From assembly GCA_951406725.2 (NCBI GenBank), contig OX597826.1:35154001-35218000 (forward strand): a stretch of 64,000 nucleotides of DNA, read 5' to 3'. A program made the position numbers and the translations under genes. Under the pieces are notes generated by a model. The model searched no databases, was not told the origin of the DNA, and worked only from the letters and a program-made list of their open reading frames with translations. This document shows, piece after piece, positions 1 through 64,000 of the stretch. Positions within the stretch are counted from its first letter, which is position 1. Every line of letters starts with the position of its first letter. Origin of the DNA: Octopus vulgaris (Eukaryota).

Positions 1-2
1 AT

Positions 3-605
3 TAGTTTGATGACTTCTTCGTTGATTTCCTCGTCTATGGTTTTTACTTTTTCTTCATTCGTTTTAGCTCTCAGCTTAAGTAGTTCTATTTCCATCTTCA
101 TTTTTTCTAATGACATTTTTTCTCTAAGTTTTCTTTGTTCTTCTGGTTCTTCCGAGATGGGTTTGATTTGTAATTTACGGGGTATGACTAGGGGTGTTGA
201 GTCTAGCCATTTTTGGTAAATCTCTGCTTTATTCTGATTTTGTATCATTTTCCAAAAAGCGAATTTTCTGTTTCGCTGTAGTGTTCTCCATTGGGAGAGG
301 ACTTGGTTCTTTATTTGTAATGTTGAAGTTGCTCGGTTCTTCTCATGTGTTCCTTCTTTTTGTTGCTCTTGTTTCGTAAAGTTTGTGAAGAATGTCGTCA
401 TTGTATCGCATAGATTTTCAACTTTCTCGAATATTTCGGAGGGTGTTTTATTCGATTCGGTTTCCTCGTTAGTTTGTGTAGAAGGTCGAGGTGTTAAGTT
501 GAGTTTGTTTAACACTGCTGTTAGGTTTGAATTTATACTTTTCAATTCTTTCAGTATCTCTTCATTTATTGAGGAGATGTCGTTGGTGTCTTTTTTAGCA
601 GGCAT
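3..605 (-). CDS. 5' part of an uninterrupted ORF (>=201 aa, continues off the window start); coiled-coil-rich, probably retroelement ORF1 or N-terminal region
   Basis: Hand translation from ATG at 605: MPAKKDTNDISSINEEILKELKSINSNLTAVLNKLNL...QNKAEIYQKWLDSTPLVIPRKLQIKPISEEPEEQRKLREKMSLEKMKMEIELLKLRAKTNEEKVKTIDEEINEEVIKL, with no stop down to position 3. The sense strand is very A-rich, as in LINE/PLE ORFs. It is missing from the ORF track, presumably because no stop lies inside the window. Confidence 0.7.
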   Translation of the reverse strand, partial: MPAKKDTNDISSINEEILKELKSINSNLTAVLNKLNLTPRPSTQTNEETESNKTPSEIFEKVENLCDTMTTFFTNFTKQEQQKEGTHEKNRATSTLQIKNQVLSQWRTLQRNRKFAFWKMIQNQNKAEIYQKWLDSTPLVIPRKLQIKPISEEPEEQRKLREKMSLEKMKMEIELLKLRAKTNEEKVKTIDEEINEEVIKL

Positions 606-1039
606 TTTCGGGAGCTCGTACGTGATATGATATTTATAATAGGATTAGCTCGTATACGAGTAGGTATATATTTGTAAAAAATGAAGTTCGAAAATGCTGC
701 TGTATTATACAATTTTTAATTTTTATATATATATATATATACATCTTCACCCTAAACCCACACCCCACCCTCACATCCCTACCACCATACACCTTCTCAC
801 ACTAGCACTAACCACTTTCCAACACCCACTCTATTATCCACATATTAAAGACGCACACGCGCACATCCCTTTCCACACTTACTCTCACATACACACGCGC
901 ACCTTCATTTTGGGACCACAAGTACTTTATTATTTTCCCTTCTTCCTACCTCTCCTGTCTAATCACCTTTGTCCAACCAGTCGCCTTTATTGACCGCTAA
1001 CTCCAAAAATGTTCACTATTCTCGTTCTGTTTTCTATTC

Positions 1040-1180
1040 TCCCCCTGTTTTTTTCCTCGGAAGAGCGTAGGCTCGAAATGTAAAAGATTTTCTCACATTC
1101 CCGAGCATCAAACTAATAAACCTGCTAGTTGTTTATACACCTATTTTCGTCTTTTGTTTTTCTGAAAAGTTCAACTATAT
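1040..1180 (+). mobile_element. Penelope-like short repeat with degenerate hammerhead core
   Basis: cggaagagcgtaggctcgaaatgtaaaagat has a GAGC/GCTC stem followed by GAAA. A related copy lies at ~51700-51735. Confidence 0.5.
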
Positions 1181-1214
1181 ATATATGCATTTCAAAATGT
1201 AACCACGTGTGAAT

Positions 1215-1400
1215 AGTTGGCGATTTTCTTCCCCCGTCTTCCCTTCTTTTGGACTTACCTCTTTTTCTGAAGAAGAGCTTTGCTCGAAACGTTAAATCCT
1301 TTTCTTTCCTTTCCTGAGCGTCTGATAATACATTACTTGTACCACGTCCTCGCGTTGTTGTTTTTTCATGTTTGTTCTTTATTTGGATTCACTATATATG
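1215..1400 (+). mobile_element. Penelope-derived non-autonomous repeat with hammerhead-like core
   Basis: ctgaagaagagctttgctcgaaacgtt at ~1268-1293. Flanks match the minus-strand copies at 20000-20200 and 23135-23330. Confidence 0.65.
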
Positions 1401-3439
1401 AATATATTTATATATGTGTGTGCATGTTTGTGTGTGTGTGTGTGTGTGTGTGTGCTCCCATGTATGTATGTATGACATATATGTAATCCATTCGACGATA
1501 AGTCATACTTTATATATTTTATTTGATATTATGCGATGATATTCGGGTCTTCAGCAACTACATTAATATGACAAAATTGAGTTCACATAAATAACGTACA
1601 AATATTTAAGGTCAAAAGGAAATGATCAATCTCACACTTTGGAGTCTCGTTCTTAGTCTAATAACGGCAAAATTGTTTTAGAATATTCCCTCTTGAAGAG
1701 ATACCTACTGGCGATACGAAAGAACTTCCAACATTGCGATTGATATAGAAGAGCTTGCAAAACGTTGTAGTCTGTGTGCGGGGCAAAATGTTTCAGATGT
1801 TTGTTTCGCCTTTGTTTAAACTCTTTGAGGAACATCGATTTATGGAATAAATGTTTCCCTTGCTGACCATTGTTGCTTTCTCCAGACTATGATATCGTAT
1901 TGATTTAATTTCATTTACAATGTTTAGGTCGGCTAAGGTTGTTGTTCGAGGTAGTTGAAACCACGTTGTGTACACTGGAATCACACCTGAATCAAATATT
2001 TTCATCACATTGTCGTCATTCGTGAGTCTAAATTTTCCAATAACATAGGATCAGAAAACTGTACAAAATGGGACCAGTCCAGCGTTATTAGTCATATTTT
2101 TGTTGGGAGAAAAATATATACAGTTCACAGTTAGACAGTTGAAAGGAATAAAAGTTGTTACAGATTCAGAACAGGACGGATGAGACAATTACTATGAAAC
2201 GTTGATGAGATTTTTAATTATAATAATTCATGATCAATATAATATATTAATTGATAATTATGCCAATAATTCTAAGATTATTTTAATTATTTTAGGATTA
2301 TTATAAGTTTACACTAATTATTCTAAAATGTTTCTGTTGAGACATACATTTCTAAATTTTGCGTATAACATCATAAACAGTTTAGACTTTGGAGCAAACT
2401 CTTAGATAATTAAATAAGAGAAAGTGTAAAAGTTTCCTGTTATTCTCTTTCAGTGACACGCTGCATCTGCTCTAATACACAACGACACACATGAATCTCT
2501 CTCATATAACCACTCATAGATACGCACAAAATCGGTGGTTTTGATATTTTCCTTTCCGCATTCCTACAATGATCACAAATTAGTATTGCTTTCGATTAAT
2601 CAGCATTCCAAATATTTTAATTGAGATAATCTATCATCAATATAATGAGCTAGTGTTCTCAGATCATTAGAACATTTCAAAGTCCATTGAATGACATAAA
2701 AATCTTTTCTACTTTTTTTTAATCCTAGACGCCAACGATAAATTCATAATCTGTAGTGATAATCAAAGGAATTATTAATATTGCATCTTTATTATGATAC
2801 ATAATGGCCCAGGTAAATGAACAGCATTACTTTTATATACAAACGTGGCGTGATATTCTTCTCTTTTTTGTCTTTAATATCTTCTATAATTGACAAATTG
2901 CATTATGAATTTCCAAAACTGTTTTGTGTTCATCAAGAGCTAAAAAGTTACCACGCTCAATTCATCAATATGCATATATTGTATATTATTATCATTATCG
3001 TGGTGTCATTCACCGTTCCATGTAATCTACAAAGAGATGGCGAGGGAGTGATAACTCAAGTGAGTTTCCATTCAAATTGTCATCGTTTCTAGTCAGATCG
3101 AGGTTCTATTCTCAACTGTATGCTGCTCTTCGTAAAAAGGATTCTATTATTTTTGTGATCCTTTTATAGCCAAACTCGGTAGAGTACGCCGCATTAGGTA
3201 TATTCTATCGTAGCGTCAGCAAAAATCTCCAGCAAGACTAAAAAGTGTTCCAGCCTCCTTGAGACATCTCCGCTTACCCGTTTTTCTACGTAATTGAGTG
3301 GAATGATCACCAAATCAAGAATCTAATAGAAGAGTAAAATAAGCGATTTAGACTGAGAGGAGCGAGAGAGTGACGGAAGAGGTAACAACAGAAACTGCCA
3401 CAACGCCACGCACATAGGTATTGTTTATATCTTAATCTT

Positions 3440-3735
3440 TTGCTACTTTCTGTCATAATACTGTGGTCATGCTTGTGCACCGCCTTGAAGAATTTTTAGT
3501 CGAATACGACGACCCTAGTACTTACATTTTATAAAGCATAGTACTTATTTTATCGGGTTTGTTTTGCTGAACTGCTAAGTTAGGGCACTAAACCCGCCAA
3601 CACCGTTTGTCAAGCGCTGGTGGGGGAGCAACCACAAAGACACACAAACACATATACACGATGAGTTTCTTTCAGCTTCCGTCTACCATGACTCACGATG
3701 CTTTGGTCGGCTTGAGGCTATAGTTCAAGAAACTC
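3440..3735 (-). mobile_element. SINE family A (tRNA/CORE-like head, internal microsatellite, conserved tail), degenerate copy
   Basis: Reverse-complement similarity to the 32820-33295 copy (ctttggtcggcttgaggctatag, ttgtcaagcg, gcaccgcctt). Confidence 0.7.
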
Positions 3736-3876
3736 TTGGAGTCATGATAGATGCAAAAAGATTCTAAGAATATAAACGATACTTTAACCGTCACATTAAA
3801 TCTCACAAATACATAAAACCATCACACATTCTGCGTGTACATACACAACCACTTCTTTCCACAAACACACACGCGC

Positions 3877-3914
<38 letters not shown>

Positions 3915-3916
<2 letters not shown>

Positions 3917-4120
3917 TCTTTTCTACTCTAGACACAAGGCCCGAAATTTTCGATAAGGGGGGCCAGTCGATTTGATTGACCCCAATACGCAATTGGTACT
4001 TAATTTATCGACCTCGAAAGACAAAGTCGACTTCGGCGGAATTTGAACTCGGAATGTGATGACAGACGAAATACCGCTAAGCATTTAGCCCGGGATGCTA
4101 ACGCTTTTGCCAACTTCCCG

Positions 4121-4125
<5 letters not shown>
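3915..4125 (-). mobile_element. SINE family B (Meta-domain-like)
   Basis: Reverse complement of ggcag..gttagc..gagttcaaattccgccgaagtcgactttg..cgataaattaagtacc; followed by (TA)n. Confidence 0.8.
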
Positions 4126-4217
<92 letters not shown>

Positions 4218-4894
4218 TTCGTGTAGTTGTTACATGTATGTAGAATACCAAACAATAAAAATAGATTTAGGTCCTTTAAAACCATTCAAATACCTGAAGA
4301 CATCAAACATATTGATGTATCATTTGGTATTACCAGCAATTGATATCAAAATAAACACAATGAGGATTATTGAGATAGCATCTTGAATATCGAAACAACA
4401 CATATCTAAATTGATAAGCGAATAGTAATTGTAAATAGCGAACGGTTTCACAGCTTGTCAGTTTTGAAGTATGTCCATCATAATTGCTAGCTTACTCTTC
4501 AAATATATTAATACGATACTATACAAGTACGACATTTTGTTCTGCTCCCAGCTACACTAATCAGCTACATTATATTTAAGTTGTTAAATTATTCCAATAC
4601 AATGATTCTTTAAAAAAATATTTAAAAGCTTTCCATGTTTTTCTGTAATTATTTTCGTTTTACTTATTTATTTTTTTTTGTATTTTTGAAATTCTATTTT
4701 CATATATTTTGTATTCTATCTTCCATTTAAAAATTTTATTTAAATCTTGTTTTTATCGTTACTATTTATTCTTCTAATTCTCCTTCCCTCGTGCTTCTTC
4801 TCCTTCTCACTTCTCGTTTGCTCCTCCACCTTTCTTTCTTTCTTTCTTTCTTTCTTTTACTCTTCCTTCTTCAGTATTGCTGATACTATTTTAT

Positions 4895-5063
4895 AGGCGT
4901 ATGAGTGGCTGTGTGGTAAGTTGGTTCCTTACCAACCACGTGGTGTCCATGGTGTCCCACTCCATGACACCTTGGGCAAGTGTCTTCCACTATAGCCTCG
5001 GGCCGACCAAAACCTTGTGAGTGGACTTGATAGGCAGAAACTGAAAGAAGCTCATCGTATATG

Positions 5064-5123
<60 letters not shown>

Positions 5124-5345
5124 TATATATATATGTTTGTGTGTCTGTTTTTGTCCCCCAGCATCGTTTGACAACCGATTCTGGTGTGTTTATGTCCCCA
5201 TAACATAGCGGTTCATCAAAAGACAGCGATAGAATAATTATTAGGCTTACAAAGAATAAGTCCAAGGGTCGATTTGTTTGACTAAAAGCGGTGCTCCAGC
5301 AAGGCTGCAGTCAAATGACTGAAATGAATGAAATAAAAAAAGAAC
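4895..5345 (+). mobile_element. SINE family A, near full length
   Basis: gtggctgtgtggtaag head, ccttgggcaagtgtctt CORE-like segment, internal (TA)n, and tail ending cagtcaaatgactgaaa. Confidence 0.85.
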
Positions 5346-5531
5346 ATCGCATTCCACTCATGACACTCCCGTATGATTTTATGATGCGGGATGACAACTT
5401 AAGAATATCTAATATCTATATTCCTAAAACAGCATTATGTGATTTGAAAGAGAGGCTCAGCGTATTCTGCGTTGACGATTCACTAATTTTGCAGTTGTTG
5501 CTGTTCAAATTTAAGTCAATCTCTATTCAGC

Positions 5532-5569
<38 letters not shown>

Positions 5570-6035
5570 GAAAGAATGGAGAACGACGATTTAACAAAAT
5601 TCCTTTATTCTCGACATATGTTTCGAAGACTGCATATTCTTAATTCCGAAGGAATAAAGGGTATCGGTTAACCGAATTATCCATACTGAGATAATTGATT
5701 CAACTACTCAAATATTCTTATATATATATATATATGAGTCCAAAGTGTACGTATGCCGCTCTATGTATATAAAAATGAATTCAAGAAATGGGACAAGAAA
5801 GCAACAGGCGACAACAAGACATCCAGACAATTAGATGATACAAAAATTGACAAGAAAATCAAGGACGGGTCATTCAAAGTTTTCTTTCGTCTGTCGAGTT
5901 CCAGATTATCTTTACAATTTCAGCTGGTTATACTCGAGACTGCTCCAATCTGGCCAGCCCCAAGAAATGTCTAAGCTAAGAGCACTAGATTCCTTGAAAG
6001 ATAGCAGCTAATATATACGAAAACAAGTACGGATA
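5570..6035. mobile_element. Probable Penelope-like terminal-repeat remnants
   Basis: Contains gtttcgaag and tttcagctggtta motifs between (TA)n tracts. Too degenerate to fold confidently. Confidence 0.3.
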
Positions 6036-6566
6036 TATATACACACATACACAGAGGGAGAGAGAATGAGAAAGATATACATACGTACATATATATATAT
6101 ACATACATATACACACAATTATTATCTAAAACTGTTTGCCTGGACTCATGAAACTTAGTTTCTTTGGCACGTTACTGGGGCTGAGCTGGTCGTCTGCCTG
6201 AAACTGGCACATTAAGTTCTTGTATCTAACCTACGAAACTTTAATTTGCATGAGGACGAGTAAAACAGCTATGAATTATAATGTATGTAATTCCAACGAA
6301 ATATGTTGATCACCTATTTTTCACTCGTGCGCACTGGGATTCTTATATCTAAGGATATGCGATCTTTCGGCTACGCATAACTTTGCCTTTTAGATCCATT
6401 AACATAGAGATTCAAATTTTCTATGGTTTTTCCACACTCCACATGATTGGAGTTGGTCTTCAAGCCCTAAGCGTGGCTAGCCAACTTAGCGGATTCTATT
6501 TTTGTCCATGTGTCAGAAAGAAGATAGGTGGTTAGCATAGCGACTTTTGAAGTTGTCTTGGTGTTT

Positions 6567-6604
<38 letters not shown>

Positions 6605-7644
6605 AGGCAAATACCAATTTCACTGAGTAAAATACCAAGGTTGGTTCTTTCAGATGGTCCGTTTCATGGCAAATTCCTTTAGCTCCCAACCGCTGTTACA
6701 ATTTATTTCTTGAGTACTTGGAGTGTAAAGTAGAACATGCAGTTAGTGTGATCGAAACACGCGTCGGACAATTATTATGAATAAACTAATTGGAGATAAA
6801 CACAAAGTTTACATTTCAAATTCTTCATCCTCATAATAAACAATATTGTACCATATATATATATATTTATACACTATATACTATATAGTTAACTGCAGCT
6901 CTTAGTGGTCCAAATCGGATATGCATTCTATGTAGTTGACTTTTCAAAATATGAACTGGTTTAAAAAGCCACATCAGACGCCATGATGATTCTACTGTGC
7001 ACGTACAGGAGGTGCTCAGACCCTGCATAAGGAGCAGACAACTGTCTTATATGTATGCATGCATATATATTATTGTTTCCCATCAAAAAGATTGTAATCA
7101 TTTTAAGGAGAAGATATTGAATACAGTTTGCCTGAACAGTGATTATGTTTCCAAATTGTGTTGAATTTTGGTCTGATACAAATAAATTTAAGACATGTAT
7201 CATAATTGTTAATAATGAAATAAAGTACCGATTTTATAATTCCTCAACTCTGTGAGTCTATCCATGGCAGGTGTGTAACATGAGGTGAATGTCTTCGATG
7301 TTTAATAGTAGTTGTTTAAGTATTAATTGCTATATTTAATGAATCATTAGAAGTATGGGCATACGTCAGATTAAATGTTTCAAAGAATCGTATCTTCTTC
7401 CAAACAAATTGCTAAAAGTTACATAAAGGAGATACTAAATTTCTTATCGCAACTCGTACATGGCAAATATACTTAACTCTCACTTGCGGATATTCTTCGA
7501 ATTCATAAGAAAAACAGCAATAAAGAATTACACCTTTACCTCATAGATTTCTTTATAAAGTTTAAGAATATTTGAATTCAGTTGTGTCTCAACAAGTTCT
7601 CACAGATATTCCTGAAAATTTTCTGAGTAATTATTTTATACTTT

Positions 7645-7655
7645 ACACACACACG

Positions 7656-7694
<39 letters not shown>

Positions 7695-7872
7695 ACACAC
7701 ACACACACATACGGCGGGTTTCTTTCCATTTCCGTCTACCTAATCCACTCACAAAGCTTTGGTCGGCCTGAGGCTACAATAGAAGACACTTGCCTAAGAT
7801 GCCAGGCAGTGGGACTGAACCCGGAACCATGTGGCTGGGAAACAGGCTTCTTACACACAGCCACTCCTGCAT
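7645..7872 (-). mobile_element. SINE family A, head half plus (CA)n
   Basis: cagtgggactgaacccggaaccatgtgg...cacacagccactcctgc is the reverse complement of the family A head. Confidence 0.85.
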
Positions 7873-8235
7873 CATATAAGATTTCAAGATATTTGAAACT
7901 AACAGGATTTGGATGTCGCAGAAATCTCTGAAGCCATTATTTACTCTGTGAGACGGAAGAATTAAATTTGCTTTCAAATTTCTTTTTTCTTTTTCCTGTT
8001 TTTTTATCTTCAAAGTGTTAAAAGCTTAAAGGAGAAATTTCAGTGCGCTTAATTATTTTTTCCGGTTCACTGAGTTTACTTAAAGAAAGATTCATTTACC
8101 TTCAGTCTGGTGATTTAGCCTAAATGCATGCTATACAATGAATGCCACCGAGAGTGCCAGTGACACGATAGTAATGAAAAACTGAGTAATTAATTCTACT
8201 AAATAAATAATTGAGCATTTCAAAATATAACTTTC

Positions 8236-8268
<33 letters not shown>

Positions 8269-8542
8269 TGTGTAGGCAGATCGCGCTTCAAACCCAACTC
8301 AATATATGAAAATATACCTATATAAAAAATAATTCTATCAAAAGCAATAGAATGAATCATGAAAATAATATCTATAATGACCATAGAAATGTCCACACTG
8401 CTACAGTCTTGCATAAATTTAGGAACCGTCACAGAACTGGTTTATTACGTTAAAGATTTCAACAACATCTCCGATTCAATTTCTTGCTTAAGGTTGTTAA
8501 AAACGTAACAAACTAAGACTTAGTGTGAGGACAAACTGCTTC

Positions 8543-8594
8543 TGATGCTGTTGCTGCTGCTGCTGCTGTTACTACTACTATTACAACAACAACA

Positions 8595-8625
<31 letters not shown>

Positions 8626-8682
8626 ATAATAATAATAATAATAATAATAATATTAATAATAATAATAATAATAGTAATAATA
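8543..8682. repeat. Compound trinucleotide microsatellite (CTG/CTA/CAA/TAA)
   Basis: Direct reading. Confidence 0.9.
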
Positions 8683-9696
<1,014 letters not shown>

Positions 9697-9744
9697 TGTA
9701 TTTATTGATCACAAGAGCTGATTTATAATAATAAAAATTACTGT

Positions 9745-9895
9745 TCCAAAGTTTGCCACAGGAGCAGCGATTCTGGGTGAAGGGATGAATCGATTACAGT
9801 GGTAAACTGATACTTAATTTATCGATTGCGAAAGGGTGAAAAGTAAAGTCAACCTCGGCGAAATCTGAACACAGAAGGGAGCGACGGGCAATCGT
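9745..9895 (-). mobile_element. SINE family B, degenerate
   Basis: tacttaatttatcgattgcgaaagggtgaaaagtaaagtcaacctcggcg. Confidence 0.7.
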
Positions 9896-9929
9896 GCAAG
9901 GGTTCATACGGCTGTAACGATCAGCTACT

Positions 9930-11052
9930 GAACAATAAAGCCATTATTGAAGACAGCTGCAGAAAGATGTGTCTACGTTTGACCTGGATCGGCTTTTGAT
10001 AGTACTCCCCACACATGGATCCTATAAACACTAAGCATTAACAAAGTAGCAGCAATAATCATAAAATAAGTAAAGCCTTCCATAAATAAATGGCAGACAA
10101 TGCTACATCTCCAGACAAAAGAGGGACTCATAAAAACCAATGCCATCTCCATTACAAGAGGAGTATTCCAAGGAGACACACTCTCTCCACTCTTTTTCTG
10201 ATTGGCATTGGCACCTTTATCTGACATGCTAAATACAATAGGATGCGAACGCAACTGCTACAGCAAAACAATCAGCCACCTCTTATATATGTATGATCTA
10301 AAACTGCACGCTACACATGATAAACAGCTGGAAGCTCAGCACTCAAAGCAGAGACTGAAGGATTTTTTATTGCAGCACAAGCTCAAAGCCTTCCCACCAG
10401 AAATCACCAAAAACATGTAATGAAAAGAAATACAGCAAGTAACTGCAGAACATGTGGAGACGGTGATGAAACAATAAATCATGTTGTCCTGGCTGCCCAG
10501 TTCTGGCTTAGAAGGAATATATTCACAGACACGACAGAGTTGGGACCTATGTACACTGGGCGCTATGCAAACACTATGGAATAACAACAGAAAAAAGATA
10601 GTATAGGAACACGCCAGAAATAGTCACAGAAAATGAGAAAGCAACCATACTCTAGGATATGCCAGTACATACAGATAGAGAAAGGCCAATAGGCAGGATA
10701 TAGTTGTCAGAGAGCAGTAAGAAAAAAAGGCTTTCTAATCGATGTATCTAGGCCAACAGATGGCAATGTTTCTTTAAAACAAACGGAGAAACTTTCAACA
10801 TACAAAGATCAGGAAATAGAGATAACTCGAATGTAGCGTCTAAAAACAGAAACACTTCTTTTCTTAGTATGCGCATTAAGAATGATAAAAAAATATTCAG
10901 TGAAATACATAACAAAAGCACCAGCACTAACAAATATATACATCATACAGAAAATAGCACTACTAGGTACCGCACACATCCTACATAAAACACTTTCAAC
11001 ACGGTAAAATAAGTGCATCACAACAAACCACATTACATACCCAAGGCACACA
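9930..11052 (+). mobile_element. Older R4/Dong-clade LINE copy: partial RT fused by an internal deletion to the endonuclease region
   Basis: RT motifs AFDSTPHTWI, RGVFQGDTLSPLFF and HLLYMYDLKL (YMDD-like), then a jump at ~10332 to sequence paralogous to 8778-9500. Many stops and frameshifts. Confidence 0.85.
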
Positions 11053-11375
11053 AATGGTGCAAGCGCCACCCTGAGACTGTAACTGAGGGAGAAAATGTAA
11101 CGATACTTTCGCACATTCCAATGTGTACCATCAAAGCAAATAAACTAGATTTTGTTATGAAAGACCCAAACAATAAAGTCTGTTTATTGATTGACCTGAG
11201 CATACCCAGTGACCATAATATCTCGGCAAAAGAATTTGATAAGCTCAGAAAATATAAATATTTGCTAATCGAGGTCGAAAAGATGTGGAATCTCAAGACA
11301 GTTACAATACCAGTGATTGGAGGAGCACTTGGAATGATCAAAAAGAAACTGAAGATAAAGAATGATCCATGCAAG
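11053..11375 (+). mobile_element. Third REL-endonuclease LINE fragment (different subfamily) fused to the 3' UTR of the previous copy
   Basis: HPETVTEGENVTIL, IKANKLDFV, CLLIDLSIPSDHNI, EFDKLRKYKYL, TVTIPVIGGALGMI. Confidence 0.8.
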
Positions 11376-11659
11376 TACATTGTCTTAAGTGTTACTTCAC
11401 AAAATCGGAATTTTCCAGAGGGGCTCGTTGTCCACTTTAATTTTTGATAGGCGTTGATTGTCGATAGCAATAACCTCAGTATTTGGAAAAGTATTTTATG
11501 TTATGGATCACGGTAGTATTCTAACAAATAGCAGGAGTTATATTTCCTATCCCTTAACCTTAGTGCAAACCCAACGCCACTTTTTTATTTTTATTTTTCT
11601 TCTTTTTTTTTTTGTAATTTATGCACAGGGTCAGTAAATATTTCAGAGAGAATTAATCA

Positions 11660-11815
11660 ATGAAATACACAACCGAACATAACTGGTATTTCATTTTATC
11701 GAACCTACGACGAAAATGAAAATCTGAGGTCGGCAGGAATTGAAATGAGAACATCAAGAAACCGAGTAAATATTGCGTGGAAAATCGACCAATAGAGTAA
11801 CGGTTCTGGCATACA
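11660..11815 (-). mobile_element. SINE family B, degenerate
   Basis: aactggtatttcattttatcgaacc...gtcggcaggaattgaa...acggttctggca. Confidence 0.55.
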
Positions 11816-11869
11816 AAAGATATCGACAATCTGTGAAACATATTTCCTCTCAATATCTACCATTCTTTT

Positions 11870-12082
11870 AATGTGGCAATCTAGCAGAAACGTTAGCATG
11901 CTGGGCGAAATGCGTAGCGGTATTTCATCTGCCTTCTGCACTGAGTTCAAATTCCGCCGAGGTCGACATTGCCTTTCACCCTTTCGGGATCGATAAATTA
12001 ACTGCAAGTTGCATACTGGAGTCGATCTAATCGGCTGGACCCCTCCCCCAAAATTTCAGGCCTTGTGTCTAGAGTAGAAAAT
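11870..12082 (+). mobile_element. SINE family B with 18 bp target-site duplication
   Basis: Family B body flanked by AATATCTACCA(T/C)TCTTTT at 11852-11869 and 12083-12100. Confidence 0.85.
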
Positions 12083-12165
12083 AATATCTACCACTCTTTT
12101 GGCTATGATGTGTTAATTCCTACTCACATCGCTATGAAACACTTTTGTCTGGAAATCTCTAAACA

Positions 12166-12223
<58 letters not shown>

Positions 12224-12897
12224 TGTTTGAATGAATGAAATGGAAGCAAATGTATTAATTTTAAATATCATAATGTATTTTGGAACCTTGGAAAATTTTA
12301 TAAAGCGTCCATGCGTCGTTCTGCATATTTTTCGCCGTATAGTTCCTGGTTTTAATTATTTCTATGACTTTTCCCATTTTCCCACCGATCCCTTAGATTT
12401 TGAAATGCCACCCATGGGTATTTGTAGGGATATTTCTAAACGTTTGCATTGTGGAGAAACTTATTATAAATTAAAATAAAGCCATAAATTTATAGCTTAA
12501 TATTATAGCATGTACCCCTGAGTATGCTGTACACCGACACGCTCACACACATACAAACCTGTGTACATGCCTTAGCTCATATATATGAATGAATGTACGT
12601 ATATACATGCATAATACACACATATACATACATACACACACATATATATATATACATATATATAAATATATATATATATGTATATGTATATATATAAATG
12701 TATGTTTGTATGTATATATAAGTGCACATGTAGATGTGTGAGTGTGTGTGTATTTTTTGTGTGACATTTCCAGCAAATTGTTAAACGATATTGAAGATTG
12801 TATTAAAAATATATTGTTTAAGGAAAGTAGGAAAAAATTAGCATGACTTTATGAAAAGAGCAAGGAAGGAAACGAGAAAAAGGCAAAAGCAAAGTAG

Positions 12898-12940
<43 letters not shown>

Positions 12941-13084
12941 ACATTCTCTGTAGAAACATATATTTGTTTCGCGTTGCATTTATCAATACTATTAATAAGG
13001 GTACAACAAATACCAGCGTATTTTCTCTGAAATACGTGCATGTATATAAGCATATGCATGTGTACATATATGTCTGCGTGTGTG

Positions 13085-13125
<41 letters not shown>

Positions 13126-13254
13126 ATGTCTGTGTTTATATATATATTTATATATTTACATATATATATATATATATATAAATATATATATAAACACAGA
13201 CATATACATATATATATATATATATATATAAATACACACACGCACACAAACATA

Positions 13255-13302
<48 letters not shown>

Positions 13303-13420
13303 CATAAACGGAAATATTTACAAATTATTTTCAAAGATTTAGGTATGTGCATCTCTATACGCAATGTTTTAAGGGTATGCATTTTCATTTCTCCCTTTTT
13401 CTCGCTGCACAAGGAAACAT

Positions 13421-13470
<50 letters not shown>

Positions 13471-14297
13471 CATGCAAATAAAAGCAGCGTAACATACTCA
13501 ACAACGGTAATGGTCGATTTTCTCTGCTACTGTGCATACCAGATGTTAAAGGAGCAAGACATGTATTATGAAACTGTGCAACTTATTCAAAATAAAGCCG
13601 AATGGTAAAACCTATTCATGAAATGGTCCCTGGTGCAGCACAAGATAGAGATTAGAAAACCCGGGATCGTATGATTGCTAAGCGAAGTCTTAACCACAGA
13701 GCCAGGTTCCACTATTGTGTCATGACTTAAGCAGAAATGACACATAACAATTATAGAGGAACTGCAAGAAAACTGAAGACCAGCTGCTTGTAGATTAAAT
13801 GATGCTCATAGATTGTAAGTGAAGTAAACTTTACAATGGCTTAGATAGATTGCCGCAAGGACAATCTATCTGTTGCACTCATGAATTCTTGAATGTTTCA
13901 ACACGGAGCCTACAAGGAATGTCAAAAGTGTTGCTTTTTACGTTGAGCTAAAATCATAAAACTTTGAAATACTGAACTCACGTCGTATGGACGGAACTAA
14001 GGAAACGAGAGTGACATTTTTCAATGTGTCAGTGTTTCTCCATTACTATTTGTTTAGTGTATGATTCCTTTAACACTACTACTACTGATAGCAGTACATG
14101 AGTTTAAAGGACAGTTCTATAAACAAGACCTGTACAAATTTTAGATTCATCGGTGCAGAAGGCACCGCAGAGTTTCAATGTTTCCATACACTAGTGAATT
14201 ATATAAGTTATGAATACACATCCTCCTGCGAGAACTTATTGAGAATGAAAACAATATTTTATTGGTATAATTTAAAGATTTCAATAGTTAGTTATAC

Positions 14298-14920
14298 CAA
14301 GGCAGCGAGCTGGCAGAAATTTTAGCACGCCGGGCGAAATGCCTAGCGGTATCTCATCCGCCACTACGTTCTGAGTTCAAATTCCGCCGAGGTCGACTTT
14401 GCCTTACATCCTTTAGGGGTCGATAAATTAAGTACCAGTTACGCACTGGGTCGATATTATCGAATTAATCCGTTTGTCTGACCTTGTTTGTCCTCTCTGT
14501 GTTTAGCCCCTTGTGGGTAGTAAAGAAATAGGTATCTCGTCTGTCTTTACGTTCTGAGTTCAAATTCTGCTGGGGTGGACTTTGCCTTTCATCCTTTCGG
14601 AGTCGATAAATCAAATAGCAGCTGTGTATTGGGATCGATCTAATCGATTGGCCCCCTCCCCAAAAATTTTGTGCCTTGAGTAGAAAACAATATTTTGTTA
14701 TACCAAGGCGGCGAGTTGGCAGAATGGGTAGCACGGCGGGAAAACTACTTAGCGGCATTTCATCCGTCTTTTTGTTCTAAGTTCAAATTTCGTCGAGGCT
14801 GGCTTTGCCTTATACTCTTTCGAAGTTTATAAAATAAGTACAAGTTGGGCACTGTGGTTTAAGCAATCCACTTACTCTTCCCCTAAATTTTCTGGCCTTG
14901 TGCCAATACTTCCAAACCAA
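14298..14920 (+). mobile_element. Tandem array of three SINE family B units
   Basis: Three successive gttc(t/a)(g/a)agttcaaatt + Meta-like blocks starting at ~14298, ~14530 and ~14705. Confidence 0.85.
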
Positions 14921-15195
14921 TATTAGTTATGTCTTGGTTCAATAATGCGGACTTTGAATTGCATACTTTAGAAGTCAATAAAAGAAATACGTGAATAACC
15001 GCCGGAGTTGAGGTTACCGAATGTATGTTTTTTCCAAAATTGTTATCATACACTTAATTTTATAATTCTTATTTATAATAATTAGCTGTGGCACAATGCT
15101 AGGAATAGGTGGCTTCTTTAAACTTGTAATTCATAGATTTAAAAACCAACATTATTTACATTTGATGGATATTTGTCTTCATCTTGTTTGTTGTT

Positions 15196-15241
15196 AACAC
15201 AAAATTTCGTCTGATATAACCTCCAGCCTTCATCAGGTGTC
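15196..15241 (-). ncRNA. Minimal type I hammerhead-like motif (mutated)
   Basis: Minus strand reads gacac-CTGATGA-a-ggctg-gaggttatat-cagac-GAAA-tttt-gtgtt. Confidence 0.55.
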
Positions 15242-15300
15242 TTGGGGAAATTTCGAACCTGGGTTCTCATTCCTAAGGTATTTTTCGATGTTGTTGTTGT

Positions 15301-15377
15301 TATTCAGGTTACAGTCTGGAATCGAAATCGGAATCTTGGGGTTAGTAGCACGCGCTCTTAACCACTATGCCATATGC
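15301..15377 (-). mobile_element. tRNA-derived SINE-like head, left arm of palindrome
   Basis: Reverse complement of 15389-15465; A box tggcatagtggtt; B box degenerate. Confidence 0.7.
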
Positions 15378-15388
15378 CCTAACCACAC

Positions 15389-15465
15389 GCATATGGCATA
15401 GTGGTTAAGAGCGCAGACTACTAACCTCAAGATTCCGAGTTCGATTCCAAGCAGTGACCTGAATG
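15389..15465 (+). mobile_element. tRNA-derived SINE-like head, right arm of palindrome
   Basis: gcatatggcatagtggttaagagcg (A box) ... gagttcgattcc (B box), followed by (AAT)n. Confidence 0.75.
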
Positions 15466-15480
15466 ATAATAATAATAATG

Positions 15481-15571
<91 letters not shown>

Positions 15572-15573
<2 letters not shown>

Positions 15574-16311
15574 GCCCTGATGCAGTACCAGGCAATGCCC
15601 TGATGCAGTACCAGGCAATGCCCTGATGCAGTACCAGGCAATGCCCTGATGCAGTACCAGGGTAAATGCCCTGATGCAGTACCAGGCAATGCCCTGATGC
15701 AATACCAGGCAATGCCCTGATGCAGTACCAGGCAATGCCCTGATGCAATACCAGGCGATGCCCTGATGCAGTACCAGGCAATGCCCTGATGCAGTACCAG
15801 GCAATGCCCTGATGCAGTACCAGGCAATGCCCTGATGCAGTACCAGGCAATGCCCTGATGCAGTACCAGGCAATGCCCTGATGAAGTACCAGGCAATGCC
15901 CTGATGCAGTACCAGGCAATGCCCTGATGCAGTACCAGGCAATGCCCTGATGCAGTACCAGGCAATGCCCTGATGCAGTACCAGGCGATGCCCTGATGCA
16001 GTACCAGGCAATGCCCTGATGCAGTACCAGGCGATGCCCTGATGCAGTACCAGGCAATGCCCTGATGTAGTACCAGGCAATGCACTGATGCAGTACCAGG
16101 CGTATGCCCTGATGCAGTACCAGGCAATGCCCTGATGCAGTACCAGGCAATGCCCTGATGCAGTACCAGGCAATGCCCTGATGCAGTACCAGGCAATGCC
16201 CTGATGCAGTACCAGGCAATGCCCTGATGCAGTACCAGGCAATGCCCTGATGCAGTACCAGGTGATGCCCTGACGCAGTACCAGGCGTATGCCCTGATGC
16301 AGTACCAGGCA
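15572..16311. repeat. Minisatellite, ~32 x 23 bp (ATGCCCTGATGCAGTACCAGGCA)
   Basis: Direct reading; about a third of the units carry point variants and a few are 24 bp. Confidence 0.97.
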
Positions 16312-16844
16312 GTGGCTCTCGTGGCTTCTGATCTTAACTGATTGAAAGTCTTATGAGGTACATTGTTTTGTCTTGGTATAAAAGATGGGCTACAGCAAAT
16401 ATTCTGCTCAATACTACAGATTTGCTTGTCAGTTGTTTGACCTTAACCAGTTGAGCATGTCCCTTACTGGCTGACGATATGTGCATCTCTGATCATGAGC
16501 AGAAGTAGTGGGGGATCATCATAGCCATGTGTTGAGAGAAATTCTTTGGCGTTTGGATAATTCACCTTTGGAAACATGGGTGTTTCGTTCAACATCCTTA
16601 AACAACTCTTATTCAGGGACCTTTTGAGCGGGATGGGCTACTCGACCAGAAGAAAATTCTAACTAGGCCCCACCTGCAAGGTCATGCGCTGTTTATCTTG
16701 ATATGAGATCACCATGTCGCGCACATATGGTTGTGGTGCATGTGCCTTGTGTACCCTTATCAGACGGGTAGTCATGATGGGTATACTGGGCTTCGTATAT
16801 TTTACCCCAGTGTCACTTTGATGGCATACACTGCTCTCTCACTC

Positions 16845-16888
<44 letters not shown>

Positions 16889-16946
16889 CAACAACAACAT
16901 CGAAAAGTACCTTAGCAATGAGAACCTAGGTTCGAAATTTCCCCAA

Positions 16947-16992
16947 GACACCTGATGAGGGCTGGAGGGTATATCAGCCGATACGTTGTGTT
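16947..16992 (+). ncRNA. Minimal type I hammerhead-like motif (one core mutation)
   Basis: gacac-CTGATGA-g-ggctg-loop-cagcc-GATAC(GAAAC expected)-gtt-gtgtt. Stems I and II pair. Confidence 0.6.
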
Positions 16993-17599
16993 AACAACAA
17001 ACAAGAAGAGGACAAATATCCGTCAAATGTAAATAATGTCTTAAATATAGAACTGTATCAACATTATTGTCTTATTCCATGGGCTATGAACTTAGCAACA
17101 AGGTAATTCTATCAGTGATATATTGCACAGAGTTGAATACATTATATTCAAAAATATTAGCAGCCTTAAAATAGATTTATATTCCTTGAAATGAAAAGCA
17201 TTCAGTGCAATTATATTTCCTTGGCCTGGTTAATTAATTCACTGCTATAGTAGCCATGTTTCTGAAAGATCTCGTTAAGAAATTAATTCCATGCTTTGAT
17301 CTACCATTCATTTCCATAGCAGATTAATTTTAATCTCTTTATTAATTTATTATACCTGAGATTAGGTAATCCAAACTAATTTGAAACTGTTTAGCTATCA
17401 AATGCACCTCGGCATCAAGTAATTAACATGAAGTAGTTATATAAACCTACATAATAATCTGACGTTGGCAAATTCAAAATCATTGGATTAGTAAATAGAG
17501 AGTAATTGAATTCGCAATACACCGTTTGACAAAGGCAACTCCACTTCAGCAAATATTGTCTATGCTATTCTAAATTTTTTATCAATTATTATTAGTGTT

Positions 17600-18240
17600 A
17601 CCAAAGGCAGCGAACTGGCAGATTCATTAGCACGCCGGGCGAAATTATTAGCGGTATTTCGCCCATTGCTGTGCTGTGTGTTCAAATTCCTGCGAGGTCG
17701 ACTTTGTCTTTCATCATTTCGAGGTCGATAAATGAAGTAACAGTTGCATACTGGAGTTGAGATAATCGATTTTTCTCCTCTCACCAACATTTTGGGCCTT
17801 ATGCTCAGAGTAGAAAAGAATCGTTAGTACGCCGGGTGAAATGATTAGCGATATTTCGCCCGTCGCTACGTTCTGAGTTCAAATTTCGCCGAGGTCGACT
17901 GTGTCTTTCATTCTTTCGGGTCGATAAATAAAGTGCCAGTTAAATACTGGGGTCGATGTAATAGACTAGTCCCCTCAACCAAAATCAAACTACAGTAGAA
18001 AGGATTATTAGAGTTACCTAAAGTGGTGAGCTAACACAATCGTTAGCACACCAATAATGCTTCACAACATTTCGTCCGGGTTTACGTTCAAAATTCCGTC
18101 GAAGTCGACTTAGACATTTATCCTTTCGGAATCAATAAAATAAGCACTGGTTAAGAATTGGTGTCGATGCAATCTACTATTCCCCACCTTCACTCACAAC
18201 CACTAGTTTCTGGGCGTAAGCCGAAAGCAGCAAAAATTGG
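17600..18240 (+). mobile_element. Tandem array of three SINE family B units
   Basis: Units start at ~17605, ~17815 and ~18020; each has gttcaaa/gtcgact/gataaa blocks. Confidence 0.8.
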
Positions 18241-18959
18241 TAGAGTTACGCCGCATTTGTTGATTTTCAATTTAGAGCACGGCTAGAAGGCGCGCCCTGG
18301 ATACAATCTCATTCGAACAAGGTTTTGAACTTATATTACACATGTGAAATCATTGTTATTATTTGTTATCAGTATCACTTCATTCCATTTGTGTGTGTGT
18401 AGTTCTAAAGAACTTAAGGATGCATTATGTTAACGAAAGCTAGTATACGACTTAGTATATAAGCAATATATACAAATATATATTTATTTACACACATACA
18501 CGAATGTACGCAAAATCGTCAAACATACACACACACGCACACACATGTACATCTGTATATGTTTATATACGAACACACATGAATACACACAGATACACAT
18601 ATGTATATATACAAACACACATATATATGCACAAACATACTGATATACACACACAGGCACGCACATAAATATATATTTCTATATATATGTATGTATGTGT
18701 CCGTCCGTTAGTGCGTGTTCCTTATTGTGTCTTCTCGCTATCACACATACATTGACGACCTCATGGGGATTGACATTTGTTTGTCATGCAACAAACTAAA
18801 TATCACCAAGCAGAACATACTTTTCTGCGACTCTTCATTCTTTGTAATATGATGTTTGGATCTTTCGTGTGTGTGAATTTGAATTAATAATCATTGAATT
18901 ATTAGACGATTAACTGATGCTTTGCAAAATAACTCATATACTATTTTTTTCTTATTTCA

Positions 18960-19310
<351 letters not shown>

Positions 19311-19951
19311 GTATATTTTCGTTCTTTCTTTTATATTTTTTGCCACAATTCACCACGTAGAATTTTTTTCTCGAACCGCCTCTCTCTCTCTCTCTCTTTC
19401 TCCCCTCTCTCTCCTTCTCTCTTTGCCTGTCTGTCTGTTTACTCCCCCCTTCACTCTCTCTCCAAATACCGTTCACTTATTGGGTAAAAATAACCAAACT
19501 TTAAACCTCTCCACCGTTTTTCTAAAATGTCTTTTCTGGAATTACAAGATCAGATTCACCGTGAAGAATTACATCAGCATATCAAGTTTGAAAATTTTCT
19601 CTTAATTTGAAATTTTCAAGACATTCTTAAGTGGTATAAGCTGTAAGAAGGAAGTCAAACTAAATAGTGATGTTATGAAATCATTTAATACGTAAGCTTC
19701 AGGACAGCGTAATAAATAACTGGAAATGCATCCATATTTGTTCTTATCTATTAACAAACCTGAACCCTACATGTTAAATAATTTCAAAATATATCACTAT
19801 TTGATTTGACTTCATTATTGTAACTTACCTTTTATAAAAGCCAATCACGCAAAAATACGAATGGCCACTGAAAAGGTGATAAAACTGGTGGTGCCCTAGC
19901 ATGGCCACACCTTTTAGACTGGAAAGCGTAAGAAAATAAAAGAATGAAGAA

Positions 19952-19999
<48 letters not shown>

Positions 20000-20003
<4 letters not shown>

Positions 20004-20200
20004 TAATCCAAACATAAAAACACAAAGAGAAAACACAACGACGCGAGGACGTGGAACGAATATAGTATTATTGGACGCTCAGGAAGGGAGGGAAGAAGGA
20101 GGGTTTTACGTTTCGAACGGAGCTCTTCGTCAGAAACATAGGAAAAGGAAAGATCCAGAGAAGGGAAGACGAAGGGAAAAAAATCGCCAACGGTACACAC
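20000..20200 (-). mobile_element. Penelope-derived repeat with hammerhead-like core
   Basis: Minus strand ctgacgaagagctccgttcgaaacgta at 20107-20133; abuts (TA)n. Confidence 0.7.
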
Positions 20201-20374
20201 GCGATATATATGTATATAAACTGGTATATTTATGTATAGACACACATTTATGCATTTCCATGGATTTATCAAATCAAGTAAGCTGAAACCTCGAAGTCAA
20301 TATCTTTTATATAAATATAGTCTCAGTTGAAAATTATTGATAGAACTTTCAAATTAGCATTGAAATGTATTTAT

Positions 20375-20500
20375 ATGGTGAAGACCCGTAGTTCAAGGGT
20401 TTGGGTGTTACAATCGCGAGGTTATAATTTCGAGTCTCACACCAGCTCTTCGTTGTTACCTTGAGCAAAACACTTTATGTTGCATCAGTTCAGTCAAATG
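20375..20500 (+). mobile_element. SINE family C (tRNA head + CORE-like), degenerate
   Basis: ttcgagtctc...ccttgagcaaaacacttt; similar to 63871-64000. Confidence 0.55.
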
Positions 20501-20823
20501 GGTCACTTTGTGTTAGATTGGCGTACAAAGATAAGATGGTGACACAGAACAATACCCTGAACAAAGATTCACCTACCATTTTTTAAATATTTGTCGATCG
20601 AAAGGATTCACAGAACAACCTGTACTCTGGATCCGTCCATTCAGCTTCTCCACCCACTAAAGCTAATGGCTCTTTGGAGTATTGTTCACAGGCATTTCTA
20701 CCATATACCCCTACGAGAAGCACCCGTCATTTCAATTTCCCACTAAATTTCTAAGACTGATCGCCTGGGACTATGGATTTTATACAACCATCTTATTCTT
20801 TGTCCACTCGCAGAGTTCTGCCG

Positions 20824-20891
<68 letters not shown>

Positions 20892-20934
20892 CTCTCTCTC
20901 TCTCTCTCTCTCTGTCTTCTCATTATCTCTGTCT

Positions 20935-20969
<35 letters not shown>

Positions 20970-21172
20970 GTATATATACATATATATATATTTTGGTATA
21001 TTTCTTTTGTTATTTCTATCTTTATTACAATAAATTCATAGATTAGCGAAATGATATATGCTTCTTGATGCAGGTAAAGATATGAAGGAACAAATTCCAT
21101 CGCAGATCAAGCCTTGAATATTGTCACTTATGTGGCTGTGCATATGTACACACACACACAAACACACACACA

Positions 21173-21215
<43 letters not shown>

Positions 21216-21974
21216 ATACACACACATACACACACACACATTAAACTTTAAAAATATTCAGCTTACTTTCATGAAGATTGTACTTAATTTCCATTCTGAA
21301 ACTCACCTCGTGTATTACATTATTTCTCGTCTACATCTAGCTTCTGTTTCCACAGTTTTTCCTACGCATCCTGCTGAGGAAAAATGAAGCACTTTGCTCA
21401 TGAATGCAGCATGATGTCTGGTTCGAGAATTGAACCCATGTCATTATGATCGTAAACAGGCCATTCAAACAATTAGTCAACAAGCCTTCTCATACGTGAA
21501 CTATCTGCTAAAATGTCAACTTCAACAACTAACCTACCAATTAGAGAAAGGTAATTTTTAAAAATAAGTTATATAATTTACAGTCAGCTTGTGCGACTCC
21601 TTTTCATCAAAATTTCATACAGCAAATTATCCCAAGGGAAAAATATTTATTGGCGAATTGTCCGGGCATGATCTGCTATTGTTTAACTAACATCTCATTG
21701 TCTGAGCACCCTATAATTACAAAATCTTCACCCAGTATCTCTCACAAAATGCGTAACAACCATGAACTTTTTAAATTCAAGTCACCTAATGGGCTCCCTT
21801 GCAGTTTCTGTGAATTCATTTCCATTCGTGAGGCATGTGTTGAGCCAAAGCTACTGTAAAAACCCTTGTTTAAGATGCTATGGTGGGATATCAAACCCGT
21901 CATTACAAAATAAACTACCTGAATCTGCTTCTTTGTAGAATGTAACAACGTAATATAGCAATATAAAAGAACGT

Positions 21975-22295
21975 CAACTTTGCCTTTCGTCCTACTGAAG
22001 TTAATAAAATAGGTACCACCTTCATCTAAGAGCTTAAGGGCTTAACACCAAAATTTGAAACCAGTATAGTGTCAAATTACGGTGGAGAACTGATAGAATC
22101 ATTAATAGGTCAGGTGAAATGCTTAATGGCATTTCGTCCGTCTTTACGTCCTGAAATCAAATTGCGCTGAGATCAACGTTGCCATTCATCCTTTCGGGGC
22201 CGATAAAATAAGCTCCTGTTTAGCACTGGGGCCGATGTAATTGACTTGTTCTCTCCCACAAAAATTGCTGGCTTGTACCAACATTTGAAGCTAAT
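21975..22295 (+). mobile_element. SINE family B partial + full unit
   Basis: tttgcctttcgtcc...; ttcatcctttcggggccgataaaataag. Confidence 0.7.
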
Positions 22296-23098
22296 ATATT
22301 GTGAAATTATTTATATTTTTATGTAATATTTATTTTTAACAACATACTTGAAGTATTATTTTATTATCAGAAATAATAAAGTATGTCTGATATCGGCAAT
22401 TGACTCCCCACATTTACATTGTTAAGTGGTTCTTGTTGAGAAAAATTAAATGATGTCTAGGAACAAATGTTTCAAATATTCTATTTCTCTCTCCCTCTCA
22501 CCCTGACTTTTCTTTCTCTTCTCTCTTTCCTTCGTCCTCCCCTTGTTTCTCCTCTTCCCACAACTGCTTGATATAAACGCGTATATAAACTCTGCAAAAA
22601 TGTATATACTATACATACTCACAACACACATATAACCTCCCTCTCATTCTCTCCACCTCCCGCCTTTGTATCTCACCGTTTCACTTTCTCATAGTTATAC
22701 ACAAACACCCGTTCATACACGCAACACATATTTTACACTGCAATCATATTTATGCTGATCTAATGAGTTGGAGATTATCCCAGTTTGCACAGCATGAAAT
22801 TAAATGGTAAATATGCTTTCGCACCTCTTAACTGTAGAGAGCTTTTCTTCCTCTATCTGAGTATGACACCTCATTAAACATACAAAGTATCCATTAGATC
22901 TAGGAGAATACCTTATAAGATTCACTGAGATTTTTGGTCCTCTTACATAATAGCATTATACTGCAATATGTGTATGCAGCTACATATATATATAAACACA
23001 ATTATACATATATACTCCTGTTTGTGTATATTTATACATATATATACATATATAAATTGTATATACATCTATTTACATACACTTATACATACATGCAT

Positions 23099-23134
<36 letters not shown>

Positions 23135-23139
<5 letters not shown>

Positions 23140-23330
23140 TAATCCAAACAAGAAAACACAGAAAAAAAGAGAAAAAAACACAGCAACGCAGGACGTGGAA
23201 CAATTAAAGTATTATTGACGCTCAGGAAAGAAGGGAACGAGGGCTTAACGTTTCGAGCGGAGCTCTTCGTCGGAAACAAGGAGAAGGAAAGATCCCAAGG
23301 AGGGAAGACAGAGGAGAAAATATTTGAGCT
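23135..23330 (-). mobile_element. Penelope-derived repeat with hammerhead-like core
   Basis: Minus strand ccgacgaagagctccgctcgaaacgtt at 23247-23273; same family as the 20000 and 1215 copies. Confidence 0.7.
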
Positions 23331-24504
23331 GGTAGTGCTCAAGAGATCACATGTATATATATATACAAATATCCGTCAAATGTAAATAATGTAGTATATT
23401 AATATTTCTAATACGTTAATTGGATCAGTACAACCGCCTGAGGTCTTGGTACTTTTAACTGTATTACGCAGAAAGCAGTTGCTCTAAAGCATTTATGGTC
23501 TCGTAAATCGTGAATTCCCTCACTGAAGGCAGTAATTTTGAAAGATACTACGGAATATGGATGAGCTGAAGAATAATAATCAAATATTAATACTGAAACC
23601 ATGAGGCTATTATCGTAGCCTGTGTATACTGGGAAGGTCTTCCTGTTTCAACTGCAGAGGAAAGTAAATTGATGCTCATCTGTATTCTATGTAGGGGACA
23701 GATGATGTTTAAGTGGGAAAATAAAAAGGGGGCAAACTTCAGTTAGCAAAGTTATGTGAGAGATGCATCTCATTCTCTTTCCTCGTATAGTGAAATAAAA
23801 TTAACAATGTACATAGAGATAGGGAGTACGCATAGTGGAAAGAGATAACGAGATTATTGGATAAAGACACTACGCACTAATCTCAATAAAACCAACAATC
23901 TATGTTTAAATTTGATGAAATAAATTCTGAAATCTAAAGTTCCATGCATAGTTAGATGAAATCAATAAAATAATGTTCAACTCGGACTGCTGCCCTTATT
24001 GTTTTTGTCCATATTACGCAAATGAATGCCAGTAGAATGACTGTCTCTAAGAATTCCCATTGGATTCTTAAAGAATTTAATTACATCATCCTACATTCTC
24101 TGCTCAAATAATTCCATGGTCAATTTACTGTTTTACTTTCAAGATTTAATAAGATACGAATCAATAATAAACTGGCTTCAATTCAATTGATTATACAATC
24201 ACATGTTCAAATTATACACCCACATACACCGCTTTGCACGTACATGTACGACGTATGCAAACATATACAAAGTATTCTCACATGTACAAATTATAATCGT
24301 ATGTACATATAACCACACGTACATATATATACCACATGTAATTATACGCCCTAATATACACATGATAACCACACATGCGCATGATATATACCCAAATGTA
24401 CATATATTCCTGCGTAAATATTCGCAATCTACATAGTAGATCAAAAACATCAAAACATCAGAAACAGGTAAACATGATAGTGATATGTGCTAATAAATAA
24501 TACT

Positions 24505-24718
24505 ACGTTCTACTATAGGCACACGGCCTGAATTTTGGAGGTGGGAATAAGTCGATTACATCGACCCCAGTACTCAACTGGTACTTAATTTATCGATCCC
24601 GAAAGGATGAAAAACAAAGTCGAATTCGGCGAATTTTGAAATCAGAACGTAGCGACGGGCGAAATACCGCTAAGCATTTTGTCCAGCGTGCTAAGGATTC
24701 TGCCAGCCCGCCGCCATT
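24505..24718 (-). mobile_element. SINE family B
   Basis: ggtacttaatttatcgatcccgaaaggatgaaa...tctgccagcccgccgcc. Confidence 0.85.
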
Positions 24719-25315
24719 TTGAACACATAATACAGACACTTAAGACATGATGCGACATGTATATAATGTACAATGTATGAACAAGCTAGCACACCTCATA
24801 CCTATACCTAAACAAGTATGCACCGACATCTACAAATTATACTCACAATTACAAGTTATTTACACGTATACACAGTATACCTACATGTACATATGAAAGA
24901 ATGTATAAAACTACATGCAAAATTTACTACCTTATTCAAATGAACACACTATATATATGTACTTATAAAAAATGAATATACACGTAGAATTTTAAGCCCT
25001 CATTCAATGCCAGAAAATATTATTAACAATTTAGACTATCTTTAACATGATTTACATCATGAAAAATTATAGGAAGTCTATTAACCCCACTCAGCTCAAA
25101 ACAATATTTACTCCAAAGTTAAAGAATGAGAAGATTAGAAGAGAATGGAATGGATAAAAAACTATTTCATGTTACAATCTGTCTATTATTGGAATCCTCT
25201 TCCTAAGTATCTTACATGTTGGCTACGTGAACTCTGAGTAACAGCAAGTTACGTTGCATTTGTGTCTTGTTATGATGTTTCAGTCATGGCTTGGCTACGA
25301 TATTAGTTCAGCAAA

Positions 25316-25728
25316 TGAAGGCAGCGAGCTGGCAGAATCGTTAGCATGCCGGACGAAATATTTAGCGGCATTTCGTCCGTCTTGATTATTTTGAATTCAA
25401 GTTCAGCTGAGGTCGACTTTGCCTCTCGTCCTTTCGAGATCGATAAAATAAGAGCCAGTTGAGCATTGGGGTCGATCTAATTAACATATCCCTCCTCCAT
25501 AATTGCTGGTCTTGTATCATAATTTGAAACATAATAATAATTATTATTAAGGCACTCAGTTGGCACTCAGTTGGCACGTCTCTACTTTGGAATTCAAATT
25601 TCGCCGAGGTCAATCTTGGCTTTAATTCTGTCGAGGTCGATAAACAAAATACCAGTTGAGCACTGGGGTCGATGTAATCGACTAGCGCCCTTCCCCTAAA
25701 TTTCAGGTCTCGTGCCTATAGTAGAAAG
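25316..25728 (+). mobile_element. SINE family B dimer with perfect 15 bp TSD
   Basis: GATATTAGTTCAGCA at 25299-25313 and 25729-25743. Confidence 0.85.
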
Positions 25729-26127
25729 GATATTAGTTCAGCAGATTAACAGTGCCGAATGGTTTAGAATACCTGTTTACATTCATGAAGTCCTTAGTTC
25801 CATCCCATTTTATGGTATCTCGGAAATGTGTCTTTTACAAGAGGATCATTTCGACTTAATCGTTGCGAGTGAATCTAAATGAGGGGAAACTTCATTGAAG
25901 CCCATCTGATTGATTGAAACTTGTAAATTCAAAGGTGAGCCATATCACACTATATCACAGTAAGTTTGACTGAAGATTACAATAAGGGGACACATGAGGT
26001 TGGGTATTCAGCCAGTAACATACTAATTGAATGAGTAGGTATCCTATTAGAGTAAAAAGCTGAATAGCGCTCGTCGATACTGACGGATGTCGATTACTTT
26101 CCACAGGCATGGCTATGTGGTAAGTAT

Positions 26128-26291
26128 AGGCGCAGGTGTGGGTGTGTGATAAGTAGCTTGCTGACCAACCACATGGTTCCGGGTTCGGTCCCAATGCGTG
26201 GCACCTTGGGCAAGTGTCTTCTACTATAGCCTCGGGCCGACCAAAGCCTTGTGAGTGGATTTGGTAATCGGAAACTGAAAGAAGTCCATCG

Positions 26292-26326
<35 letters not shown>

Positions 26327-26525
26327 TTGTCCTCCTAACATCGCTTGACAACCGATGCCTCTGTGTTTACGTCCCCGTAATTTAGTGGTTCGGCAAAAGA
26401 GACCGATAGGATAAGTACTCGGCTTACAAAGAACAAGTTCTGAGGGTAGATTTGTTCGACTAAAAGCGGTGCTCCAGCATGGCCGCAGTCAACTGACTGA
26501 AACAAATAAAAGAAAGTAAAAGAAT
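26128..26525 (+). mobile_element. SINE family A, full length
   Basis: Head, CORE-like segment, (TA)(TG) tract and tail all present. A short extra head-like start lies at ~26104. Confidence 0.88.
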
Positions 26526-27639
26526 GTAATCACTAAACTATATTATGTAACATCGTTTTTGTACTTGGCTTGCAAAATTCTTGATGTGAATTCATGATCT
26601 GAAAGAAACCTTATGTCTTGGGGTGTGCCATGATATACCCAGTACATTAAACAAACGATCGATCAGTGAGATATTTAACCAATTCACTGACAATGGAGTG
26701 ATATCGAGCCAGTACAAGTGTTATATTTGGCGTAATAACCCTCTGAAGACGCATTAATATTTTCAAATTTCTTCAAAACTTCTAAGAAAGATTAACATAA
26801 GAATGTTGAAGCTATTTTTCTTTAACGGCAGATATTTTGCAGAAACATTAGCAGACTTGTCAGTATGATCCCAAACTAAAACTGACAGGACACAGCAGCA
26901 ATGCCTTAAACTTTTATTTTAGCAAAACTATTTTCCTGTTGTCACCTCTGTCTGCTTCATAGATTTCTCATTAAAAGAATGGCTACAAATGCAAGGGAAT
27001 TATGCTGGACAAGGTTTGGGAAATGCAAAGTATTTTTAGATGAAGTAGAATTTTATAGATTTTACAGTAAAATCAATGATTTCTAAGTTGGTTGTAGAGA
27101 GAGAATTCCACCAGCACTAGAGGGAAAAAAATTAACGTGATTGAGTGGATTCAAATTGAAGCCCATAAAGGAGAGTTTTAAATATGCAACGATGAAGGAG
27201 CAGAGTAAAAGGGGTTGTAAATCCATTAGATAACATTCAACGTTCATGCAAAACGTTGCAACCTATTATCATACTCTGTTCACAGACATTCTGTTTGGTT
27301 AAGCATAAAATTACCATTTTCTTTGTGGACAGTAGAAGAATGAATGTATTTGCAGGTAGTCTCAATAGTGTTCGGCATCAGTAGAGGTTAAGATACTCCG
27401 TTGAAATTAATGAGATCTGCAGTTCATTGATAATGGAGATGATATAATACATGAGATCTATGTTGATTAATAGATAAGGATTTGTGAATACAAAAGGATT
27501 CATTTTCATCAGGTTATTACGATTGTGAGAGGCCATCAAATATTTTAATTAGATAAAACCATTGTAACCTATTTACTGTGTATATGCGTATATATATACA
27601 TGCATACACATACACACAGACACATATATAACCTGTGTG

Positions 27640-27688
<49 letters not shown>

Positions 27689-27709
27689 GTTTGTATTATC
27701 AACAATGAT

Positions 27710-28040
27710 TATTGAGTGAGAGAGCAGTCCTTCTAAGTGACGCTGGTGTATATATTTACGTAGCCCAATATAGCCACCATGACTACCCGTCTGGTATTGA
27801 TATACCAGGGATGTGTATCATAACCATATATGCGCGGCATGGTGACCTCATTTCAGCGCATGGCATTACAGGTGGGGCCCATTAGAATTCATTCTTCTTC
27901 ATGTCAATTAGCCCATCCCAGTCAAAACGATCCTGAGTAAAGTTTGTTTAAGGATGATGAACAAAACACCTAAGTTTTCAGAGATGAACTTCTCAAATCC
28001 TAAAGAATCCCTGTGAGGCTACCCTACTACTCCTGCTCGT
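27710..28040 (-). mobile_element. Degenerate inverted copy of the body of the 15149-17039 element
   Basis: ttgagtgagagagcag, catgactacccgtctg, gcatggtga, caggtggggccc, agcccatccc and gtttaaggatg are the reverse complements of blocks in ~16500-16845. Confidence 0.8.
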
Positions 28041-28074
28041 TGTGCACTGGGTCCACCTTGTTGTGCACGAGGAC

Positions 28075-28345
28075 CTCTTCTTCTTCTTGACTTTGCACAG
28101 CTTCTAGCGCTGGAGATGTACTACAGTGTCAGCTGTTTACTAACAGTGAACTAAGGTAACACCTCTTATTTTTCGAGCACCTTCCAGAGCATTCGAGCTG
28201 TTCCAAGCAGTGCTGTTTTCTGCAAGTGCTCCACCCTCATTGCAGCCCCTATTTCTTCCACTTACTTCTCGAGATTTTTACTTCCTGTTCCCAGGACTCC
28301 GACAATTATTGGTACTACTACCACCTTTTTCATCTGTCATACCCA
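28075..28345 (-). mobile_element. R4-type LINE 3' end with (GAA)n tail
   Basis: Minus strand MKKVVVVPIIVGVLGTGSKNLEK*VEEIGAAMRVEHLQKTALLGTARMLWKVLEK*. Confidence 0.8.
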
Positions 28346-28556
28346 TCGACTTCATTATTATTACTAATTTATGAAGATTGTCGAAACTCTTCAAACAGGT
28401 AAATAAACAAGACGAAATAGCGCGATGCGATTTGTAATAATGGAAAATGAATTTGCTTATCAAAATGAACGAATTGAACAATACTTTAAGAGATTCTGTT
28501 TTCCACGTGTTCAAAATGTAAACTGAAAAGAACGTAGAAATCGCATCTCACTTTCT

Positions 28557-28557
<1 letters not shown>

Positions 28558-28599
<42 letters not shown>

Positions 28600-28815
28600 T
28601 TTTTTTTTTCTTCTTTCAAATTTTCTTCCATTTCTTGCCGAGTGTCTTCCCGACTCCTAGGGCAAAGAAACTCATAGTGTATATTGGTAGGCCATTAAAC
28701 CAAACTCAGTAGTTCGTTAATTTTTTTTATTTTTTTTTTAAAGTTAAATTAAAATACATGAGCAGCAACAGTTCTCACATCGACAATGCTCTTCTCAATA
28801 CGTGTGATGTACCAG
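28558..28815 (-). mobile_element. R4/Dong-type LINE extreme 3' end + 3' UTR + (AAT)n tail
   Basis: Minus strand GTSHVLRRALSM* parallels GTAHILRRTLSIQ* of the 8683 element; then UTR and (AAT)n at 28558-28597. Confidence 0.65.
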
Positions 28816-29054
28816 CCTGTCGTATATATGTATATATATATATATATAAGTGTGTGTGTATATGTTTGTGTGTCTGTGTTTGTCCCCCTAGCATTGCTTG
28901 ACAACCGATGCTGGTGTGTTTACGTCCCCGTCACTTAGCGGTTCGGCAAAAGAGACCGATAAAATAAGTACTGGGCTTACAAAGAATAAGTCCCGAGGTC
29001 GATTTGCTCGACTAAATGCGGTGCTCCAGCATGGCCGCAGTCAAATGACTGAAA
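28814..29054 (+). mobile_element. 3' half of SINE family A, near-identical inverted copy of 29521-29769
   Basis: Direct comparison shows one substitution in the non-microsatellite part. Confidence 0.9.
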
Positions 29055-29199
29055 TATTATTATTATTATTATTATTATCATTATTATTATTATTATTATT
29101 ATTACAAGTTTCTGCTGCACCCATCTGTGGCAAGTCCGTATTGCGTGCGTAGGTGCTTCTGGTAAAATGGTCTTCTTTTACGCTGCTTTTGAATTATTG

Positions 29200-29350
29200 G
29201 TTGCATTCCGGGTGGAATGATTAGCAGCAGTTCGTCCGTTTTTACGTTCTGAGTTCAAATTCCGCCGAGATCGACCTTAGCCTTTTATCCTTTTGGGATC
29301 GATGAAATAAGTACCAGCTGAATGCTAAGGTCGATGCTCCTGGGCCTTGC
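29200..29350 (+). mobile_element. SINE family B, truncated
   Basis: gttctgagttcaaattccgccgagatcgac...aaataagtaccag. Confidence 0.75.
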
Positions 29351-29494
29351 GTCAACATATGAGACCTGTATCGTTATTATATCTTTGGCTATAAAACATG
29401 CACGGACACATACACACAAACGCTCAAATCTTTTGTGATGTACCTTCCTTAATGTGTTCTTCATATAAACCTTTGCAGTTAATAATGAAACCCT

Positions 29495-29925
29495 TACTCT
29501 CTCTTTACTCTTTTTACTTGTTTCAGTCATTTGACTGCGGCCATGCTGGAGCACCGCCTTTAGTCGAGCAAATCGACCTCGGGACTTATTCTTTGTAAGC
29601 CCAGTACTTATTTTATCGGTCTCTTTTGCCGAACCGCTAAGTGACGGGGACGTAAACACACCAGCATCGGTTGTCAAGCAATGCTAGGGGGACAAACACA
29701 GACACACAAACATATACACACACACTTATATATATATATATATACATATATACATATATACGACAGGCTTCTTTCAGTTTCCGTCTACCAAATCCACTCA
29801 CAAGGCATTGGTCGGCCCGGTGCTATAGCAGAAGACACTTGCCCAAGATGGCACGCAGTGGGACTGAACCCGGAACCATGTGGTTGGTTAGCAAGCTACT
29901 TACCACACAGCCACTCCTGCGCCTA
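29495..29925 (-). mobile_element. SINE family A, full length
   Basis: Reverse complement of the complete family A structure. Confidence 0.9.
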
Positions 29926-30352
29926 TTATTATTATAATTGTTGTTCTTTTGGTCACTATTGTTATCAACATTCCAAATTTTTTTATTATCAGATGTATCA
30001 TTGTCATCATTATAATTTTTGATATTTTCTCGTCATTGCAGCACCTGTTAAACATTTCCGGTTTCCTCCCCCACCTCTAATTCCTCTTCCTCCTCTTTCT
30101 TCCGTTATATTCAAACTCTAACCCTTCTATTTCCTCTTCTAACATAAACGCCACCTGGTCCCTTTTTGCTTCATATTTACAGCAGATCATTTGAACAACA
30201 CTGTTCCTTTGCTGTAAATTTATATTTTACAAACATTGTTTTTATTCATAAATGTTATGGCAAAATAACGCGTATGATATCTGTCTATCCACTTATCTGT
30301 TTTTCTATACACGCACACACACATATATCAACATATATAAACATAAACACCC

Positions 30353-30385
<33 letters not shown>

Positions 30386-31275
30386 CACATGCATATGAAT
30401 ATGCGCATGTGTGCCTCTGTGTATGTGTGTGCGAGAGAGAGAGAGGTAGTATGTATGCACATTTGTATGTATGAGTAAATTGTTTCAACCACACAATGTG
30501 ATTTTCAGCTGCGCAGCTGGAAAAATACGCTTCCACATATACGGTTACCAGTAAATAGATATACAGACACCTGAAATTTAAAGAATTTACCATATTTAAT
30601 ACAAAGATAAATTCTGAAATATATCTCGCATTTTATACTGAAGGAAACACAAACAGAAGTTGTAAAAATATTTTCACATACCTCTTCATCGGTCTCTTTG
30701 CATGTTTTGCGACATATATTACATATATATTCACTACACACACACTCATGACTTCGGAAAAAAGAGCACACATTAAAAACATGTCTTTGAGCAGCAATAT
30801 TTTATGTAATCTTTGGTTATCGTAAGTCAGAAGGTAACCATTACTTTCACGTTTAGAATTGCTCTTAGCAGTACAGGCGACTACTCAGATCCGATGACCG
30901 GTAGAATATAGCTTGTTTAGGCTGTGAAAAGATACCCTGAAATGAAATATGTCGAAGACAAAACCCCTTCGGGTGAGATGTAGTTGTCTGTCTTTGAACG
31001 GTTCCAGTTGTGCCTGAGAGATTTAGTTTATGTACGATTTCCCTTCATTAATTAGGAAACGCAGAAGTCTATTAGTGAAGAGGTCATGTGACTTCGACCA
31101 GCGAGTCTAATGAGTTGCCTATATTACTAAACGCAATAATAGATTTGCAACCAATGATAAATATCTGACCGGGAATAACCACTGGCCACATAGATATGGG
31201 TATGTATTAGTGTGTCTGTGTTTGTGTGCATGTATGTATTTTGTATATTATATATATACATATATTTGTGTGTGC

Positions 31276-31316
<41 letters not shown>

Positions 31317-31823
31317 CATACAATGTGTGTGTGCATGTGTGTATGCATGCATGTATGTACGATGTATATATCAAAATACTTGATGAGAGCTACTAAAACC
31401 AAGTGTTTCTCAATCACAAATAAATATATGTAGAAATAGGCCAATGCGATTGTCTCTAGATGGTTGCACGTTCCAGAAGGAATAGCAGATACCGTAGTGT
31501 TTGACAAAAATTAAAATGACAATCTTAGGTACCAAAAGTTAACGGACAGGTCGGAATTTGCATACATTGGATTGAATGATATCTCTTAGCTCATGTTTTA
31601 CGATTGAACCACCGATATAAGAGACAGCGATAAAATTAGGTGGCTATCCTGTCAGGCACAGTAAAGATTCTTATATTTGTTTGCGTCTTTCTCTTTTAAC
31701 AAAAAGTCATTTGTATGCTGTTGTCTCAATATCGTTAGAAAAATAGCTTTATTTCATGTTTAAGTTTATATCTAGTCTGAATTTGTGAAATGGTTTACTC
31801 CTCATTGTTAATGGTATATCAAG

Positions 31824-32268
31824 AAGGTGAGCTGGCAGAATCGTTAGGTCGCCGGAAAAAATGCTTAGCAGAGTTTCGTCATTCTTTACGATCTAGATTC
31901 AAATTCCGCCGAGGTCGACATTGCCTTTCAGCTTTTGGGGTATCGATAAATTAAGTACCAGTGAAGCACTGGGGTCAATGTAATCGACTCGTCTCCTCCC
32001 CTAAAACTTCAGGTTTTGTGTCTTTCGTAGAAAGGATTATTAATGCCATATCAAGGGAACGAGGTGGCAGAATCGTTAGGTCTACGGGAAAATGATTAAC
32101 GGCATTTCATCCCCCTCTGTGTTTTGCGTTCAAATTCGGGCGAGATTGACTTTGCCTTTCCTCATTTTGGGCCCGAGGATAGAAATTCCAGTCAAGCACA
32201 GGGGTCAATGTAATCGATTAGCTCCCTCCCCCAAATCTTAACCCTTGTGCCTATAGTGGAAAGAATTA
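31824..32268 (+). mobile_element. SINE family B dimer
   Basis: Units at ~31824 and ~32056, separated and flanked by TAATG(G/C)(T/C)ATAT copies. Confidence 0.85.
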
Positions 32269-32814
32269 GTAATGGTATATTATCATATTACAAAAGTTTC
32301 ATAATGCCGTGTTTTGTATTGTATGTCAAACGTGCCAGTTTTCGAATAGGCTTTTTGCTCGAAACCTTCACACCCGATGAACTTAACTGTTTAATAAAAT
32401 CAGTGGTTACCTTTCAAATTTGATCAAACTTTACACACATTTACATATGCACAGACGTACAAATATATGTGCATGTTTGCGTGCAAATATGTATGTGATT
32501 GTGAATAAGTGAGTGAGTGAGAGAGAGAGATAACAGAATCTTTAGTATAACATATAAAATACTAGGCTGCACTTTTTCTTGCTATTCATTTTGAGTCCTT
32601 TACTTTTCATTCCTTCCTGTCAATAAAATATGAACCAAGCATGCACTGGGGTCGATGTAAATCGACCACCTTCATCCCCTAAAATTGCTGGCCTTGTGTT
32701 AGAAAGAAAAATGTATTTTATTCACATATTCGCATATCAAATGGCGGTGCCTCAGCATGGCCACAGCTCGTGAGCTGAAACTAGATGAAATAAAATTTTA
32801 AAATATATGTAGGC

Positions 32815-32961
32815 CTAGCAGGGGCTGTGTGGCAAGTAGCTTGATTACCAACCACATGGTTCCGGGTTCAGTCCCACTGCGTGGCACCTTGAGCAAATGT
32901 ATGTCTTCTACTATAGCCTCGGGCCGACCAAAGCCTTGTGAGTGGATTTGGTAAGTCCGTC

Positions 32962-33033
<72 letters not shown>

Positions 33034-33295
33034 TGTATGTATATATATGTATATATATATATGTATATATATGCGTGTGTGTGTTTGTATGTCTGTGTTT
33101 GTCCCCCTACCATTGCTTGACAACCGATGCTGGTGTGTTTATGTCCCCGTTACTTAGCGGTTCGGCAAATGAGACCGATAGAATAAGTACTGGGCTTACA
33201 TAGAATAAGTCCCGGGGTCGATTTGCTCGACTAAAGGCGGTGCTCCAGCATGGCCGCAGTCAAATGACTGAAACAAGTAAAAGTGTAAAAGTGTA
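32815..33295 (+). mobile_element. SINE family A, full length
   Basis: ggctgtgtggcaagtagcttg...ggttccgggttcagtccc...(TA)n...cagtcaaatgactgaaacaagtaaaag. Confidence 0.9.
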
Positions 33296-34003
33296 TATAT
33301 TAAGGGCCTCAGTTTGCAGCGGCAAAAGTCCATGGCATCGACGTAAAATACTTTTTACTTGAAAATCATCACCGAAATCTGATCTGTTTGAGAATATTTT
33401 TGAGAATTGTTTTGAGAATTGTTTGAGAATTGCCTATTTGCCAAAATAGACAAGTAGCACTTTCTTTGGATTGCATTGTTTTACGTTGCACCATCTAACT
33501 ACGTCTGTAATTCATATTCAGCTATATTCTATCGTTTCTTTACCAAAACATCTGTCCTCACACTCTGTCTGTAGGCTGTTTTAACTCTCTATAAATGTTT
33601 TTATTCCTTCAGACATTTTCTACTGATGATATAATCAGTAACTACTGCACGAAAATACAAGCAAAAGAATACGGAAACAGAAACTAGAATTTATAAAACA
33701 AAACAAAAAGAAAATAGAGAACTAATTGCAATAAGATTATGCCATTAATGTGTACAATGTGAATCATCTACAAAAGAACCTTAGCCATTTCAGTTTTAAA
33801 ACGTAATGGCAAGAATACAAATAAAAGAATCAGGCAGGAAGAAAGTTGTTTGCAGATCTATTAATGATCTTTATGTAGCGTGTACTTCGATACACCTTGG
33901 TGTACAAGACTTCCTGTATATTGTCAAGTGGGAGTCAATGATTAAATGTCTATGTATGTATGTATATATGTATGTATATGTATATATGTATATGTATATA
34001 TAT

Positions 34004-34068
<65 letters not shown>

Positions 34069-34589
34069 TATATATATATATGTACGCATGTATATATATA
34101 AACATACACAGAGGCGGATAAACACATCAATTCCCAGAGCAACCTTTTATGTAATTAGTAACCATTGTTGTTTCTTAGTATTTTCTGTTTTGTTTTTTTA
34201 ATGTTGTTTTCCCTGCTTTTCTGGTCGATTCTTTTTCTTTTTATGTTTATGTCATTTTTATTGCTTTTGTTCGTTTTCTTTTACCTTTTGTTTTTAGAGG
34301 CAATCTAGTAGACATCAATCTTTCATGCTGACTTAGCAGTATGACAGAGGTATTTCGGTGCCATTTTTCATGTGCAGATAATTTTGCTGCCGGACATATG
34401 ACTTGCGTGGTGTACAAGAAATAGAAAGGGGGGAGGTAAGGGACGGAAAAGGGGAGAGAGGAGAAAAGGGAAGATACACAACCAACCCTCCTGTTTTTCT
34501 AAATGACAGAAACGTTCCTGACAGCTTCCTGTCTCACTTCCATTAGACTCGCTATTATTGTCGTACTTGGCTTCCTACAATGAAAGCAA

Positions 34590-35690
34590 TAATAGTATCA
34601 ACAACAATAACAGCAGCCTTCTTAATAATGGTCATAATGATGATGATGATGATGATGATGATGATCATAATGTGGAGGCGGAGGAGGAGGAGGAGGGGGA
34701 AGACAATAATGACCAGGATAGTGATTGAGAGGAACATGGCGGTGTGACGGTTACGCCGATGTTAGCAGTATTCACGGTGTTGTAGCTGTTGTTTCTAGTT
34801 TTAGTAGTGGTAGTTGTAGTGATGGTGGTAGTACTAGCAGTAGTGGTAGTAGTAGTATCAGTAGTAGTAGTAGTAGTATCAGTAGTAGTAGTAGTAGTAG
34901 TAGTAATAGTAGTAGCGGTGGTGGTAGAAGTAGCGGTGATGGTGGTGGAATTAGTAGTAGCAGCAGCAGTAGTAGCAGTTGTAGTAGTAGTAGCAGTAGC
35001 AGCGGTGGTGGTGGTGGTAGAGGTAGTGGTGGTGGTGGTGGAAGTAACAGTAGTAGTAGTAGCGTTGGTGGTTGTAGTTGTGGTGGTGGTGGAATTACTA
35101 CTACTAGTAGTAGTAGTTTACATGTAGCCATATATATGCATTGAAATGTTAAGGGGAGAGTGTAGAAAGTTTCTTGGGATCCTTATTTACTGAAGCCAGA
35201 ATCGAATGGAAATAAATGGATCTGAACAGAATCCATGAAACAACGCAGATTTAAGTGAGTGGAACAGTTTTGGCTAAGAAAAGATGCAATTACGAGTGTG
35301 ATGGTGGTGGATGATGGCGGTGACGATGATGGCGATGATGATGATGTTATCACTCATTACGACTCGCATCAAGCGCAAAAATTTTCTGAATTTGTAAAAA
35401 TAAACGAGGAAGCAAATATTAAGATTATCAAAATAGCAATCAAAAACGTTATCATTAGTATCATCATCATCATCATCATCATCATCATCGTCATCATCAT
35501 CATCGTCATCATCATCATCGTCATCATCATCATCGTCATCATCATCATCATCAGTCATTACCAACATCATATTTAACGTCGTCGTAATTGTCATCGTTGT
35601 CGTTGCCAACAGCAGCAGAAGAAGCAGCAGCAGCAGCAGCAATAGTAGCTGTGTCCACGTCATCCTTGTCGTCACTGAGTTCGTCAGCGT
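34590..35690. repeat. Compound trinucleotide low-complexity block (GAT, GGA, GTA/GTG/GCA, CAT, CAG)
   Basis: Direct reading; similar blocks at 38570-38710, 39410-39750 and 62585-62745. Confidence 0.9.
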
Positions 35691-38600
35691 TCTTATTATT
35701 CTCATGAGAACCCTCCACTCATCCACGACCCAAGATCCCTATCTCCATGGCTGCTTCTCTTGATTGGGTTTGCAACCACATCCTTAATGCTGTGAACAGT
35801 TACAATCTTGCATTATAATGTCGGTGAGATGAAACAAACCAGGCACTTGCAGTTTTTTTCTTGATCCTCCATCGATCCCACTGAACAATTTTGTGAGAGA
35901 CGTGAGAGAAATGAAAACTACATAGAGGCATTTCGAAGGATCTGTTTTTGCTGTTGTGTACAGAACTTTATCGTTCTGTTAAACACTACGATCTACTTCC
36001 TTGACTACAATTAGCGATTTCCATTATAATAGAAGAATCGGGTCGAGGTGACCCGTAGAGGATACATTTATCCCTTCGATCCACCGATCATGGAGGTTCT
36101 AAAAAGGATCAAGATAATCTTGATCCTTTGTTTATTCGTTTCGGCCTTTACAAGGCCACAAACGTCCTTTTACATTACTGTCCGTTTCTTTCTCACTGTT
36201 TTCAAGAAATTCTTCATGATCCCCGTACAAGAACACACTGTAAACTTTCAGTGAACAACAAGACAGCTATTTTCAAGTCCATTATTCTCCATATTTCAAT
36301 CGCAGCACATAAGAGATCATTTGGCTTATAAAATTCAATCAAATGCGAGTATTCAGAGCGAGTTAAGCACGTGACAGCCAAATTCTTTGCTTATATCTTT
36401 TGGCACGTTGATGCTGATTTCTTTGAGTGCATTTCTACTTGCAATATGCATGTGAACACACATGCACACGTATATATGCATATATATGTATACATACAGA
36501 CATATATATGTATCTATGTATATCACTACACACACACACACACACACACATACACACATATTTACACAAACATACCTATACATTCTTTCGTACACCAAGA
36601 TATTTCCCACCTCCCTCTCCCTCTATCTCCCTTTCTCTCTCTCCCCATTCTTTCTCTCCTTCTCTCTCTCCTCTTCTCTTTCTCTTCTTCTCTCTCTCTC
36701 TCTATATATATGTGTGTGTGTGTGCATATTTGGGCGTGTATACATCTATACATGCGAATATATATATGTACACACACGCACATATATTCACACTTGCTTA
36801 TTCACTTACTTCCTTTCATAAATATGTCTGTACAGAAGTGTAAATATTTCAGAAAATTTCTTTCTTTTTCAACTGAGTCTCTTATCTTTTATAAAGTAAA
36901 ATAAGTACACTTATCTCGAACCTATCTCTTCTTTCACCTTCATCTTAATAACATATTTTCACGTCACATACTTTTGTCTTTCCTCATTGCAATATTTTCA
37001 TTTGTTTTTCATTATTCTCTATTCATATTTACGTGTAAGAATCTAGATCCACTGCCATTTATCATCATTTGTTTCTTTTCATATTATATATTTATGAAAT
37101 CTAAGCTTCATCTGTTTCCTTTAGAAGTGAGCTTTTATTTCGGTGAGAGTTTTGGAGAATAGAGGAAGATTCAAAAGTCATACTTCCCTTCTGCTTTATT
37201 TTTCTTGCACAAAAGCCTTACTTTCTATACTTCACTTTTGCTGTTCATTTTGTACTATGACGAATTGAAGTTACAAAGATACCAAATAATACTTTGTTCC
37301 TTTTGGTTGTTTACCCCCGGCTGAGCCCTTGACAGGAGGATTTATGTCCAAACGCCTTCCAGCAGCATCTACCATCACCTTCAACTGTATATGGAGGACA
37401 ACAAATTTCAAATGGGCCTTTTTGATTTTAGCGACATTGGTGTGTAATTTCAAGTGAGTTTTTCTGTTATAGCTAGCACAATAATTAGCCTTACATATAT
37501 TCATCTCATTTTGTGCCCTGTAGCTTTTACGATGACTATAATGATATAAATAGGCATCAAATTTATTATATTTGCTTAGGGTTAGAGTGCTAGATCTCTC
37601 TAATCAGCAGATCGTATCCACTGCTCACACTGGACACTATAATATATAAGGGCTAAAGCACAGTTCTAACCGCCTCTAGCTGTCACGTTCTGGATGACCA
37701 AATGCGTCTGATTTGGGAGGCCGAATGTTTGGTCGATATTCTCTCGCGACTGCACAGACACCGAAAAACAATTAGCAAAGATCAGAGTATTTGTTCTCAA
37801 GTCCATCTTGCTTATAAACATTCCTAACAGTATTGAGCCATTTTCTTCCTGATTCAAAGCTATAACAAATTTGCCATATTCTCACAAGCAGAGTGGAACC
37901 AACATTGCACCATTTATTCTCCGTACAAAGATACTCCACTATTGAATCATTTTCTCCTTGGTACAAATATTTTCGAGTAGTCAGCCATTTTGTCCTTGGT
38001 ACAAACATGGCATAAATATTTTTTCGTTTTTCAGCAATTTCGAATATATATCTGTATTATAATATTTCCTCGCAGGTACAAGTATACATATATATATAAA
38101 TATATATTGCCATATCTCCTGATAGAAAGCCATACAGGTCGTTTGCAGCTGTTTCACTGATACAAACACACACCAGTGGTGCTTTTTTGCCATTTTATTC
38201 TCGCTCTATAAACATGTCTTTCATTCTTTTAGATTTATATGAATATATGTTGTTTTTTTTGTGTTCTCGGTGCTGGAGTGGAAATTGCATCTTCCTCACA
38301 GAAAAGTAACCAATATTTTGTACATAACTTTTCAATGTCATTTTGCTTTTGGTCATGATATTTTCAGATTTGCTTTTCGAAAAACCAATTCTCTTTTATC
38401 CTGTTTTATGTGGTCCTAATCTTTTCAGAGAGGAAAATAAACAACCATGAAAATCTCCTACAACTATATACATATATGTAGGTGTGTGTGTGTACGTGTG
38501 TGTGTGTGTGTGTGTGTGCATGTGTGCTGGTGGATTTATCTCGAAAAGAAAGAAAAATTGCGATAATAAATAATAACAATGATATTTATGATGATGATGA

Positions 38601-39552
38601 TGATCATGCTGATAGCGACGATGATGGCGACAACAACAACGACATAACGACGATGACAGCTACGCCGACGATGATGACGACAATGATAATAATAATAATG
38701 ATGATGATGTTGTTTAGATATAGGTAGATGAAGTAGACCTGTAATGAAATAGCTCCATCCGTGACTATTCCGTATATTATCAAATGTTTAAGGGATTCAG
38801 GTTCACATATTACGCAATGTCGTTTTTAGGACTCTAAGCTGTGGTTTAAAGGTCGTTTAATTGACGTTTCTGACAGATCGGGCGACCGCAGAAAAGCTTT
38901 TTCATTGGTTACTAACTATAACCAATGTGGAACACAAGTTTATTTATTACTTATTGATTAAAAATATAACTTAGTACTGCCTCTTAAGCAACTCTGTTTA
39001 CTAAATCTTCAAGCAAGTGACTTTTAAATTCCGGTTTCTAAAATAAACTTTATATAAACATTCCCTGGTTTAAACTAGTGTGCTTAATGTTTGGTTAATG
39101 TGGTGGAGATAAAACTTACAATATGTTAGCTATATTAGTTGATCTGCAACACGGAATAAATCTCAATAGATGAAATGAATAAATGTAAGAGAACCAGAAG
39201 TCTCAAGTGGGTGTTTTCTATCAACTCTTACTTTGCTACAGAAGTTGAAATGTTTCTGCATAATATTACACTTACAGTAAAATCTCTTGTGTAACAGCGC
39301 GCATTTGCAATAAATTTCACTTCACACACACCGTGAGCAAACAAGGAACTGTATAGAGTTCCCATTAAAATGGTTCTGATATTTTTGATGTTTAGTTTTA
39401 TTGAAATAAATCATCATCATCATCGTCATCATCATCTTCATCATGATCATCATTATTATGAACATTACTTACGTCACCATAAACACTACTACTACTACTT
39501 CTGTTCTTTATCCGCCTCCCCATACTACTACTATTGCTACTACTACTACTAT

Positions 39553-39623
<71 letters not shown>

Positions 39624-40041
39624 ATGTTGCTCCTATTAAGATATGAACATCGCAGTTACTATTACACCACTTCACCACCATCTATACAAGCATAATGATG
39701 GTCATGATGATGATGGCGACGACGCTGACAGCGATGACAATGATGACTATGATATTTTCCTAATATTGTGTTGCAGAGAGCTGAGATCCAATTTATTTTC
39801 CCACTTAGGCTTTGTACCACTAGAATTTCTTATTGTTACATCCCTTTTTTTTCCAACTGTAGGTTGTGATTTGGCTGTTATTTCTAGCAAGCAGCAAAGC
39901 ATCGACTCCCTGATTGGTACTTTGAAAAATAATCGTGTGGAAAAATAAAACACTTTAGTGTACAGTTTAAATTGATTTCCATATTTTCTAATTCCAAATA
40001 TATTTAGTTTATATTTCAGATACAGAGGCACTTATCTAATC

Positions 40042-40125
<84 letters not shown>

Positions 40126-40424
40126 TAGATATAGATATATATATACATACGCGTATGCATACGTTTATAGGTTTAATAGTATGTACATATATATATATTC
40201 GCATGTATGTATTGATAGTTATGCATATATCTGTCTGTCTAACTATTTATGTATATATGTGAGTGCATTTGTGTGTGACTGTGTTTGTTGTGCGTATGAA
40301 TACAAATATATCGATAAAAATACCTGTCTATATACGTACGTGTATCTACCTTTTTATTCCTCCACTTCACTCTGTATTTTATATCTTCTGTATAATAACT
40401 AATGCTTAACCATTTTCTCGCACC

Positions 40425-40470
40425 GTCTCTGATGAAGGGATATATAAAATATCCCGGAAACATCTGTAAG
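40425..40470 (+). ncRNA. Near-intact type I hammerhead ribozyme motif (Penelope-type)
   Basis: gtct-CTGATGA-a-gggatat-ataaa-atatccc-g-GAAAC-atct-GTA-agac: stem I gtct/agac, 7 bp stem II, short stem III, GUA triplet. Confidence 0.65.
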
Positions 40471-41367
40471 ACCTTCTCTTTATAAATGTTCTGAAATCTT
40501 TCACAGCCTTGGATTTTTTTATCTCATTCTGTTTATATATACATGTGTGTGTGTGTGTGTGTGTACGTATAGATATGTTAGAAGTCTTGTATGGAAAGTT
40601 TCTTTTTTTCTTCGATGTTATTCCTCTAGACAGCAGACTGTTCTTATATGTCATTGTTTCCACATTAAATATTTGATATGTTTCTCTTGTAGTTTGGTCT
40701 TTGTGTGTGTCACCACCACTTGCTGATAAGTAAACTGTCAGACTATGAAGGTTGTGTGTCTAAAGTGATCACATGTTGCAAATACCAGTTGAATTTCTTT
40801 CATATTTTATTCAGCTTGCTGTCAGTGAAACATACTTATTATAACAAGAAGGATCATTGCAAGAATTTAGCGAAGTACACAGAAAGCAATGGAGAAAATA
40901 TACAACGAATGCTGATGGCATTACAATATTGCATTTTTAGTTTTTAAACATTCTGAGTTAAACTCTTGCTGGTGTTTTGCTTCGATCAAGTTTGCTCAAA
41001 AAAGTTATCAGTTATATATTATGGTTGACTTGATTGCCATTATCTCACCTCTCTTCAACGTTGTTAGAATTTCATAAAGATGCTTTAGGATATTTCGTTT
41101 GGCTCTTTATACTCTAAAGGTCATTAGTGTTACATTTAATCCGTCGTCCAAGTTAATACCATATCGTCATTGAGTGTCTTCAGTAAGTGTTCATCCTATG
41201 ATTAACATTTGGTCCAAAGCTCAACGAATTTCCCATAACTGTTTCCTTTCTTTTTCAGCAATAGGAGAAACTCTGAAGAAACGAAGTACTAAAGGCGTTG
41301 CCTTACATCAAACACCTAGCATTAAACAAATTACCTCGAATCTTGTCAAGATAGATATGGATAATAT

Positions 41368-41580
41368 TAGTTTCAAATTTTGGCACAAGGCCAGCAAGTT
41401 CGGGGCAGGAGTAATTCGATGACATTGACATCAGTGTCCAACTGGTATTTATTTTATCGAAACTGAAAGGATAAAAGGCAAAGCTGAACTCGGCGGAATT
41501 TGAACTCAGAATGTACAGACGGGCGAAATGTCGCTAGGCAGTTTGCCCGGAGTGTTAACGACTTTGCCAGCTCACCGCCC
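41368..41580 (-). mobile_element. SINE family B
   Basis: aaaggataaaaggcaaag..ctcggcggaatttgaactcagaa..ttgccagctcaccgcc. Confidence 0.85.
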
Positions 41581-41855
41581 GAAAGATATTTGAATAATAT
41601 TGACATTAGTCTACAATGGAGTAATGCCTCTACAATAAAGAATGTATACTTCTAGGTTAAGTAAAGTAAATGACAGTGACAGATGTTATAATTTATATGC
41701 TCTTCTGAGGTATAAACAACTAGATTAAGTTGTATAAATGCACTGAGATATTTAGTTATTGTTATTCATAATCGAAATGACTGGTGGATATATTTAATCC
41801 ACATAATTCCATAAAACGCAATGCTGATACATATTCATCTTGTGAAACAGATGGG

Positions 41856-41905
<50 letters not shown>

Positions 41906-41910
41906 CATGG

Positions 41911-41974
<64 letters not shown>

Positions 41975-43039
41975 AGAGATTTCTTTTATTTTTAGAGGTC
42001 ACCTTGATCAAGTCTACAAGCGACCAGCGATAAAAATTAGCCTCCAACAGTATCTTACCACGTTTGTACTTAGCAAAGAAAGGAAAAAAAAAAACTCTAA
42101 TGACGAACTACTTTACGTATCATAAAACGCTGAAAATAAAATTTAAAAGAATGCAGAACATACTTATCTTGGGAAAAACGAGTCCCAGAAAATCGATGTT
42201 TGGAGGGTAAAAACTGTTCGTGTAGTAACATTTGTAATAGTCACTTATACTGTCGTTCATGTTGACAGCAGATAGATGAACTCTGACCTATATCATGAGG
42301 TATGATTGAGTAAGAATGCAAGTTTGCTGTTAATTTGAACCGAAATGTATGTTAATCGTAGGCGAATACAGCATCAATTTGCTTCTATAGCAGGAACATA
42401 CTGCGGTATATTCGTTCTTTGTTATGTCTCTCTTTTCGAAATACTTGTTTTTGTGCTTACTTATATAATTATAAATATGCATTTCGAGGTTTAGACCCAA
42501 TTAGAGATAAATCAAACAGCCAATAATAATGAATAAGTTACGTTTCCTTGTTCCTGAGGTACTTGATGCCTATGAACAAAAAACACAACTATTAATGCTT
42601 ATTAAGAGTTTTTGAGAGAACCCGTTTTAATGAGCAAACGTAGTCTGAATTATCAAGTTACTTTAGTCTGTTCAATACATCATTAGGTAAGATAACCAAC
42701 AATATTAAAGAAAGTACACAATTACATCAGATGACCACCCAGTCAAATGGAAGCATTTCTACAGACATTAGAGACATTTACTACTGTGCAATTCCCGGTG
42801 AGTGTATCTCCTTCGTTATAAACCATTTATTTCTGAAACTTTTTAACTTTAATGTTTTCAGATTTAATACGATAATGTCTGCAAGTCTTAATCAGCGATT
42901 AGGCATAAAAGTAATTTCAACTGACCACAGTTTTAACACTTTTGTTGCTATTTTAATGATATCTTGTCACTCTGTTCCCGCCTTAAATTTACTGAGATGA
43001 TGAGACTGCATTATATGATTGCTAATAATGTATCATTTG

Positions 43040-43430
43040 AATTGGCTTGACTTGGAAGAGGTTGTGTCCTATGACAGTCTCAGACTCAAGACACATTAAA
43101 ACTATTGTGTTGATGCTCATCTTGATAACCTGGACGTTGATGGAAGTTTAGCAAAGCTGTTCAGGGGAAGGAATTTCAGTGGGCCAAGGTTCTGAGTAAG
43201 AATAAAACGATGTAATCCAAAGTGGAATATGTAGCTCTTGACAGTTGGACTTAAACAAGTCAATATATATAATTCTTGACTTAGGGCATAATTCTTGGCT
43301 TACAGGCAAATATAGCTTTAAGGTGGTAGATTTATAGTCTGCGGCGTTAAATTACTATTTCCCGATATTGATAATAACAAGTTTACTCGCTATAGTGTAT
43401 TCCTTCTAAGCCAAGCGGCGACATTTTCTC
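43040..43430 (-). mobile_element. Highly decayed CR1/L2-like LINE 3' remnant
   Basis: Minus strand FLLRTLAH*NSFP resembles the FFxRTxxxWNxLP terminal motif; otherwise poorly conserved. Confidence 0.3.
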
Positions 43431-44884
43431 TCTCTCTCTCTTCCTTACAATCAGATAAATGCCAACATTCTGAAATTGTAGAAGTTTCTATTCATCACGT
43501 TTGTTTGACTTATTCAATCATCTCCATCCAATCTATTGGTCTAAGTTTCCGCAGGTTCCAGATATTTCCTTAATTTTTAAGACAGCTTATTCATTTGTTC
43601 TGATAAACATAATTCTGAAAATATTAGAATGGAATTTTTTTGTTCTCTTCAATCACAATTAAAAAAAATAGTTGTATTGCAAAACTTATCTTCTACTTAG
43701 TACAGGCAACTATTTTTTAACTTCTTGTTGGTGAATACTGCATTTTAACTACTATGCTCTCAGTCTAACAGAAAATAAATTAATAATCGAATTCAAAAGA
43801 AAAATAAAACAATGAATGAATAGTGAAATGATGATAAAATTTACTCTGTGAACGTATATACACGTGTTAAATGTTAAACAAATTTGTTAAACAACATGTA
43901 ATATAAGACATCATTTGTCTCTTTTACTTAAATAAATTTGTAAACACATTGCGAATACAAAGAGCTCATACTTTCTCTATTGTATTCTCTATATAAAATT
44001 TTCACTTAGAATTGACACAACAGTTCTTATCTTGGAAATCTATTTTATTTGATAAAGAAAACATAACAAAACGTGAAGACAATTCTCGAAAGAGAAAGAG
44101 AACATAAGAAGCGTTAAAATAAAACCGTTCGCTCTGTTTAAAGAGCACAATTAAATAAATAAATGAAACGAAATCTAGTTGTTGTTTGCGTTATTATGGT
44201 AGTTCTTGTTTTAAAGACAAATCTTGATTATATTCATTTAAAGAATTCTTGGGAGATAATCTTCTTATGAAACTTTATCTCACAAATGATATGATTAAAA
44301 ATAGATTAATGTGGGCTGCGAAAACCTATTCATTCAAACGGTATTTAGCGAAGACAGAAATAAAAGGAAGGCAAAATACAAGTTAAGGAAATAATTGTTT
44401 CGTTCTTTAAAAGAGTCTGAAGAAATATTTTCAGTGTAAGTGTTTGGAGTTTGAAAGAAAAATGCCAATAAAAGAGAAAAAAAAATGTCTATTTCACAAT
44501 AATCGAAACGTGAAAATACCGTGTTGTTTGTTTCGAAATTGGTCCTTATCGAGTTGATATTTATGATGAAACATATTCCTCTCTTGAGTTATGGCTTAGT
44601 TTGCCGTCCCTGGACTCCGAGCCTCCGAGGCTGTACAAGCTTTTAAACTAGACCCAATGGTGCCATTCCCGTAACACCGTTGCCAGGGACGGGAGTCCCT
44701 TCATCCCCTCCCCCAGTTACGCTACTATCCATGATCATCAGTCGGTAAAGTGTACATCGGTGTGAATTAATCTCTTTTAAGATTACAAAGTGTGGATTGA
44801 GGGATATTTAGATTACATTTCTAGAATATCGAATCGTATCTAGAGGCAACCTACCTACTTCGTAAACCGAAAGGTATAATTCTG

Positions 44885-45085
44885 GCTCCAAGTTTTGGTA
44901 CAAGGTCAGCTATTTCGGGTTTGAGGTTAAATCGATTGACTTCAGTACACAACTAGTACGTGTTTTATAAAAAGGATGAATGATAAAGTCCAACTCGACG
45001 GAATTTAAACTTAGAACTTAAAGACGACAAAATATCGCTAAACATTTCACCCAGCATGCTAACGATTCTGCCATCCTGCCACCCA
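44885..45085 (-). mobile_element. SINE family B, degenerate
   Basis: aaggatgaa..aagtccaactcgacggaatttaaact..gctaacgattctgcca. Confidence 0.75.
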
Positions 45086-45162
45086 ACGGTTGTCTATAAT
45101 ATTAGGAAGTAACTCGAATGTGATACTTTCAACAATTTTACATATGAAACGATATTAAAAGT

Positions 45163-45510
45163 AACAAGAGCACTCAGAGAGCGTAAATCTCCACCAAGGC
45201 AACACCAACGTCCTCTCAACGATTAGACGGCGATGATCTTTAAAATGAGAATATCTGAAATAAACTCGACTGCTCTCAGAAATGAGAATACTAAAAGTGA
45301 ACCCGACATCTCTCAAAAATTAAGTAAAGAAACAGGAAAAATAATCCAGAATCCTTGTTTGGTACTAAATCAATCCCCAAATCTAATCAGTTCCTGCCAG
45401 TCACGAGGCCAAGCATCCCCTAAAGTTTTATCCGAATCCATCCAGCGGTTCTTGAGATCTTGTCCATGGACACACAAACACAACTGAAACAATACCTAAG
45501 GCGGAGGTAA
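45163..45510 (-). mobile_element. Non-autonomous Helentron/DINE-1-like (HINE) element
   Basis: Minus strand begins ttacctccgcctt and ends gccttggtggagat (sub-terminal inverted repeat), then hairpin cgctc-tct-gagtg, then terminal cttgtt. Confidence 0.6.
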
Positions 45511-46198
45511 TGAATGCAAATATGTTATGAGGCTCTACATATTCATGCTTTAAAATAAAAATAAGAACATTTATACAAAATATGATATTTCTATAGCTGG
45601 GATCTATAATTTCGTGTACAGTAGTTCATTAGATTAAACAGTTCAATATAATTTGGCGAAATAACTGAACAGTTCATAAACGTTTCATTGTGCTGAGTTC
45701 ATCTTCTCTGAATATATAATGTATTAGTTTGGCTGTGGAGAAATGAATGAAACGGCATTATAGTATTGTTAAAACTAAATGGACAAAATCAAATAATATT
45801 AGTAAAATGTGTGAGACTATAATGCCTTAAACTACACTAACATCAGCTCGATTTAGATGCTTTTGACTCTAGGGGTCTTCAAATGTTCTTAAGAACAATC
45901 AAATGTTTCTATTATGTTACAGACTCGTGTTATATTTGATAAAGAAAATATTGACTATCTGTCCTTGAATATTGACATGAAATATTGATTACATTAGAGA
46001 AATTGAGATAGTCAGTAGTAATTTCTAGGCAGGTGAAACCTCCAGGTCCCCCCTTTAGGATGATGGTTCAAAAGATATTTGCATGACATTAATAAACGGC
46101 TTTTGGCGATCAACTAATGCTAAGATATTACGAATTCGGAAGGAGAACACAATATGAAATTAAACTAATATAATTCTTGTTTGTTTGTGTGTATGTGT

Positions 46199-46288
<90 letters not shown>

Positions 46289-46766
46289 TGTGTGTACGTA
46301 GCAAAATTGGTCGAAAATGTACAGTGAAATCGCTACGGAGAGTGGGACAATCTAACGTTTCGGAAAGAATTCTTCTTCGGGAAACAAGAGAGATATTAAT
46401 GAGCCTGTAGACTTTTACTGAATTTAAATTACAAAACCTGGCAGCACCAAAGAGGATGTAAAACATTTTTGTCTTTAATTACTCTCCTGTCAGTAGTTTT
46501 TCTTTTCTAAAGATAAACTCTTTCCAAAAACTTGCATTTTCCACTTTATATCGATATTATTAACTTGCCGACGCAGACCAACTCCAATCTCTTTGGATTC
46601 TGTTTGATACACACATACCTTATGAGTAATATCTACGGGGTTGCCTATTCATAATTATCTTACCTACTACATACCTTGCAGCATTGTACAATATGTGCAT
46701 GTCTAAAGATATCAATGTGTCATTTTAAAAGATTTCACTGCAGCTCTCAATCTCTATCTATATATA

Positions 46767-46805
<39 letters not shown>

Positions 46806-47239
46806 AGGTGGATTTTGTGTGCATGTATTTGTATGTGCAAGTTTGTGATGTTGCGAATACTGTCTTTATGTCGCCGTTCTTCCGATATTTATATGGCTTT
46901 GGTAAATATCTGTTTGGCCATAACTACACAATTGCACAATGAACATAGCAAAGTGTAGAAGCTTTCGCTTTATGCAAGCCATACATTACTGCACATAACT
47001 TAGAGCAAATGGCTTTATGGACTCCCAATTTTGATAAATATATCCGGGGTAAATTGCGATTTGGAAATCTTTCGTACTTATGATTTATTTCTTGATAATA
47101 ATGTCTATTATGAAGTGCTAAACTCTCTCATCGTTCATTACCACACAGAAATATGGATGCAGAAGAATTATTTTCAAGAAGACAACGGAGGAATACAACA
47201 GAACTTTGTGACATCTCACATTCAACTGTATTTTGGCAA

Positions 47240-47458
47240 TAGTTTCTGAGATTGGCACAAAGCCAAAAGTTTTGAGGAGAGGGGATTACCCGAAGCCATT
47301 TTCGCCAGTACTTCACTGCTATTTTCATTTTATACATTCCGACAGAGTGCAAAGAAAGTTTTCGTCGGTGTTATTTAAACTCAGACCATAAACACCCGGA
47401 TCAAATGCCGCAAAGCATTTCTCTGATAGTCTAATGATTCAGCCAGCTTTCCCTCCTA
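47240..47458 (-). mobile_element. SINE family B, old copy
   Basis: ttggcacaaagcc...tttaaactcaga...ctaatgattcagccagct. Confidence 0.6.
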
Positions 47459-47949
47459 ACTGTCCTGCTGAGATTAAGCGAAGAGGAAGCGAAACAGATT
47501 GCTATGTCGCTAAATGAATAAAACGACTCGTTCATCTTGTATATCGCTTCCAATTCTGTATTCAGTTACCAAAGATATTTGCGAAACAAGTATTTAATGA
47601 TGTCAACACTTTTTACTCACTGTTGAAAATTATCGGAATATGGTCACCTAGGCGACATATTCCAGAGTTCAATTCATCATATAAGCACCGAAACCTATTG
47701 TTTAGTCTGGTCCTTATATAATCGCTCCCAATTATTCAACCTAGATTTTAATTAGTGTAAAAGTTTGACGAGCAGGTTTTGAGAGGTTTAAAGTTAAATA
47801 CAGATACGCACACAGAAACACACATAGTATATAGACACATACATATATATGTTATATATATTTAAACGAACATGCGTGTGTATATATATATATATGTACA
47901 TGTAAACACGCACATACATATATACATATTTATATGTATATATATATAT

Positions 47950-48045
47950 TCTTTTACTTGTTTTAGTCATTTTATTGCAGCCATGCTGCGGCACCGCCTT
48001 TAGTGGAACGAATTGACCTCATGACTTACTCCTTGTAAGCCTATC
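47950..48045 (-). mobile_element. SINE family A tail fragment
   Basis: cttttacttgttttagtca...gccatgctgcggcaccgcctttagt. Confidence 0.75.
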
Positions 48046-48061
48046 GTTTTCCTTTGCTGCA

Positions 48062-48364
48062 CCGATGATATCTGCCCTAATATGTAAATGATTATCAGCC
48101 TTTTAAAAAAAAATTAGCTAACAAACGCACATTCCACTTACTTTTCTGGGATGTCACTGTTTCCGTGGGGCTTACATATTGTAAATCTATGCATAACTTT
48201 TTCCCATTCTCTAAACTGCAAGTACTCTTTTCATGGATTTAATGTGTTTACATCAAAAATAACTGGTGAAATACAAGTGTTTCAATATGTATACAGACGG
48301 GCAATTGTCGATATTTGTATATTAGTATTTATGTTAATTGGTAGGTTATAGGAAACTCGAAAAA
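48062..48364 (+). repeat. Copy 1 of a ~305 bp local direct duplication
   Basis: ccgatgatatctgccctaatatgta...ggttataggaaactcgaaaaa also occurs at 49458-49766. Confidence 0.92.
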
Positions 48365-48510
48365 GGCAGTCGTGTATACATGTCAAGAGCAGGGCTCATT
48401 AACCACCAACGAAGCCGCAAATGCAAAATATATGTTAGTCCTAGAGCACACAATGTTCCTGAAGGTCAGCAATGGTTTTTCTCGGTCACGAGTGGACGGC
48501 CATCTTCATC
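48365..48510 (+). mobile_element. RTE-type LINE extreme 3' end
   Basis: SRVYMSRAGLINHQRSRKC resembles the RTE terminal SRxGLxxHxR motif; short UTR ending gccatcttcatca. Confidence 0.55.
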
Positions 48511-49457
48511 ACACATATATAGGTGGAGTTTATGGGGATGTATATTGCTCAAAATTTTTACCCACGAAATTGTCTTGAGAATGAGCTGGTAAGTTCGCTG
48601 CTAATCCAGAAGACATTAACATATGGTGTCATGTAGTGAAATCGAACCTGAAATACGTGTTTATGAAGTAAACTTCCTAAGCACACAACCATGCTTGTAT
48701 CACTGTAGCTCTTTCTCTCTCTTTCTTACTTTATGTGGTGTGTGTGTGTGTGCTTGTGCGAGTGTGTATATATATGTACGTTTGCAAGTGTGTGTATATC
48801 AATTTTTACTTTACTATTACAATCAACAATTGACATTTACAAACCTAATAGACAAAAAAGCACTTCGAATTTTGTTTATGCGTTAGTGATTAAATTAAAA
48901 CAAATTTATATGTGAACGTATGCGCATGCGTGCATAGTTGTGAGTGTGTCTAGATGTGCCCAAGTAGGTGTGTGTCAATAAACGTAAGCATGCATTGCGT
49001 GTGTGTGTATGTGTATGTATGTGTGTGTAATATTACAGGGAAGGCTATATTTATGTTCTTATAATATATACCGTTGATTTTAGAAAGTGTTTTCTTAAAT
49101 TGAACAGGAATGATCAGTCTTATGTAGAGATTACATAAAAACATAGCACGACTAACTATATTCATATCCATTAGGGGACAGAATCTAAAATACCCCTAAT
49201 AACAAAAACAAAAATAATTAAATGTAGGTAGGAGATCAAACTGAAGCCAACATGCCTCCAGGACACAGAGAGCATTGAAATGGACACATTTAAGAAACAA
49301 CAAGTCTGTTGATATTTCCATATATAACTCGGCGATCTTGCTTACGATTTATAGAAAATCAATGCCGTAATGTGTAGACTTTAGCTTGGGATTAAGTGCT
49401 ACATAGCACTGAATAGATACACCACTTCAATCTAATGCCATTCCATCTAAACCGTTT

Positions 49458-49766
49458 CCGATGATATCTGCCCTAATATGTATATGGTTATTAGCTTTTT
49501 TTTTAAAACATTAGCTAACAAACGCACATTCTACTTGCTTTTCTGGGATGTCATTGTTTCCCTAGGGCTTACACATTGTAAAGCTATGCAAAACCTTTTC
49601 CCATTCTCTAAATTGCAAGTACTCTTTTCATGGATTTAATGTGCTTACATCAAAAATAACCGGTGAAATACAAGAGTTTCAATAGTATGTGTATACAGAC
49701 GAGCAATTGTCGATATTTGTATATTAGTATTTATGTTAATAGGTAGGTTATAGGAAACTCGAAAAA
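49458..49766 (+). repeat. Copy 2 of the ~305 bp local direct duplication
   Basis: As for 48062-48364, with scattered substitutions and small indels. Confidence 0.92.
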
Positions 49767-49997
49767 TGAACAAACTTATACATACGCATATATATATACA
49801 TACGCTAGCAAACATAATCACTTAAATACACATAAGCACACGACAAGCCAGGCATGTATTAGGAAATATAAACATAAATACTTGCATACACACACTGATT
49901 TACGCATGCGTTTATGGTTGTAATAATGCGAGTACAAAAGTGTATTTGCACATTCGGCTTGTGTATAGTGTAGTACAAATAAAATTCATTCATACAT

Positions 49998-50042
<45 letters not shown>

Positions 50043-50768
50043 CATATACAGCCACTCGCACATATATCCGTATATATACACATATATTTGCATGTGTATA
50101 GAAACGCCTACATGCATATATACAGATAGACATAAACACATATATATTAATATATATATGTGAGTATATGTATCTACACAGACATATATACATAGGTTCT
50201 ATTCCGCAGTAGGTATATATATATACGTACGGACGCAGTCAATAAGCACAGCTGATGCATCTATACGAAGAAAAACTGATAAAAACAATGTATATTAATG
50301 CAAAAAAAAAATGAACAGCATATTTAGTTCCAATAAACAAATAAATATTTTAGAATGTAAAACAGTTCCAATATATCATTATATATGAGAATGTATCAGT
50401 ATTTACGCGATTATGTATTTTTTTCAACTTATATGTTTATGTCGTTATATAAAGGTGTGTGTATTTCTAAGTTCGTGCGTCAATAATGGTTATTTACGTA
50501 GTCATACACGCACACACATATACAGGTATGTATTATACGTTGATATGTAATACATCTGTATATTCACATTTGTGTAGGCTCATATAAGTAGAAATAGAAA
50601 TCTATGCTCAGTGGAATTCTGTAAAATGTGTCCTCTTCAAATATTCATACACACACGAATGCAAGCGCAGAAATGCATTTGCAGCGGGCCACATACATGT
50701 GCACACATTCGCACACCCATTATATATATATATATATACACTTTGTGTATATATATAAACTCGTACAT

Positions 50769-50813
<45 letters not shown>

Positions 50814-50852
50814 ATATATATGTGTATATTTATATGTATATATATGTATATA

Positions 50853-50901
<49 letters not shown>

Positions 50902-51382
50902 TTGTACTTATATAGTATTGTATTATATTATATCATTCATCTATAAATATGTATACACATGTTAACACAAACACATAATCACATGTAAATACTGACATAG
51001 CCGTACTCATAAATGTCATAATGTTATACCGATACTCTGGGGAATCGGTAATGATCATTTGCTAAGCTTTTACTACTTCAAAGCTTATCATCACATTCCA
51101 CAACTAGAAAACCAACACAAATACATGAAAATACTTACATGTTTGCGTATCCATATATGCAGAAGCCTTCATTTATATACACATATATGCATGCATATAC
51201 ACATATAAATGTATGTAGATGCCTTTGCATTCACATTGTATATTTCAACATTTATCCGAGTACCTATACAAAATTCAACTATGATATCTGCAATTTTCTT
51301 GTGCACGCGCGCATATACACACACAGACACATACGCACATACACATACGTATTTACATATTCACCTGATGTATGTGTGTGTG

Positions 51383-51413
<31 letters not shown>

Positions 51414-52190
51414 TCCTATATATATATATATATATAAGGATTCTTGCTTATTCAAATATACTCACATACATATATACACATAGAAAAATGAAAGAAGGGC
51501 ACTCGACACATTTATTGCCAGTAGCATTGGCTCTCTTCAGTCGAACTCTCATTCAAAACCCAATGGTCAAAGACTAGCCACATGCTTGAAACTCAGAGTA
51601 CCAAGGAGTCTTAATGAAGCTCCTTTGATTCGCTATGCTTGACGGCTAAATCTACAAGTTTTTCTTTCATTCCCTGTATATTTCCTCTTATATTACTATC
51701 TGTTGAAGAGCATAGACTCGAAACGTAGAAGATATTTCTTTGTTCTGTGTTAGTCCTGATCAAGAAATCTGTCAGTCTATGATCTGAGTTCTGCTTTATT
51801 TTGGGACAATTTATAATGTCTCCATAAATAAGGTTTTGATTTTTCCATTTGTTGCAAGGATGTTAAGATTTTTCTTCATACTAAAGCTGTTCATAGGTGA
51901 ACAGGACTAAGAGTGGCTGGTAACTAAAGTCGTATGGAATGAAATGGAATATCGTTTCCTGAACCTGTGTTATGGAGAGTGTGTAACAGAGAGAGAGAGA
52001 CAGACATACAGGCAGGTAAAGAAATTATAGTCTTTTATTTCTAACAACAAGAAAAAGCTTCTCCTTGAGACGCAGATTTCGAAAATCAGATCAATTCATT
52101 CTTTAGAACGCACCCTTTCGGAGCTTTTCAATGACATACACGCATATACATACACACATTTACCCTCACTTACATAGCATATAGCTTATA

Positions 52191-52242
<52 letters not shown>

Positions 52243-52268
52243 AATGTCTGTATATTTATAGATGTATT

Positions 52269-52304
<36 letters not shown>

Positions 52305-53645
52305 TATAAATGTCTGTATATTTATATATGTATTTGTGTATGTATGTATGTATATATATATATATATATATACACACGAACATATGTATTTATGTATCTA
52401 AGTGCACATATACTTCCACGATCAGATTCAGAAAAGATCACGAATGCAACACACAGATTCGTCTTCTTAACTGAATAGATGTCATGTTATATCTTATTAT
52501 TTGGAGATGAGTTTTATATAGGCTAGGAAAAGCATTAACATCACCTCCTGCTCTTCCCTGAAGGCAGACAGGTAAAAGTATAAGGTAGAGATTTAAAATG
52601 GAAATTGTTATTCAGTCTGATTGGTTTCTGGGACAGTGAACAAATCTTGTCAGACAGGAAACACTGCAGACATGTGGCATCTTATTTCTTGTTTTTTGTT
52701 GTTGTTGTTGTTGTTGTTGTTTTAGCTTCTTTCATCCATTTATCAATATTTACATGCGATATATCTACTGCAAACATGCCCAGAAAAACGGTAATCTGGA
52801 TTCTCGTGGCTTTTGCATCATAATAAAATACCTGAATAAATAGAATGAAACAAATAAAGACCTGTACACTTGCCACTAGAAGCTTAGACAAAGTAGAAGA
52901 TCTGATTGTTATTAGCAAAACAAAACATTTCATTCACCCAACATCCTGGAAACAAAAGAAAAGAATAATAAAAGAGAAAGAAACAAGGAAATCTATTGTT
53001 ATGTGGAAGCGTTTTAGTCTTCTTCAGAAGATCTACGAGATTGGATTTAGTGTTTTTATGCACAAACTATTCACTTAGAAGAAGATGGCATATTCGGTAG
53101 ATCTCTTGTATTCTCAGGCACCAAGAATATTTACTAAAGTTAAATTTAGCAGAATGTTGGATTTTACTGTATTTGCTTCTGTGAACGGTCTGTTGAAATT
53201 CCATTGTGACATGTTCTTTCATGTTTCTTGGAGAGGTATTGGTAATGGACGCTCACGAGAATAATGCTAGAAGGAATATGGAAAGCAACGTGTACCTAGC
53301 GACATATGGACAAATGTATGAAACTGGTAACAAATACCACAATATATACCGGAAAAATCTGTTTCTGATTGAGTTATTACGAAGATATATCTTTTTGTAG
53401 AAAATCTTTGAAATACTAAATAACATGGAGCAAATTCGAAATACAAATAAATTGTCTTTTCCTTTTTATAGAAATGCATATGTTTGACTGTGCACGTGCA
53501 TGTGAGTATTTATATACAAATGCATCTATGCGTACATACACAATATAACATTATGAGAAATTATATGTAATTGATTCATGGTTAATAATATATATTCACA
53601 TACATATGCATGTATACATACATATATATATATATACACTTTAAT

Positions 53646-53825
53646 TAAAAGAAGCAGAAATATCACAAAAACTGTTATCAGAGATTCACGTTCCCGTTCT
53701 TAACGTGAAACTCTGAGTAACAGTTTTTGTGACATTTCTGCTGCTTTTAAGTAAAGCATATTACTCTACCTCTGGTGTTTGAGTACTCTTTTTTCCACCT
53801 TGTTTCACATTTATGTGCTTACTCC

Positions 53826-53828
<3 letters not shown>
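53646..53828. mobile_element. Palindromic (fold-back) short repeat + conserved tail
   Basis: ttaaaagaagcagaaatatcacaaaaactgtta-tcagagattcacgtt pairs with aacgtgaaactctgagtaacagtttttgtgacatttctgctgcttttaa. A second family member lies at 59830-60025. Confidence 0.8.
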
Positions 53829-53880
<52 letters not shown>

Positions 53881-54174
53881 GTATGCATGCATATATATAT
53901 ATAAGTATACATATATGTAGGTGTGGGTGTATACACGTATATAAGTAGGTATGTTTATAGATTAGACGGAATATAGGCAGTTGTACTAGAGTATAATAAA
54001 ACAACTCGTATACATAGAGGTATGTTTAAATTTTGAGTAAGATATTTGAATATAAAAATAATGCTGAGGCGGTTGGAGATATTGGAAATTCTTCAAGTGA
54101 AATGCATGTAAATACAGAAACAGTGTTTTCATCCATTTCACTTTCATCAACGCTTCTACAGTATATGCATAGAT

Positions 54175-54482
54175 GTTGTGGCACTTAGTCTTTATACGAA
54201 GACGAGGGTTCCAGTTGATCCGATCAACGGAACAGTTTGCTTGTGAAATTAACATGCAAGTGGCTGAGCACTTCACAGGCACGTGTACCCTTAACATAGT
54301 TCTCGGGGAGATTCAGCGTGACACAGAGTGTGACAAGGCTGGCCCTTTCGAAATACAGGTACAACAGAAACAGGAAGAAAGTGTGAGAGACAACTGTGGT
54401 GAAAGAGTGCTGCAGGGTTCGCCACCACCCCCTGCAACCGCGAGTCCGCTGCACTAACCACTAGGCCATTGTGCCTCCACAT
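54175..54482 (-). mobile_element. SINE family D (tRNA-derived head, probably Arg-type; internally deleted)
   Basis: Minus strand gtggaggcacaatggcctagtggttagtgcagcggactcgcgg (A box, TCG anticodon-like position), followed by a SINE-like body. Confidence 0.7.
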
Positions 54483-54974
54483 GCATAGATATAGTTATAT
54501 AGAAACACCTACGTTTTCTCAATTGGTCACGGTGTGAATGCAATGACACTGAAACTGGCTTCTTTTACAGGTGATGCAAACGTCTATACAGTAATTGGAT
54601 CCTACAAATATTAACCAAATCTTTCACATTCCTAAAATACCATAATTTTTAGTGTTAAATATCAGCAGTTGAAAGTGATAAACCTTCAGAGTTAAACATG
54701 AATTAGCATAATAATATTATTAGCTAATAACAATAACAACGATATTGAGAATAGTGATAACGATATATATATATGAATGTATGTGTGACTGCGAGTATGT
54801 TATATAGTTATATATAAACATACAGACATAACACAAACATATGTATGTGTTATAAACGTACGTGCATGTAGATATAATGTATAACTTAGATAACTTTGGT
54901 AACTTCAATGCTTCGATCAAAAATTGGCCTCAACCATGTCTAACTTAATATCACCACCTGATAGGATTTGCTAA

Positions 54975-55412
54975 ATCCTTTTTAAGTCAAGCTTTGTGGT
55001 ACCATGCTCCACTCGAGTAGGGAGTTCTTATTGAGTGAGTTGTATCCAGGTATAAGTGGCTTATCTGGCATTCCTTGAGGAATTTTGACCAGGCTCTGTT
55101 TAAAGATAAGATCTTTTTCCTCTTTGATTTGCGTTGGGACAATATTAAATAGGGCCGGGCCTGTTGAGGGCAATAATTTATGTTGCAATGTATTTATGTG
55201 ATCCTGAACTGTGTAGGGGACGTATAGCACCTGATCTTAGCCTTGGATGAATTATAAGGTAATGTTAATGTTATTGGAGCAATAGTATGTGCAAACGATA
55301 TATCGATTACAGCGGCGCTGGAGGGAATATACATTCAATACTTTAAGGCGGTCCCAACAATCAAGATCAGTCATGTCCCTAATTCTTTTAGTGGATACCT
55401 CTGGGATGGGTG
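54975..55412 (-). mobile_element. CR1/L2-type LINE 3' remnant
   Basis: Minus strand LKVLNVYSLQRR and GPALFNIVPTQIKEE..FKQSL..MPDKPLIPGY. Confidence 0.7.
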
Positions 55413-55420
55413 ATTCAATA

Positions 55421-55486
<66 letters not shown>

Positions 55487-56305
55487 GAGGAGGGTTAGAA
55501 TTTCTAGGCAGATACCGAATTTCTCGATGCATATATTATCAATATGTATACACATACATACACACACATACACACACACACTCACACACACACACACAGT
55601 CATATATATACTGTGTGTGCGTTTACGTTCATCTAACCTAAATAGTCGTACCGCACAATATATCAAATATCTTAAAATTCTGAAACATTTTCAGAAGAGG
55701 CACATGCAAGTGTAAAAACAAAACCAATAAATAAAACAGAAAAAAATACAAAAAAAAAGAGGAAATTATAAGTATCCAGAAATCCATGTCAGTTCGATGG
55801 AGAAAGATGACTGTGTCATCAATACAACTGCAGTAATGAGAAACTGAAGCTATTTCTAACTTTAATATTAGCAGCAAGTTTTTCATATTTATTTATCACC
55901 AGAGAATTATATCTCGATTTGTTTTCCGTCTCGTACTTTTCTTTTAGAATCAATTTCAATTTCTTGTTATTTGGTCACGGGAATGAATGAAAAAAAAAAA
56001 AAAAAGAAAAAAACTGAATTCATCATTATTGGCTTGATAAGATATAACTATCTGTCTTCGTTATACCATTTCACCATAAATCATTATGTCTTGTGAATCA
56101 ATTTCGCTCTCCATTTCTTTGAGTGTACATATACACGCACGCACGCACGCACACACACATTCAGCTATGTGTTTTTATACATATGATACATATATATATA
56201 TATATATAAATGCACACACACATACATATATGTATATATTCATATGTATGCATACACACACGGGTATATGTATTTAAGATATATGCATTAATATATTCAT
56301 ATACA

Positions 56306-56344
<39 letters not shown>

Positions 56345-56418
56345 ATACACATATATACATATATATGTTATATACATATGTACATTACATGTATCTATAC
56401 ACAAATATATACATGCGC

Positions 56419-56530
<112 letters not shown>

Positions 56531-56810
56531 ATTTATATATGCATGCATGACTATGTACGTCAGTATGCATTTATATATGTGTGTGTATTTGTGCATGTAT
56601 CTCTCTATGTATGCATGCTGAGTGGAATTTCAAGTTTCGGTTAGCTGCTTCGTTCTACTCGTGACCAAATATTTCTTTCCTTATACTTTTGCGCTGCCTG
56701 CAATGCTGGTGGAATAATTCATATGGTGAAGTTTCAGTTTCATTTAACACTATCACTACAGATAATTTCACACTTCTTTATTCACTGAATTAGCACCATT
56801 CGTAAATTGG

Positions 56811-56893
<83 letters not shown>

Positions 56894-57516
56894 TGTGTGC
56901 GCGTGTGTATGCATGCGCGTGTATGTAAGTATGTATGATTGTACTTACGTACGTCTGTATACATGTATGTATGTAGTGTAGGACCAGTCGATTGATCGTG
57001 GTAAAATACGGTTAGTTTTTCCATAAACATGGCTGTTATAGAAAATATAAATAAACTCGATAATTGGTGAAGGAAATTTATTACTTTATGCTACAGCTGT
57101 TTCAAAAGTATCTGGTGCATATCGTCGTCCGCAATGGAGAATGCAGCAGCAAACCGGGCAAGCAGAGAGAATTAACAAAATGGGAGTAGAGAATGGAATC
57201 GGTATAAAACAAATAGCGTGTTTTATTTACCAATTCCGTGGTTGATAGGAGTGTGTTTTAATTTCGTTATTAGTATACACTAATAATTGCCATAGCTGCA
57301 GTAGATTATAACCTCGTTAACGTATGTATAGCGTCAATAATGAGCAGCCGAGACCTGAATTTTTATTGCTTAGGATAGATAAATAGAAGTAATGAAAGCT
57401 TATACGGGGGAAAGAGGAAACAGAAAAGATTGGGAGAGCGATAGAATAAGAGAAAAAAAGAACACTGGTTCACATACACAAATATAAAGAGATAATACGT
57501 GGAAACCCCGTATGTT

Positions 57517-58392
57517 AAATCAAATCAAATTGATTGGCAGGAGAAGAGCACCATGTGCTTAAGGGATGTAAAAAAAATCCAGTTATTTTATACACTTTTA
57601 TACATAGTTGCCACGGTTGTCCAGAGCCTCTTTGAACAGGCGAGTGGTGGGCAGTTGAATGACATTTTGTGGTAACTTGTTCCACGGGGCTGTGTTACGG
57701 ACGGAGAATGCGGCCTTCTGCCTGTTGGACCGAAAGTGTCGGGGATAGAGTTTACAATCATGTCCACGAAGACCCCTATCCGGCACAGGGGTGGAAAAAC
57801 TCCGCAAATTGTTCCAGGATGGGTCTAACTAAAGTGACGTATAAAGGCCGAAAGACGTCTATTGAAAGGTTGAGATTGACAAAGGATCAGCGGATGAGGA
57901 AAAGATTCCTTCTGGCTTTTTTCGCCGTCTCGATACACTGCCGTGTTGGTTTGAAAGTAGTATCGATGATTATGCCAAGATCCTTTTCTTCAGTGACTAT
58001 CATAAGATGCTGGTGTTTGAGACCAATAGTCAAGGGAGAATTTTGACGTGGACCTATTGGCAAATGGCTGCATTTTGAGGCGTTCAAGGGCAGATCCCAT
58101 TCTTCCGCCCAGTTCCAAGCTCGGTTCCGCGACGATTCGAGTATGTCGTATTGATTCCTAGGCGAGACGAGTTTGAGAATCTGGCAGGTCATTGATATAG
58201 AGAAAAGTATTGTCCCCAGCACCGACCCCTGGGGAACACGACTGCAGACATTCGCTTCCGTGGAGAGATCTCCATTTATCTGAACCCGAAAGGTTCGATG
58301 GCTCAGGGAGGAAGAAATTCACGAAGTCACCAATGGGTGAATCTTCTATGCTTGAAGTTTATGCAAGAGAAATCGGTGATTAACGGTCGAAT
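57517..58392 (-). mobile_element. CR1-type LINE remnant (RT fragment + C-terminus + (ATTTG)n tail), internally deleted
   Basis: INHRFLLHKL, FRVQING, VPQGSVLG, LNASKC, EEKDLGII, LRGHDCKL, FSVRNTAPWNKLP. Tail reads aaatcaaatcaaat on the plus strand. Confidence 0.85.
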
Positions 58393-58879
58393 TCTAGGAG
58401 ACGATGTGTGGATGTGGATTAGCCTAGTACATTTCCCAGACTTGTAGCTCTTGACAGCTGATCTATTACATAAGATACTTTCAAATTCCTCCGAGTGTCA
58501 ACTTATAGTTTTGTTTCTTATTCCCAAATGCCCAACAGCATTAGACAAATGTGCATGAGAGTTCTTTTTTGAGCATCTGATGAATGTTATGCACCTATAA
58601 CTATATATATATAACATTATTCCATGTTTTATTTTGTCTTTTTGTTCCACGATTTTTTCCCCTGCTATTATCATTAATTAGCCCCCAACATGCTTCTGCA
58701 TGTATGCCTGTTTTGTGTGTGGCTACATACATACCCGACAGGATAGCTTTATTTAAATACTCTACGAGACTATTTGTTTGTAAGGATTTATGACTGTAGG
58801 TAATTGTATTTATTTTATATTCATTGATGTTTTTGGTATATGCGTGTGTAACAGGTACGTAGATACATGTTTGTATTTT

Positions 58880-58952
58880 GTTCTACTCTAGCCTCGGACC
58901 GACCAAAGCCTTGTGAGTGGATTTGGTAGATGGAAACTGAATGAAAGCTGTC

Positions 58953-58955
<3 letters not shown>
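58880..58955 (+). mobile_element. SINE family A internal fragment
   Basis: tagcctcggaccgaccaaagccttgtgagtggatttggtaga. Confidence 0.8.
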
Positions 58956-58999
<44 letters not shown>

Positions 59000-59829
59000 C
59001 GTATGTGTATATATATATACACACACATATGCATATATACATATATATATATGCACATATATACAGACGGATATATATATACACACATATATATATATAT
59101 ATATACATATACAAATTCATATATATATGCACATATATGCAAGAGATATATATATATATATATATAGACAAATGTATATATACACATATATATATGTATA
59201 TAAATATATGTATGTATGTGTGTGCATCTTTATATGTTTACGTAAGCTTATATTCTGTGCCTGTGATTATATGTATATACAGATATGCTTCCCATGCCTA
59301 TGTCTACGTAGCTTCTCTTTATATTTGTGTGCGTGGACCAGTTTACTCATCCAATTATACATACACGTAACCTTCTACCGTCACCTTACTTTTTACTAAT
59401 TTTCCTTCTTTTTCCTTTTCTTTTACTTTTTCATTTACCTATTCTTTCTCTTCTCCCCCTACCCCCAAATGAGTTTTATTACTGACATTTATCTATCCTA
59501 AACAATAAACATCCCAGCTCTCGGGAAATACTATTGAATGAAACGAACGTAAAACAAAAACTTGCGGAGGTATACTCGTATAGCAAATGACATGATCTTA
59601 GATCGTGTGCTGAAACAAAAACAATTGCAGCGTGGGAGATATTTGTAAGCCATTCAAGAACAGACAAAAACCTATCTGCTCCCAAGACAATACTTCGTAC
59701 CACATGTACAGTGGAGTTAATCTCGTCTGAAAACTTGCTACTAAGTAAACTGCCCTAAAGTTAGTTAGGAGTAAAATGGTCGCTTTAACTGTGTGATTAA
59801 ATAAGTCCAACAAATATATATACATACAC

Positions 59830-60021
59830 TTTATTAAAAAGCAGCAAAAATATCACAGAAACTGTTACTCAGAGTTTGTCGACCATTCTAAACAAAACTG
59901 TCCGACAAACGGGAATGTGAAACTTTTTGTTATATTTTTGCTGCTTTTTAATAAAGTATATTTCTCTACCCTTGGTATTCACGTACTATTTTTCCACCTT
60001 GTTTTGCATCAGTGTTTTTAT

Positions 60022-60025
<4 letters not shown>
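59830..60025. mobile_element. Palindromic short repeat, second copy
   Basis: ttattaaaaagcagcaaaaatat...atatttttgctgctttttaataa plus the same tail as 53750-53828. Confidence 0.8.
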
Positions 60026-60062
<37 letters not shown>

Positions 60063-60234
60063 ATTTCCACATGAACAGTGGTTTAGACCGCCTCTACTGA
60101 AAACGAAACAACGCGGTGGAGGCTTAATATCGATCCAAAATACCTTTGAATGCCGCATCGTATCCCTTGGGCAACATCTTTTAACTACAAAGAGCATCCC
60201 TTGATTAAGTCTGCACATATGAGGCTGATAACGT

Positions 60235-61262
60235 CATAAGACTTGGAAGGTAGCTCCGTGAGCAACACTCTTTGTCTGATGATTTTGAATACATGCCCGA
60301 AATAAATCATACGACTCTACCGCAACGTATCATCAGATGAAAGGATGAGCTTATATGAGCAGAAGATTATGCATGGATATGTTAGAAGAAAGCTCTAAGA
60401 TCATAATAACATCGATCATCAAAGCAACGTTTCATGGACCAATAGCCGAATTACCCCTCCCCCTCAGTTTGAAGGGTATGCGTTTGCAGTCCAAGAACAG
60501 GAAATAACAACCAAATACCTGATGAACAAAAGTTATAGAGATGCAGGAAAATCAGCAAAATGTGATAACCTATGCAGACTATGTGGAGTTCATAATGAAG
60601 ATATCACCTTCTTCATAAGCAGTTGTCTGAAACTGTCATCACGATATTATCTACCGATGAGACATGATATTGCATCTAGGACACTCTATAATGAAATCCG
60701 TCAGAAGGATAACCCCGAAGACAAAGAAATAAGAACCCACCATATGGTAGAAGCCATAGCCACTCATAATAAAAAGAATACTGGTGAAAAAACTCAATAA
60801 AATGTAAACACAACATACCTGATATAATGATTTGAGATAGAGAAGAGTAACTTTGCACAGTTGAGGAAACTAGCTGCCCAGCAGATCTTAACAGAAAGCT
60901 GGAGATCAATGAAAAAGAGAACACCTATGCTGGACTATTGAGAAATCTACAGTTACTCTATCCAGATTAGAAGTCCAGGTTTATACCTTTGATTAATGGG
61001 GCCCTGTGATATGTAACACACTGCTTAAATACCAATCTTCAGAAATTAGGCTTCTCAAATCAGAAAGGAGAAACCTAATTCGAAGACTACAGATCCAATC
61101 CATCACTGGAACTGTAAAAATCTGTAAAATTTTCCAAATGTTTATTATCTAAATATATGAGCATGTTTAGATATGTAACTAAATGCATGAGAATACATAC
61201 ATAGAACATACAAGTCTTCACATACATACATACATACATACATACATACATACATACATACA
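60235..61262 (+). mobile_element. Decayed REL-endonuclease (R4-like) LINE of another subfamily with (TACA)n tail
   Basis: HGYV, FEGYAFAVQEQEITTKYL, CRLCGVHNEDITFFISSC, RHD, PDIMI, VEETSCPAD. Many stops. (TACA)n at ~61222-61262. Confidence 0.8.
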
Positions 61263-62849
61263 GATACCCTGTTTTTGATGCTAAAATTTCAATGAAGGAG
61301 CCTTGGATCTAGGCAAAAAATCTTGAAGTAAACTGAATAATGACACGCATACATATACACAATGTTAATCCATCGTTGTTGACAATGAACAAGACATTAC
61401 ATGGAAGAAGAAGATGGGTCATAGTGCGTCCGGCTGTGGCCGGCCAATGCTAGCTCGAAAGGTTCTGCCAGGTTGGCAGACAACTTTGTTCGAATACTTG
61501 GCACTCGACTACACAAAAGTTTGTTTTACAGTGAACTGGAAGGCAAGTGATTCAAAAATGCACTCAAATCCTCACTGAACTACCCTCAGATCAACCCTGA
61601 CACCTGGGAAATGCAAGCACTGGACCGCCCTGCCTTGCATAGCTGCACCAAGGGAGGTAGTACCCCATACAAACAGAACAGGACCGCAGGAGCATAATGA
61701 AAACAAATACATACATACATTCATATACACACACACATACGGAGCCACAAACACATGATGTTTTGTTGCGTAGTTTATATCAACGACGTTTAAATCACAA
61801 AGCATTCTCCGCCAATTTGAATTTAGAAATCTGTGCTATGTGCTATGTAAAGTGATTGAACTTCGATATACATAGTTACATATTGAGCTTAAATTTTGAA
61901 TCGAGTTTTTAGATTCTTCTATTTAATTTTAAACAAATTACACATGATATTTTGTCTGTTGCAGGACATTAAATACCACGCCACTTAAGTTATCCAAACC
62001 GGAACGGTAAGCTCTTCGCAATACAGTAAACAATTTTGCCAAGGGGACTTTATTTTCTCTTCGGCTTATCAAGGAACTCCACAGAAATGAACGCTAAATG
62101 AAATTATGATCCATGCAACTATTTTCAATAACACTGAAAAACATTCTACCAAATGAAGATAATTTTTTTCATCATATATTTTATCGTTCACGTCTTAATC
62201 AATTCCACTTGTTGCATAATCTTGTCATATCATTTTATTAACATATTTTATAAAATTTCTAGATCCAATTCCTAGATCCAAATTAAAATATCTGTTTATA
62301 TCTAAATTAAAACCAAGAAAAATGAATCCGTATAATTAAGGATTCTATAATCGAAAACAAAACTGAATTATAAAAGAAATGAATAATATCACGAATGAAA
62401 ATTTAATATAATGATTATTAATGTATGTACAATATCTCAAATGAATTTATAATGAGAACTGACAGAAAGTTAGATAATCATAAAAATATAACTGAAGCTC
62501 GGATTAAATTTGAAGTTAGAGAAAATATCAACTGACTTCATATTACTACCTGGCAGCGTTTTTTCCTAATGTATTTCTTCATTAATATGATGATGATGAT
62601 CATCATCTTCCTCCTCGTCTTTATCTTCATCGTGGTCATGATGATGATAACCAGTAGCAGTAACAACAGCATCGTCATCATCATTACCACAAACACTACT
62701 ACCAATAGCATCAAACTAACTCCATCATCATCAACATCATCCTCTTAAACAGCTTGTTCAATACACATTCCTTGATTTCTATTCCTTATCACATACGTAT
62801 ACATACGTACATGTACATACACTGCATATTTGTATATATATATATATAA

Positions 62850-62993
62850 ATAGGTGCCGAAATGGTTGTGTGGTAAGAAGCTTGCTTCCCAACCACATGG
62901 TTCCGGGTTCAGTCCCACTGCGTAGTACCTTAGGCAGGTGTCTTCTACTATAGCCTCGGGCCGATTAAAGCCTTGTGACTGGATTTGGTAGAC

Positions 62994-63043
<50 letters not shown>

Positions 63044-63075
63044 TTATTTGTGATTTTCCCCTCCACCGTCGCTTT
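62850..63075 (+). mobile_element. SINE family A, head half
   Basis: ggttgtgtggtaagaagcttgcttcccaaccacatggttccgggttcagtccc. Confidence 0.85.
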
Positions 63076-63870
63076 TACAGTCCTCATTAGCGGCGATATT
63101 CAGATTATGTAAAGAGCTATTATTCTTCGTTTCAGAAAGGTTTTGTTTGGATATAATAATTTTGATTCGATGAGGGAATGATATTAGAGTCAGAACAATG
63201 GCCATCATCATACAGACTCACACATACACAGAGTAAAATAATGCGCTTGTTAACTCTTAATAAATATTCAAACACTAATAAATAAACAATACTAGCAGAT
63301 TTTCCTATTTAATAATATAACAACTGGACTTACAAAATAACAGAATATTTTTTTATGGATGTTGGGAGTACACTAGCAGCATTTTATGGCCTTTCCATAT
63401 TAAGTGGGTTCTAGTGAAGGGATGGTAAAACGTCTATCAGAGTAAATATATGCCTTATATAAAGAGACCTAAGCCCTTGTTTATACATCAGTGTCTACAC
63501 CAAATTTTTTTCTATACTGTATTATATTCTAAATCATTTATATCGCTTTATTAATCTGTTTCCGCTCTTATAACTTACAGCGTCTCAATATGTACATGCA
63601 TAATCTGAACAAGCTGCGATTATTATACTTACAAATCATATTTCTTCCTTATCAGATGTTTTTCATTATCTCCTGCAGCACTGCAATATATTGCATAAGC
63701 AATAATATAGAATGCAAACAACACTATAAAAAATTATTCACAGTCCAAATAAGCGAATATCTCTGCGAGGTCGCTCGATAACAACCGAATTCCCTGTTTG
63801 TGGTGTATATATATATATATATGTATATATATATACATATACAAACACATATATATATATATATATATCG

Positions 63871-64000
63871 CTGTGAAGGCGCGCGTCTTAGTGGTTGGGG
63901 TATACGGCTCATGGTCTTCAGGTTATGAGTTCGATTCTCAGTAGCGCCTTCTCTATCTGAGCAAGACACTTTATTTCACGTTGCTCCGGTCGTCTCAGCT
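63871..64000 (+). mobile_element. SINE family C head (runs off the window end)
   Basis: A-box-like cttagtggtt, B box gagttcgattc, CORE-like tgagcaagacacttt. Confidence 0.75.

Follow-up and report, generated by a model that had tools for sequence, protein, structure and literature searches.

The composite repeat at positions 15147-17068 of the window, i.e., the whole 64,000-nt stretch of Octopus vulgaris DNA analyzed, is very probably a head-to-head pair of an abundant unit, made of a tRNA-like head, an (AAT)n tract, and a hammerhead-bearing end. The pair was likely inserted by Penelope-like element (PLE) enzymes, and its right tract likely became, later on, the landing site of an unrelated, AAT-targeted element. 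Two unrelated mobile elements thus make up the locus, the second nested inside the pair formed by the first. In the following, H indicates the tRNA-like head, T the hammerhead-bearing end, and B the body with its 23-mer 5' end, and the repeating H-(AAT)n-T module is referred to as the outer unit.

Organization of the locus

The features of the locus and of its related copies in the window are listed below with their strand.

15147-15156 (+): left target-site duplication (TSD), CAACATTATT, overlapping the tip of the arm by 8 nt; second copy at 17059-17068
15149-15291 (-): left PLE-type end T, without tail; 7/140 differences from the family majority
15196-15241 (-): left minimal type I hammerhead motif, damaged (mismatch in stem II, loss of the palindrome in helix III, gain of a T4 run)
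15289-15304 (-): short (AAT/AAC)n tract of the left unit, without insert
15305-15379 (-): left tRNA-like head; A box intact (15372-15362), B box mutated
15389-15461 (+): right tRNA-like head; A box 15394-15404, B box 15439-15447
15462-15571 (+): (AAT)n, upstream part of the right unit's tract and landing site of element B
15571-16311 (+): 23-mer array of 32.0 copies, the reiterated 5' end of element B
16290-16844 (+): element B, a non-coding, AAT-targeted repeat of ~555 bp and a separate insertion; T4 runs at 16366, 16622, and 16800
16845-16899 (+): (AAT)n(AAC)n, the tail of B plus the downstream part of the host tract; (AAT)n at 16845-16885, then AAC
16897-17039 (+): right PLE-type end T; 5/140 differences from the family majority
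16947-16992 (+): right minimal type I hammerhead motif; its core reads GATA in place of GAAA at 16980-16983
17040-17057 (+): remnant (18 nt) of a PLE-type tail extension, at the right end only
17059-17068 (+): right TSD, CAACATTATT
23365-23392 (+): separate 28-nt remnant of the tip of T
27714-28008 (-): separate, older, 5'-truncated copy of B (75%), limited to its 3' part

In agreement with a first-pass annotation of this DNA, the locus is bounded by terminal inverted repeats with outward-reading hammerheads: the arms (15149-15304 and 16884-17039) are 156 nt long and 92% complementary. The interior order reported there (tRNA-like palindrome, (AAT)n, about 32 copies of the 23-mer, body, and (AAT/AAC)n) is present in full, with palindrome arms at 15282-15377 and 15389-15484 that match at 82%, and the reported lack of a real ORF is likewise borne out, the longest ATG-ORF being 71 aa and the longer stop-free frames passing through repeats. 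The true ends are wider than first reported, since the 10-bp duplication CAACATTATT brackets the pair. The recurrences noticed elsewhere in the window (23365-23392 and 27714-28008) are real, but they are separate copies of two families and not evidence of a single dispersed one.

Rfam (at E up to 5-10) and ARAGORN recovered neither a ribozyme nor a tRNA from the locus. Both ribozyme copies are mutated, as had been observed, the right one in the core and the left one in stem II and helix III. A run of four T (T4) is an established Pol III stop, whatever its strength at the particular runs in B. Because both hammerheads are damaged, the B box of the left head is mutated, and T4 runs precede the right ribozyme, the locus is probably a dead copy. 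For the same reasons, it is unlikely that both strands give ribozyme-terminated RNAs, as the first-pass annotation had proposed; this proposal also fits poorly with the 3' ends of T copies, which lie some 50 or 95 nt beyond the point of predicted cleavage.

On either side of the element, at 14282-14989 and 17587-18185, lie clusters of a further abundant repeat, which is likely also a SINE and occurs many times in the window. Stop-free frames occur elsewhere in the window at 8524-9186 (+), for 221 codons that begin in a microsatellite and run on into LINE-like sequence, and at 3-644 (-), for 214 codons.

Head, tract, and end as a dispersed family

The unit that is paired head to head in the outer element measures ~270 bp and comprises a tRNA-like head with A and B boxes, an (AAT/AAC)n tract, and a T of ~145-185 bp. 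Exact matches to the head-AAT junction are found at 4,160 places in the 2.8-Gb genome, and first-look searches with T returned rough counts of 2,088 candidates as DNA and 38,380 as translated sequence. Among 58 T loci, 39 have a head on the same strand within 1 kb upstream and 6 have B. Sampling by T favors full-length, young copies; a head-based sample, consisting of the first 44 of 100 listed head matches and chosen without regard to T, has T within 500 nt in 29 cases (one doubtful), B in 3, and other sequence in 12. Among these 12, the beginning of T is visible in 2, and about 5 resemble LINE fragments by eye. Moreover, the interval between head and T holds only microsatellite in 65 of 76 units. 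The co-occurrence of head and T, together with these microsatellite-only interiors, establishes H-(AAT)n-T as a real family.

Within this family, T starts at a fixed base after the tract, as 104 of 153 matches begin in its first 9 nt and, in the head-based sample, 27 of 29 begin within the first 7 nt. This regularity bears on whether head and T might be joined only by nesting, with head-(AAT)n as an ordinary LINE-mobilized SINE and T as the truncated end of an AAT-targeting PLE. AAT tracts in this genome attract many elements, PLEs can prefer microsatellites (PMC8557442, in its available text), and 15 of the 44 heads in the sample lack a scored T directly downstream within 500 nt, all of which would suit such nesting. 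It is nonetheless very unlikely, since truncated ends would vary in their onset, an inverted head accompanies 28 of the 58 T loci as part of the inverted partner, and the outer ends of T lie in unique DNA with TSDs.

Compared with the tRNAs of the genome (35 sequences from 30 loci, a set that lacks several types), the head has its best match in tRNA-Arg(TCG), with a z of 8, and both promoter boxes are retained in 28 of 53 full heads. SINEs are defined by reverse transcription by a partner LINE and by a simple-repeat 3' tail (PMC3531059, as far as its text was available). The outer unit has the tRNA-like head with A and B boxes, a length below 700 bp, dispersal, and a high copy number; it departs from SINEs at the 3' end, which is a T with PLE marks, the simple repeat being internal and not a 3' tail. 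From these sequence features, the outer unit is best read as a PLE-dependent SINE, a real and abundant hybrid, likely copied by Penelope-type rather than LINE enzymes. Therefore, of the non-autonomous SINE/PLE hybrid postulated by the first-pass annotation, the head plus hammerhead end stands as a dispersed unit, and the full architecture as one class does not. The genome-wide co-occurrence by which chance nesting was to be judged gives the same division: the body is a chance neighbor, but the head and the end are not.

The tract can also hold foreign sequence that moves with the unit. Specifically, at one locus (L160), the same ~90-nt fragment of a LINE end, free of T4 runs, is found with shared variants in both arms, which points to one template for the two; the outer unit can evidently take along a short passenger in its AAT tract.

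Penelope-type insertion marks

The arrangement of T copies at their insertion sites follows a recurrent pattern. An inverted T lies within 1 kb upstream in 33 of the 58 T loci, and tandem T was observed in none of them. TSD-like flanking matches of at least 9 nt are present in 17 loci, against 1.3% in controls, and are shorter than 9 nt in the other 41. The 3' ends of T fall at two sites ~40 nt apart, with 66 of 153 at positions 140-159 and 79 of 153 at 180-186, and both sites recur in the head-based sample (16 and 12 of 29, respectively). PLE insertions typically have an inverted, 5'-truncated partner and a tail of 30-40 bp at one end (PMC8557442), and the tail has been tied to two reverse-transcription start sites, with uncut RNA as the dominant substrate (PMC11167929). 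As far as the available parts of these two sources go, the inverted partner, the optional tail, and the two 3' ends of T all match them and support the PLE reading of T.

Each of the 16 other loci printed has its own head-to-head junction, which indicates that pairs are made anew at each insertion; the palindrome of divergent heads, which had been taken as a feature of the class, is hence the junction of two copies. The two T arms of the window differ at 12 of 140 positions, in line with 26 other pairs (median 91.5%). A MITE-like DNA element, with arms serving as terminal inverted repeats recognized by a transposase, or a fold-back artifact could also produce long inverted ends that enclose a non-coding interior and are flanked by a TSD. 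This origin is extremely improbable, given that 25 of the 58 loci have no inverted T nearby, that the inner junctions are variable truncations with the tail usually on one arm only, and that a monomer with its own TSD was identified by inspection (L006).

The hammerhead motif

In the motif of T, stem I has 5 bp, stem II has 6 bp and opens with G-C, a single additional base precedes stem II, and helix III is replaced by a palindromic ACGT; these are the traits given for minimal hammerheads in the available text of PMC4209133. It is not a chance occurrence, as the descriptor found 0 matches in 3000 dinucleotide shuffles of a natural intact monomer. Covariation was not detected within the T family, as expected for young copies, and the hammerhead dimer fold did not emerge when dimers were energy-minimized. 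Opposite-strand hammerheads presumably cannot form the same-sense dimer that is thought to be needed, judging from the accessible portion of PMC4209133.

The presence of a type I hammerhead, intact in 60 of 117 copies, raises the case of a retrozyme propagated by circular RNA after self-cleavage, the route proposed for the tandem non-LTR retrozymes, and peptides of a related repeat in other assemblies do show head-to-tail units. The distribution of the copies makes this route most unlikely for the outer unit: besides the lack of tandem T, only a single end and a single start, of 153 each, fall in the bin of the cleavage site, read ends do not pile up in RNA (see below), and no circular joint appears among the joints listed.

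The related repeat emerged when the translation of T was compared with a protein library: of 60 hits, 29 resemble translations of a sister repeat from other assemblies, and an Octopus bimaculoides entry matches at 86%. This sister hammerhead-type repeat (P0124, P0125, P0130, P0133, P0156, and others) consists of tandem units of 35-38 residues, several of them head-to-tail, and was absent from the O. vulgaris genome and from metagenome contigs. At two positions in stem II, the commonest residue pair in the sister-repeat peptides is R,R (10 of 33) versus W,Q here, and a double change from U-A to C-G would account for this difference, as far as peptides can tell. A second, different minimal hammerhead family, with other stems and the same core, was also observed in the genome (L104 and L114).

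Element B and the 23-mer array

The genome search with B returned 6,284 candidates. All 29 other copies examined are flanked on each side by AAT-type tracts, and T follows in 2 of these. The B of the window differs from a stand-alone copy (L032) at 3 of 533 positions and from other B copies at 23-29, and in a tree of 43 copies, poorly resolved overall, these two are grouped with support of 100/99, with the B copies of composite loci scattered. In all four pairs whose other arm spans its AAT tract (the window, L011, L036, and L156), just one arm carries B. The same tract is occupied at L025, L029, and L160 by further AAT-ended pieces, LINE 3' ends among them. B folds better than its shuffles (z -3.3).

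The 23-mer array is present at 10 loci, and the 7 examined among the 9 others are all 5' ends of B with no H or T. B often carries such reiterations of its 5' end (in the window and among L171-L220), and over 25 further loci their unit sizes span 17-232 nt and differ by locus. A ribozyme at the 5' end of B was found neither by Rfam (E up to 5-10) nor by a hand-made HDV-like descriptor, which gave weak, A-U-rich fits only.

These observations bear on the class originally envisaged, i.e., the whole composite as one mobile element with ribozyme-terminated RNAs from both strands. Head-B-T arrangements do recur (L036, L056, L150, L155, and L156), and the passenger of L160 was copied with its unit. 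However, the start point of B varies among composite loci, B lies in one arm only, and the composite B copies are ungrouped in the tree; the other arrays examined lack head and T, the head-to-head junctions change at every locus, and the T4 runs of B come before a ribozyme that, like its partner, is mutated. The one-class reading is largely refuted and can be given hardly any credence; the body and the 23-mer, formerly regarded as parts of the hybrid, belong to a separate AAT-inserting element.

As to the origin of B, LINE 3' ends in AAT tracts carry a putative restriction-like endonuclease motif, and Dong is an element that targets AAT. On this basis, B probably owes its mobility to a LINE that targets AAT, with R4/Dong as a candidate. 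Dong-R4 is described as active in an octopus annotation (PMC13282606, in the text available). When compared with the AAT-targeted LINEs, B is without ORF and no common 3' end was seen by eye.

Search for an autonomous PLE partner

Searches for a PLE that shares T scored the top candidates only and did not reach other PLE clades. A GIY-YIG search gave 150 matches, many of them from a family with intact 781-aa ORFs; T was not detected among 30 of these loci and 20 longer stretches, except for one weak match of 22 nt (E 0.008). Likewise, no autonomous PLE with T was found in 30 of the 76 loci with altered sequence before the core, no frame exceeded 236 aa at the 150 scored T matches, and no common upstream sequence emerged in 26 T matches, as judged on six upstream letters only. 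In pattern searches, T copies with other upstream DNA proved to be truncations, deletions, and inversions. Short motifs of T are absent from the supplement of PMC8557442, as far as available, and the octopus Hydra hammerhead given there differs.

The family with intact ORFs (L091:1949-4294 and related copies) is a PLE with 781-aa RT and GIY-YIG proteins that ends in (TA)n, and its 3' end has only a degenerate hammerhead-like motif. T itself is stop-free in one frame for 61 codons (L009:1501-1683), and its variable 9-nt repeat keeps the frame; this open frame may be a vestige of the beginning of a PLE ORF or may be due to chance. Searches with T as a possible ORF start gave no longer protein, no long frame, and short hits only.

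RNA reads and editing-like signal

RNA reads were collected on 14990-15388 from two raw runs of a related organism (X22 and X23), ~6% of each run being covered; hits of small share in insect metagenomes were disregarded. The region attracted 7,081 reads in X22 and 5,638 in X23, every one of them on the repeat and none on 14990-15129, in equal numbers for both orientations and without a pile-up of starts or ends in this fragmented RNA-seq. The reads show that the outer-unit family is present in transcripts, a result specific neither to the window locus nor to a Pol III origin. RNA and DNA contigs alike contain a fold-back joint at 15379.

Over the family, there are 17 A>G and 23 T>C places in X22 and 16 and 22, respectively, in X23, versus 3 and 7 in the DNA contigs, a comparison between different samples in which contigs drop rare variants; the six listed A>G places reach 9-29% in X22 versus 0.2-1.3%. 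This excess is editing-like and suggests A-to-I editing of inverted pairs. The arms of the window, if read through, would form double-stranded RNA, and octopus has very high hyper-editing and dsRNA potential (PMC5625713, in its accessible text).

Proposed origin and significance

The history of the locus may be reconstructed as follows. Pol III would transcribe the monomer from its A and B boxes, and the reverse transcriptase/GIY-YIG endonuclease of a PLE would recognize the T end and begin copying, on hammerhead-uncut RNA, at one of the two sites ~40 nt apart. The insertion would then generate a direct copy with an inverted partner at its 5' side and duplicate ~10 bp of the target, a pattern visible at the loci for which this mechanism is a plausible source. 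B, like several LINE 3' ends, enters AAT tracts, including those of the outer unit, as the distribution of its copies indicates. Lastly, the 5' end of B, often found reiterated, would be copied repeatedly at insertion to give the 23-mer array, perhaps lengthened later by slippage.

More broadly, and with somewhat less than even confidence, octopods may harbor a Pol III SINE of thousands to tens of thousands of copies that parasitizes PLEs and not LINEs; its ~185-nt end may be a minimal cis-signal of natural origin by which PLEs copy uncut RNA, and its inverted pairs, about half of the insertions, may be a ready source of dsRNA for high A-to-I editing. SINEs are defined as passengers of LINEs, and a high-copy tRNA SINE with PLE marks would add a third kind of driver. 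The outer unit would also offer a short natural substrate for questions on PLEs, namely the RNA signal, the formation of the inverted partner and of the tail, and the need for the hammerhead, and its inverted pairs may add to dsRNA editing in octopus. Moreover, B repeating its own 5' end would be a simple route from retrotransposition to minisatellites seeded at insertion. The window locus itself is an ordinary pile-up of two elements, and the interest lies in the putative PLE-mobilized SINE.

Comparison with known systems

The outer unit shares with the insertions of endonuclease-positive PLEs that carry minimal hammerheads in pseudo-LTRs the minimal type I hammerhead near the 3' end, the inverted 5'-side partner, and the optional one-end tail of 30-40 bp (available parts of PMC8557442, PMC4209133, and PMC11167929); in Schistosoma, opposite-strand hammerhead pairs lie 100-700 bp apart (PMC4209133). 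It differs from PLE insertions in the lack of an ORF, in the fixed tRNA-like head and AAT tract before the end, and in the absence of head-to-tail tandems from 58 loci. Short non-coding derivatives of PLE ends, the non-LTR retrozymes and MRC1, have likewise been proposed to use PLE enzymes (bioRxiv 10.64898/2026.07.22.740005 and PMC8557442), and the word tRNA is absent from the available text of bioRxiv 10.64898/2026.07.22.740005. Non-LTR retrozymes are defined, in the portions of these sources at hand, by tandem units, whereas none of the 58 outer-unit loci is tandem.

As for element B, the R4/Dong-type microsatellite-targeted non-LTR elements resemble it in the 3' (AAT)n end, 5' truncation, and insertion in AAT tracts; B differs in having no ORF, no common 3' end seen by eye, and no 5' ribozyme found.

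Octopus tRNA-derived SINEs, named OK, OR1, and OR2, were reportedly described by Ohshima and Okada in 1994. They have tRNA-derived heads like the outer unit, the head of which scores best against tRNA-Arg. OR2 is a CORE SINE, unlike the outer unit (PMC4758252, in its available text). The outer unit may already be OK or OR1, or be catalogued under another name. In the literature searched, a PLE-mobilized tRNA SINE was not found described; specifically, the accessible texts of PMC7761336, PMC10886601, PMC3531059, PMC4758252, PMC2718515, PMC4640811, and PMC13282606 contain no description of the outer unit.

Further parallels are the schistosome SINE-like SM-alpha and Sj-alpha, short non-coding repeats in which, as in the outer unit, a Pol III-type promoter is followed by a type I hammerhead (PMC6765202 and PMC8490949, in the parts available). 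According to these sources, SM-alpha is tandem and cut from multimeric transcripts, whereas the outer unit occurs as dispersed monomers or inverted pairs that keep the sequence past the cleavage site and have PLE tails and TSDs. Hence, a Pol III promoter followed by a hammerhead (SM-alpha) and non-autonomous PLE derivatives are both known, with no description found, in the texts available, of a tRNA SINE with PLE insertion marks, and the likely PLE-mobilized SINE is related in design to SM-alpha of schistosomes.

What the first reader, a model, noticed from the sequence alone, without database searches (positions are those of the whole stretch)
28558..29769. LINE 3' end fused to a near-perfect inverted copy of a neighbouring SINE: apparent local template capture
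Seen: 28814-29054 is the reverse complement of 29521-29769 with one substitution outside the microsatellite. The two share private variants (gataAaata, cccgAgg, tataag inside the TA/TG tract) that are absent from the other family A copies here. The copy begins exactly where a minus-strand R4/Dong 3' fragment is truncated (~28815), and the chimera is bracketed by (TAT)n at 28558-28597 and 29055-29104. Inference: during target-primed reverse transcription into an AAT tract, the RT switched from LINE RNA to local DNA or nascent RNA ~0.5-0.7 kb away. The product is a ~240 bp stem with a ~465 nt loop, a strong ADAR substrate if transcribed (coleoids edit heavily).
Basis: partly seen in the sequence, partly recalled or inferred. 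Interest (0 to 1): 0.7.

Follow-up and report, generated by a model that had tools for sequence, protein, structure and literature searches.

The report
Foldback scar beside a LINE insertion
A 215-base stub of a jumping gene sits fused to a near-perfect flipped copy of DNA lying 466 bases away, likely made when the broken chromosome end folded back and was extended during insertion, a rare repair accident already described for human LINE-1 rather than a new mechanism.

Summary
28814-29054 is the reverse complement of 29521-29769, with one substitution and one 8-nt microsatellite indel. It abuts the last 12 codons of a Dong/R4-type LINE, and (AAT)n tracts bracket the unit. The neighbour is an intact, aged SINE copy, so it is the likely donor. 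The same product arises if the other broken end folds back and is extended on its own resected strand, which I favour. New evidence: the last 11 nt of the LINE stub recur exactly, once in 64 kb, 76 nt before the copied segment (chance about 1e-3), on the strand that model needs single-stranded. Against it: no microhomology at the priming junction, and a minus-sense RNA would serve equally well as template. This class is in print for human L1 (4 events, about 0.4% of insertions, 52-220 bp) and engineered R2. My searches found no report for Dong/R4 or octopus. The hairpin folds strongly, but no host transcript was found, so ADAR editing is untested. Genome-wide uniqueness and assembly could not be checked. 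Verdict: new member of a known kind, modest interest.

The parts
28558..28598 (-). (AAT)n tract at the LINE 3' end (target/tail)
   Evidence: TRF 13.7 copies, 100% matches
28599..28774 (-). Presumed LINE 3' UTR ending in an A-rich run
   Evidence: Lies between stop codon and tract; no other match in window; label inferred from position
28775..28813 (-). Last 12 codons and stop of a Dong/R4-type ORF; truncation point at 28813
   Evidence: 11 of 12 residues identical to the C-terminus of P0143
28803..28813 (+). Terminal 11 nt of the LINE cDNA strand, identical to 29434-29444
28814..29054 (+). Captured inverted copy: microsatellite and 3' half of the SINE, lacking head and tail
29055..29104 (-). 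(AAT)n tract on the LINE 5' side (reciprocal end)
   Evidence: TRF 16.7 copies, 95% matches
29434..29444 (+). 11-nt exact match to the LINE truncation end; candidate annealing site on the minus strand
   Evidence: Only other occurrence in the window on either strand
29480..29486 (+). 7-nt AAT-phase match; candidate docking site for the reciprocal end, ending 34 nt before the copied segment
   Evidence: Only such site in 29105-30104; about 3% of 45-nt windows have one; post hoc, weak
29521..29769 (-). Donor segment inside the neighbouring SINE
29500..29926 (-). Complete neighbouring tRNA-headed SINE (head, microsatellite, 3' half, tail); 3' boundary approximate
   Evidence: Aligns end to end with copies at 26126, 32810 and 4893; tRNA-head label recalled, ARAGORN and Rfam found nothing

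Best explanation
A Dong/R4-type LINE stub and an inverted 241-nt copy of the neighbouring SINE sit between two (AAT)n tracts, likely as the scar of one insertion in which the far broken end was likely resected, likely folded back on its own strand, was extended across 29521-29769 and was then joined to the short cDNA. Steps: (1) the LINE nicks the AAT tract and reverse-transcribes from its 3' end (inferred from anatomy and known Dong targeting); (2) the reciprocal end is resected at least 715 nt, exposing the minus strand (inferred); (3) the cDNA end pairs over 11 nt at 29434-29444, fixing the very early truncation at 28813 (match shown, role inferred); (4) the reciprocal 3' end primes at 29521 and a host polymerase, or the RT acting on DNA, copies about 245 nt (product shown, enzyme unknown); (5) the new strand is displaced and end-joined to the cDNA with 0-2 nt of homology (inferred). 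The structure has no function of its own; it is a repair by-product.
For: Both ends of the arm coincide with insertion junctions, one at the first base of a conserved Gly codon. The donor is continuous with SINE head and tail and the arm is not, which gives the direction; the single substitution is the arm's (donor G shared with the 33-kb copy). The donor head differs from the majority of other copies at 8 of 161 sites, so it looks like an aged copy, not a master; arm to donor is 1 of 175, arm to next copy 8 of 175. The donor lies on the reciprocal-end side and in inverted orientation, as foldback requires. 11-nt match: 6 of 7,290 LINE 11-mers hit the real 1-kb flank strand, 306 of 400,950 hit other 1-kb bins, 16 of 7,290 hit both flanks on both strands. 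Same structure and model published for L1: PMC11702581 Fig. S9C and PMC10191854 process C, 52-220 bp.
Against: No microhomology at the priming junction (0-1 nt), whereas the published foldbacks S9A and S9B showed 14 and 6 bp; the nearest AAT-compatible site ends 34 nt away. An 11-nt anneal would normally resolve as a deletion, so the model needs that intermediate to be undone. The 11-nt match was found post hoc; 6 ends were examined, giving about 1e-2 at worst. 241 nt is far beyond typical Pol theta templated insertions of 3-10 nt (PMC9962433). The copy starts about 10-20 nt from the SINE's natural 3' end, just past a 5-bp hairpin, which an RNA-primed route explains better. A minus-sense RNA would contain the same docking sites. 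One locus only.
Confidence: 0.5

Rival explanations
1. Second-end priming on RNA: the reciprocal end was primed on a minus-sense transcript of this locus (Pol III read-through of the neighbouring SINE, or a host pre-mRNA) and reverse-transcribed; the two cDNAs were then joined head to head.
For: Copy begins near the SINE's natural 3' end beside a hairpin; the first T4 run on the minus strand after the SINE head is at 29393-29396, so a Pol III read-through would include both docking sites. Head-to-head joins of two RT products are reported in PMC11702581.
Against: No priming homology here either; no evidence that this aged copy is transcribed; the one substitution is not A-to-G; needs local transcription at the moment of insertion.
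Confidence: 0.17
2. One reading: the RT at the end of the primary cDNA jumped to a plus-sense template (nascent pre-mRNA or displaced DNA strand) at 29769 and copied back to 29521.
For: One such pre-mRNA co-insertion in PMC10191854; cDNA-primed synthesis on nearby rDNA in R2 snap-back junctions (PMC11371274). The 2 of 203 homologues with the HVLRR variant both have Thr before Gly; if the codon were ACT there would be 2 nt of priming homology.
Against: No plus-strand gene found among 137 ORFs scanned; resection exposes the other strand; ACT is only 3 of 21 Thr codons in the sister element; the 11-nt match is 325 nt from the jump site and pairs with the opposite strand.
Confidence: 0.15
3. Separate events: an independent or converted SINE fragment was already in the AAT tract (young subfamily, gene conversion between inverted copies, or LINE-independent break repair), and the LINE landed at its edge.
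For: SINEs are abundant (11.6% of the O. vulgaris genome, PMC13282606, if this is an octopus); only 3 close comparator copies were available; the 5-kb copy also diverges right after the same base where the arm ends.
Against: Identity runs to both ends with no unconverted margin; the arm has no tail of its own; no AAT remains between LINE and arm; Poisson chance of at most 1 difference when 7 are expected is 0.007; needs two rare events at one base.
Confidence: 0.12
4. Assembly or polishing artefact.
For: Near-identical inverted copy flanked by microsatellites; no reads available.
Against: Two differences between arms; junctions fall on biologically meaningful points; a 466-nt spacer; no N in the window.
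Confidence: 0.06

Closest known systems
Short foldback inversion (inverted duplication) 5' of somatic L1 insertions, 'process C' (PMC10191854)
   Same: Inverted copy of DNA from the 5' side of the target joined to the element's 5' end; similar length (52-220 bp there, 241 here)
   Different: Human somatic L1 there; here a Dong/R4-type element, a microsatellite target and a copy present in an assembled genome
Inverted duplication next to a truncated L1 (PMC11702581 Fig. S9C)
   Same: Truncated element plus inverted duplication from the reciprocal side; model of resection, foldback, displacement and ligation
   Different: Self-annealing homology was seen in the related cases S9A and S9B (14 and 6 bp); none at the priming junction here; the extra 11-nt cDNA-to-flank match was not in the captions I read
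R2 'snap-back' 5' junctions (PMC11371274)
   Same: DNA-templated extra synthesis on nearby target DNA before 5' joining in a site-specific non-LTR element
   Different: Primed from the cDNA end and mostly on cDNA; engineered system in human cells
5' extra nucleotides of ZfL2 inserts derived from flanking sequence (PMC4245944)
   Same: Locally templated filler at the 5' junction
   Different: Described as several nucleotides; L2 clade
Dong elements targeting (TAA)n (PMC3812793; Dong-R4 recently active in O. vulgaris, PMC13282606)
   Same: AAT tracts on both sides, conserved ORF end
   Different: Only 12 codons survive here; the 3' UTR matches none of the other R4-like pieces in the window

Membership tests
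Dong/R4 non-LTR retrotransposon | Conserved C-terminal motif followed by stop | tested here: met
   Rank 3 of 127,936; stop 12 residues after Gly, as in 17 of 94 homologues (53 of 94 have 13); 11 of 12 match to P0143
Dong/R4 non-LTR retrotransposon | Insertion in (TAA)n with 3' end running into the tract | tested here: met
   target preference from PMC3812793
Dong/R4 non-LTR retrotransposon | RT and restriction-like endonuclease domains; clade placement by RT tree | not testable with these tools
   Lost by truncation; homologues of the sister element carry PF00078 and PF13966; the R4 label for them is recalled, no call names the clade
Foldback inverted duplication at a retrotransposon 5' junction | Inverted copy, from the reciprocal-end side, fused to the 5' truncation point | tested here: met
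Foldback inverted duplication at a retrotransposon 5' junction | Template is the local copy and no other | tested here: inconclusive
   True within 64 kb; no eukaryotic genome collection to search
Foldback inverted duplication at a retrotransposon 5' junction | Self-annealing homology at the priming site | tested here: not met
   0-1 nt at 29520/29521; 7-nt site 34 nt away. Filed under the structural class, which does not require it; the priming step is unproven
Foldback inverted duplication at a retrotransposon 5' junction | Arises in one event (empty allele lacks both parts) | not testable with these tools
   No second haplotype or orthologue
Pol theta templated insertion (TMEJ) | Short insert (3-10 nt) with microhomology | tested here: not met
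   241 nt against PMC9962433
Pre-mRNA co-insertion by RT strand switching | Overlapping transcript in the required (plus) orientation | tested here: inconclusive
   No host exon among 137 of 776 ORFs scanned against Pfam; short exons would be missed
ADAR substrate from inverted SINEs | Long perfect duplex | tested here: met
   -566 kcal/mol, z -41.7 against 20 shuffles
ADAR substrate from inverted SINEs | Both arms in one transcript, with A-to-I edits | not testable with these tools
   No RNA data

The most novel reading that the evidence does not exclude
The LINE cDNA tethered the neighbouring SINE's own nascent read-through transcript by an 11-nt pairing and the second end was primed on it: twin priming in trans on a local RNA. 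If AAT-targeting Dong elements do this routinely in a SINE-rich genome, they keep creating near-perfect, closely spaced inverted SINE pairs, a steady source of new ADAR substrates in a heavily editing lineage.
Probability: 0.1. Interest if true: 0.6.

Novelty: new member of a known kind. Interest (0 to 1): 0.27.

Why it matters
It is a clean natural example of a known rare by-product of retrotransposition, apparently in a clade (Dong/R4) and animal group where my searches found no report. It suggests that how 5' ends are joined is shared across LINE clades and set by host repair. The 11-nt match hints that the far end is already single-stranded when the cDNA is truncated, which a genome-wide count of Dong junctions could test cheaply (over 1,100 recent Dong-R4 insertions are listed for O. 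vulgaris). As a single locus it has no shown function.

Tried and rejected
Looked for another copy of this LINE family in the window to read the bases beyond the junction: none. Two protein searches gave only the likely preceding residue, not the codon. A cluster look-up to get named relatives could not be made, so the organism stays unconfirmed. Host gene: 137 ORFs against Pfam gave one hit above a curated cut-off, zf-RVT at 8683-9186; ten other weak matches below cut-off were set aside, two of them RT-related (zf-RVT 10324-10581, RVT_1 57890-58318). Rfam and ARAGORN found nothing. Rejected: RT switch from LINE RNA onto the SINE's own transcript, because it would give a direct, not inverted, copy. 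Rejected: 29434-29444 as a remnant of another R4 copy, since by eye the frame around it lacks the motif and it is not among the top 14 profile scores. Rejected: a canonical Pol theta insertion (too long). A 7-nt match between the donor's right flank and 28612 was treated as chance. One literature search for local templated and pre-mRNA co-insertion terms returned 0 papers; the relevant paper was then fetched by DOI.

Full report
Observation. The region 28814-29054 (241 nt) is the reverse complement of 29521-29769 (249 nt), with one substitution at 29017 and one 8-nt indel in the TA tract; 466 nt separate the arms. In a self-BLAST of the window this is the most similar of 144 pairs once the 23-bp array is set aside (99.6%, next 93.1%), and the only inverted pair above 85% with a gap under 1.5 kb. 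(TAT)n tracts lie at 28558-28598 and 29055-29104. The window has no N.

The LINE stub. On the minus strand the frame GTSHVLRRALSM-stop starts exactly at 28813, the base next to the arm. I searched with the C-terminal ORF of a longer element at 8683-9555 (zf-RVT, E 1.9e-6) and got 139 homologues, 120 listed. A profile from the 94 of 120 that carry the motif in their last 45 residues ranks the stub third of 127,936 positions (23.8 bits); the other three top hits are the R4-like ends at 9417, 10966 and 28204, and the next score is 5.7 bits. Among 203 proteins after a second search the best match is 11 of 12 residues (P0143). Dong elements target TAA microsatellites (PMC3812793, passages). The R4/Dong clade name for these proteins is recalled, not output by a call. 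The stub is 215 nt (28599-28813); its 3' UTR matches nothing else in the window.

Direction and locality. The neighbour at about 29500-29926 (minus strand) is a complete SINE with head, microsatellite, 3' half and tail; the arm has only the middle and 3' half and stops just before the tail. Over the 175-nt tail region donor and arm differ at 1 site, donor and the nearest other copy at 7, and the others at 20-43. The microsatellite is identical but for the 8-nt unit, while it differs freely in the three other copies printed. The donor head differs from the majority of other copies at 8 of 161 sites (others 7 of 71 to 24 of 162), at least six of them by eye also against the copy closest in the tail, so it looks like an aged copy rather than a master, though it is the least diverged full head in the window. 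A young subfamily elsewhere in the genome cannot be excluded with these tools. One substitution in 241 nt gives 0.6 My (95% range 0.015-3.2) on the calibration quoted in PMC13282606, or less if it was a copying error.

Geometry. The LINE is on the minus strand, so its cDNA is the plus strand and the reciprocal end is the minus-strand 3' end at 29055. A switch of the primary RT onto the SINE's own transcript is excluded, since it would give a direct copy. 5' resection of the reciprocal end exposes the minus strand, which is the template the second route needs (established repair biology).

The last 11 nt of the stub (28803-28813) recur exactly at 29434-29444, same strand, ending 76 nt before the donor segment, and nowhere else in the window on either strand. 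Null rates: 6 of 7,290 LINE-derived 11-mers match the real 1-kb flank strand; 16 of 7,290 match both flanks on both strands (the left pool was smaller than 1 kb, LINE parts left out); 306 of 400,950 match other 1-kb bins; a Markov estimate gives 3e-4 per kb. It was seen by eye first and six ends were examined, so about 1e-2 is the cautious figure. The cDNA end could pair there only with a minus-sense strand. The only 7-nt AAT-phase site in 29105-30104 is at 29480-29486, 34 nt before the donor start; about 3% of 45-nt windows have one and 0 of 5 other SINE copies do at the same place. Both broken ends thus have a docking site on the same strand just before the copied segment. Against this reading: the priming junction itself has 0-1 nt of homology, and a Pol III read-through of the SINE, ending at the first T4 run at 29393-29396, would carry the same sites. 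The copy also starts just past a 5-bp hairpin near the SINE's natural 3' end, which favours an RNA route. Homology at the LINE-arm junction is unknown: the two homologues with the same motif variant have Thr before Gly (7 of 107 overall), which allows 2 nt only if the codon is ACT, 3 of 21 Thr codons in the sister element.

Mechanism. I commit to reciprocal-end foldback on resected DNA (0.50). Rivals: second-end priming on a local minus-sense RNA (0.17), primary RT switch to a plus-sense template (0.15), separate events or conversion (0.12), artefact (0.06). Shown: the product, its junctions, the stub's identity, the 11-nt match. Inferred: single event, resection, order of steps, enzyme. At 241 nt the insert is far longer than typical Pol theta insertions of 3-10 nt (PMC9962433, passages); Pol delta-dependent foldback synthesis is described in yeast (PMC10622511, abstract only).

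What is known. PMC10191854 (passages) reports short foldback inversions upstream of L1 targets in 3 insertions plus 1 with an added inversion (0.3% and 0.1%), 52-220 bp, ascribed to DNA polymerases, and one pre-mRNA co-insertion ascribed to RT strand switching. PMC11702581 (passages; supplement 1 searched and part 3 of 5 read) shows an inverted duplication next to a truncated L1 and explains it by resection, foldback, displacement and ligation. PMC11371274 (passages) describes R2 snap-back junctions, some on nearby rDNA. PMC4245944 (abstract and passages) states that many ZfL2-2 5' extra nucleotides come from flanking sequence. PMC13282606 (part 1 of 3) lists 1,129 recent Dong-R4 insertions and 11.6% SINE in O. 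vulgaris; PMC9115989 (passages) found no sign of recent activity for one Dong element in O. bimaculoides. Searches for such junctions in octopus or Dong listed no report; the library lacks most subscription papers and I read no other supplements, so this is weak evidence of absence.

ADAR claim. The plus strand folds into a near-perfect stem of about 240 bp (-566 kcal/mol, z -41.7). No host exon was found: of 776 ORFs of 40 aa or more, 131 that passed a repeat and composition filter plus 6 added by hand were scanned, and only RT-related and weak sub-cut-off hits came back. Transcription and editing are therefore untested. A search on cephalopod editing of inverted SINEs listed four papers that I did not open.

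Local survey. Three AAT-bracketed insertions are visible in the window: 8683-9555 joins its 5' tract directly, the element ending at 16844 has a 23-bp unit repeated 32 times at its 5' end, and this one has the captured copy. So 1 of 3 shows local capture; the sample is too small for a rate.

Verdict. Real, well defined and explained by a known class of 5'-junction accidents; new only in the element clade and host, with one added clue (the 11-nt match). Interest 0.27.

Noticed in passing
window 15571-16844 (+): An AAT-bracketed element with no long ORF seen, whose first 23 nt (including the last bases of the tract) are repeated 32 times at its 5' end, 21 units identical. Its 3' 300 nt are 75% identical to the 3' end of the R4-like piece at 27705-28008. 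A second odd 5' junction; repeated re-priming or later minisatellite growth.
   Followed up: partly
window 15149-15475 and 16884-17039: A large palindromic element: outer arms 91.7% over 156 nt and an inner inverted pair at 15291-15475; the element above is nested in its AAT tract.
   Followed up: no
window 8683-9555 and about 10000-11450 (+): Two R4-like 3' pieces 85% identical over 728 nt, 827 nt apart, followed by a third, different piece.
   Followed up: partly
window 27705-28350 (-): An older R4-like 3' fragment of another family 200 nt left of the finding, same strand, with a decayed tract.
   Followed up: partly
window 48062-48364 and 49458-49766: Direct local duplication, 90.6% over 309 nt, 1.1 kb apart; origin not worked out.
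   Followed up: no
window 29204-29336: The loop holds a fragment of a second SINE family with at least 14 matches in the window.
   Followed up: no
window 57590-58320 (-): Decayed LINE of another clade with a weak RVT_1 match (E 0.002, below cut-off).
   Followed up: no
window 3-644 (-): A 214-residue open frame cut by the window edge, no Pfam match.
   Followed up: no
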